Source: an uncultured Hyphomicrobiales bacterium (lineage in GTDB: Bacteria; Bacteroidota; Ignavibacteria; Kapaibacteriales; UBA2268). From it: 31,951 nt of DNA. Position 1 is the first letter of the stretch; each line of letters opens with the position of its first letter. The stretch is taken from NCBI GenBank assembly GCA_964493035.1, contig CAZBNQ010000002.1, positions 1 to 31,951 of the forward strand. Direction: 5' to 3'. The notes beneath the pieces are model-generated. The model worked only from the letters and a program-made list of their open reading frames with translations. It searched no databases and was not told the DNA's origin. Below are positions 1-31,951 of this stretch, piece by piece. Position numbers and translations under genes: made by a program.

Positions 1-508
1 TTGCGGATGACTCTCTGTCTAATCTATACAAACCCAACGATTCAACATTTATCAAAGATTTATCAGGATAATTCGCTGCATTTGTCGTGTTGATAGCCTT
101 CAATGCAGTCAAATCAGCTACCGGCGCAATAATAGCACCTCCAATCCCTGTTGATATAGCATCAAGAGCAGCCTTAACTGCGTCAGCTCTCGGGATTTTA
201 TCACTTCCACCAATTAATACTGTCTCCACGCCATAGCCAGCGCCAAGATTATCACCTGTTGTACCTGCCCATGTAACAATATTACCGTTAGTACTTGAAG
301 ATTGCTTCTTAACCTGAGCATCATTAGTTACATTACCCAATCCAATATCAGCTTTTGTAGCTCCATGAGGATTGCCAACACTCGAAATGTGCGATTGAAT
401 ATTCGCATTTTTGGGCTCATACACCGTATTATGGTCATGTGATGATAATGCAAATCTACCATTTGCCCAAGTCTTTATTTTGCCTGCAAGATCCGTTAGA
501 AAACTCAT
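1..508 (-). CDS. Tail fibre-like protein, N-terminal part (runs off the left edge; not in the ORF track)
   Basis: Hand translation from ATG 508 (SD AAGGAG upstream): MSFLTDLAGKIKTWANGRFALSSHDHNTVYEPKNANIQSHISSVGNPHGATKADIGLGNVTNDAQVKK...; HxH and NPHxxTKAxxGLGNVxN motifs are typical of phage fibres. Confidence 0.75.
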   Translation of the reverse strand, partial: MSFLTDLAGKIKTWANGRFALSSHDHNTVYEPKNANIQSHISSVGNPHGATKADIGLGNVTNDAQVKKQSSSTNGNIVTWAGTTGDNLGAGYGVETVLIGGSDKIPRADAVKAALDAISTGIGGAIIAPVADLTALKAINTTNAANYPDKSLINVESLGLYRLDRESSA

Positions 509-518
509 TCATTACTCC

Positions 519-728
519 TTAAGAATATAAAATCAAATCAAATTGCGCCCATTGTTCCGGAGCTGCGTTAATATCATCCACATTATGATTATGTTCAACT
601 AATCCAGATATCGTTAAATGCACTACCTCACGAACTTCAACTACTCTTGTAGATTCGTTTTCTGTGACAACTTCAATATTGTTGTCAATTTTATCAATTT
701 TCGAGGTCTGGATTACATGCTCAATCAT
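519..728 (-). CDS. Small virion/tail-associated hypothetical protein
   Basis: In-operon ORF with a 4-nt overlap with the upstream gene; HNHNVDDI resembles the fibre HxH motif. Confidence 0.6.
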   Translation of the reverse strand: MIEHVIQTSKIDKIDNNIEVVTENESTRVVEVREVVHLTISGLVEHNHNVDDINAAPEQWAQFDLILYS

Positions 729-1033
729 GTTGTGTGTGTCCTTGTATTTCTAATTGAAAATGCACCTTCAATGCAAGGTGAAGTCATATCAGATATCATC
801 AAAATATCATAAGAATAATTGCCTGCAGGACAATTGATTGTTATTTCTTTAGGTATTTTAACAATTAAACTAGTACCTGAAGTAATAAAAGTCAGATCGG
901 CTATTAACCCACCTGTTGCATCTCTAACCTGACCAATAAATTCATTAGCCGATATGTCCGTTGGGAATCGGAATTCTGTCATAAAGTCCGTTCCCTTGTA
1001 TGCTATTAAATCACATTTACCGAACAGTGTCAT
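725..1033 (-). CDS. Ig-like/BppU-N-like virion accessory protein
   Basis: Pattern KGTDF...FIGQVR...GNYSYDILM...EGAFSI resembles small beta-sandwich phage structural domains. Confidence 0.55.
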   Translation of the reverse strand: MTLFGKCDLIAYKGTDFMTEFRFPTDISANEFIGQVRDATGGLIADLTFITSGTSLIVKIPKEITINCPAGNYSYDILMISDMTSPCIEGAFSIRNTRTHTT

Positions 1034-1038
1034 TGTAA

Positions 1039-1302
1039 TTACTTCCTTTCTTCAAATTTAAATGTTGCAAATAATCCTGCGCTTAAGCTTGTTACTTGTT
1101 GTTCTGTTAGACCTATACCTAAGCAATGATCTATTACATGGATAACTTCATGCAATAATGTTTCTTGAATAATATCTTCAGGCATTAAACTATTTAGATA
1201 TATTTTACCTAACTTTACATCACATCTTCCCATTAATGAAGTATCAGAAAATTCATTTGGTTCAATGAAATTTATTTCGTAATTTTTGCCTAATATTTTC
1301 AT
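1039..1302 (-). CDS. Small HEXXH zinc metallopeptidase-like protein (ImmA/IrrE-like fold)
   Basis: ETLLHEVIH motif preceded by G-x-C...IYLN; SD AAGAGG. Confidence 0.75.
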   Translation of the reverse strand: MKILGKNYEINFIEPNEFSDTSLMGRCDVKLGKIYLNSLMPEDIIQETLLHEVIHVIDHCLGIGLTEQQVTSLSAGLFATFKFEERK

Positions 1303-1321
1303 AATATAAAGCCTCTTAAAC

Positions 1322-1582
1322 GGGACACAAGTACTGTAGAAAATAAAAAGGAGATGATATTATGGCACGTAACACTGGTTCTAATAGTCGAATTGGCTCT
1401 GTAAAAAATAGAACTCAAACCCAAACACCAAATGGTACATGGATGAAACGGGACACTAATACAGGCCGATTTATTGGTGGCAAAACCAATGATCCTTACA
1501 AAGGTGTTGCAAAAGAATCTGATGGTCGTAGAGATAAATAATACTATATAGCCATAAATTGAGATTATCATACTTGTGTCCC
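1322..1582. mobile_element. 261-bp cassette bounded by perfect 12-bp inverted repeats (MITE/MIC-like or invertible)
   Basis: GGGACACAAGTA at 1322-1333 and TACTTGTGTCCC at 1571-1582; lies in the gap between two minus-strand genes; no clear target duplication. Confidence 0.55.
1362..1541 (+). CDS. 59-aa basic small protein (not in the ORF track)
   Basis: SD AAGGAG, then MARNTGSNSRIGSVKNRTQTQTPNGTWMKRDTNTGRFIGGKTNDPYKGVAKESDGRRDK*; resembles a widespread small hypothetical family with a W-x-KRD-x-x-TGRF core. Confidence 0.8.
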   Translation: MARNTGSNSRIGSVKNRTQTQTPNGTWMKRDTNTGRFIGGKTNDPYKGVAKESDGRRDK

Positions 1583-1588
1583 CAAAAA

Positions 1589-2113
1589 TTACTTCCTATA
1601 AATATATATAATGGTATCTAGCCTTTGAACCTCGTATCTCCGATAATTTGGAGTTTCTAACCTCCAAATAGTATAGCCGTTTTTATTGAACATCTTCTCT
1701 TTTTCGAATGAAATTGAGTCTGAAGCTATTTCTTTCCAATATACTGGATTTGACCTTATCACAATACTGTCAATTGGAGTAAGATTTTTTGCTTTATCTT
1801 GCTTCCATGTTATTTCGATATTGTCTTTTAAAAGCCCGTAGCCTGCATTTAATAGTTGACATGATGAAATTATTGGCAATAGCAATAAAATCAGAATGAG
1901 GAGCTTTTTACCTTGCTTTTTCTTGGTAATTTCCTCTTGGATTTTATTTTCAATTTCTTCCTTTTGATCCTCGATAATTTGTTCTGGGAATGAGGTGTCG
2001 ATACCGAACCGAACCTTAATCCATCTTAATAACATGATTAGTGCTGTTGCAAATAAAAATGCAATTACTAATAATGTTATCGGATCATTTAATATACTTA
2101 ACATGTATTCCAT
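1589..2113 (-). CDS. Membrane protein with an internal lipoprotein signal; spanin/holin-like lysis accessory
   Basis: N-terminal TM, charged linker, then KKQGKK-LLILILLLLPIISS-C lipobox-like segment; directly downstream of the endolysin. Confidence 0.6.
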   Translation of the reverse strand: MEYMLSILNDPITLLVIAFLFATALIMLLRWIKVRFGIDTSFPEQIIEDQKEEIENKIQEEITKKKQGKKLLILILLLLPIISSCQLLNAGYGLLKDNIEITWKQDKAKNLTPIDSIVIRSNPVYWKEIASDSISFEKEKMFNKNGYTIWRLETPNYRRYEVQRLDTIIYIYRK

Positions 2114-2155
2114 TTGATTTCCTTGACATTTATTTAATATTATTTTGTGTATTTA

Positions 2156-2875
2156 TTAATAAGTAGGTGTTCTTATCCTTACTGTCCCAAATTGGTCTAG
2201 CCATTTACTAAATTCATTGTCTGGTAGTGTGTAATTATAATTTCCTTGAACTTCACTTATATGTGTCGTTCCGTCAGCAATCATGCTTGAAAGAGTTACC
2301 TTTCTTATACTAACCTTATCGCTGACATTTCCGCCTATCACGTATCCGCTTTTCTGCTGTGCGTCCCATGAAAGAAAAACGTCTACGTGATGTCCGCCTC
2401 TGCGAGTTTTTACTCGGTAATCCCCAATTTGGGGAGTATATCTTTTATAAATTATATCGTTTAAAGTCCATGTTTTGCCTTGTGCAAAATCCCTGGCTCG
2501 AGCCGATTTGATTCTCGGATAAATAACCTTACCAAGATCAGCCCAAATACTCTGAGATGTTGCACACCAAGGCACTTCTAAGAGCTTGCAGTATCGGTTG
2601 AATTTATCAACCTCGAGACCGCTATTGCTCCCTTTGGGGCTTTCCTGCTCGTTCAGGTAGTATAGTGCCATTACTACGTGAAGCGGTATCGAGTTGCTGT
2701 CTATTTTCTGGCATTGCTGCAGGTTGCTCAATGTAGATTTTGGGACCTGCTTCGTTATCTCCGCCGATCGGATTGGTGATGTAGGAATAACCGAGGATAA
2801 ACCCCACCCCAAAGTAAATAGCGAACTCAAGCCCACCAATAGCATAAGCAACAGCATTTTTGGCTTGCTTTCCAA
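2156..2875 (-). CDS. CHAP-like (Cys/His) endolysin with an N-terminal signal/SAR-like segment
   Basis: E-x-PKGSNSG...PWCA...HHVDV...GGNVSDKV motifs; TTG start with AGGAG 6 nt upstream. Confidence 0.75.
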   Translation of the reverse strand: MESKPKMLLLMLLVGLSSLFTLGWGLSSVIPTSPIRSAEITKQVPKSTLSNLQQCQKIDSNSIPLHVVMALYYLNEQESPKGSNSGLEVDKFNRYCKLLEVPWCATSQSIWADLGKVIYPRIKSARARDFAQGKTWTLNDIIYKRYTPQIGDYRVKTRRGGHHVDVFLSWDAQQKSGYVIGGNVSDKVSIRKVTLSSMIADGTTHISEVQGNYNYTLPDNEFSKWLDQFGTVRIRTPTY

Positions 2876-3287
2876 TGGTGTCTCCTATGTAAAATACTTT
2901 GTCATACCATATTTTGAATATGGCGCCGATTGATGTGGTCAAAATGCCAAATGCAAATGGCACTAAAGGCAGTACCCATTTAATGGATATTACAGCAAAT
3001 ATTACTGCTATACCAAAAAGCATAGCTACATGAAAATTCCGTTTCCTATTAAAGGCAGGATCTTCATCACTTATATCGTGCTTTTCTTGCATATAATAAT
3101 CGAGTTTTTCCTCTATTCGGCTGAGAATATCTTCATCAAGCCGACCTGATTGAATTGCATCAAGTAATCTTTCATACTTATTTGCTAATTCTTTTTGCTC
3201 AGGTGTCATTTCAGATGGAGACATTGAATTAAGCAGTTTCTTCATCATTCCTTCAATATTATCAAGCCTTTCTTGAATTGTTCCCAT
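2622..3287 (-). CDS. Holin-like multi-TM membrane protein
   Basis: About three hydrophobic segments after a soluble N-terminus; immediately upstream of and overlapping the endolysin. Confidence 0.55.
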   Translation of the reverse strand: MGTIQERLDNIEGMMKKLLNSMSPSEMTPEQKELANKYERLLDAIQSGRLDEDILSRIEEKLDYYMQEKHDISDEDPAFNRKRNFHVAMLFGIAVIFAVISIKWVLPLVPFAFGILTTSIGAIFKIWYDKVFYIGDTIGKQAKNAVAYAIGGLEFAIYFGVGFILGYSYITNPIGGDNEAGPKIYIEQPAAMPENRQQLDTASRSNGTILPERAGKPQREQ

Positions 3288-3291
3288 CTGA

Positions 3292-3531
3292 TTATGCTCC
3301 TAATACTCGAATAAATTCTAATCCGATCGATAAAGCCAGTGAATCTTTATCAGCAACAGTAGCTAATTCTCTTTTGGCTTCTTTTACGCTATTTACTACC
3401 TCTTTTGCGAGCTGAAAAATTTGTATTTTATCGGCGTCGCTTTCCCCTTGTTTGGTTGCTACGAGGCTGTTGATAGCTTGCGTGAGATTGGTTATCTCTT
3501 TCATATAGTAAATCTCTGATTGTTTTAACAA
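3292..3531 (-). CDS. Hypothetical protein (lysis block)
   Basis: Helical 79-aa ORF ending 4 nt before the next start; overlaps the upstream gene by 104 nt; start uncertain. Confidence 0.5.
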   Translation of the reverse strand: MLKQSEIYYMKEITNLTQAINSLVATKQGESDADKIQIFQLAKEVVNSVKEAKRELATVADKDSLALSIGLEFIRVLGA

Positions 3532-3940
3532 TAATTTGTGGAATATTGTTTAGTGATTCCTGTATCTTCCCGACATACGTCTTAATTTCTGATACAGCAT
3601 GGTCGAGAACCTCAATTTTGGTGTTATGTTCGTTGATTATCTTCTCGTGCTGCTCTACAACTAATAATCTGTCATCAAAAGCATCAAGTTTTGTCATTAA
3701 TTGATCAACTTCAGCCCTATCAAGTCTGTTGTGAATGGTTTCTATCGACTCAAATATTGCCTCAATATCCTTATCGTGTGTTACGCATTTTTCTGCTTGC
3801 AGCACAGCATCTTTTTCTTCTTCTTTTTTTTTAGTACTAAAAAACTGCTTAACACCATAATAAACACCTACAATTGTTGCAATTCCCACGATTATACCAG
3901 CTAATGATACCATTATATTTAATATTAAAGTAAAATTCAC
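3428..3940 (-). CDS. N-terminally anchored coiled-coil membrane protein (holin/XhlA-like position)
   Basis: GTG at 3940 with an AGGAG SD overlapping the previous stop is a better start than 3988; one TM followed by a coiled coil. Confidence 0.6.
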   Translation of the reverse strand: MNFTLILNIMVSLAGIIVGIATIVGVYYGVKQFFSTKKKEEEKDAVLQAEKCVTHDKDIEAIFESIETIHNRLDRAEVDQLMTKLDAFDDRLLVVEQHEKIINEHNTKIEVLDHAVSEIKTYVGKIQESLNNIPQIIVKTIRDLLYERDNQSHASYQQPRSNQTRGKRRR

Positions 3941-3951
3941 TGTCCAGTCTC

Positions 3952-4380
3952 CTAATAAAATGATGGTGTATAAACAATTCTTATCCATGCGACATATAGT
4001 CCCGATTTATACCCTTTAACATCTACTATGTGATCAGCCACAAGTTTGAAATTTGGCAGTTTGTGCAAACATTCTCGGGCTATGTCATACAATTCCGAGA
4101 TTTTTACTTCACCTTTATTTTTATCATTGATATAAATCAATATGAGGTATGGATCATCAAAGCTATATATGCCTCCAATTGGTTCACCATAGACTTTAGC
4201 ATCTCTTCCTATATATACAACGCCATTATCAGCCTTGCTTTTAGCCTCAATTTCTAACTGATCATTGCCTTCTTCACTTGCAGGATATAATGTTGGTGTA
4301 ATTATAACCTTCCTCCCTGCTTCTGCATATGCCTGCTCAAGCTTGGATTTTAGTTCTTCTTTTACATCATTTGTTATCAT
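3952..4380 (-). CDS. Putative tail terminator/head-tail joining protein (Mu gp37-like position)
   Basis: Size and position after the gp36-like gene; TAATG coupling. Confidence 0.5.
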   Translation of the reverse strand: MITNDVKEELKSKLEQAYAEAGRKVIITPTLYPASEEGNDQLEIEAKSKADNGVVYIGRDAKVYGEPIGGIYSFDDPYLILIYINDKNKGEVKISELYDIARECLHKLPNFKLVADHIVDVKGYKSGLYVAWIRIVYTPSFY

Positions 4381-4811
4381 TACATGTTCTCCAGCCTGCT
4401 TTTGCTAAATAATCTGTCTGCAAGAGTTTTGTTTGTTACAAATACTGCAGCACTTGTAGATGTTTTAGGTATATTATGTAATTTTAAAGTTCCATTCATT
4501 ATTTCTGTTATTTTCTGTCTTGCTATGTTGTATCTGGCATACACGTCTTTCATCTCTTCATCATCGTATTTAGTTGCATAGAGATAATAGAGCACAATAT
4601 CAAATACAATACGCTTAATATAGTCATCTGGTACTACTGGTACAGCATATCCGGCAATTGACAATGCATTCTCCATTTCTGCAGATGCATCTCTGATCAA
4701 TGCGTTTACTCGCTCTTCATCGATCTCATCTGAATTGCCTTCTACTTGAGAAAGAGCGAGCAAATCCTCGCTCTTTACACGTAATTTGATATATGCTAAA
4801 TCAATGTACAT
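4380..4811 (-). CDS. Mu gp36-like (DUF1320) head-tail connector
   Basis: MYIDL...LLALS...IRDASAEMENALSIAGYAVPV...DIVLYYLY...YNIARQKITEIMNG pattern. Confidence 0.8.
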   Translation of the reverse strand: MYIDLAYIKLRVKSEDLLALSQVEGNSDEIDEERVNALIRDASAEMENALSIAGYAVPVVPDDYIKRIVFDIVLYYLYATKYDDEEMKDVYARYNIARQKITEIMNGTLKLHNIPKTSTSAAVFVTNKTLADRLFSKSRLENM

Positions 4812-5164
4812 TATATCTTGTACTTCACTAGTTCAACTTCAGTGATTGAACCTGAACTTGCTGCCGATAATGCTATTGCATTAACATAATTACCTGCTAC
4901 AGCTTTCACAGCAAAGCCGTTTGCGTCTGAAGTGAGTAGATCACCTGCAGCAACATTCTCAGATACCTTAATCAAAGCTGTTTGCCTGGTTACAACTGAT
5001 GCCAATTCACCACTTTTAAATGATTCATTGGTTACACCAATAGCTTTTACACCTGCACCGGCAACAGCCCCTCCATAAGTTACAAATACACCTTCAGGTA
5101 GATCAGCAGTTGCTTTTACTACAAGTCTTTCAGTAATTTTTGCGGTGGCATTAATAGCACTCAT
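4811..5164 (-). CDS. DUF2190-like capsid decoration/cement protein
   Basis: Ala/Gly/Val-rich; AIGVT...AAGDLLTSDANGFAV...ALSAAS pattern. Confidence 0.75.
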   Translation of the reverse strand: MSAINATAKITERLVVKATADLPEGVFVTYGGAVAGAGVKAIGVTNESFKSGELASVVTRQTALIKVSENVAAGDLLTSDANGFAVKAVAGNYVNAIALSAASSGSITEVELVKYKI

Positions 5165-5178
5165 TGATTTTTACCTCT

Positions 5179-5373
5179 CTATTGTTCTTTAATTTGTTCA
5201 TTTTCTACCATTTTCGGGATTGGTACCAAACCAAGCCTAGCGCCTTCAGATAATGGCATATTAATCACTGTATTAGGAGGATAAATTTTGCCATTGTAAG
5301 CTATTTTTGTCGCTGATTGGAAATCACCTGTCTCGATAACAGGTGATTCTGTATTTAAAGTTTGCTTAGCCAT
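5179..5373 (-). CDS. Small head-associated hypothetical protein
   Basis: Between the capsid and decoration genes; YNGKIYPPNTVI motif. Confidence 0.6.
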   Translation of the reverse strand: MAKQTLNTESPVIETGDFQSATKIAYNGKIYPPNTVINMPLSEGARLGLVPIPKMVENEQIKEQ

Positions 5374-5376
5374 AGT

Positions 5377-6330
5377 CTACGCCTTGGTATTTGTGATCAA
5401 GAAACCTGCTGTATTCATACAGATTTTTGGTTGATAGTAGTCAAATACTGCTACTTTTTGATATCTACCATATTGGCCTTCAGCTTTGCCAGCAATAGGA
5501 TAACCTTGCATTTGGAATGTATAACCAAATGATGGTGAATACATACTGCGTTTATCAAATGGACTCTTAGGCACATATGCAAGAACTGCGACATCACTCC
5601 ATAAATCAATAAAATCACCAGTTATTGGATCTTCATAAACACCTGATCCAATAACTACTTCAATTGGATTGTCCTTTGTTGATAATTTTGTTGAAATCAA
5701 ATCCTCTGTTACCATCGCACTTCCTGAGTATTTCACAATATCAATCAAAGTTTGATGCTCTTGAAGTAATTTGAAAGAAGATTCGCTTAAGAGCAATACA
5801 TTAGGCTTCTTTACTGTTTTTGCTCTAATCGTCGCAATAGCATCCTGAAGCTGATCTATTGGTTTTGAAGCTGCATTATCCCAGCAATCAGTAGTTGTCA
5901 ATGCTAATGAGTTACCACTTGCATAATTTGCTGAATCTTGAATGATTTGGACGCGTGCATATTCTTTCTGAAGCTCAAGAGAATCATAAAGAATACGTGT
6001 GTTATGAGTTTCCAAATCAATAATGTCGGCTGGTGCTTTCATTTCTCGATGATCAATGATGGTTTCTAAACCATGTTCTTCAAGTGAGAAATCACCGGTT
6101 GTATATGTATCTGTATTAATTTGTTGAATTTTGTCATCCTTAAAACCCAATTTTGAGTCATGGATCTTAAAGCTGTCTTTGCCGAAGATCGGGAATTTCC
6201 CACGCTCATATTTTACTGGCACTGTAGGCAATAATTTACTACCTACAAAACTTTCATTGCTAAAACCTTGAATAATGTTGGTTAACATTATATCTTTGTT
6301 TGCAAATAATTTATCTATTCTACCCGGCAT
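5377..6330 (-). CDS. Major capsid protein (HK97 fold, Mu-like/phage cap E type)
   Basis: 317 aa, coupled to the protease gene; LTNIIQGFSN...KPNVLLLSES...W..VAVLAY...PSFGYTF pattern. Confidence 0.85.
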   Translation of the reverse strand: MPGRIDKLFANKDIMLTNIIQGFSNESFVGSKLLPTVPVKYERGKFPIFGKDSFKIHDSKLGFKDDKIQQINTDTYTTGDFSLEEHGLETIIDHREMKAPADIIDLETHNTRILYDSLELQKEYARVQIIQDSANYASGNSLALTTTDCWDNAASKPIDQLQDAIATIRAKTVKKPNVLLLSESSFKLLQEHQTLIDIVKYSGSAMVTEDLISTKLSTKDNPIEVVIGSGVYEDPITGDFIDLWSDVAVLAYVPKSPFDKRSMYSPSFGYTFQMQGYPIAGKAEGQYGRYQKVAVFDYYQPKICMNTAGFLITNTKA

Positions 6331-7607
6331 TAGAGTCTCTCCATGATTTTTGTCAATTCTGTTGCATATGATGTGTTGTTCTTGATTGATAAACGCTCAG
6401 CCTCATTGTTGATACGTAAACGATCTTCGTCGTTCTCGATATCCATGTTTTTTAATTCATCGTCACTCAAACCTGCTTCATCAGCGAGATTTGGTTTACT
6501 TAATGGGGTTTTGAGCTGTTCGATCGTGTTATTTCTTGCTTCGATTTCCTTAATTTTACTTTCGTAAAGTGAAATACCGTCAGCATTTTTCAAAGTCTCC
6601 TCATTCTTCTTAAAATGAATAAGGTTGCGTTTCAACTCAAATTGATTTTGCTCATTATTTTCATATGGCAAAATCTTATTTGATAGTCTGGATATAGCTG
6701 CTTCAACTTCAGCTTCGATTTTAGAATCCTGAAGTTGACTCTGAAGTGATTTATATTTATTAATCTCTTCTACATGTTGAGCAATCTGAGCATCTTTAGT
6801 CTTGATTTCGTTATTAGCGGTATCAAGTTGTGTTGCTAAGTTTGCAATTTGGGTCTCAAAAGCTTTTTTTTCTTCTACTAATACCTTATTTTGATTTTCT
6901 AAGGTAGTAGCATCGTTATCACGCTTAAAAAACTTCTGAATCCACTCTTGTATATCAGCCATTTCTTCTTCGTCCTTTTGTTTGTTAGTGATATTCTCGT
7001 TAATTATTTGATTCATCCATTCAAATTCAGTATCATTCAAAATTCCAGTATTTAAAGAGTTCTTTAATATTTTTTTTAGCTCAGCTCCTGTATTTGCGGG
7101 TATTGGCACAATTGATATCTCTGTTAATTCTGATTTAGTAATAAGATCATAACTAGTGCGCCATTTTGGTAAATTCAAAGTAGCTCTTTCTTCTTCTGAC
7201 AATGGGATTTCTGTATAATCATTTGCGTTCAATCCAATTGAAGCCATCTTAAAAACACCAATATCCACCATTTTTTTAACAAACTTGGATTCATTAGTTT
7301 CCTCATGGAACCAGATATCAGCGTATAAGTCAGCTCCTTCCGCCCATGTATTCAAAGCTATACCAACTGGGAATGTATACCTATTGTGAATGAACAGTAT
7401 TACAGGATTGTTTAAAAATTCTTTAAGATTAATACCTGCCGTGATGAATTTCCACCCATTTCTATTAATCCTCTCATCAGATACTTTCCAACGATAAACT
7501 GTTTTGCCTTTGTAAATATCTTGTGATGAATTATTATTTATTTGAAAAATATTTGGTTTTTTTTCAAAATCCATCATTTTTTCTTTGTCTTTTACGTCAG
7601 TATCCAT
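6330..7607 (-). CDS. HK97-type (S78) prohead protease fused to a coiled-coil scaffold
   Basis: NPVILFIHN, ASIG and LTEISIVPIPAN motifs; C-terminal half is coiled coil. Confidence 0.85.
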   Translation of the reverse strand: MDTDVKDKEKMMDFEKKPNIFQINNNSSQDIYKGKTVYRWKVSDERINRNGWKFITAGINLKEFLNNPVILFIHNRYTFPVGIALNTWAEGADLYADIWFHEETNESKFVKKMVDIGVFKMASIGLNANDYTEIPLSEEERATLNLPKWRTSYDLITKSELTEISIVPIPANTGAELKKILKNSLNTGILNDTEFEWMNQIINENITNKQKDEEEMADIQEWIQKFFKRDNDATTLENQNKVLVEEKKAFETQIANLATQLDTANNEIKTKDAQIAQHVEEINKYKSLQSQLQDSKIEAEVEAAISRLSNKILPYENNEQNQFELKRNLIHFKKNEETLKNADGISLYESKIKEIEARNNTIEQLKTPLSKPNLADEAGLSDDELKNMDIENDEDRLRINNEAERLSIKNNTSYATELTKIMERL

Positions 7608-7671
7608 ATCGCTAATCCATTGTTAATTCTAACTTTCTGGCAATTTAACAATTCAAAACCTGAAATATGAA

Positions 7672-7791
7672 CCGATTTCCAGTCGGATTTCCAGTCGGAA
7701 ATTCCGTCGGATCTTAAGGCTGAAAATCAGTCGGATCTCAAGTCTGAAATTCCGTCGGATTTCAAGTTCGTTTTTCCGTTCAAAATTCCGC
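7672..7791. repeat. Ten degenerate tandem 12-bp units (consensus about CGGAWWTYCMGT), several with dyad symmetry
   Basis: ccgatttccagt cggatttccagt cggaaattccgt cggatcttaagg ctgaaaatcagt cggatctcaagt ctgaaattccgt cggatttcaagt tcgtttttccgt tcaaaattccgc. Confidence 0.9.
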
Positions 7792-7826
7792 ACTTTTGTA
7801 ATATTTAATATTATAAAGAGGTTAGC

Positions 7827-9188
7827 GTGATTAATGACAATTTCAATAAATACATTGAAATAAATATAGATAAATTGGTTAAAGCCAATTGGAATTATAA
7901 GGAAGATGATGAAGTCAAAAGAACTCAATTGACTGAAAATATCAAAAGAAATGGACAAGTTGAAAACATTCTCATTAGAGAATTAGAATCTGGGTTTTAT
8001 GAAGTTTTGAATGGAAATCATAGGTTAGATGTATTTATTGATCTAAATTACGATAAAGTAATCTGTTATAACTTCGGCAAAATCTCGCTTGCTCAAGCTC
8101 AAAGAATTGCAATTGAAACAAATGAAACAAAATTCCCTTCTAATCCAGAAAAACTGGCAAAACTTATTGAAGAAATCAAGTCTGAGTTTGATTTCGATGA
8201 TTTAAAAACTACTCTTCCATTTACTGATGATGATTTTAGAGATATGGAAGCCCTCGCAAATGGTCTTGCTGATGGCATCCCTGATGATATTAATGATATT
8301 CAGGATGATAATTCTAATATTCCACTTCCGGATGAACCAGAAACAATTCTTGGAGACCTATACGAATTCGAATCTGAAACAGTCAAACATAGATTACTAT
8401 GCGGTGACTCGACCAGCACTGAAGATTTAGATAGATTGATGAACGGTGACTTGGCTCACATGATACATACTGATCCACCCTACAATGTAAAATACGCTGA
8501 ATTCAATAAATCTCGTGGGAATGGTAAAGACTGGACTGATTCATATTGCTCTGCATGGGATGATGATATGAGTGATGATGATTATAAGACATTTTTATTT
8601 AATTTCATCTCAAATGGCAAAAGACACCTTATTGAATACGGTCATTTATATATCTGGCATTCTACTACTTACTATTGTGAATTGCTCGAAGCACTCAGAA
8701 AAGCTCAGATCCCATATGATAAAGTACCCCTGATTTGGGTTAAACAAGTTGCCCCACTCTCATGGGCACGTTATGGCAGAAAGCATGAACCATGCGTATT
8801 TGCAGGCAAAGGTGCTACAACTACTGCAGGTGACGGGGCTCGTTGGTTCGGGCCTAATAATGAAGTTACTATTTGGGAAATTGACAGAGATCATAATGGT
8901 GATTATATTCATCCTACTCAAAAACCACTTGCAATACCTTCTCGAGCCATTAGAAATAGCTCCCGACCTGGTGAAAATGTACTTGACTTGTTTATGGGAT
9001 CAGGCAGCACGTTCATTGCGTCAGATATACTTCACCGTAATTCATTCGGAATGGAGCTTGAACCAAAATTCTGCGATGTAATTGTAATGAGATACGCTAA
9101 ACATAAAACTAAACAAAATCAATCATTCAAAATATTTAAAAACGGACAGGATATTACTAATCACATTATTAATAAAATAAGTGAATAA
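7827..9188 (+). CDS. ParB/Srx-domain DNA amino-methyltransferase (N6A/N4C)
   Basis: EVLNGNHRL (ParB/Srx), TDPPYN (motif IV), HPTQKP, LDLFMGSGST (SAM-binding). Confidence 0.9.
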   Translation: MINDNFNKYIEINIDKLVKANWNYKEDDEVKRTQLTENIKRNGQVENILIRELESGFYEVLNGNHRLDVFIDLNYDKVICYNFGKISLAQAQRIAIETNETKFPSNPEKLAKLIEEIKSEFDFDDLKTTLPFTDDDFRDMEALANGLADGIPDDINDIQDDNSNIPLPDEPETILGDLYEFESETVKHRLLCGDSTSTEDLDRLMNGDLAHMIHTDPPYNVKYAEFNKSRGNGKDWTDSYCSAWDDDMSDDDYKTFLFNFISNGKRHLIEYGHLYIWHSTTYYCELLEALRKAQIPYDKVPLIWVKQVAPLSWARYGRKHEPCVFAGKGATTTAGDGARWFGPNNEVTIWEIDRDHNGDYIHPTQKPLAIPSRAIRNSSRPGENVLDLFMGSGSTFIASDILHRNSFGMELEPKFCDVIVMRYAKHKTKQNQSFKIFKNGQDITNHIINKISE

Positions 9189-9795
9189 CATGGGTAGGCC
9201 TAGAAATCCAAATAAAAAAAATAGACAACTCGTTGCTCCGGAATGGAGCATTCAGCCCAAAGAAAAGCCTGAAAACTTCGAGATGTTTAAGATGTATAGA
9301 ACCATGAAAAAAGGGCGGTCTTTAGAGGCCGTCCTTCGATCAATCGGTACTCCGGATCATCTACTTAAAAATAGAATTGGATGGATTTGCAGAATTGCAG
9401 CAGATTGGAGATGGGTTGAGAGGTGCGAACTATACGAAAAATGGCTTGATGATCAGCTTATTGAATCTGAAGTTCAAGCAAGAAGAGATATGAAAAAGCG
9501 ACATTTGAAACTTGCCATGAGTGCTCAAGTAGCTACAGCAGGTATTATCAAGGAATTTGTTGAACTTAAAGAAAATAAAAAAATCTCACTTGATAAAATG
9601 AAATCAACTGATGCTTTCCAATCTCTATTCAAATCAATTGAAAAATTGATTTCTGCTTCTGAATTCGAACGCAAAGTACGAGGCGAACCTGATTCAGTCT
9701 CAGTTGTTCACAATACTCATCAAGACTATGATGAAATGAGTCATGATGAATTATTACAAAAGGCTAAAGATCATGGATTTGTCAAATCTAAATAA
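9181..9795 (+). CDS. terS: Putative terminase small subunit
   Basis: Directly upstream of TerL; F-x-x-Y...RSL-x-x-V...W-x-W-x-ER helical motif; start may be ATG 9190. Confidence 0.65.
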   Translation: MNNMGRPRNPNKKNRQLVAPEWSIQPKEKPENFEMFKMYRTMKKGRSLEAVLRSIGTPDHLLKNRIGWICRIAADWRWVERCELYEKWLDDQLIESEVQARRDMKKRHLKLAMSAQVATAGIIKEFVELKENKKISLDKMKSTDAFQSLFKSIEKLISASEFERKVRGEPDSVSVVHNTHQDYDEMSHDELLQKAKDHGFVKSK

Positions 9796-11440
9796 CAATG
9801 AACTCGATAAACTCTTATCAGCGCTAAGAAAATCTTATGCGCGGAAGAATCTTATTGACTTCACTGGATACACATTTGACAGATATCAGCCAAACTGGCA
9901 TCATTATCTTATCGCAGATCGATTAGAAATGCTTGCCACAGGCAAAATTAAACGGCTTATTATTAATATGCCACCAAGACACGGGAAATCAGAGTTAGTA
10001 TCTATTCGATTTCCCGCTTGGTACCTCGGCAATAAACCTCACAAACACATTATTGCTACATCTTACAATGCCTCTCTAGCTGCAGATTTCGGTAAAAAAG
10101 CACGTAACGTAGTTGCTTCTATCGAATTTAAAGAGGTCTTCAGACACGCCAAATTATCTGAAGAATCCGCTGCTAAACTCAATTGGACACTTGAGGAAAG
10201 CTTCAGCAACAAACCTTGTCCATCTTGCGGATCAATAAACTGGCAAAAGAAAGCTTTTGGACGTGCTATTTGTAAGTCTTGCGGTGCTCTCGGGGAGTTT
10301 GCAGGATCCAGAACACTTGGTGCTTATTATGGTGCCGGTGTTGGTGGTGGTATCACAGGTAAAGGTGCTGATTTACTTATTGTCGATGACCCGGTTAAAG
10401 ATAGAAAAGAAGCTCAATCCGAAGTATATCGAAAGAATGTTTGGGATTGGTTTACTTCTGCAGCCTACCCCAGATTGCAAGGTGATAGCCTCGTTTGTAT
10501 TTGCCAGACAAGATGGCATGAAGATGACTTGACAGGCAAAGTAATTAATTATAAATTTGGTGATGAACCTTGGCATGTACTATCTCTTAAAGCTATAGCT
10601 GAAGAAGATGAAGAATATGAAATATTTAATCCTGACTACATTGAAGCACTTGGAACCAACAAAGTTTTCAGATCCAAAGGTGAGGCATTGTGGGCTAGTC
10701 AATTCCCCATCAAAAGACTGTTAGAATTTAAAGCTGGTTCTTCATATGAGTTTAATGCTCAATATCAGCAATCCCCACAACCAGCCTCAGGCGGATTGTT
10801 TAAACGTCATAATGCTCGATATGCGGACCAGATTGTAGGTGGATATTATAACTTACATGACGGACCAAATACAAAAGTTGTATCCATTGCTAATTGTTAT
10901 AAATTCGCTACTATGGATTTAGCTTATAAAGAAAAAGAATCTGCCGACTATACTGTAATCGCCACCTGGCTTCTTACTCCTGATAACGACTTAATACTTG
11001 ATGATATATATCGTGAACGTATAGATGGTGCTGAACACATGAATTTAATTTGGCAAGTATTTCATAAAAATCACCCATCAGTTATTATCGTTGAAGACTA
11101 TGCTTACCAGACTTCATTACTTCAAACAGCTGTAAATAATGGATTGCCGGCACAAGGTTTAGGTGGAGGCAAGGGCGATAAATTTACAAAAGCCATACCA
11201 ATTGCAGGCATGTTCGAAATGCATAAAGTATTCTTCAACAGAAATATTCCTATCATTGATGATATTTTGTATGAATTAGCAACATTCCCAACTGGCAAGA
11301 ATGATGATATTGTCGACGTTTGCTCATTTGCAGGTCTGCATATTTCTAATATTGCATTATTAAAATCTGTTCCATTGGCAACTAAAGATAGAAATATTCC
11401 CAATTTTAGTAATAAAAGACAATTTTACAAACAATTATAA
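9743..11440 (+). CDS. terL: Terminase large subunit
   Basis: MPPRHGKS Walker A, LLIVDDP Walker B, QTRWHEDDL, nuclease MDLA...ADYT, KNDDIVD. Confidence 0.95.
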   Translation: MMNYYKRLKIMDLSNLNNNELDKLLSALRKSYARKNLIDFTGYTFDRYQPNWHHYLIADRLEMLATGKIKRLIINMPPRHGKSELVSIRFPAWYLGNKPHKHIIATSYNASLAADFGKKARNVVASIEFKEVFRHAKLSEESAAKLNWTLEESFSNKPCPSCGSINWQKKAFGRAICKSCGALGEFAGSRTLGAYYGAGVGGGITGKGADLLIVDDPVKDRKEAQSEVYRKNVWDWFTSAAYPRLQGDSLVCICQTRWHEDDLTGKVINYKFGDEPWHVLSLKAIAEEDEEYEIFNPDYIEALGTNKVFRSKGEALWASQFPIKRLLEFKAGSSYEFNAQYQQSPQPASGGLFKRHNARYADQIVGGYYNLHDGPNTKVVSIANCYKFATMDLAYKEKESADYTVIATWLLTPDNDLILDDIYRERIDGAEHMNLIWQVFHKNHPSVIIVEDYAYQTSLLQTAVNNGLPAQGLGGGKGDKFTKAIPIAGMFEMHKVFFNRNIPIIDDILYELATFPTGKNDDIVDVCSFAGLHISNIALLKSVPLATKDRNIPNFSNKRQFYKQL

Positions 11441-11449
11441 AAGTGAATT

Positions 11450-13063
11450 ATGATATTTCTTCCAAATGGCGCAATCGCAAAAAGCCAATATGATAAATCA
11501 AGCTTGAAATCCAAGCTGAAACTTCTAGACCAAATGTATAGCCGTTTATACAATATCATCCCCAATCCTGATAATAGAATCAGATCTGAAGGGATGGCTG
11601 TATATGATAAAACAATCGATGATCCTGTAGTAGGTGGATCAATAGATACTATTATGGAGTCTGTAAAATCACTCGAATATAAAATTGAACCTAATGGTGC
11701 AAATGCTAAAGAAATTGATATCATAAAAGAGTTTTTAATAAATTTGATTGATGACAATATCTTCGGCAAAATAGTAAATGCCATGTTCTATGGGAATCAA
11801 TATATCGATGTGGTTTGGGACGACTCTACCGGATATCTTAGCCCTATAATTGCAGAATCCCGTCCACATGAACATTTTGTTTACAAATTAAATGAAGACC
11901 AGACTAATTTTGAACTTCATTACTATCCTGAAGGTAGTTTTTTGAATTCAATCCCAATACCAAATTACAAAATTTTAGTCCCTACTTTTAAAGATACTTC
12001 TAAAAATCCATACGGAAAAGGCTTGCTCTCAAGTTGTTATAAGTCTGCTTTCATCAAGAATAACGCTTGGGATTTGTGGGCAATTTTTGTAGAAGATCAT
12101 GGTATGCCTAAAATCGATGCCTCTATAAGTATGGGATTAGCCAATACTCTAAAATCTCAATTTCAGTTAGATGATACTCAGCTTGTAAACATGATACAAG
12201 AACAATTACAGACACTTAGACAAGATGGAGTATTTACTCACTATGAAGGTATATCTGTAAATCCTTTATCAACTGGCAAATCAGATGATGGTGTTACACA
12301 TAAAGATTTGATGGATTATTGTGATAAGCAAATTGCTATACTTCTATTAGGTCATAATGGTTCTTCTCAATCTACACCCGGCAAACTTGGTAGCGAGGAT
12401 ATGGCTTATACTGTGCTTGATTCTCGTATTAGAAGTTATGGCAATTTTGTTGCTGCTAATTTAAATAAGTTAATAGCATGGTTCCATGAACTGAATTTCA
12501 ACGTTGGAAAAGCTCCAAAAATCGAACTTTACCAGAAAGATGGATTATCGAAATACAAGCAACGTGCAGAAGTTGACCAAATTCTTACAACTATGGGATT
12601 ACAGTTAACTGCAGATTATTTCTCTGAAAACTACAATATCGACAAAAAATATATTGTCGGTTTTAGTCAAGCATCTACAACAAGTGAGCCCCCTGCACCA
12701 CCACCCAAAAAAGCTGATGTCAAGAAAAATCACTCCTGCTCATGTGATCACAAATTCGAAAATGCTTCAAAAATGGAAGAGAGTGAGGACATTCTTGATG
12801 CACTTGATGGTTTATCCGAACACATCATTAATTTAGATGAATATCAATCAATTCATGATGACACGTTAGCAAAAATTATAAAATTTGTAAACTCTTGTGA
12901 TAACTATGAAGATATGCAAGAGGGCATTATTGACTTATATCCTACATTAGATTATAAAAAATTACGAAACATCTTAACTAATATGATGCTTATTTCAAGT
13001 GTTTTAGGCGAATCAATTGTAAATACTGAGGTTGAAGATGGCAAGACCAAAGATAACAAGTAA
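11450..13063 (+). CDS. Portal protein, Mu gp29-like (DUF935)
   Basis: W-x-x-F-x-E-x-x-GMP, DYCDKQIAILLLGH, GKLG motifs; follows TerL. Confidence 0.85.
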   Translation: MIFLPNGAIAKSQYDKSSLKSKLKLLDQMYSRLYNIIPNPDNRIRSEGMAVYDKTIDDPVVGGSIDTIMESVKSLEYKIEPNGANAKEIDIIKEFLINLIDDNIFGKIVNAMFYGNQYIDVVWDDSTGYLSPIIAESRPHEHFVYKLNEDQTNFELHYYPEGSFLNSIPIPNYKILVPTFKDTSKNPYGKGLLSSCYKSAFIKNNAWDLWAIFVEDHGMPKIDASISMGLANTLKSQFQLDDTQLVNMIQEQLQTLRQDGVFTHYEGISVNPLSTGKSDDGVTHKDLMDYCDKQIAILLLGHNGSSQSTPGKLGSEDMAYTVLDSRIRSYGNFVAANLNKLIAWFHELNFNVGKAPKIELYQKDGLSKYKQRAEVDQILTTMGLQLTADYFSENYNIDKKYIVGFSQASTTSEPPAPPPKKADVKKNHSCSCDHKFENASKMEESEDILDALDGLSEHIINLDEYQSIHDDTLAKIIKFVNSCDNYEDMQEGIIDLYPTLDYKKLRNILTNMMLISSVLGESIVNTEVEDGKTKDNK

Positions 13064-13730
13064 AGACATCATCTATTGCTTTAGCCTTCCACCTGAAGAA
13101 GCTATCGAGTATTTTAAAAAACTTGGTTTAGCTCCTTCTGATAACTGGATAGACACATACAATGCTGTAATGAATGATGCATTTGCTATTGCGGGCCAAA
13201 AGAATATGGATATTATTCAAGCCTGCTCTGACTTTATCGCTGGTGCAATTGAATCAGGTATCAGTCTGGATAAATGCAAAAAAGGACTTGAAAAAATAGT
13301 TACTCTACGTGATTGGCATAGAGATTTAGTCATCCAGCAAAACATTTCGAATTCTTACAATGCCGGTAGGTACACTAAGCAACAAGAATTAGCTGATACA
13401 GTTCCCTATTTGGTCCCAAAACTTGGCAATCGGTTAAATCATACTGCAGGATGTCTTTGGCTTATCGGCAATAAGATGTGTATTAGGGCTGATGACCCGG
13501 ACATTAAACTAATTTACAGCCCTAGACACTTCAGATGCTCACTCTATTGGCTGTCAATTACGGAATTTAGACGTAAAAGTTTAGGACTTAAAGTTGTTAA
13601 GGTTAAAGATATACCTAAAGCATATCTTAATGAAAAGCATTTTCAAAGAACTCCAAGTTCCGGATCGTACACGCCTGATCCAAGTAAGTATAATGAAAAA
13701 TTGTATGAATATTTCAAGAAATCAAAATGA
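13038..13730 (+). CDS. Mu gp30/F-like head morphogenesis (minor head) protein
   Basis: FSLPPEEAIEYF...AFAIAG...SYNAGRY; ATG 13038 with a GAGG SD. Confidence 0.75.
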   Translation: MARPKITSKDIIYCFSLPPEEAIEYFKKLGLAPSDNWIDTYNAVMNDAFAIAGQKNMDIIQACSDFIAGAIESGISLDKCKKGLEKIVTLRDWHRDLVIQQNISNSYNAGRYTKQQELADTVPYLVPKLGNRLNHTAGCLWLIGNKMCIRADDPDIKLIYSPRHFRCSLYWLSITEFRRKSLGLKVVKVKDIPKAYLNEKHFQRTPSSGSYTPDPSKYNEKLYEYFKKSK

Positions 13731-14281
13731 GTGTGAATTTAATATTAGCTGAAGCAGAAGATGCCATATCTTCGTTGTTTTACTCAAGACAACGTAATAT
13801 GTCACAATTTTATCGTGGTGTCGGTGAAATATTACTATATTCATTATCAGAACAATTTGATTCAGAAGGTGTAAGATACTATGGTAAAAGATGGGAGCCA
13901 TTAGCAAAATCAACAAAAGAAGACAGAATTGCAAAAGGTTTTAGTGCCTCTGGCATACTTAATCGACGTGGTGGTTATGCAGGTTTAGCAGGTTCTTTCA
14001 CTTCTAAAATTTTTAGTGATGGAGTCTCTATTGGTACAAATTATGAATATGCTGCAATCCATCACTTTGGTGGAGTAATTTCCCATCCGGGTGGCACACC
14101 TTTTAAATTTGCTAAAAATGGTATTATTGTTTTTGTTAAAAAATCAACCAAAAATCCAGCTGGTTTTACACGCCCTCACAAAATTAGAATACCTGCAAGA
14201 CCAATATTCCCAAAAACTCTACCTCAAGAAGATATCGATGATATCATAGCTTTGTATTCACAAATAATGGGTTGGTCCTAA
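13727..14281 (+). CDS. Mu gpG-like virion morphogenesis/tail completion protein
   Basis: F-x-x-EG...WEPLAKST...IGTNYEYAAIHHFGG...IPARP. Confidence 0.85.
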   Translation: MSVNLILAEAEDAISSLFYSRQRNMSQFYRGVGEILLYSLSEQFDSEGVRYYGKRWEPLAKSTKEDRIAKGFSASGILNRRGGYAGLAGSFTSKIFSDGVSIGTNYEYAAIHHFGGVISHPGGTPFKFAKNGIIVFVKKSTKNPAGFTRPHKIRIPARPIFPKTLPQEDIDDIIALYSQIMGWS

Positions 14282-14625
14282 TTACCAACCCATTCTCCTG
14301 TTTGAATCTTTGGAAACTCTAATTTCCTATCTGTTAAATATATCCAAGCATCTACTTTTTTCATTTCCGAGTCAAATACGGGAGTTAATTCTCTTTTATA
14401 ATGCGTTGGATGCCCTTCCAATTTATCTAACTTCGCAAGTGTGAATGAATCTACTTCGTATAATTCTCCTTTGGCAATTCCACACCCTCGCTGTGCGTAT
14501 GGAAAATATCTCCCATCAAATAAAATTATACCTGGTGCTTTTGCTCTTTTGGGCTCATACCCTTCCAAAAATCTATGATTGCTCTTACCTTGCTTCAATG
14601 TTCCATATACAAATATCTTATGCAT
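14278..14625 (-). CDS. Gamma-glutamylcyclotransferase (AIG2/GGACT-like)
   Basis: IFVYGTLKQGKSNH, GELYEVD, LDKLEGHP-x-x-Y-x-R. Confidence 0.9.
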   Translation of the reverse strand: MHKIFVYGTLKQGKSNHRFLEGYEPKRAKAPGIILFDGRYFPYAQRGCGIAKGELYEVDSFTLAKLDKLEGHPTHYKRELTPVFDSEMKKVDAWIYLTDRKLEFPKIQTGEWVGN

Positions 14626-14860
14626 TCCCCTTTTCCTCCTTTACAAACTCGTATTCAATTAAATCTTCAACAAATTCCTTGATTGTTTCATATCTAATTT
14701 TCGCTCCATTCTGAAATTTGCAAGCTGCTGCAGTGTTTTTCATGAACACTTTGACATCTTCATCATATCCAAATAGTGAAGAATGGTTTAATTGTTCTAC
14801 CAAATCAGCATCATCCATGGCGAATACTGTCCCACCACCGAGCAATTTATATGTCTTCAT
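14618..14860 (-). CDS. Small hypothetical protein of the amidoligase cassette
   Basis: SD AAGGA; 8-nt overlap with GGCT; leader similar to that of the amidoligase gene. Confidence 0.75.
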   Translation of the reverse strand: MKTYKLLGGGTVFAMDDADLVEQLNHSSLFGYDEDVKVFMKNTAAACKFQNGAKIRYETIKEFVEDLIEYEFVKEEKGNA

Positions 14861-14905
14861 TTTATTTAAGTCCTTATTATTAATAGAAAAATAAAAAAAT
14901 ATTTT

Positions 14906-14935
14906 GAGAAAAACAACTGGCTTTTATGCCAGTTG
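14906..14935 (-). terminator. Intrinsic terminator-like hairpin over the amidoligase stop codon
   Basis: CAACTGGC-6nt-GCCAGTTG 8-bp stem followed by TTTTT on the minus strand. Confidence 0.55.
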
Positions 14936-15892
14936 AATTCTCCTGTTTTCAATGTAACTTATTAGCTCACCTGGTAAAAACTTTACCAAGGTTGAATCAT
15001 CTGCTTGATCGATTTTTGTTGTTTTTGAGTAATCAACCAATCTTGCTAAAAACAAAATCCAGTTAGAAATTTTATCGAATTCAATTGTACCGGAATGTTG
15101 TCTGAATTCTACTGTTCTGTGTCTCCAGTAAGATTCTATATTGATTTTAAAAAATCTTGAATGTAAGTTTAATGTGTTTTTAATTTTTGTAAGCATTTCC
15201 GAAATGTCTCTTCCGTTCACGCTTGCAATTTTTTCTTTTATATTTTCTACTCTAATCGATTTTGCGTAATAAGCATTATTCGCTCTTCTCGATTCTGGCA
15301 TAAAAGAATCAATAATTATTTCTAATTCAGCATAATTTATTAATAAATTTTTCCATGTTTTTTTTGTAAAATTTGAAGTGTCAAAGTGGATGTGCAATCC
15401 GCAAGTTTTATTGACTTTTGCTCTTTTATTTTTCAATGCTCTGCAAACCCTTTGAAGTTGATTTAATCCATCCTGACCTTCTAATACAGGGCTTACCAAT
15501 TCAAAAGGATATTTTCCGGTTATTGATGAATCGCTTACAATCTTCCAATTATCTCTGGTTATGTGGTTGTATGCCTCTGCATTGACCGAAATTCCTTCTG
15601 CAGTCAAAGCCTGCATTAAATTATTTATCTCAACTCCGTAAGCCTCAATCTCAACTCCAAATTTTAAGTTAAAAACAAAATCGTTTACTCTGTATATTGC
15701 ATCTTCAATCATCTCTGCAAAAGTTCTGCGTCTGATTTTTTCTGGATAAGTTTGAGCAAAAACATTCTGAACAAAACCGTATCCTACACCCATCAATTGT
15801 GAAACCTGACTTCTTGTAAATCCTAACTCAAACAACATTTGCATTTTCTTAGTCTTGCTTAAGTTGCTGTTTAAAATTTCTTCTTTTGTCAT
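14924..15892 (-). CDS. COOH-NH2 amidoligase type 2 with an N-terminal HTH
   Basis: FGVEIE, SDSSI, ELVSPVL, TCGLHIH, TVEFRQHSGT; N-terminal LFELGFTRSQVSQLMGVGYGFVQNV is HTH-like. Confidence 0.9.
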   Translation of the reverse strand: MTKEEILNSNLSKTKKMQMLFELGFTRSQVSQLMGVGYGFVQNVFAQTYPEKIRRRTFAEMIEDAIYRVNDFVFNLKFGVEIEAYGVEINNLMQALTAEGISVNAEAYNHITRDNWKIVSDSSITGKYPFELVSPVLEGQDGLNQLQRVCRALKNKRAKVNKTCGLHIHFDTSNFTKKTWKNLLINYAELEIIIDSFMPESRRANNAYYAKSIRVENIKEKIASVNGRDISEMLTKIKNTLNLHSRFFKINIESYWRHRTVEFRQHSGTIEFDKISNWILFLARLVDYSKTTKIDQADDSTLVKFLPGELISYIENRRIQLA

Positions 15893-15935
15893 TTTCTTCT
15901 AAGTCCTTTATTATCAATTGTTTAATTAACTTGAT

Positions 15936-15975
15936 GACAACTTAAGACAATTAAAGAACTAATGCAAGTTATATC
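15936..15975 (-). promoter_or_regulatory. Sigma70-like promoter, copy 1 of a conserved promoter motif
   Basis: GATATAACTTG-N19-TTAAGTTGTC, containing TTGCAT-17-TAAGTT. Confidence 0.7.
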
Positions 15976-16014
15976 TCTATATATTTCAAGTATTTGCAAG
16001 ATTTTTTACAAATT

Positions 16015-16038
16015 AAAAAAGCCGTCTTTCAACGGCTT
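16015..16038 (-). terminator. Intrinsic terminator closing the early operon after the Mor-like gene
   Basis: AAGCCGT-6nt-ACGGCTT with a T6 tract on the minus strand. Confidence 0.75.
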
Positions 16039-16080
16039 GCAGTGTACTCTATTTTTTTATTATGTTTTATTAATTTATAT

Positions 16081-16374
16081 CTACCTTCTTCTTTTCTGAT
16101 TTTCTTCCTTTATCTCCCTAATAAATTGTCTAACAACATCGACTGGTCTATCGATATTTCGGGATAGTATACTTGGTTCCTTATCAATGTTTTTGGCTAT
16201 ATATCTTTTTAATACATCATTCATATAGTTAATCTTTGGGAGCTGTATCTTATGTCCGTCCCAAACGCGAAGTATTGATCTGACAACATCAAGATTACTC
16301 TCTTCAGCAAGTATCTTCAAGTCTAGTGGCAGATCATCCACCGTTAAGTTCTCAAGGATTTTATCTACTTCCAT
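16081..16374 (-). CDS. Mor/C-like late transcription activator
   Basis: DDLPLDLKILAEE...VVRSILRVWDGHKIQLPK followed by a C-terminal HTH; last gene of the early operon. Confidence 0.65.
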   Translation of the reverse strand: MEVDKILENLTVDDLPLDLKILAEESNLDVVRSILRVWDGHKIQLPKINYMNDVLKRYIAKNIDKEPSILSRNIDRPVDVVRQFIREIKEENQKRRR

Positions 16375-16651
16375 ATGTGCCTGTATTAATATTATTAATA
16401 ATCTTTTTTACTTGATCTAACGAGTCTGCGACTATTGCTATCCCGTCACTTTTATGTATTTTATCAATATTATATTCTTGTAATTTTGTTGCTTTTTTAC
16501 CAGTGTCTTTTACCTCAATAGCAAGGAATCTACCCTTATAACATGCCAATAGATCTGGGACGCCCGTCTGATTGGCAAGAACTATTTTAACTACATAAGC
16601 TCCTTGTTCTATCAAATAGTCCTTGATTTTCTTCTGTATTTTCGACTCCAT
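16361..16651 (-). CDS. VRR-NUC nuclease (PD-(D/E)XK, Holliday-junction-resolvase-like)
   Basis: ESKIQ...GVPDLL...FLAIEVK...LQEY. Confidence 0.9.
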   Translation of the reverse strand: MESKIQKKIKDYLIEQGAYVVKIVLANQTGVPDLLACYKGRFLAIEVKDTGKKATKLQEYNIDKIHKSDGIAIVADSLDQVKKIINNINTGTYGSR

Positions 16652-17876
16652 TAATAAAATCCTTCTTGAAATAATAAGTGGTATAATCTTTTTTCTTTAT
16701 TACAGCCTTCATTATTTTTTCTTCAATGCCACCCTCAATAAATAACCAATGAACAATTGATTTTGTTTGTCGGTTCATAGATTGAAGTCTTGAACGTGCT
16801 TGCCAATATTGCAGAGATGAGAAATCAATATTATAAAATATCAATATATCTGCAGTACTTAAGTTAATCCCCATGGATCCTGCTCTTATCTGTGATATAA
16901 ATATTTTATTATTTGATTGATTAAATTCCTCTGGACTTTCAGTTGTATTGCCAAGTACTTTTTTAAGAACATTTCCTTCCGCAGTATATTTATAGAATAT
17001 TGCTATTTTTTTGTCTTTGTACTTGTCTTTAATATAACTTGCTTTAGAAATATCAATATATTTAATCTGTCCTGATTCAGTTATAACAGTACCTGAGCAT
17101 ATTTGATGAATCTTACTCTGCAATTTTACAGCTGAATCACATACAATTTCTTCACCATCTTGAAATCTAAAGTATCTATCCTTCACAATCTTTTTTATAA
17201 GTTTAATAGCATCTTCTCTTGGTGCTATATTAATTATTTCTTCAATAATTTCATCATTTTCAAAACCAGCTTCTTCACGTGTATAAGATAAAAAGTATTT
17301 CCTTATAACTAATTCGATTTTATCAATCAATGCGTTTTTATAGTCATTGATTGGTACACCGTTTATTTTTCTCTGAGTTACAATCACATAATCTTTAGCC
17401 CATTTATAAAAATTCGAATAGACATTAAATGGGCTATATTTTGATACCCAAAACTGATGAAATATTTGTGAATATGATTCAGGTGTCGGTGTTCCGGATA
17501 ACATTATCATTGGCAAATGATTAAAATGCTCTCTGATCACTTTTGTTACTTGATTTGGTTTAGGATATGCTCCGTTAATATGTGATTCGTCGATTATCAA
17601 AAGGTCGTAATCCTTGTTTAAATTATTTCGTAACTGTTCAAAATTAATAACATTTATCGAGAATTCAAAGCCTTCTCTTTCATAATCTTCATAAATTGAA
17701 TTAATAGCTTTTTTCTTAGTCAAAAAAAGAACGCTTTTAACCCCACAAAGCCTGGCTGTTTCGAGTGCTATTGTTGTTTTACCAACTCTCATTTCTATTG
17801 ATAAATACACAATAAACAAAGTTTTTAATATTTCAGATGCATTTTCAGCTAATCTTCTTTGATAATCTCTAAGCAT
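16587..17876 (-). CDS. SF2 (SNF2/DEAD-like) helicase
   Basis: LRDYQ, RVGKT, LIIDESH, LSGTP, MGINL, QARSR. Confidence 0.9.
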   Translation of the reverse strand: MLRDYQRRLAENASEILKTLFIVYLSIEMRVGKTTIALETARLCGVKSVLFLTKKKAINSIYEDYEREGFEFSINVINFEQLRNNLNKDYDLLIIDESHINGAYPKPNQVTKVIREHFNHLPMIMLSGTPTPESYSQIFHQFWVSKYSPFNVYSNFYKWAKDYVIVTQRKINGVPINDYKNALIDKIELVIRKYFLSYTREEAGFENDEIIEEIINIAPREDAIKLIKKIVKDRYFRFQDGEEIVCDSAVKLQSKIHQICSGTVITESGQIKYIDISKASYIKDKYKDKKIAIFYKYTAEGNVLKKVLGNTTESPEEFNQSNNKIFISQIRAGSMGINLSTADILIFYNIDFSSLQYWQARSRLQSMNRQTKSIVHWLFIEGGIEEKIMKAVIKKKDYTTYYFKKDFINGVENTEENQGLFDRTRSLCS

Positions 17877-18487
17877 GACAGATCTTCTCCTACATATTTA
17901 GCATGAAACATCAATTTTATTTTGTGGTTAACTTCGACTGCTTTTGGATAATCCTCATAAATCAACATTTGCCCCATTTCTTCAGCAGTGTAGATTACAC
18001 CGTCTTCGTAAATGGCTGATTCAGACTCCGCATCAAAAACAAAACTTTTTTGTAGAATCTCACTAAAATATTTATGTGAATTTTTATTCTGAACTGCAAT
18101 ACGATATGATTTTTTACCAATTGCTTCTTTCATGTATTGAATATTCTCAAGCATATCTTCACTTGGATATTTGTTATATTGTCTTTGCAGCTTTACGAGC
18201 ATATTTTCCATTTCTTCAACAGTCATGTTCGGCAAATCATCTTGTTCAGGCTCTACTTCTTCTTTTTTCGGTTCTTCTTGCTTTTGTGAGCCATAAACAA
18301 TAACGCGCTTTTCCTCTGCTTCTTCAGCAAAGGTTTGTTTTGGACTTTCTTGCTTTACTTCTGCAATACACATTTGAGCTTCAACTTGTCTTATCTTATG
18401 TTCGATAATCTTTTTCTGCCCGTCAGTCTTGCATTCAGCAAGTCTTTGTATCCAGTAATTTCTTATATCTTCTATTTGATTATTCAT
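17849..18487 (-). CDS. Hypothetical acidic/coiled-coil replication-region protein
   Basis: In-operon ORF between the origin and the helicase. Confidence 0.7.
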   Translation of the reverse strand: MNNQIEDIRNYWIQRLAECKTDGQKKIIEHKIRQVEAQMCIAEVKQESPKQTFAEEAEEKRVIVYGSQKQEEPKKEEVEPEQDDLPNMTVEEMENMLVKLQRQYNKYPSEDMLENIQYMKEAIGKKSYRIAVQNKNSHKYFSEILQKSFVFDAESESAIYEDGVIYTAEEMGQMLIYEDYPKAVEVNHKIKLMFHAKYVGEDLSCLEIIKED

Positions 18488-18506
18488 ATTGTTATTCTTT
18501 TTTATG

Positions 18507-18610
18507 GGTTATTTTAGTTACTTTAGTTACTCAATTTTGGGAAAACATATATATGTATATACATAGAGCTATTTTACCAAAAATCAGTAACTAAAATAAC
18601 TAAAGTAACT
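18507..18610. repeat. Candidate replication origin: 34-bp imperfect inverted repeat, three 9-bp iterons per arm, AT-alternating centre
   Basis: Left arm ggttatttt agttacttt agttact caattttgg; right arm (reverse complement) agttacttt agttatttt agttact gatttttgg; centre catatatatgtatatacat. Confidence 0.8.
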
Positions 18611-18611
18611 A

Positions 18612-20951
18612 TTAAAAAGCTCTTGGTTGTTCTCGATAGTTATTATTTAAGTCAATACCAATTAGATATTTAGCATTTTTGGTTCCACGTTCACTTGATA
18701 TACCTTCTCTGTTTTCTATAGCTCTATAGAATTTATTTTTAGGCATAGGTATTTCTTTAGTTTTATTACACCAATTGAGATAAGCATCAAGAAGATCTGA
18801 TGCAATTACTTTATTAGCTGGTTGTAAATCACAACATTCAGCGACAAAATCGGCTAAACGATCCTCTTCATCTCGATATTCTTTAGTGGCATTTACAACA
18901 TTTTCAGGAGGCTTTAATCCTTCTTTCAGATAAAGTTTCCATCCTTCAAGAATCCAATTAAAAATGCCGTTTTTCTCTAGGTCGAAATCAGCCATTAGTT
19001 CAGCTTGTGGCCTTTGTTCTTCCTTTGGGATGGTATTAGTAAATGGAATCATATGGAGTCTTCTCCAAATACCTTCATCAGTACCTTTTACACGAGGTTT
19101 ATGATTACCATAAAGCCAAAGAGTATGTGTTGGTTTAAAATCGAAGTAGTCTTTATGCATAAACCTTGCTGTAATTTGGTCTCCACCTGTGAGGTTTTTA
19201 ATTTTATTCTCATCGAAAGACCTATTATCAGGCAATTCTTCAGCAACCACCAAACGTGATCCTGGTAGTCGGGCCACATCATTGGGGATTGAATCGTTGT
19301 TTTTTAATAGTAACATTTCTGTAGGTGCTTTTTGAAAATAATCTCCAAAAACCATCTTTATTACGTTAAAAAATACAGATTTTCCGTTTTTCCCGGCTCC
19401 ATGGCAGAAGAAAAGAGCCTCTTCCAAGTGAGCACCACAGAGTGATAGCCCGAGGGATTTTTGAACAAACTTGATAGTGTCTAAACCAAATACTTGACTG
19501 TTTTCATATGTAACAAACATCGTATGTAGAGATGCTTCAAAGCAGATGGCATCTGCATCGGGTTCATACTCAACACCGGCACATTTTGACAACATATTTG
19601 AGGGACTATGAGGAAGAAACTCGTTGGTTTTGAGGTTATAAGTCCCATTTTTTAAGTTAAACAGATAAACATCCGAGTCAAAATCGGAATTTTCACAACG
19701 AATTCTTTGATCAGATGATGCCAGGGCAACCATAGCTTGTAATTGAGCTTTCGATTCGGATTTTAGAGCATGTTTGATTAATTCTTGCTTTTTTGTATCC
19801 TGTTGAATCGATTTAGCTTCATTATAAAGATTTCGGATGGTCTTTTTTGCCAGCTGCATTATTTTATTCGTTCTGTCCTCTTCCCAGTACCGACCGTTCC
19901 AAATATGCCATCTTCCCGAAGTATGGTTAAATCTGACTTTATTTGCATATTGGTCTGCAAATCGTTCAGAATTGCCTAACTCGGTTAACTGATATTGTAT
20001 GGATTCAGTTGTTTTATTAACAAGTTCCCCTCTATCATTTACTGTTACAGTTGAATATTTATTAAACAAAGATGAAGTATCATACCCATTTTGTTTAGCA
20101 TAATAAACAACTGAGGCAATAGTAGGTTTGGGGGATCTGTGTTTGATCCGATAAGCAGTTCCAACCTTATCATCAGGAGACCACGAGTCAACAAGAGATA
20201 TGGCAGTGTGTTCATCAAATGTATTTCCGATAGCAGATACAATCTTTCCCCATTCATCATAAGCCATCCGTTTTGGGATATAAGACAACATTTCTTTAAC
20301 TTGATCGGGAGTAATTGTATCGGGCATTTTCCGTTCATAACTCTGCAATGTTTTCTGCTCAGTGTCTGCCTGCCCTAAAATCCTATGTAATACAGATTTT
20401 TTGAGTTGTTTTCCGAACACTAAATATTCTGCATCTTTTGAGCCATAATAAAGCCTGTCAATGTTTTTACAAGATTTATCAGACTGAAATTTATTGATAA
20501 AAGCTTTCGCAATTTCAGCATACTTAGCCGGATCAGATATATATTCAGGCAGTAGGAAGACAATCCTAAATCTATGATGTTCTTCAGTATGTGAAGGAGT
20601 AGTATAGATAAGTAGTGCATTATCATGAAGCCAAGGATCAGCCATAGCGATATCAAGCGGCAAATAACCTTCCTGTATCGTCATAATCCTTTCATCATAT
20701 TTCTTTGTTGTAGGATTATAAACTTTAGTAGTATTGTCAATATCAATAGGCAGTAAAATTGCTTGGGATATGTCAGCAATTGCGGGCTTCTTGCTTGATG
20801 CACTAATTCTAAGAACACCCTGAGAGAAAGCATAACCACTCCTGATATGTTCAATCAGCATATCAGGAGTGAATTCAGTGTTTTCCCATCCGGGTTTGGT
20901 CGGATCGTCTTTATTGATGAGATTTCTATTTATAGATAGTTTGAATTTCAT
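18612..20951 (-). CDS. Primase/P4-D5-family SF3 helicase
   Basis: N-terminal primase-like IDID...YTTPSH...RFRIVF; PriCT-2-like YDEWGKIVSAI; TELGNSERF (D5-N); GAGKNGKS Walker A. Confidence 0.9.
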   Translation of the reverse strand: MKFKLSINRNLINKDDPTKPGWENTEFTPDMLIEHIRSGYAFSQGVLRISASSKKPAIADISQAILLPIDIDNTTKVYNPTTKKYDERIMTIQEGYLPLDIAMADPWLHDNALLIYTTPSHTEEHHRFRIVFLLPEYISDPAKYAEIAKAFINKFQSDKSCKNIDRLYYGSKDAEYLVFGKQLKKSVLHRILGQADTEQKTLQSYERKMPDTITPDQVKEMLSYIPKRMAYDEWGKIVSAIGNTFDEHTAISLVDSWSPDDKVGTAYRIKHRSPKPTIASVVYYAKQNGYDTSSLFNKYSTVTVNDRGELVNKTTESIQYQLTELGNSERFADQYANKVRFNHTSGRWHIWNGRYWEEDRTNKIMQLAKKTIRNLYNEAKSIQQDTKKQELIKHALKSESKAQLQAMVALASSDQRIRCENSDFDSDVYLFNLKNGTYNLKTNEFLPHSPSNMLSKCAGVEYEPDADAICFEASLHTMFVTYENSQVFGLDTIKFVQKSLGLSLCGAHLEEALFFCHGAGKNGKSVFFNVIKMVFGDYFQKAPTEMLLLKNNDSIPNDVARLPGSRLVVAEELPDNRSFDENKIKNLTGGDQITARFMHKDYFDFKPTHTLWLYGNHKPRVKGTDEGIWRRLHMIPFTNTIPKEEQRPQAELMADFDLEKNGIFNWILEGWKLYLKEGLKPPENVVNATKEYRDEEDRLADFVAECCDLQPANKVIASDLLDAYLNWCNKTKEIPMPKNKFYRAIENREGISSERGTKNAKYLIGIDLNNNYREQPRAF

Positions 20952-21304
20952 GCAAAGACCACCGAGTTTAATTCAACATCACATTCGGAAATAGGTGCAT
21001 AGTTTAATTTTTGAATTACTTGAGGCCTGAGTTTTAACAACAATTCTTCTGCTTTTTCATGCTCAATTTCAAGCATGAATTTAACAAATGAGCTAGAATG
21101 ATAGTAAGTACATCTATCTCTGTTAGCAATTTCAGTGGCCCGATTTATATTCGAGGATAAATGATAAGCAAGGTAAATAACGAAGTGTCTTTGAATAGCG
21201 ATATTCTCAACACGAGTTTTTGAAGCGAGGCTCTCCCAGTTAATATTAGTACTAATGGGAGACTTAATAGTATCAAATTGAATATATTCCATTTTTGACC
21301 TCAA
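20948..21304 (-). CDS. DnaA C-terminal-domain-like DNA-binding protein
   Basis: QRHFVIYLAYHLSS...NRDRCTYYHS resembles DnaA domain IV (R..amYL...RDHTTV.H). Confidence 0.55.
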   Translation of the reverse strand: MRSKMEYIQFDTIKSPISTNINWESLASKTRVENIAIQRHFVIYLAYHLSSNINRATEIANRDRCTYYHSSSFVKFMLEIEHEKAEELLLKLRPQVIQKLNYAPISECDVELNSVVFA

Positions 21305-21318
21305 ATCTATTGTTCAGT

Positions 21319-21558
21319 TTAATTATTTTCAAATTCGGGTTGGCCGGAGCCATCTATATTATTTATGTTTGATATTTTATATTTAAGTTTCAGGTGCAAG
21401 TCATGCACTATAATATCAGAGTTTGTTCTATTACCTTTACCCAAGAGGTAAGTAATATCGGCGATCCACATAAGGATGTGAGTATTTTCAATAAGCAGAT
21501 TATTTTTCTGGCAATAGAGCTCTGCTTTTCTTTGATTTCTTGCGATTACAATATTCAT
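21319..21558 (-). CDS. Hypothetical protein
   Basis: In-operon ORF. Confidence 0.5.
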   Translation of the reverse strand: MNIVIARNQRKAELYCQKNNLLIENTHILMWIADITYLLGKGNRTNSDIIVHDLHLKLKYKISNINNIDGSGQPEFENN

Positions 21559-21658
21559 CTTTTTCCTTTTGTGCTTTTAAAGCTTCAATTGTATCAGCAA
21601 CACGTTTGCTGCGTTCTAAATTCATTTTTTGGTAGGAAAGACTCCCATTTTTTTTCAT
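21500..21658 (-). CDS. 52-aa basic hypothetical protein (not in the ORF track)
   Basis: AGGTGCAAAATG start module; MKKNGSLSYQKMNLERSKRVADTIEALKAQKEKDEYCNRKKSKKSRALLPEK*. Confidence 0.6.
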   Translation of the reverse strand: MKKNGSLSYQKMNLERSKRVADTIEALKAQKEKDEYCNRKKSKKSRALLPEK

Positions 21659-21665
21659 TTTGCAC

Positions 21666-22013
21666 CTATTCCCATTTACCGTTAATAAAATTAAAATCTC
21701 TTGCGCTATTAAAGCTAAATTTGTTAACTATTCTATATGGAGTTAACCAATATAAACAAGCGTAGTATTTCATATTTTGGAATAGATTTCCTTCAGAGCC
21801 TAAGTAGAATACCATACATTTGGGCTCATCTTTGAAACTTCCAACATATCTAATAGGACTAACAAAATATCCTGAAAGAGTTGTTTCATCTCCAGCTTTA
21901 ATAATCTCGTTATTTACATTGAATTCCAAGGGTGCAAAGAACTCAGACTCATCTTCAAATGCGTCTAGTATAACACCAAGCCCATTGCCTCTATTATAAA
22001 TTACACGTTCCAT
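21666..22013 (-). CDS. Hypothetical protein
   Basis: AGGTG SD; in operon. Confidence 0.7.
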   Translation of the reverse strand: MERVIYNRGNGLGVILDAFEDESEFFAPLEFNVNNEIIKAGDETTLSGYFVSPIRYVGSFKDEPKCMVFYLGSEGNLFQNMKYYACLYWLTPYRIVNKFSFNSARDFNFINGKWE

Positions 22014-22021
22014 TTTGCACC

Positions 22022-22291
22022 TTAACTTTCTAAGTATTTGATTATATTGGTTATTTTGGTTCTTTTTTGTTCATTGTATAGTTTTTCAAGTTTAAAGTAT
22101 AAATTGAGATTTTTGTAATTACTTTTGTGTTTAATTCGTTCACTTATGCATATTTCATTGATATATATAGAGTATTCATATACTCTAATTGCGTCTATCC
22201 TATAACAAGGCTCATCAATATGTTCCATAATAAGGAATCCTTGTTCAATCAGCCTATCAATTTTGGATTCTATCATTTCATATGTAATCAT
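22022..22291 (-). CDS. Hypothetical protein
   Basis: AAGGTG SD; in operon. Confidence 0.7.
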   Translation of the reverse strand: MITYEMIESKIDRLIEQGFLIMEHIDEPCYRIDAIRVYEYSIYINEICISERIKHKSNYKNLNLYFKLEKLYNEQKRTKITNIIKYLES

Positions 22292-22294
22292 AAA

Positions 22295-22621
22295 TCACCT
22301 TTCAAGATGTAGCCATAAAGCAACATTTTTAGGCATTTTTAATCTTATCTTTTCAACCAATATAGCTGGGTATAGATGCCATTTCTTTTTACAAACAATA
22401 GCATATCCATCTTGATGGTAACCAAATCCATAAAACAATCCACTATTATAATGATGCCAGCCACATGGATGATCTCTGTAGATAATACCAAGAATCGAAA
22501 ATCCTTCTATTACGGCTTGCCGTGTTTTGATTTTGCTTTTTTTTATGATTAATTTAACCCAAACTTTATCGCCTGATCGTAAAACAAAGCCGGATTTAAA
22601 AGCTGATATTAATCGTTTCAT
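22295..22621 (-). CDS. Hypothetical basic protein
   Basis: AAGGTG SD; in operon. Confidence 0.65.
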   Translation of the reverse strand: MKRLISAFKSGFVLRSGDKVWVKLIIKKSKIKTRQAVIEGFSILGIIYRDHPCGWHHYNSGLFYGFGYHQDGYAIVCKKKWHLYPAILVEKIRLKMPKNVALWLHLER

Positions 22622-22637
22622 AAATCACCTTAAACTC

Positions 22638-22931
22638 TTAACAAAATATTGGAATATTAATTAAAACTTGGTTAGGGTCTACTTTTACGTTGATTCCCCA
22701 TTCCTCTTCTTTGTAATACTTTTGATATTCAGGATTTTTAACCCAGGTCATAAACGCCATTTCAGTTATTTCAGAGGCTTTATCTTCAGGGCAGAAAATA
22801 ATGTACAACAAAACTTTACAGCTCTTTATTTCAACCACCTTGAAAATCTTACAATTCTCCATGCGTTCAACTAAAGCTCTAAATTTTGTAGATAATTCAT
22901 AGTTGACATATAGCTCTAATGGTGCATCCAT
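22638..22931 (-). CDS. Hypothetical protein
   Basis: AAGGTG SD; in operon. Confidence 0.65.
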   Translation of the reverse strand: MDAPLELYVNYELSTKFRALVERMENCKIFKVVEIKSCKVLLYIIFCPEDKASEITEMAFMTWVKNPEYQKYYKEEEWGINVKVDPNQVLINIPIFC

Positions 22932-22932
22932 C

Positions 22933-23352
22933 TTACACCTTCAATTTACCGAATGGAGAACCGTCGGCAAAAATAAGGTTTTCAAATGCTTCATTATATT
23001 CCCATGTCCCATGGAAGGCAAAAATAAACGTGTCGTTAAATCCGATTACTATACCACCCCACTTGTCGGTATCCTTGTACTTAACTTCTTTTCCCATAAA
23101 TAAATGCCTATCTTTATACGTAAAATGAATATATTGGGGCTCTGGCTTAATACGATAACAATAATCATATAGGTTACTATTGATATTATCAATGTAGTGC
23201 CAACTATTATCATGGAAAATCTCCAAATTTATAGAAACTAGATGGCCATATCTATTAAACTGCCATTTAATTTTAGGAATAACTTCGGTTTGATAATATT
23301 CCAATTTCTCTTCTTTCGAGAGCGAAGCGAATTTTTCTGGGGTCATTTCCAT
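22933..23352 (-). CDS. Hypothetical protein
   Basis: ATG 23352 with an AGGAG SD is preferred over 23379; YRIKPEP motif is common in phage hypotheticals. Confidence 0.7.
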   Translation of the reverse strand: MEMTPEKFASLSKEEKLEYYQTEVIPKIKWQFNRYGHLVSINLEIFHDNSWHYIDNINSNLYDYCYRIKPEPQYIHFTYKDRHLFMGKEVKYKDTDKWGGIVIGFNDTFIFAFHGTWEYNEAFENLIFADGSPFGKLKV

Positions 23353-23353
23353 G

Positions 23354-24253
23354 TTAAATCTCCTCTGTATCGGATTCATAAGAAACTCGATCTATAATTG
23401 TAGATATGTATCCATGGTCAAGTTTATCAGGAGAAACTTCTCTAAGAATTGTGATAAGTTGAGCGAAGTATGCTACATCTACACCTATTAATTGTTCTTC
23501 TAAAACCTCAAAATCGTTTAAATTTAATTGAGATATTTGATACATAATTTTCAAATATTCTCCTGCTGTTATATTCCATCCTCTTTTTATGAACTTTTTT
23601 GTTCTGATTATTGAGGTTAGAGGATACTGGCTTCCTTGATATTTAAGGTATTTTGTTAATATTGACTCGAGTGCAGCCTTGTTTGTTACTAAACCTTCTT
23701 CGAATGTGAAATAGTTGGTTGCATGAACAAAATCGAACGTCTCATGAATAGCTTTGCTGTCTCCCCAGAACCTGATAACTATTTGTATATCATCTGTTAA
23801 TGATATTGCATTGGGAGAGAAATAAACAGGAGAATATGGATTCTCTGTTTTCTCAACACGAAAACCAGCACCACCAAAAAACAATTTTATTTGCTCTGGC
23901 TTTAATGTTCTTAAGGATACCCAATAACCATCATCTTTAATAAGAGCAGGAGTATCAATTTTCTGAGCCTCATGTTCAGAAATTAATTGTTTTTTTTCAA
24001 CCCCATCTAAAATTTTAATATTAGCGTGAGCATAAGGTTCTGTATAATATTTAACCAATCTCAATAAAACTGCTCTGTCTTTTATATAGACATCATAATC
24101 ATTCACTGTTTCATTTAACAAAAGTGATGTTATTGAACCTCCACTGACTAAGATGTTGCTTTTTAAATCTTTTTTAAGATCAAGATCGGATATAGAACTT
24201 AACCAATCTTCGAGTTTTGCGGATATAACTCTTTTTATAGTTTTTAATTGCAT
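23354..24253 (-). CDS. Phage nucleotidyltransferase-like protein (Pol-beta superfamily, CCA/poly(A)-polymerase-like head)
   Basis: VSGGSITSLL...NDYDVY (GG...DxD), TFDFVH, YPLTSIIRTKKFIKRGW. Confidence 0.6.
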   Translation of the reverse strand: MQLKTIKRVISAKLEDWLSSISDLDLKKDLKSNILVSGGSITSLLLNETVNDYDVYIKDRAVLLRLVKYYTEPYAHANIKILDGVEKKQLISEHEAQKIDTPALIKDDGYWVSLRTLKPEQIKLFFGGAGFRVEKTENPYSPVYFSPNAISLTDDIQIVIRFWGDSKAIHETFDFVHATNYFTFEEGLVTNKAALESILTKYLKYQGSQYPLTSIIRTKKFIKRGWNITAGEYLKIMYQISQLNLNDFEVLEEQLIGVDVAYFAQLITILREVSPDKLDHGYISTIIDRVSYESDTEEI

Positions 24254-24295
24254 TGTATATTCTCCTAATTATTTGTTTAATCAATTATTTACATG

Positions 24296-24335
24296 GACAA
24301 CTTAACATATAAACGCGTTAAAGTCAAGTTATATC
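24296..24335 (-). promoter_or_regulatory. Sigma70-like promoter, copy 2 of the conserved promoter motif
   Basis: GATATAACTTG-N19-TTAAGTTGTC, containing TTGACT-17-TAAGTT with an extended TG. Confidence 0.75.
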
Positions 24336-24341
24336 CTTGAT

Positions 24342-24944
24342 TTATTTGAACTTATATAAATTCTTCTTATAAAATATATTTCTATGTTTAATGCTATCGA
24401 TCCATTCTTCTGTAGGCTTAATGGCTTTGGCTCCAGTCATAGCACCAACTATTACATAGTCAAAGTCTTTAAAATCGAATCCCGTAAAATCACCAAGTAA
24501 AGGCTCAACTGAAGCGAATGTGTGATTTGGTACAGATTCAACTGCGATTTGGTATATGATATTCCAGTCTGAGGGTTTGGTGATTGTGGCACCTAACCAG
24601 CAATTTGCAGGGAATCTATAATGGACAAACCTGTCAAAAAGTTTGGTTAAGAATAAAAATCTATGTTGAGGAAGTTTTTCAGCCACTTCAATAATCTGCT
24701 CGATCCATGGATATTGAACACCATCGCCCATGATATCACACATTGAGCCGACGAATATTGATGATGGGTTTTTAAGCCCAAATGGTTCTTTTAATTTTTC
24801 TGGAAAGAATTGAGGTACGGACCAATCTTTTACAAATTCAAAGCGATCATTTAATTTTTTAGCATAACAATAAGAGCATCCATTTTTGCACCCAATAATC
24901 GGATTCCATGTATAATCAGCCCATTCAATTTTTGTCTTAGTCAT
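24342..24944 (-). CDS. DUF5131 / phage Gp37Gp68 family radical-SAM-like protein
   Basis: TKIEWADYTWNPIIGCKNGCSYCYA (CxxxCxxC), FVGSMCD, FLFLTK, SVEPLL. Confidence 0.9.
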   Translation of the reverse strand: MTKTKIEWADYTWNPIIGCKNGCSYCYAKKLNDRFEFVKDWSVPQFFPEKLKEPFGLKNPSSIFVGSMCDIMGDGVQYPWIEQIIEVAEKLPQHRFLFLTKLFDRFVHYRFPANCWLGATITKPSDWNIIYQIAVESVPNHTFASVEPLLGDFTGFDFKDFDYVIVGAMTGAKAIKPTEEWIDSIKHRNIFYKKNLYKFK

Positions 24945-24964
24945 ATTAATTCCTATATATAGTT

Positions 24965-25062
24965 AAATAAGAAGCTCCGCCCACCGAGACAAGCGGAGCC
25001 TTGTCTTGTTAGGAGAATAAAACAAGAACGCCAAGTTTTTCAATATTTGGGATATATTTCAT
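24965..25062 (-). promoter_or_regulatory. Possible leader-peptide attenuator (17-aa uORF, antiterminator, terminator)
   Basis: uORF 25062-25009; AGACAAG/CTTGTCT stem mutually exclusive with a GCTCCGC/GCGGAGC stem followed by TTCTTATTT. Confidence 0.4.
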
Positions 25063-25079
25063 CTTATTATTTCCTTTTT

Positions 25080-25103
25080 AAAAACCGCCCATCGCTGAGC
25101 GGT
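25080..25103 (-). terminator. Terminator-like hairpin after DUF4406
   Basis: ACCGC-10nt-GCGGT followed by TTTT. Confidence 0.4.
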
Positions 25104-25135
25104 GATATTTTTGTGTAATGTTAAAAGGCAAGAAT

Positions 25136-25462
25136 TTATTCATAGAGAACTTTCTTTTTAGTAGCAACTGCGAATGCGTGTTCAGCTCTTGCACCTGGAG
25201 ACCACTCCCATCGTTTAAGCATCATAATAGCATCACAGTCTTTCAAGTTTTTTATATCATGAAATAGATATTCTTCATAAGTTGGAGTTCTACCTAATTC
25301 TTCCGACAGTTGATTACCGATAATGATCGGGTTTACAACGTCCCATATGGTTGAAAACCTTTTATGTGCTTCCATAAACATAGTTTCCGCTGCAGGGTTA
25401 TCAGCGATCATTCCAGATAAATATAATTTTGGTTTCGTGTCCATAAATTGTAAATCCTTCAT
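25136..25462 (-). CDS. DUF4406 family (nucleoside 2-deoxyribosyltransferase-like)
   Basis: LYLSGMI...VVNP...CDAIMMLKRWEWSPGARAEH. Confidence 0.85.
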   Translation of the reverse strand: MKDLQFMDTKPKLYLSGMIADNPAAETMFMEAHKRFSTIWDVVNPIIIGNQLSEELGRTPTYEEYLFHDIKNLKDCDAIMMLKRWEWSPGARAEHAFAVATKKKVLYE

Positions 25463-25463
25463 T

Positions 25464-25516
25464 AAAAAGAGCCGGGCAGGGTATTCATGTTATATTTATA
25501 CGGGGATTTGCCCGGC
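25464..25516 (-). terminator. Long-loop terminator-like hairpin after the SSB-like gene
   Basis: GCCGGGCA-30nt-TGCCCGGC followed by TCTTTTT. Confidence 0.4.
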
Positions 25517-25529
25517 TTAGATTATAAGA

Positions 25530-26207
25530 TTAAAAGTTTACTTCTGTAATAGAATCTTCTTCAACTTCAGTATCCTGAAGCGATGGGGTGTAGTGATTGA
25601 GTCTTGAGTTTATCTCTGCAACTCTTTCTTCTACCCATTCCATTCTTTTTGAGCTATCCAATAAAGGTTTCTTTGTTTTTGGATTTAAAACAGGTACAAT
25701 TTGTTTTGTTTTTGTATCAAGTCGCGTTACTGGTTCTAATTCGGGTATATCTTCAGCTTTATATTGTTTAGTCAGTTTGTTCCCATTAAATTTTACAGAA
25801 ACAAATGTTTTGTCTTGCCAGACATACGGCGTTAATCTAATTGTTCCAACACCTGGATTAGGCAAGGATGACAAACTATTTACAAAGCCTTGGAATGAAG
25901 AACTTTCATAAGATGATGTCCAAACATATGTTTTGTCATTGTCATCTTTAAATTTAACATTCCATTGTTCAAAGCTTTCGTTGTTAAATGATACTTCCTT
26001 TTTTTCAATTGAGATTAATGTCCCTTCAAAAAATGAGAAGCATAATTCGATCATAGGTTTGCCAGCTTTTGTATCATATTCAAGCCGTTTTGTGGCATTC
26101 GACACCATATCAAAATGGTCATCCTCGTTATCTTTTGCGATAGAAACAACTATAGCACCTTCTTTGATCTTCATATATGTGCTTGGTGAATAACTTCCAA
26201 ATCCCAT
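25530..26207 (-). CDS. Putative ssDNA-binding/annealing protein
   Basis: Beta-rich core; acidic tail ending in an aromatic residue (DTEVEEDSITEVNF); position in the recombination module. Confidence 0.5.
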   Translation of the reverse strand: MGFGSYSPSTYMKIKEGAIVVSIAKDNEDDHFDMVSNATKRLEYDTKAGKPMIELCFSFFEGTLISIEKKEVSFNNESFEQWNVKFKDDNDKTYVWTSSYESSSFQGFVNSLSSLPNPGVGTIRLTPYVWQDKTFVSVKFNGNKLTKQYKAEDIPELEPVTRLDTKTKQIVPVLNPKTKKPLLDSSKRMEWVEERVAEINSRLNHYTPSLQDTEVEEDSITEVNF

Positions 26208-26218
26208 GATATATCTCC

Positions 26219-26908
26219 TTATCTTAAGTTTAATGAATCTTTTTGGAATATTTTAATACCTGGTATCTCTCTGACACCTGCCGAAATTGCAGCTTTTACT
26301 GATGCTTCATTTAATTGAAGATGTTCGAATGGAACTTTGCTTAAATCCTCAACTTCGAAGGTCCAAATTTTACGGATACCTGATGGTGTCGGAGCATTTG
26401 TGACTGCTTTTTGTATTGCAGCTTCTTGCATTTTCATTGATTCAACAGCTAAAACATCTTCTTCAGATACTTCTTTATTATTTTTTACTGCTTCAGCTAA
26501 TTCCGCTTCTTTTTCTAAACGAATCCTTTCTTGCTCGGCCAAGATTGCTGCTTGCTTCTTGCGTTCTTCTTCTGCTTTTTGCATTTGAATTTGTTTGTAC
26601 TTCAAAATTTGATCTCTCAAATCTTTAATACCGCTATTTAATTCACTAAGAAGAGTTTTAGCATATTCATCGATTTTTGCTTTTGCATCAACATAAGGTT
26701 TGCCGGCTTCTTTGCGTTTTTCATCGATTAATTTTTCTAATTTTTTTGATTGTTTTGCAAGCTCTTCAGCAGTTGCCAAAGTTGAGTCATCCACAACAAC
26801 AAAGTTTTTGCATTGTGAAGCAAGATTGTTGATTTGAGTTTTAGCTGTGATGAATGGTTTCAATTCGTTTAAACCTACAGCTGGAGCGTTATTTATTTGT
26901 TCGGACAT
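26219..26908 (-). CDS. Gp157/Gam-like coiled-coil recombination-module protein
   Basis: Long helices, then WTFEVEDLSKVP...VKAAISAGVREIPGIKIFQ. Confidence 0.6.
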   Translation of the reverse strand: MSEQINNAPAVGLNELKPFITAKTQINNLASQCKNFVVVDDSTLATAEELAKQSKKLEKLIDEKRKEAGKPYVDAKAKIDEYAKTLLSELNSGIKDLRDQILKYKQIQMQKAEEERKKQAAILAEQERIRLEKEAELAEAVKNNKEVSEEDVLAVESMKMQEAAIQKAVTNAPTPSGIRKIWTFEVEDLSKVPFEHLQLNEASVKAAISAGVREIPGIKIFQKDSLNLR

Positions 26909-26925
26909 TATATTTAGCCTTTATA

Positions 26926-28059
26926 TTATTGGAAAAGATTATTAATTGCATCTAATGATTTTTGAGCCTCTTGTGGTAAGATTACTTCTTCTATTGGCTC
27001 TAAAGTGATTACATCTTTGATTAATTCTTGTGATGTTTCTTCCATGTTTTCTTCATTTATAGGTTCTTGGCTTGGGATGTTAAGAACATCAATTGCAGCT
27101 TTTTTGACTCCATGAATACGCAGATGTCTTTCTTCAAATGTTTCTAATTTGAGGTTATTATCTGCTGAATATCCGAGATATATTTTACCGGAAATGGTAA
27201 CATATTTTTTCTTGTCAAAATCGATGTTTTCTTCTTCCATCTTGAAAAGTTTGATATATTCAGGTACTTTTTTACGTTCGATTGAATTAGTTTGATTTTT
27301 AAGATTATAGTCAGGTGTAGTTGTCCATTCTTTTGGCGACCAATTGTATAAGGCATCAATCCCGATATGTGGCAAATAGTCATTCCATAACATCTTATAA
27401 AGATGCAATTGAGCTTCATTATTTGGATAGAATCCATGTCTACCGGATTTGATATCAATAATAGCAATTACTCTTTTGACTGTTTTATTCTTGATGTCTT
27501 TTTGTATTATTGTACCATTAATACCAGTTCCCATATCCATCTCAACTACTAAGTCAAGTTCGCCTGCAATGCCGTGTTTTTTTGAGAATATCATCAGTCC
27601 TGCAGCAATAATTTTCAGATTATAATCATTGGCAAACTGGTGGAAAGCAAGCAAATCTTTCTTTAGTTCATATTCCCAAAAGTCTGTTTTATATGTTATC
27701 TTTTTGGTCCTAATGAACGTATCAATTCTTGCATCAAGAGTATCAAAATCGAACTCTCTATCTACGATATAATCAGTACAACAGATGTGGAGTAAAGTTC
27801 CGTAATCTGCTTTTTGTTTAGCAATTTCGTTTGCACGTTTAATTCCGTGTTCTGCTTGCCATTTAATAAGATATTCAGGTGTTGGCATCATTTTGCCAAT
27901 GATGGTCGTTACAGATGGATATCTTAAAATTTTAAGTGTGTCTGGATCAATTGAGTAATAATATCTACTACTCCCAAAATTTGAGCGATATACCGGTTGG
28001 GGTGGTTTTGTCAGCAATTCCCCGTCATAATACATAGGCTCTATAAATTTATCTTCCAT
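26926..28059 (-). CDS. PD-(D/E)XK exonuclease (YqaJ/lambda-exo/Cas4-like)
   Basis: YPSVTTII, GTLLH, AGELDLV, IIDIKSG, QLHLY. Confidence 0.85.
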   Translation of the reverse strand: MEDKFIEPMYYDGELLTKPPQPVYRSNFGSSRYYYSIDPDTLKILRYPSVTTIIGKMMPTPEYLIKWQAEHGIKRANEIAKQKADYGTLLHICCTDYIVDREFDFDTLDARIDTFIRTKKITYKTDFWEYELKKDLLAFHQFANDYNLKIIAAGLMIFSKKHGIAGELDLVVEMDMGTGINGTIIQKDIKNKTVKRVIAIIDIKSGRHGFYPNNEAQLHLYKMLWNDYLPHIGIDALYNWSPKEWTTTPDYNLKNQTNSIERKKVPEYIKLFKMEEENIDFDKKKYVTISGKIYLGYSADNNLKLETFEERHLRIHGVKKAAIDVLNIPSQEPINEENMEETSQELIKDVITLEPIEEVILPQEAQKSLDAINNLFQ

Positions 28060-28154
28060 TGAAATAATCCTTTTAAAGTTTGAACAATAATGAATAAGAA
28101 TCCGATAATAATCAGTGCAGCAAATAAGCTTTTAAATTTTTCTGCTGTAGACAT
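28041..28154 (-). CDS. 37-aa single-TM peptide (not in the ORF track)
   Basis: SD AAAGGA; MSTAEKFKSLFAALIIIGFLFIIVQTLKGLFQWKINL*. Confidence 0.55.
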   Translation of the reverse strand: MSTAEKFKSLFAALIIIGFLFIIVQTLKGLFQWKINL

Positions 28155-28159
28155 ATGGA

Positions 28160-28420
28160 TCATCCTTTGCTAATCTGTTCTAGTTCTTTGTGAAATTTTG
28201 TGAGTTTTACAGTTAATACCTGGCTGACAACGATTTTGCATCGTTTATTTATTTCTGCCAATTCATCAGTAAGTCTGAGTTCAGTCAGAGCAGTTGTTAA
28301 ATCAACATTAACAACATCATTATGTTGATAGAAATCAATTGTTTCTGTCAATTCATTGATTGAACGTGTCAATTCAACTCTTTGCTGTGCCTTGGAAAAA
28401 TTTTGATTTGCCATATGCAA
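28160..28420 (-). CDS. Hypothetical protein
   Basis: SD GGAGG; in operon. Confidence 0.7.
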   Translation of the reverse strand: MHMANQNFSKAQQRVELTRSINELTETIDFYQHNDVVNVDLTTALTELRLTDELAEINKRCKIVVSQVLTVKLTKFHKELEQISKG

Positions 28421-28503
28421 ATTCCTCCGTAATTTTGTAAGTTAATTATTTTAACATGCCCTCGCCGAAGAGTCAAAAAATAGGCTTGGGCATTTTTATT
28501 TAG

Positions 28504-28627
28504 TAGCACGGGCAGGATTCGAACCTGCATTGCGATTTAGAGTGTACGCTAGCTTTTCACGATTTATTTTTAGACTCTATTCGCAAAGTGTCGCACACTT
28601 TTGCGTCTGCCATTCCGCCACCGTGCT
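28504..28627 (-). tRNA. tRNA-like RNA (124 nt) with class-II-type D arm, GCG at the anticodon position and a 56-nt variable region; 3' end reads CTA
   Basis: Acceptor AGCACGG/CCGTGCT, D arm GCG-GAATGGCAGA-CGC, stem AAAGT/ACTTT with loop GTGCGAC, T arm GCAGG-TTCGAAT-CCTGC. Confidence 0.7.
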
Positions 28628-28635
28628 TAATTCTA

Positions 28636-28911
28636 CTAATCTACATAATCAGAAATTGGGCTTGATGTGCAATCTTCCAGTAATTCTGCATTGTTATTTT
28701 TAATAATTGCAGTATAATGTGGATGATACAATTTTGGATTATTCAAGTGCTTGATCAAATCACGAGCGACATTGAAAAAAGTAGCATTTTCAATAATACT
28801 ATTGATTTTTTCAATCAATACTTCTGAATCTACATTTAATGCCACCTCTTGTTTAATCATTTCTGATAAACTCATACCGTTATCTGGATATTTTTCTTCC
28901 ATTTTCTTCAC
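28636..28911 (-). CDS. Hypothetical protein
   Basis: In-operon ORF. Confidence 0.65.
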   Translation of the reverse strand: MKKMEEKYPDNGMSLSEMIKQEVALNVDSEVLIEKINSIIENATFFNVARDLIKHLNNPKLYHPHYTAIIKNNNAELLEDCTSSPISDYVD

Positions 28912-28943
28912 CTTAAAAAATATGTTTAAAAAAAATAAAACCT

Positions 28944-29159
28944 TTACCTTACTCTTGTCAACCGTTTTAATCTTTCGGTTCTGGCATGTGATTCCATATG
29001 AATTTTTTTAACAAAATCATCAACATCTTTTTCAGTAGTTAAATATTTATTGCAAATTTTTTCGCTTGGTATTCTGCCTGATGCCATCATATCTCTAACA
29101 GCGTTAATACCAAAGACGCCATTTAATTTTTGATGAACTTGTTTAACACCGAGTAACAT
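28944..29159 (-). CDS. Excisionase-like (MerR/HTH_17-type) DNA-binding protein
   Basis: LLGVKQV...AVRDMMASGRIPSEKICNKYLTTEKDVDDF. Confidence 0.65.
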   Translation of the reverse strand: MLLGVKQVHQKLNGVFGINAVRDMMASGRIPSEKICNKYLTTEKDVDDFVKKIHMESHARTERLKRLTRVR

Positions 29160-29174
29160 TAATTTCTCTCCTTT

Positions 29175-29522
29175 TTAAAGAATCTTTGTTTTAAAAGTTT
29201 GATTTTCACTTAAATCTATATTAATAAGTGCCTTTTCTATTGATTCTTGAGTAAAGTAAACTTTCTTCCCGAGCTTTTTTTGAGCGATTTTGCCTGATTT
29301 TACCCATTTATAAAGAGTAGATAAGTTTACTTGTAGCATTTCTGCAGCTTCAAGTCGAGTAAGTAATTTGTGTTCATCTTTAATTTGAGGAACATTTATT
29401 TTTCTTTCTATGTCAGTTATTTTATTGATAATGAAATCCAATTTACTTTCAAGTGAAGGTAAACTAATTGAAATTGAATTTGACATATTATTCTCCATGA
29501 TTATCTTCTCTTTAATGTTCAA
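29175..29522 (-). CDS. Excisionase-like HTH_17 protein
   Basis: LLTRLEAAEMLQVNLSTLYKWVKSGKI...KVYFTQESI. Confidence 0.8.
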   Translation of the reverse strand: MNIKEKIIMENNMSNSISISLPSLESKLDFIINKITDIERKINVPQIKDEHKLLTRLEAAEMLQVNLSTLYKWVKSGKIAQKKLGKKVYFTQESIEKALINIDLSENQTFKTKIL

Positions 29523-29771
29523 TTAGTTGTTTATAATTTTATTTGTGTTAGCCATTGAGCAACATTCATATTTTGCTTTAAATTCTTCTATTCTAATCAT
29601 ATTTTTTTGGAAAGAAATTTCAGCATCATAAGACCCGAGAATGTTCCATTTGAGATCTTCTAATGCGGTCTTTTGGTCATCGTTTAGGATGATATCTGAT
29701 AGCCATTCAGTAATCACAGCGATTTTGGATTCAGCTCTTTTTCTTTTATTTTCTAATTCATTTAGTGTCAT
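29523..29771 (-). CDS. Hypothetical protein
   Basis: In-operon helical ORF. Confidence 0.65.
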   Translation of the reverse strand: MTLNELENKRKRAESKIAVITEWLSDIILNDDQKTALEDLKWNILGSYDAEISFQKNMIRIEEFKAKYECCSMANTNKIINN

Positions 29772-29776
29772 CTTAA

Positions 29777-30088
29777 TTACTCCGCGTTTATGAGTACTTG
29801 AAAGTTTTGGTTTTGCTCTTGCCTTATCACTTTATCTTTAACTTCAGCGATAAATTTTGCTCCTAGTACTGGATGCCCTGTTTTATCAATCATTTTGTCT
29901 TTTAATTGATTAATCATATAGTCTGCAGTTTCGTCCCATATATCAGGATGCACATTCATAACTACATGATCCACCACAAAATCGATCATTTTAACAACAT
30001 CACGAGGAATCATTGTAGGTTCTTCTTGTTTGTTAAAATATTTATCAAATATTGTTTGCTTTTTCATGGATTTACCCTTATATTGCAA
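29777..30088 (-). CDS. Hypothetical protein
   Basis: In-operon ORF; start may be the second Met. Confidence 0.65.
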   Translation of the reverse strand: MQYKGKSMKKQTIFDKYFNKQEEPTMIPRDVVKMIDFVVDHVVMNVHPDIWDETADYMINQLKDKMIDKTGHPVLGAKFIAEVKDKVIRQEQNQNFQVLINAE

Positions 30089-30101
30089 TTGTCTTTAATG
30101 C

Positions 30102-30137
30102 AGCTCCTTTCGGGTTCCAGCCCTGGGAGCTTTTTTT
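30102..30137 (+). terminator. Plus-strand terminator-like hairpin inside the minus-strand operon
   Basis: AGCTCC...GGAGCT followed by T7 on the plus strand only. Confidence 0.4.
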
Positions 30138-30342
30138 AATTATTTTTTTCTAAAAATTCTGCTTCATAAATCGATTTTATCAAGCCCCTAATTACGCCTG
30201 CATTTGTAATCTTACTAGGCAATTCTTCCTTGATTTTTCTAAACATAGCAGCATGTTCTTTATCAAGTTCAATTACCAATTTTTTCTCCGCTCTTGGAGA
30301 TTTTGAATATTTTTTCATCTTTTCAATTATCTTGGATGTCAT
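30136..30342 (-). CDS. Ribbon-helix-helix-like small regulator
   Basis: KLVIELDKEHAAMFRKIKEE...TNAGVIRGLI (beta-helix-helix pattern). Confidence 0.55.
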   Translation of the reverse strand: MTSKIIEKMKKYSKSPRAEKKLVIELDKEHAAMFRKIKEELPSKITNAGVIRGLIKSIYEAEFLEKNN

Positions 30343-30365
30343 ATCATTGCGCCTTAGCTATTATA

Positions 30366-30437
30366 TTTGTAAATAAATTTTGTTAATTTTTTTTGTTAAA
30401 AAGTTTTATAAAAATTTTTGTTAAAAAATTTGTAAAA
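30366..30437. repeat. Five TTTGTWAA copies upstream of the RHH-like gene (operator-like)
   Basis: tttgtaaa 30366, ttttgttaa 30378/30391/30416, tttgtaaa 30429; TATAAT on the minus strand at 30360-30365. Confidence 0.5.
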
Positions 30438-30462
30438 TTGTTTTATAGTTTATATTTTTGAT

Positions 30463-30717
30463 TTATGGAGTTAATAAGTTCATGTTAGTTTGTTGATTTA
30501 GGTACTGAAGAAATTGGTTTTGGTCCTGTGAATGAACGTTTAGAGCAACTGTAAGGCAATTCTTGATAGTAAGCGCATAGTTAGGTTCATTGTCTGCTGT
30601 AACGTACCCGAATTTTTTAGCGATTATTGATAATGGTTCTTTTAACTCGGGTGATACACCAAAGAATGTACGGCTTTTGCCAGCTGATTTATTTTGATTA
30701 TTGTTTTTGGTTTTCAT
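30463..30717 (-). CDS. Cro-position small regulator, RHH-like
   Basis: First gene divergent from the repressor; RTFFGVSPELKEPLSIIAKK...YALTIKNCL. Confidence 0.55.
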   Translation of the reverse strand: MKTKNNNQNKSAGKSRTFFGVSPELKEPLSIIAKKFGYVTADNEPNYALTIKNCLTVALNVHSQDQNQFLQYLNQQTNMNLLTP

Positions 30718-30774
30718 TGTTTCCCTTCTCCGTTTGTTAAAACATGTTGTAATATGTTTTATAATGTTTGAAAT

Positions 30775-30860
30775 AATTACAAATGTAATTTAACAGAAAT
30801 TTTTGTTTATTACAAGAAATTTTTGTTTTATTTTTGTTATTTTTGGCATTTTTTTGTTTT
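30775..30860. promoter_or_regulatory. Immunity/switch region: palindrome, direct repeats and phased T-tracts
   Basis: AATTAC-AAAT-GTAATT at 30775-30790; AGAAATTTTTGTTT at 30795 and 30815; TTTTG with G at 30805, 30825, 30836, 30845, 30856. Confidence 0.55.
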
Positions 30861-30887
30861 TTAATAAATATTTCATACTGGATTAAT

Positions 30888-31544
30888 ATGAGTGACGAGT
30901 ATAAAAGATTAAATGAAGTAGCAAAAAAGTATTTTGAGAATCTAGGTGTTTTAGCCATCAAAATTGGTAAAACACAGGGCTATTTTTATTCTTATAAAAA
31001 TACTTCCAATTTTGGTAGACAATTATTAGATGAATTGCGAATAAAAGCGAATATAAATCCTGATTTTATTATGACAGGCAATGGTAATATGTTAATTTCG
31101 GACCAAGATATTTCTATCAAAGAAACAGAACACAAAGGTGTACCATTTTACCCAATTGATGTCACAGCTTCATTTGTTAGAAGTTTTGATGATATTCAAG
31201 CAGTACCGGATTTTTACGTGGATTTTAAACCACTAAATGATTGTACTGCATATTTTACTGTTGTAGGAGACTCTATGTATCCTAAATATTCACCTGGAGA
31301 AATAATTGCTATAAAAAAAATTGTTAACCATGATTATATTCAATGGGGTGAAGCTTATCTTGTCATTACTACTGAAGAAGCAAATAGCATGAGAACTATA
31401 AAGTTGGTACATAAACACAAAGATAGAAGATTTATTATTCTCAGATCTGCTAATCCTCAATACAAAGGTGATATGGAAGTAGCAAAAGAACATATATTAG
31501 AAATGTTTATTGTAAAAGGGCGTGTAAAGCTCGAAAATTTATAA
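30888..31544 (+). CDS. cI/LexA-like repressor with an S24 autopeptidase domain
   Basis: N-terminal HTH, INPDFIMTGNG linker, VVGDSMYPKY (catalytic Ser), RTIKLV (Lys), LRSANPQY; start at MSDEYK. Confidence 0.9.
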   Translation: MSDEYKRLNEVAKKYFENLGVLAIKIGKTQGYFYSYKNTSNFGRQLLDELRIKANINPDFIMTGNGNMLISDQDISIKETEHKGVPFYPIDVTASFVRSFDDIQAVPDFYVDFKPLNDCTAYFTVVGDSMYPKYSPGEIIAIKKIVNHDYIQWGEAYLVITTEEANSMRTIKLVHKHKDRRFIILRSANPQYKGDMEVAKEHILEMFIVKGRVKLENL

Positions 31545-31565
31545 ATCTCAAATTTTGGAGGAATT

Positions 31566-31951
31566 ATGATAGTTATTATCCTTGGTTTAATTGTTGCTTT
31601 GATTATAGTTCTTAGGAAAAATTCTAAAAACTACAATAATAGTTTGCAATATAAAAAAGAGAAAGAAAGCATTATAGCTGAGTTATCAGATCTGCAGTCC
31701 AAGTATTCTCAATTAGAGAAAGATTATGAATCATTAACTATAAAGTATAATGCGGCTATTGTAGATTATAAAGGTATTATCGATATTGAAGAGAGAATAA
31801 AAATATTGTCTCAAAAAGAAGATGAATTGAAAAATTCTTTAAGCGCTAGTATTAAAGAGTTATTAAAACAAGAAAAAGAACTTAATGAAACAATTAATAC
31901 ACTTCAAAAGAACAAAACCGAATTGGAAAAAACCATAGTTCATTATGAAGA
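31566..31951 (+). CDS. N-terminal TM + coiled-coil protein, partial (possibly DUF4041/T5orf172-type; not in the ORF track)
   Basis: SD GGAGG; MIVIILGLIVALIIVLRKNSKNY...; frame open to the window edge. Confidence 0.7.
   Translation, partial: MIVIILGLIVALIIVLRKNSKNYNNSLQYKKEKESIIAELSDLQSKYSQLEKDYESLTIKYNAAIVDYKGIIDIEERIKILSQKEDELKNSLSASIKELLKQEKELNETINTLQKNKTELEKTIVHYE

Follow-up and report, generated by a model that had tools for sequence, protein, structure and literature searches.

Between the two divergent late operons of a temperate phage lies a tandem array of eleven head-to-tail 12-bp units (positions 7658 to 7789, with no strand assigned). Most likely it is where a DNA-binding protein of the phage, either a late activator or else a packaging protein, has its private docking site. 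The window analysed, a stretch of 31,951 nucleotides, is the entire contig (C2) of a 3.09-Mb MAG with 432 contigs, and carries part of that phage. Among related phages, the position and period of the array are conserved while its sequence turns over. Protein-binding repeat arrays at pac sites, replication origins and centromeres are already well known, as are Mor/C boxes. The unusual feature is the combination of a regular array of up to 11 units with a fixed place between divergent late operons, a position and period kept across a clade of uncultured FCB-group phages, and a rapid turnover of the units with an occasional inversion.

The array was found with TRF, a repeat search and reading in register. 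Each unit has a core of 6 bp, GTCGGA or a variant of it, together with an A/T-rich spacer of 6 bp, and from 7658 to 7789 the units are, in order, ACCTGAaatatg, AACCGAtttcca, GTCGGAtttcca, GTCGGAaattcc, GTCGGAtcttaa, GGCTGAaaatca, GTCGGAtctcaa, GTCTGAaattcc, GTCGGAtttcaa, GTTCGTttttcc and GTTCAAaattcc, for a total of 11 x 12 = 132 bp. The core is GTCGGA in five of the eleven and GTCTGA, GGCTGA, AACCGA, ACCTGA, GTTCGT or GTTCAA in the remainder; five of the eight occurrences of GTCGGA in the 32-kb window fall inside the array. The central units are the best kept and those at the edges are degenerate. An earlier note on this DNA had described ten units at 7672-7791, which was right to within one degenerate unit, the count now being eleven and the limits 7658-7789. 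The higher GC content that it reported for the array was also borne out (0.44, compared with 0.23 in the flanks), and both of the palindromes it named are present, CGGAAATTCCG at 7696-7706 and CTGAAAATCAG at 7720-7730.

The 12-bp periodicity between divergent late operons, likewise described earlier, was confirmed by TRF, autocorrelation and reading in register. TRF reported a period of 12 with 3.2 copies and a score of 55, and a period of 24 at 7674-7767 with 3.8 copies, an 80% match and a score of 117, the top score in the window, the 24-bp super-period being stronger than the 12-bp period. The repeat search returned six in-register copies at spacings of 12, 12, 12, 24 and 24. Autocorrelation within the array peaked at lags of 12, 24 and 36, where it was 0.55, 0.63 and 0.54, respectively, with other lags at around 0.2; none of 5000 shuffles matched these values, and the array provided the highest-ranked 133-bp windows of the whole contig by autocorrelation. 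A chance origin of the autocorrelation is rejected, and the array is not a product of chance. It also has partial dyad symmetry, with a measured dyad match of 0.58 over 121 bp. Because the idealised unit, (GGAAATTCCGTC)n, nearly equals its own reverse complement, the array can be read both as direct repeats and as a dyad chain. No second copy of the unit was found in the 32-kb contig, in the MAG or in the contigs of five relatives, and a DNA search of the array region against a cultured-phage collection matched nothing. An Rfam search of 7400-8000 on both strands gave no match, and an RNA element was set aside as an explanation.

The genes on either side belong to two operons that diverge at the array and hold all of the late genes visible on the contig. 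The leftward head(/tail) operon opens with a 425 aa head maturation protease/scaffold-like protein (6330..7607, minus strand) and continues with the major capsid gene (5377-6330, minus strand), a decoration-like gene and further genes. The rightward packaging operon (7827-14281, plus strand) opens with a ParB-N domain fused to an N6/N4 DNA methyltransferase (7827..9188, plus strand). It is followed by the small terminase TerS (9181..9795, plus strand; phrog_6299, E 3.8e-13), with an N-terminal helical (HTH-like) domain and then a long helical hairpin, and by TerL and the Mu-type portal, Mu F-like and Mu G-like genes (9743..14281, plus strand). The gap from the head gene start (7607, minus strand) to the methylase start (7827, plus strand) measures 219 bp, in agreement with the earlier figure of about 220 bp, and the array lies upstream of the gene that opens the TerS/TerL/portal operon, at a distance of 36 bp. 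The packaging operon converges with a long leftward early/replication operon (30717 down to 14278), which is faced by a CI-like repressor gene (30834-31544, plus strand). The last gene of the early/replication operon encodes a 97-aa Mor/C-like HTH protein (16081..16374, minus strand).

The array fills the space between two outward-facing TTTTG boxes, which we take, from the pattern of Bacteroidetes promoters, to be -33-type elements of FCB-group promoters. One candidate element, for the head/tail operon, is at 7654..7658 on the minus strand, around 47-51 nt upstream of the head-operon start codon; the other, for the packaging operon, is at 7794..7798 on the plus strand, 28 nt upstream of the methylase start codon. 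A TTTTG box 28-50 nt upstream of the methylase start is common to the window and most relatives, and 12 of 20 relatives have TTTTG within -65..-19 of that start, compared with 2.5 expected. Most relatives have CAAAA/CAAAG, which is TTTTG on the opposite strand, about equally far upstream of the head gene, and the spacer from array to box ranges from 4 to 36 nt. A promoter scan detected no sigma-70 consensus promoter between the array and the methylase start, and on the head side the sole sigma-70 match (7626-7599, minus strand) scored 9/12, which is chance level. A terminator scan of the 219-bp gap gave nothing meaningful. On this reading, the two boxes would mark the late promoters.

Relatives were found by searching viral, genome and metagenome collections with the methylase and with sub-alignments of TerS, and contig look-ups and whole-genome searches added to the set; a single-protein scan with the head protease found no relatives. 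The set comprises about 29 non-redundant loci with the same pivot, in which the head protease (minus strand) faces the methylase/TerS genes (plus strand), and is drawn from Kapaibacterium, Ignavibacteria, Chloroherpeton and Bacteroidetes MAGs and from viral contigs. DNA identity among its members is only about 65-70%. Around 25 of the 29 carry an array of 2-11 units at the same place, and the period is always 11, 12 or 13 bp. The array is a clear tandem repeat in 19 relatives and short or degenerate in six (L020, L121, L120, L198, L208/G136 and G137), and four have none at the pivot (L091, L094, L119 and L019). Absence from relatives with the same gene order, one of the points that the earlier note had named as counting against its proposal, was seen in these four. 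A two-unit super-period of 24-26 bp is frequent, occurring in the window and in L002, L012, L127, L013, L014, L095, L018, L122 and L006. Dyad symmetry is present in the arrays of the window, L002, L095, L015a and L020, and purely direct repeats with no dyad symmetry make up those of L024, L017 and L093.

The unit sequences themselves differ between sub-clades, as illustrated by AATCCCCAAACA (L024), CCGTCAAATCGT, AATTTGCAGAAG, TGCTAAGCAATTC, CAATGTAATATCG, ATGCAAAAACGC and CAGAAAAATCG. Unit families track the sub-clades, with CGATTT in L017/L005/L122, GCAA[AT] in L013/L014/L006/L018/L012, TTTGGGGA in L093/L024 and ACGTGGG in L096/L097, and in each of six long contigs the unit is confined to the pivot. 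Within collinear flanks, the array has opposite orientations in L096 and L097, and again in L024 and L093. The copy-number comparison proposed in the earlier note was carried out and revealed near-identical strains that differ by exactly one unit: L007 has 3.3 copies and L024 has 4.3, L016 has 8.2 and L017 has 9.2, and near-identical strains of the window phage, on contigs from other samples, have one extra 12-bp unit after 7747. In a 695-bp strain contig, 7 of 18 substitutions lie inside the array, and several of these seven turn units of one type into the other type. The surrounding genes can also change. G137 keeps its array at the pivot although five extra genes part it from terS (3-4 kb), L208/G136 and G137 have a 13-bp array (GTAnnGAnTAC) at a pivot with no methylase gene, and in L198 a degenerate array lies beside a methylase remnant. 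The proposal of a cooperative protein-binding array at the divergent pivot is supported by a place and period kept in about 25 of 29 relatives while the sequence changes; the parS/methylation candidate that came with it is not, as discussed below.

The reading favoured here, tentatively and with somewhat less than even confidence, is that the array is a phage-specific upstream activating region, a set of tandem docking boxes for the 97-aa Mor/C-family activator. This protein combines helices at the N-terminus with a DG..I.IP motif and a tri-helical HTH at the C-terminus, a Mor-like layout. Homologues (20-61% identity) lie at the same early-operon-end position in 14 other prophages of the clade, so that arrays and a Mor-like gene occur in the same prophages. 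Five of the 15 family members match Pfam Mor (PF08765; best E 5.8e-5), the most-matched family, and a profile of the Mor-like family matches Mu Mor (PDB 1rr7) over its full length, weakly, at E 0.019. The predicted C-terminal HTH aligns to Mu C in its RNAP complex (9l0x) with a Z of 4.5 and an rmsd of 1.8, though fold Z-scores to Mor and C of 4.2-4.5 are in the generic HTH range, and the window's own 97-aa protein had no Pfam Mor match. Membership of the Mor family is thus weakly supported. If the 97-aa protein is the late activator, its sites must lie in the 219-bp gap, which holds little besides the array. Geometry and promoter position are the grounds on which an activator is preferred to TerS as the reader of the array. 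Mu Mor and C act as centrosymmetric tetramers over around 26 bp, on A+B sites that form an imperfect dyad just upstream of the -35 element (bioRxiv 10.1101/2025.05.02.651988), and this two-site geometry matches the 12-13-bp units, the 24-26-bp super-period, the dyads of several of the arrays and their position next to the TTTTG boxes.

Several features of the locus agree with docking of an activator. The array lies exactly between the outward TTTTG boxes, whose positions are conserved in relatives, and the stretch from array to methylase start is free of sigma-70-type promoters. Pivot arrays recur in about 25 of 29 relatives with units that are unrelated or related only within sub-clades, and they stay at the pivot with five extra genes before terS (G137) or with the methylase gone (L208). 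The inversions (L096/L097, L024/L093) would be harmless to an element that serves divergent promoters, and a unit unique in the contig and the MAG fits a region that drives all of the visible late genes. In this mechanism, the activator would accumulate and then bind the 12-bp units pairwise, one 24-bp super-unit per tetramer, much like the A+B sites of Mu, and spread cooperatively along the array. The bound protein would recruit host RNA polymerase to a promoter at each array end, so that the head/tail and packaging operons are switched on together. Both the binding of the units by the 97-aa protein and activation as its effect are proposed from this arrangement. Unit sequence and activator may co-evolve to give each lineage a private late switch, with replication slippage and unit conversion adding, removing and homogenising units.

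Other observations sit less easily with an activator. Beyond the weak family membership and the lack of a Pfam Mor match for the window copy, each of the known Mor/C promoters has a single A+B site instead of 5-11 tandem units, and the purely direct repeats of L024, L017 and L093 suit a centrosymmetric tetramer poorly. A dyad of around 26 bp just upstream of a weak -35 would be the Mu pattern, and here the array does abut the TTTTG boxes, but the units nearest to them are the most degenerate and the central ones the best kept, and several relatives are dyad-free. With a spacer of 4-36 nt between array and box in relatives, no fixed geometry of activator and polymerase is evident. The array-less L091 and L094 still have a Mor-like gene, while in the phage of L097/G134, which has an array, the Mor-like match is marginal (E 0.007). 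Unit families follow the TerS tree and, equally, the methylase and Mor-like trees, with identical clusters, so that co-variation fails to single out the activator; no informative recombinants that part the unit family from the TerS, methylase or Mor-like gene were found among the relatives.

On the activator reading, the phage resembles Mu at several levels: a small HTH protein, the candidate activator, comes last in the early region of a phage whose head genes are of the Mu type, its proposed binding region is just upstream of a -35-type element, and the two-site imperfect dyad of Mu, around 26 bp (PDB 1rr7, 9l0x, 9l0y), is comparable to the 24-26-bp super-unit. In Mu, however, a promoter has a single A+B site, while two divergent promoters here have 5-11 units in common. 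Many relatives of the window phage have direct rather than dyad repeats, and by sequence the 97-aa protein is weakly related to Mor/C (E 0.019 against 1rr7, with Pfam Mor matched by 5 of 15 family members). Unlike Mu, the window phage is not transposable, and the hosts are of the Ignavibacteriota/Bacteroidota type, with another promoter grammar. If the array is a Mor/C docking site, the family would extend beyond Mu-like transposable phages of Proteobacteria to temperate phages of Ignavibacteriota/Bacteroidota-type hosts. The multi-copy array common to two divergent late operons would then represent a new promoter architecture.

Recognition by the packaging machinery is the possible, though on balance doubtful, alternative: the array would be a pac site for a small terminase multimer, with one HTH domain per unit as in the pacL/pacR model of SPP1/SF6, marking the phage concatemer for the first cut and headful packaging. 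Its overlap with the operon control region means that it may also serve in autoregulation. The array directly precedes an operon of TerS, TerL, portal and Mu F/SPP1-gp7-like genes, which is the SPP1 gene order, and it is unique in each genome fragment examined. The SPP1 pac region covers promoters and the beginning of terS, and direct repeats occur there in sets; TerS rings measure around 90 A across and hold adjacent HTH motifs roughly one DNA turn from each other, such that some 100 bp could be wrapped (PMC4737164). The window array is 132 bp in length, and about 11 units is the most seen in any relative. No protein of the module evolves faster than TerS (around 30% identity, compared with 55-60% for the methylase), and variation in it, indels included, is greatest in what is predicted to be the third helix of its N-terminal domain. 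G136 and G137, with their homologous arrays, share near-identical TerS N-termini. The nearest cultured relatives of TerL (around 30-34% identity) include Aaphi23, which we take to be a headful packager; together with the Mu/SPP1-type module, they suggest headful packaging for the window phage. Against this, some 85 loci with a more distant TerS of the same family are mostly array-free near terS, an intact TerS is present with no array in L091, L094 and L119, and the G137 array is at the promoter pivot, 3-4 kb from terS, rather than beside it. An inversion of the array between relatives would reverse the direction of packaging. Palindromic units and the two-unit super-period point to dimers or tetramers rather than a Cn ring, and periods of 11-13 bp (a rotation of 17-86 degrees per unit relative to 10.5 bp) misfit one rigid ring. 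Assembled contigs of public sequencing runs showed no pile-up of molecule ends. Comparison of the TerS fold with solved small terminases gave no significant match: for the predicted structure (pLDDT 82), Foldseek and VIA-align matched only generic helical hairpins, and PDB and Pfam profile searches with TerS were empty. The gene adjoining the array raises a further candidate, which is extremely improbable, namely that the ParB domain of the methylase loads at or binds to the array as to a parS, or that the array is centromere-like, of the ParR/TubR type. Its appeal lies in this adjacent ParB-N domain and in the R1 parC (10 x 11 bp) and pBtoxis tubC (7 x 12 bp) arrays, which are similarly built and lie at the promoter of their own operon. 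The methylase, however, is 47-90% identical among phages with unrelated units, the region between its catalytic motifs IV and I is conserved, and its variable part is an acidic linker, at about residues 110-175, with no variable segment that looks DNA-binding; a cognate, sequence-specific ParB that co-varies with its site is not what is seen. Neither around 60 loci with ParB-domain-only homologues nor methylases of <=40% identity have an array directly upstream (in L129, a 10-bp array is around 870 bp upstream of such a methylase homologue), and arrays are retained where the methylase is missing or truncated (L208/G136, G137, L198). The window's scanned genes include no ParA/ParM/TubZ-type gene. 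The parS-like, possibly methylation-gated site put forward in the earlier note is, on these grounds, effectively rejected. A methylation-site array as in P1 pac is not supported either, as no short motif common to the units of different phages, methylation-type motifs included, was found.

Known repeat sites offer partial likenesses to each of these possibilities. With SPP1/SF6 pac and G1P, the window phage shares the packaging order of TerS, TerL, portal and Mu F/gp7-like genes, and a repeat-bearing region that overlaps promoters (candidate promoters in the window) upstream of the terminase operon; the model there is a ring of HTH domains that wraps around 100 bp (PMC4737164). SPP1 differs in having three pairs of dissimilar boxes and largely sequence-independent binding, whereas here the array is regular, with up to 11 units, and a methylase gene (or, in G137, several genes) intervenes between array and terS; in addition, no sequence or fold match of G1P to the window TerS was found. 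Should the array be a pac site, no TerS recognition array described so far would be as regular, and it would offer a natural test bed for the model of a DNA-wrapped ring. The pac site of phage P1 has hexamer arrays that are bound by PacA under the control of Dam methylation. Phased short repeats as a terminase recognition site (a possible one here), and a phage methylase linked to packaging, are common ground, but the units here have no common methylation motif across phages, the array is outside terS, and the methylase is dispensable for the presence of the array. Plasmid centromeres (R1 parC/ParR, pBtoxis tubC/TubR) and origins of the SaPI/P4 type have 7-10 direct repeats of 11-12 bp at the control region of an operon, bound cooperatively by small dimeric proteins and hypervariable between replicons. 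The length and placement of the repeats and their variability between lineages are alike, but the scanned genes of the window include no partition motor gene, and the window phage has a separate, probable SaPI-like origin at 18508-18611. Under either an activator or a pac reading, the clade supplies around 20 natural variants in unit sequence, orientation and copy number at a fixed position, a set suited to specificity swaps and to the prediction of cross-talk between co-resident prophages.

An activator and a terminase need not exclude each other, and a combined role has been considered, although it is unlikely. The array would act as a lineage-private "address label" for a multimer that polymerises along it, with one unit per subunit and up to about 11 units, and that fires both late promoters and marks the DNA for terminase, one nucleoprotein structure thereby coupling late transcription to the initiation of packaging. 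Unit turnover, with a co-evolving reader (Mor-like tetramers and/or a TerS ring), would insulate the phage from cross-activation and packaging piracy by co-resident prophages and satellites. To our knowledge, regular arrays of up to 11 units are not a feature of any Mor/C or pac system. It is decidedly unlikely that the array is nothing but a slippage-prone tandem repeat with no sequence-specific binder, tolerated where it lies and perhaps contributing only DNA shape (curvature, promoter spacing). Whole-unit copy changes between near-identical strains, decay at the edges and homogenisation in the centre are classical tandem-repeat dynamics, four relatives manage with no array, and the pivot of G135 accepted a foreign insertion. 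Neutral minisatellites are, however, not expected to hold position and period as these arrays do, being maintained independently at one spot in around 25 of 29 relatives at about 65-70% DNA identity, with a period that stays at 11-13 bp despite the replacement of the unit sequence. The GC-richer unit cores amid AT-rich spacers and unit families that follow the phage phylogeny also argue against neutrality. A replication-origin role for the late array, which the earlier note did not list, is unlikely, and its identity as an origin or accessory initiator-binding region, like SPP1 oriR or P4 crr, with iterons for the replication initiator of the phage, very improbable. Origins typically have perfect tandem iterons that repeat about once per helical turn, but repeat analysis located a probable origin of classical build elsewhere in the window (18508..18611, no strand), with inverted 9-bp iterons (TTTAGTTAC / GTAACTAAA) around a (TA)n-rich core. 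It lies immediately 3' of a PriCT/D5_N/DUF5906/Pox_D5 (D5/P4-alpha-like) primase-helicase gene, and G132 has a parallel build, with GAGGTAACAC iterons 3' of a VapE-type primase-helicase gene. The late array is neither linked to an initiator gene nor the sole set of iterons. The replication regions of the window and of G130-G134 contain no copy of the late-array unit, and the place of the array is constant across phages with three different replication modules.

The one point of contact between pivot and origin is in G135 (L205), where the late pivot bears a copy, around 300 bp in length, of that phage's own origin block, with an AT-rich (ATTTT)n stretch and 11-bp TGTTGnnnCAC iterons. The original block lies inside a putative replication-initiator gene (313 aa), the product of which we take, from its motifs, to be DUF4373-like. 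The copy at the pivot is a secondary insertion, being flanked by 22-bp direct repeats. The pair L205 and L208, whose TerS proteins are 79% identical while the arrays differ, does not count as evidence against TerS, because the L205 array is the inserted origin copy. G137, a sister of L205, keeps a degenerate array of the L208 type.

The late array, whose 12-bp units fill most of the gap between the divergent head and packaging operons, varies among strains of the phage itself. In sediment and biofilm metagenomes (runs X3 and X4; window 7692-7750), the phage's strains carry one more 12-bp unit, AATTCAGTCGGG, placed after window 7747, and substitutions in them turn GTCGGA-type units into GTCTGA-type units. 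These conversions amount to concerted evolution within the late array.

The same pivot has been built in other ways in relatives. At locus L125 (9710-9909; L015 is the same), it holds two unlike arrays in tandem. The first has a 12-bp period and palindromic GTCATATGAC-type units; the second, made up of nine A-rich units of 11 bp (TTTAAACAAGA / TTTAAAAGAAA), extends as far as the methylase ATG. In L198, a truncated remnant of the ParB-methylase (1813-1950) lies immediately ahead of terS and retains the N-terminal ~45 codons (...KLVKANWNYKED...), which shows that the operon can lose its methylase. Two more distant relatives, in which the methylase is ~38% identical, have 10-bp repeats at other sites. 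In L098, AAAAAAGCGG is repeated 5.6 times within terS (3369-3425) and codes for an insert rich in lysine within the variable helix region. In L129, twelve ACACTTTTAT repeats (430-555) precede the methylase gene at a distance of ~870 bp.

The Mor-like family, which includes the candidate late activator, is present in 1-5 copies per host genome (G065, G119 and G139-G144), presumably one for each prophage; G065 has copies in five places. Several related candidate activators would therefore coexist per cell, and this coexistence could drive private specificities.

A separate set of repeats probably marks the phage replication origin (window 18508-18611). Directly 3' of a D5/P4-alpha-like primase-helicase gene (window 18612-20951), inverted 9-bp iterons, two to three copies of TTTAGTTAC and three of GTAACTAAA, stand on either side of a (TA)n-rich core of 56 bp. 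The closest relative, G132, has a block of identical build with GAGGTAACAC as the iterons (L112 4680-4960). In G135, the contig of L205 (19040-19366 and 31480-31680, as reoriented by us; L205 380-700), an origin block of ~300 bp, made of (ATTTT)n and eleven 11-bp TGTTGnnnCAC iterons, occurs in two copies, recalling oriL/oriR of SPP1. One copy lies within the gene for a 313-aa putative replication initiator, which we take from its motif to be DUF4373-like, and the second has been inserted at the pivot between the head and packaging operons, where 22-bp direct repeats, AAAAAATT(T)ATTTATTGTCTGCA, flank it.

Repeats are also found in the early region. Close to the CI-like repressor, two small early genes are separated by around five 13-bp AT-rich repeats (TTTGTTAAAAAAT; window 30366-30444) with a 25-bp super-period; these repeats may serve as immunity-region operators. 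A second repeat family in L112, TTTATAAAGTTAAAAG (16 bp), occupies three sites of the early region (2-151, 9442-9470 and 17319-17353), which suggests another regulator with dispersed arrays.

Follow-up and report, generated by a model that had tools for sequence, protein, structure and literature searches.

Two promoter-like sites in a temperate phage

The two sites analysed here belong to a temperate phage whose host is a sludge bacterium of the Bacteroidota, and lie within a window (the whole stretch of DNA that was analysed) of 31,951 nt. The minus strand of this window carries GATATAACTTG-N19-TTAAGTTGTC twice, at 15975-15936 (site 1) and 24335-24296 (site 2). Box 1 occupies 15975-15965 and 24335-24325, box 2 occupies 15945-15936 and 24305-24296, and the distance between boxes is 19 nt in both cases. 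Both sites are intergenic and face the next gene, with an ATG about 50 nt downstream.

At site 1 (15936..15975, minus strand), an extended -33 element formed by box 1, with ACTTG as its core, is separated by the 19-nt spacer from a -7 element. An intrinsic terminator-like hairpin (16019..16038, minus; a stem of 8 bp, 4 of them GC pairs, with a T run behind it) closes the upstream operon immediately ahead of it. The leader (15893..15935, minus) contains conserved blocks (alignment A4), among them CATCA, whose A at about 15932 is the predicted transcription start, and the ribosome-binding stretch AAGGACTTA at 15908-15900. The first gene (14924..15892, minus) encodes P0001, a protein of 322 aa (Pfam PF12224, E 3.8e-45) with a helical HTH-like domain at residues 1-50 and an Amidoligase_2 match at residues 75-285. 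Directly past its stop codon lies a second terminator-like hairpin (14914..14935, minus). The rest of the cassette (14278..14860, minus), syntenic with that of relatives, consists of genes for an 80-aa protein (14618-14860) and for GGACT, a gamma-glutamyl cyclotransferase (14278-14625). The same AAGGACTTA stretch (14875-14867) precedes the 80-aa gene, which lacks the promoter boxes.

Site 2 (24296..24335, minus) has the same boxes and spacing around an unrelated spacer. A DUF5131 gene (24342..24944, minus; Pfam PF07505, E 2.6e-39) ends just upstream; its homologue in a relative (G209) has no motif copy behind it. The leader (24254..24295, minus), with a start predicted as for site 1 at about 24292-24294, contains the Shine-Dalgarno-like TAGGAGAA (24267-24260). 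The first gene behind it (23354..24253, minus) encodes P0002, a nucleotidyltransferase-like protein of 299 aa, putatively of the Gad2 family, which matches phrog_4400 and shows a GGS...DYD motif in its translation. The precomputed Pfam PF26128 'Gad2' label sits on its homologues, at least 120 listed and the 96%-identical P0003. Gabija inhibition is known for Bacillus phage Gad2 and one homologue only (bioRxiv 10.1101/2023.05.01.538930). The P0002 ORF is precisely missing from one sediment-metagenome variant.

Downstream of this gene, 16081..23379 (minus) encodes small ORFs, a DnaA_C-like HTH protein (20948-21304), a D5-type primase-helicase (18612-20951), a 212-aa protein, an SNF2-type helicase (16587-17876), VRR-NUC (16361-16651) and a 97-aa protein. 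No strong terminator-like site (at least 3 GC pairs, stem of at least 6 bp) was found between genes of this stretch, where the sole minus-strand hairpin is weak and lies within the primase ORF (19688-19672). The sequence-only reading had described both enzyme modules as having no obvious replication role; since site 2 runs unterminated past the nucleotidyltransferase gene into the primase-helicase, SNF2 and VRR-NUC genes, this does not hold for site 2.

Identity and uniqueness of the two copies

The pattern had exactly these two matches in the window even when up to three mismatches were allowed, and none of 100 shuffles contained any match. Analytically, about 1e-7 further exact copies would be expected, and no further site within three mismatches was found across the whole 3.09-Mb host assembly. 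Model R1 gave E-values of 3.8e-16 and 2.0e-6 for sites 1 and 2 respectively. Between the two spacers 5 of 19 positions are the same, as many as chance would give, and ATTAAACAA follows 9 nt past box 2 at site 1 (15926-15918) and 14 nt past it at site 2 (24281-24273). Thus identical boxes at identical spacing, unrelated spacers and a shared downstream element were all found as first described, and the two sites are identical beyond the needs of a promoter core. Likewise confirmed were the hexamers (TTGCAT or TTGACT, 17 nt, TAAGTT) and the inverted pentamers AACTT/AAGTT within the boxes.

The core resembles a minor promoter class of the host

The host assembly contains 124 T9SS sorting-domain matches and one SusD match. 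In its genes TAnnTTTG peaks 30-50 nt ahead of start codons and is preceded, at 19-20 nt, by TTG. This region is also enriched in a second class, TAnnTTG[CT], which has a TTG at N20 in 15 cases against a background of about 3. TAnnTTGY is a minor promoter class of the host. The same motif is SM5 of Flavobacterium psychrophilum, in which promoter mutagenesis confirmed the conserved bases (PMC9723704) and the box lies at -12 to -5 relative to the start (Guerin et al. 2021, PMC9723704), a position on which our predicted starts are based.

At both sites TTG lies 20 nt ahead of TA, which fits the 19-20 nt spacing of Bacteroidota sigma-A promoters. The -7 box itself, TAAGTTGT at both sites, is one T short of the sigma-A consensus TAnnTTTG and agrees with the SM5-type TA-nn-TTG-pyrimidine. 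Hence likeness to these promoters extends over a TTG about 20 nt upstream of the box and the position before the start codon, with a TA-to-TTG distance one base under the sigma-A consensus. In contrast to the host SM5 motif, the phage copies add AC before TTG, mostly TGn before TA, AG at 'nn', CATCA at the presumed start and a conserved leader.

Both sites therefore look like real promoters, as far as their sequences tell. The hexamers were correctly read and the sites are promoter-like, but the sigma-70 -35/-10 frame first placed on them was wrong: as the host is a Bacteroidota, the boxes are best read as a -33 TTG, 20 nt and a -7 TAnnTTGY. The core fits a host promoter class; the full motif occurs nowhere else in the assembly (family-matrix scores of 48.8 bits for site 1 and 30.1 bits for site 2, best of the rest 16.6). 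The idea of an ECF-sigma promoter (AAC, 16-17 nt, CGT-like) was dropped because the conserved downstream element is too distant and not CGT-like. The public 'RNA' runs that contain the phage are assembled contigs, probably of DNA, and the starts given here are predicted from box position.

Conservation in related phages

The motif was sought upstream of HTH-amidoligase homologues. ACTTG-N19-TTA[AT]GTT precedes the gene in all 14 of the closest homologues examined (46-56% protein identity), always with a 19-nt spacer; these loci were picked through the amidoligase, so that the association with this gene holds by construction. Across 19 aligned instances (alignment A4), ACTTG, TTA and TT are invariant while spacers differ. 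Variants of box 2 mainly alter the 'nn' positions (AG, CA, TG, AC), and in several the G of TTG has become A as well (TTAAGTTA, TTACATTA). The -7 boxes of relatives are mostly TAAGTTGC/T, TACATTGC or TATGTTGC, with some TAAGTTAG, off the SM5 pattern. Among Cytophagales homologues, which lie in prophages, three of four keep ACTTG alone with a different -7 box, a hint of a specific reader. The extra conserved bases (AC before TTG, TGn before TA, AG at 'nn') are under selection. The invariant AC and the conserved AG lie outside the host consensus, and a reading by bare polymerase leaves them unexplained.

When phage records were searched for sequence nearly identical to the 11-kb region, no match came up, and the exact 21-base pattern was not found in IMG/VR or JGI metagenome contigs. 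A reversed-pattern control yielded a similar number of 2-mismatch matches. Two pattern matches were discarded as chance, one within a coding region of a Clostridia genome (L002) and one in G138, which has no genes in common with the phage.

The motif follows cassettes

Additional copies head other genes in relatives: GGACT in L023 and G102, acidic proteins of 81-84 aa in G102 and G145, a 94-aa protein in L024, and related 68-70-aa proteins, also acidic, in L025 and G199, with the same box variant in both phages. Phages with other replication modules carry the motif along with the cassette, and a backbone relative without the cassette (contig 4 of G145) has no motif. Another backbone relative without a motif match (G082) was rejected as a control, its contig stopping right past VRR-NUC. 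No upstream motif was found at ten IMG/VR loci with Gad2-like homologues (44-62% identity), hence the motif is not tied to the Gad2 family. The comparison of these loci indicates that the motif follows cassettes and not the phage backbone, and it supports the assignment of both sites to one conserved promoter family linking accessory genes. The pairing of amidoligase and nucleotidyltransferase is itself not conserved, the second copy heading other cargo in relatives.

Candidate readers of the boxes

The sequence-only reading took the HTH fused to the amidoligase as the natural candidate for a regulator. By binding the boxes, it would autoregulate its own gene and control the nucleotidyltransferase gene, like Aca or the enzyme-repressor BirA. 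The N-terminus of P0001 is indeed confidently modelled as four helices (pLDDT 87-94), and the top listed fold matches of this domain are mostly HTH DNA-binding domains, including ParB, LuxR-type and sigma region 4, although statistically weak (best E 0.08). Several amidoligase homologues give sub-threshold Pfam HTH matches, and the putative recognition helix is nearly invariant among homologues, like ACTTG itself. Protein Data Bank sequence searches with the N-terminal profile and with P0002 returned nothing useful, and a protein-atlas feature search with the N-terminal domain returned amidoligase clusters only. The presence of the motif at all 14 loci and of ACTTG in the Cytophagales would also speak for this regulator, but the former is built into the choice of loci. 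Moreover, a perfect promoter stands in G113 (76% complete) beside a 13-codon amidoligase remnant, with no HTH domain found in the assembly, and in G145 (98% complete) the promoter heads an acidic 81-aa gene, the amidoligase and its HTH domain not being found. Retention of the promoter in both argues against the amidoligase being required. A private regulator with the amidoligase HTH in that role is thus unproven and somewhat disfavoured, and we hold such autoregulation to be improbable. A symmetric operator fares worse still. The AACTT/AAGTT arms are present and could pair in 83% of cells over the 19 instances, but 198 of 500 column shuffles reach the observed pairing. Only one double change occurs across the arms, and no change in box 2 is matched by a compensating one in box 1; RNAalifold predicted no consensus pairs, and the arm centres are 27-29 bp apart, off helical phase. 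A role of this inverted repeat as operator or RNA hairpin thus has hardly any credit with us, and RNA-structure readings were rejected on the shuffle-level pairing and the lack of consensus pairs.

Alternatively, the extended boxes could have a dedicated reader among DNA-binding proteins of the phage besides the amidoligase, with delayed-early or middle timing like that of CII, Mor or C. Candidates include an early HTH_17/MerR-like protein (29175-29522) and an S24-type CI repressor (30834-31544); the DnaA_C-like protein mentioned above is also among them. The non-core positions are (nearly) invariant across diverged phages and missing from the host consensus, and HTH_17-type proteins recur in relatives. 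Site 2 leads to replication genes that need lytic-cycle control and would be unwanted in a lysogen, so that some control is expected. However, the motif tracks cassettes even where the early and replication modules of the phages differ, and the box variant moves with the cargo gene between L025 and G199; we therefore consider this reader unlikely, if less so than the amidoligase. The boxes might also persist mainly as homology patches for cassette exchange between phages, with little regulatory meaning. Mosaic breakpoints do fall inside the promoters of near relatives: a biofilm variant differs over half of the site 2 spacer and in all sequence upstream of it, and a sediment variant diverges at 15949, inside site 1. 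Spacer types turn up at amidoligase copies in some phages and at second copies in others, and the window and L001 share perfect boxes against helicase genes of only 64% DNA identity. Against this, homologous recombination is not efficient over patches as short as 10-11 nt, the conserved positions are promoter core positions at the exact host spacing, and the variable ones are the 'nn' of the -7 box. Exchange as the main reason for their persistence is very improbable.

A probable promoter-leader module on accessory cassettes

The reading that we favour, and regard as reasonably probable, is that the sites are copies of a promoter-plus-leader module borne by accessory cassettes and read by the host RNA polymerase. 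The core, a -33 TTG, 20 nt and the -7 TAAGTTGT, would be used as a member of the TAnnTTGY class of the host. Transcription would start some 4-5 nt past box 2, at the conserved CATCA, and the leader, about 40 nt long, would close with a strong ribosome-binding stretch rich in purines. We infer this start and the form of the polymerase; the anatomy, conservation and distribution of the module are observed. The module rides on accessory-gene cassettes, always heading the HTH-amidoligase gene in this phage lineage, with extra copies at small cargo genes that vary among phages. Here the extra copy heads the putative Gad2-family nucleotidyltransferase gene and, by read-through, would serve the replication genes. 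Because they share the same conserved promoter, the amidoligase and nucleotidyltransferase units are probably switched on together; the shared control proposed for them is likely to this extent, but a dedicated regulon is unproven.

Morons are promoter-gene-terminator units inserted between backbone genes of temperate phages. Site 1 resembles them as a terminator-promoter-gene-terminator unit at a module junction (16038-16019, 14935-14914), and, as with morons, cargo varies among related phages and the promoter travels with it. Here, however, many different cargo genes stand under one homologous promoter and leader, and site 2 is uninsulated, feeding a backbone operon with no downstream terminator, unlike a moron. 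In Aca-controlled anti-CRISPR operons, an HTH autorepressor binds inverted repeats in a strong early promoter. The likeness lies in a modelled HTH-bearing protein encoded directly behind a strong-looking conserved promoter, at site 1 only, and in a putative member of an anti-defence family (Gad2) in one unit. The analogy to Aca-type autoregulation breaks down at the inverted-repeat operator, for which support is lacking here; moreover, the HTH here is part of an enzyme and the second unit lacks it, and genomes in which this HTH protein was not found have kept the promoter nonetheless. Like the CII-dependent promoters of lambda and the middle and late promoters of Mu that depend on Mor and C, the sites are few per phage and identical to one another over an extended stretch around the -35 region; Mu-like head genes are also present in the phage. 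The sites differ from those promoters in having complete host-type -33 and -7 elements and in following cassettes, not the backbone.

A bolder possibility, which we think rather doubtful, is that the module is the cis-signature of a dedicated circuit that times swappable cassettes, of anti-defence or host-takeover function, in temperate phages of Bacteroidota. A phage protein would read the circuit, perhaps the amidoligase-fused HTH acting as enzyme-regulator. The amidoligase/GGACT unit, the Gad2-like nucleotidyltransferase and the small acidic proteins are the cassettes that such a circuit would include. If so, the motif would be a guilt-by-association handle for new counter-defence genes in a phylum with few known.

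To our knowledge, promoters of Bacteroidota phages have barely been described. Under the favoured reading, with the host polymerase acting on a promoter-leader module, one recognisable module marks variable accessory genes across a phage lineage and belongs to the little-studied TAnnTTGY class. It would thereby give a simple sequence handle on cargo, including likely counter-defence genes, in uncultured Bacteroidota phages, and its copies would offer natural templates for asking which polymerase form reads TAnnTTGY promoters.

Two copies of one promoter in a minus-strand gene train

The motif GATATAACTTG-N19-TTAAGTTGTC was found on the minus strand at 15975-15936 (site 1, before the HTH-amidoligase gene, 14924-15892) and at 24335-24296 (site 2, before the gene for the 299-aa Gad2-like protein). 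The spacers are equal at 5 of 19 positions and ATTAAACAA lies downstream of box 2 at a distance of 9 nt in site 1 and 14 nt in site 2. Pattern search and spacer comparison hence confirmed in every detail what had been noticed in the sequence-only reading: two identical boxes, equal spacing, unrelated spacers and a trailing ATTAAACAA. With up to 3 mismatches allowed, the window held no further match to the two-box pattern, shuffled sequences gave 0, and the rest of the 3.09-Mb host assembly (432 contigs, the window being one complete contig of 31,951 bp) contained no such site. Calculated analytically, ~1e-7 second copies would be expected.

Gene content identifies the contig as a temperate-type phage. 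A gene for an S24-type CI repressor on the plus strand (30834-31544) stands opposite a long train of minus-strand genes, which opens with small early genes, including one for an HTH_17 protein, followed by two exonuclease-like genes, DUF4406 and DUF5131. After site 2 come the 299-aa protein gene, small ORFs and genes for a D5-type primase-helicase, an SNF2-type helicase, VRR-NUC and a 97-aa protein. The train ends with a terminator (16038-16019), site 1, the amidoligase gene, a second terminator (14935-14914), an 80-aa gene and GGACT (gamma-glutamyl cyclotransferase). The plus-strand packaging operon (ParB-methyltransferase, terminase, Mu-type portal and Mu F) is convergent with it. Since a hairpin terminator scan detected no strong terminator-like site between the 299-aa gene and the replication genes, site 2 also heads the replication operon, contrary to the proposal that the co-regulated modules have no obvious replication role.

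Other features were observed along the phage. The DUF5131 protein (24342-24944) matches the PADLOC candidate-defence models PDC-M30B and PDC-M41B (E ~1e-40). The sequence at 28501-28627 (minus) is tRNA-like: its ends resemble an acceptor and a T-arm, and it carries a long insert; in the window as a whole, ARAGORN reported 0 tRNA. An array of ~12-nt repeats (GAAATCCGAC-like, 7672-7791) lies within the 219 nt that separate the divergent 425-aa and ParB-methyltransferase genes. Between the 212-aa and primase-helicase genes, an AT-rich core with extended inverted repeats on either side (TAGTTACTTTAGTTA and its complement, 18488-18611) may serve as an origin or as a processing site; in a sediment variant, 117 other letters stand in place of 18600-18721. 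Finally, 3-4 direct copies of TTTTAACAAA-like words lie in a 120-nt gap between two early genes (30343-30462) and one more precedes the gene at 30717; possibly they serve as operators for the immunity region.

Conservation of the motif in relatives

The exact pattern, with perfect boxes and a different spacer, was also present in a contig of another Bacteroidota assembly (L001), whose helicase gene shares only 64% DNA identity with that of the window. The comparison was then extended to 14 HTH-amidoligase homologues of 46-56% identity, taken from metagenome contigs and from nine genomes belonging to the host's family. Every one of these 14 genes has ACTTG, exactly 19 nt and TTA[AT]GTT ~85-100 nt before its ATG; in one phage (L025), box 2 is a variant. 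Alignment of 19 instances showed scrambled spacers but no variation in ACTTG or in the TTA and TT of box 2. Box 2 varied mostly at the two 'nn' positions, as a -7 box predicts, and several instances also had G->A in TTG. Among Cytophagales prophage homologues, ACTTG was kept with a different -7 box in 3 of the 4 checked.

The window sites scored 48.8 and 30.1 bits with a position matrix, compared with at most 16.6 across the remaining 3 Mb of the host genome. Hence the motif is not a product of chance, nor is it the host's generic promoter consensus, an explanation that the sequence-only reading had itself raised.

Promoter class

The host assembly encodes 124 type-IX-secretion sorting domains and has one SusD match, and the host is therefore a member of the Bacteroidota. 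The signature of the phylum is seen upstream of its genes: TAnnTTTG is most frequent 30-50 nt ahead of start codons, and TTG precedes it by 19-20 nt. Enrichment at the same distance was also found for a second class, TAnnTTG plus a pyrimidine, with TTG at N20. This corresponds to motif SM5 of Flavobacterium psychrophilum, a box at -12 to -5 in which mutagenesis of conserved bases reduced promoter activity (PMC9723704). The phage boxes fit the SM5-type class exactly: TTG, 20 nt, TAAGTTGT. Transcription is predicted to start on a conserved CATCA, near 15932 and 24293 (minus), which would give leaders of ~40 nt. Both sites are genuine promoters: they are conserved, belong to the host-type TAnnTTGY class and sit on accessory cassettes with a conserved leader. 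The two units are likely co-expressed.

ACTTG, 19 nt and TTAGATTGC precede a host gene encoding a 294-aa secreted protein (L066, contig G099:C20, 43840-43932, minus); some host promoters of this class thus come close to the phage motif. As for translation signals, AGGA/GGAG/GAGG stands 4-18 nt before the first ATG in ~30% of long host ORFs, compared with 5.5% in random 15-mers, and AAGGAG/AAGGAC is present in all phage cassettes. This Shine-Dalgarno-like signal exceeds the usual reports for Bacteroidota (PMC6847099).

A dedicated regulator?

The inverted AACTT/AAGTT half-sites noticed in the sequence-only reading are present in the boxes. Pairing of the arms was possible in 83% of cells, no better than in column shuffles, box 2 changes were never compensated and RNAalifold found no consensus RNA structure, so that a symmetric operator or RNA hairpin is not supported. 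The HTH fused to the amidoligase had been named as the natural candidate for the shared regulator. Residues 1-50 are strongly conserved and confidently modeled as four helices, and HTH DNA-binding domains predominate among the top-ranked fold matches listed (best E only 0.08); Pfam gave HTH matches below threshold only. An HTH is therefore likely. On the other hand, a perfect promoter adjoins a 13-codon remnant of the amidoligase gene in one genome (G113) and serves an acidic-protein gene in another (G145, 98% complete), and in neither of these two genomes was the amidoligase or its HTH domain detected. This, like the uncompensated arms, counts against the amidoligase HTH as a needed regulator.

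Some specific reader is nevertheless favored by bases absent from the host consensus (the invariant AC before TTG, the frequent TGn before TA and the conserved AG) and by site 2 feeding replication genes, which should stay silent in a lysogen. Overall, a dedicated regulator of the two promoters is possible, if rather doubtful, and the amidoligase HTH is a quite improbable candidate for that role.

Cargo of the promoter-leader module

The precomputed Pfam label PF26128 'Gad2' is attached to homologues of the 299-aa protein, and the translation of the latter displays a GGS...DYD nucleotidyltransferase motif. Gad2 is an anti-Gabija protein of Bacillus phages and a predicted nucleotidyltransferase (bioRxiv 10.1101/2023.05.01.538930). 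In public metagenome runs, the Gad2-like ORF (23357-24258) is precisely missing from one sediment contig, sediment and wastewater contigs lack a 115-aa ORF (21655-22011), and site 2 is recombinant in a biofilm variant.

Extra motif copies in relatives head GGACT (L023, G102), acidic proteins of 81-84 aa (G102, G145), related acidic proteins of 68-70 aa (L025 and G199, two phages with the same unusual box 2, TTACATTAG) and a 94-aa protein (L024); in G173 and G194 they are followed by tiny ORFs or none. Motif and cassette co-occur in phages with quite different replication modules. The motif was absent from a backbone relative with an almost empty accessory locus (G145 contig 4) and did not occur after the DUF5131-homologous gene of G209. 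From the varied cargo, the different replication modules and the motif-free, almost empty locus, we conclude that the module belongs to swappable cassettes. The suggested link of amidoligase and nucleotidyltransferase by a shared promoter accordingly holds for the window, where the promoters are identical, but the pairing is particular to this phage, as extra copies in relatives head other cargo.

The longer acidic family has a TLEWxW motif and the shorter one QPNYP, both behind the same promoter (L054, G102:C273, 266-348 minus; L065, G145:C5, 1501-1592; L086, G199:C13, ~1247 minus; L025, 11324); both are candidate counter-defence or DNA-mimic proteins. A conserved 76-88-aa protein is always next after the amidoligase, Cytophagales prophages included (window 14618-14860; L023 1368-1634; L024 11065-11304; L025 11073-11309; L026 2570-2806), and could be its partner or substrate.

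Nothing categorically new is involved. The module of the window resembles morons, and a reusable promoter-leader over diverse cargo in Bacteroidota phages, to our knowledge undescribed, is a useful variant of that theme.
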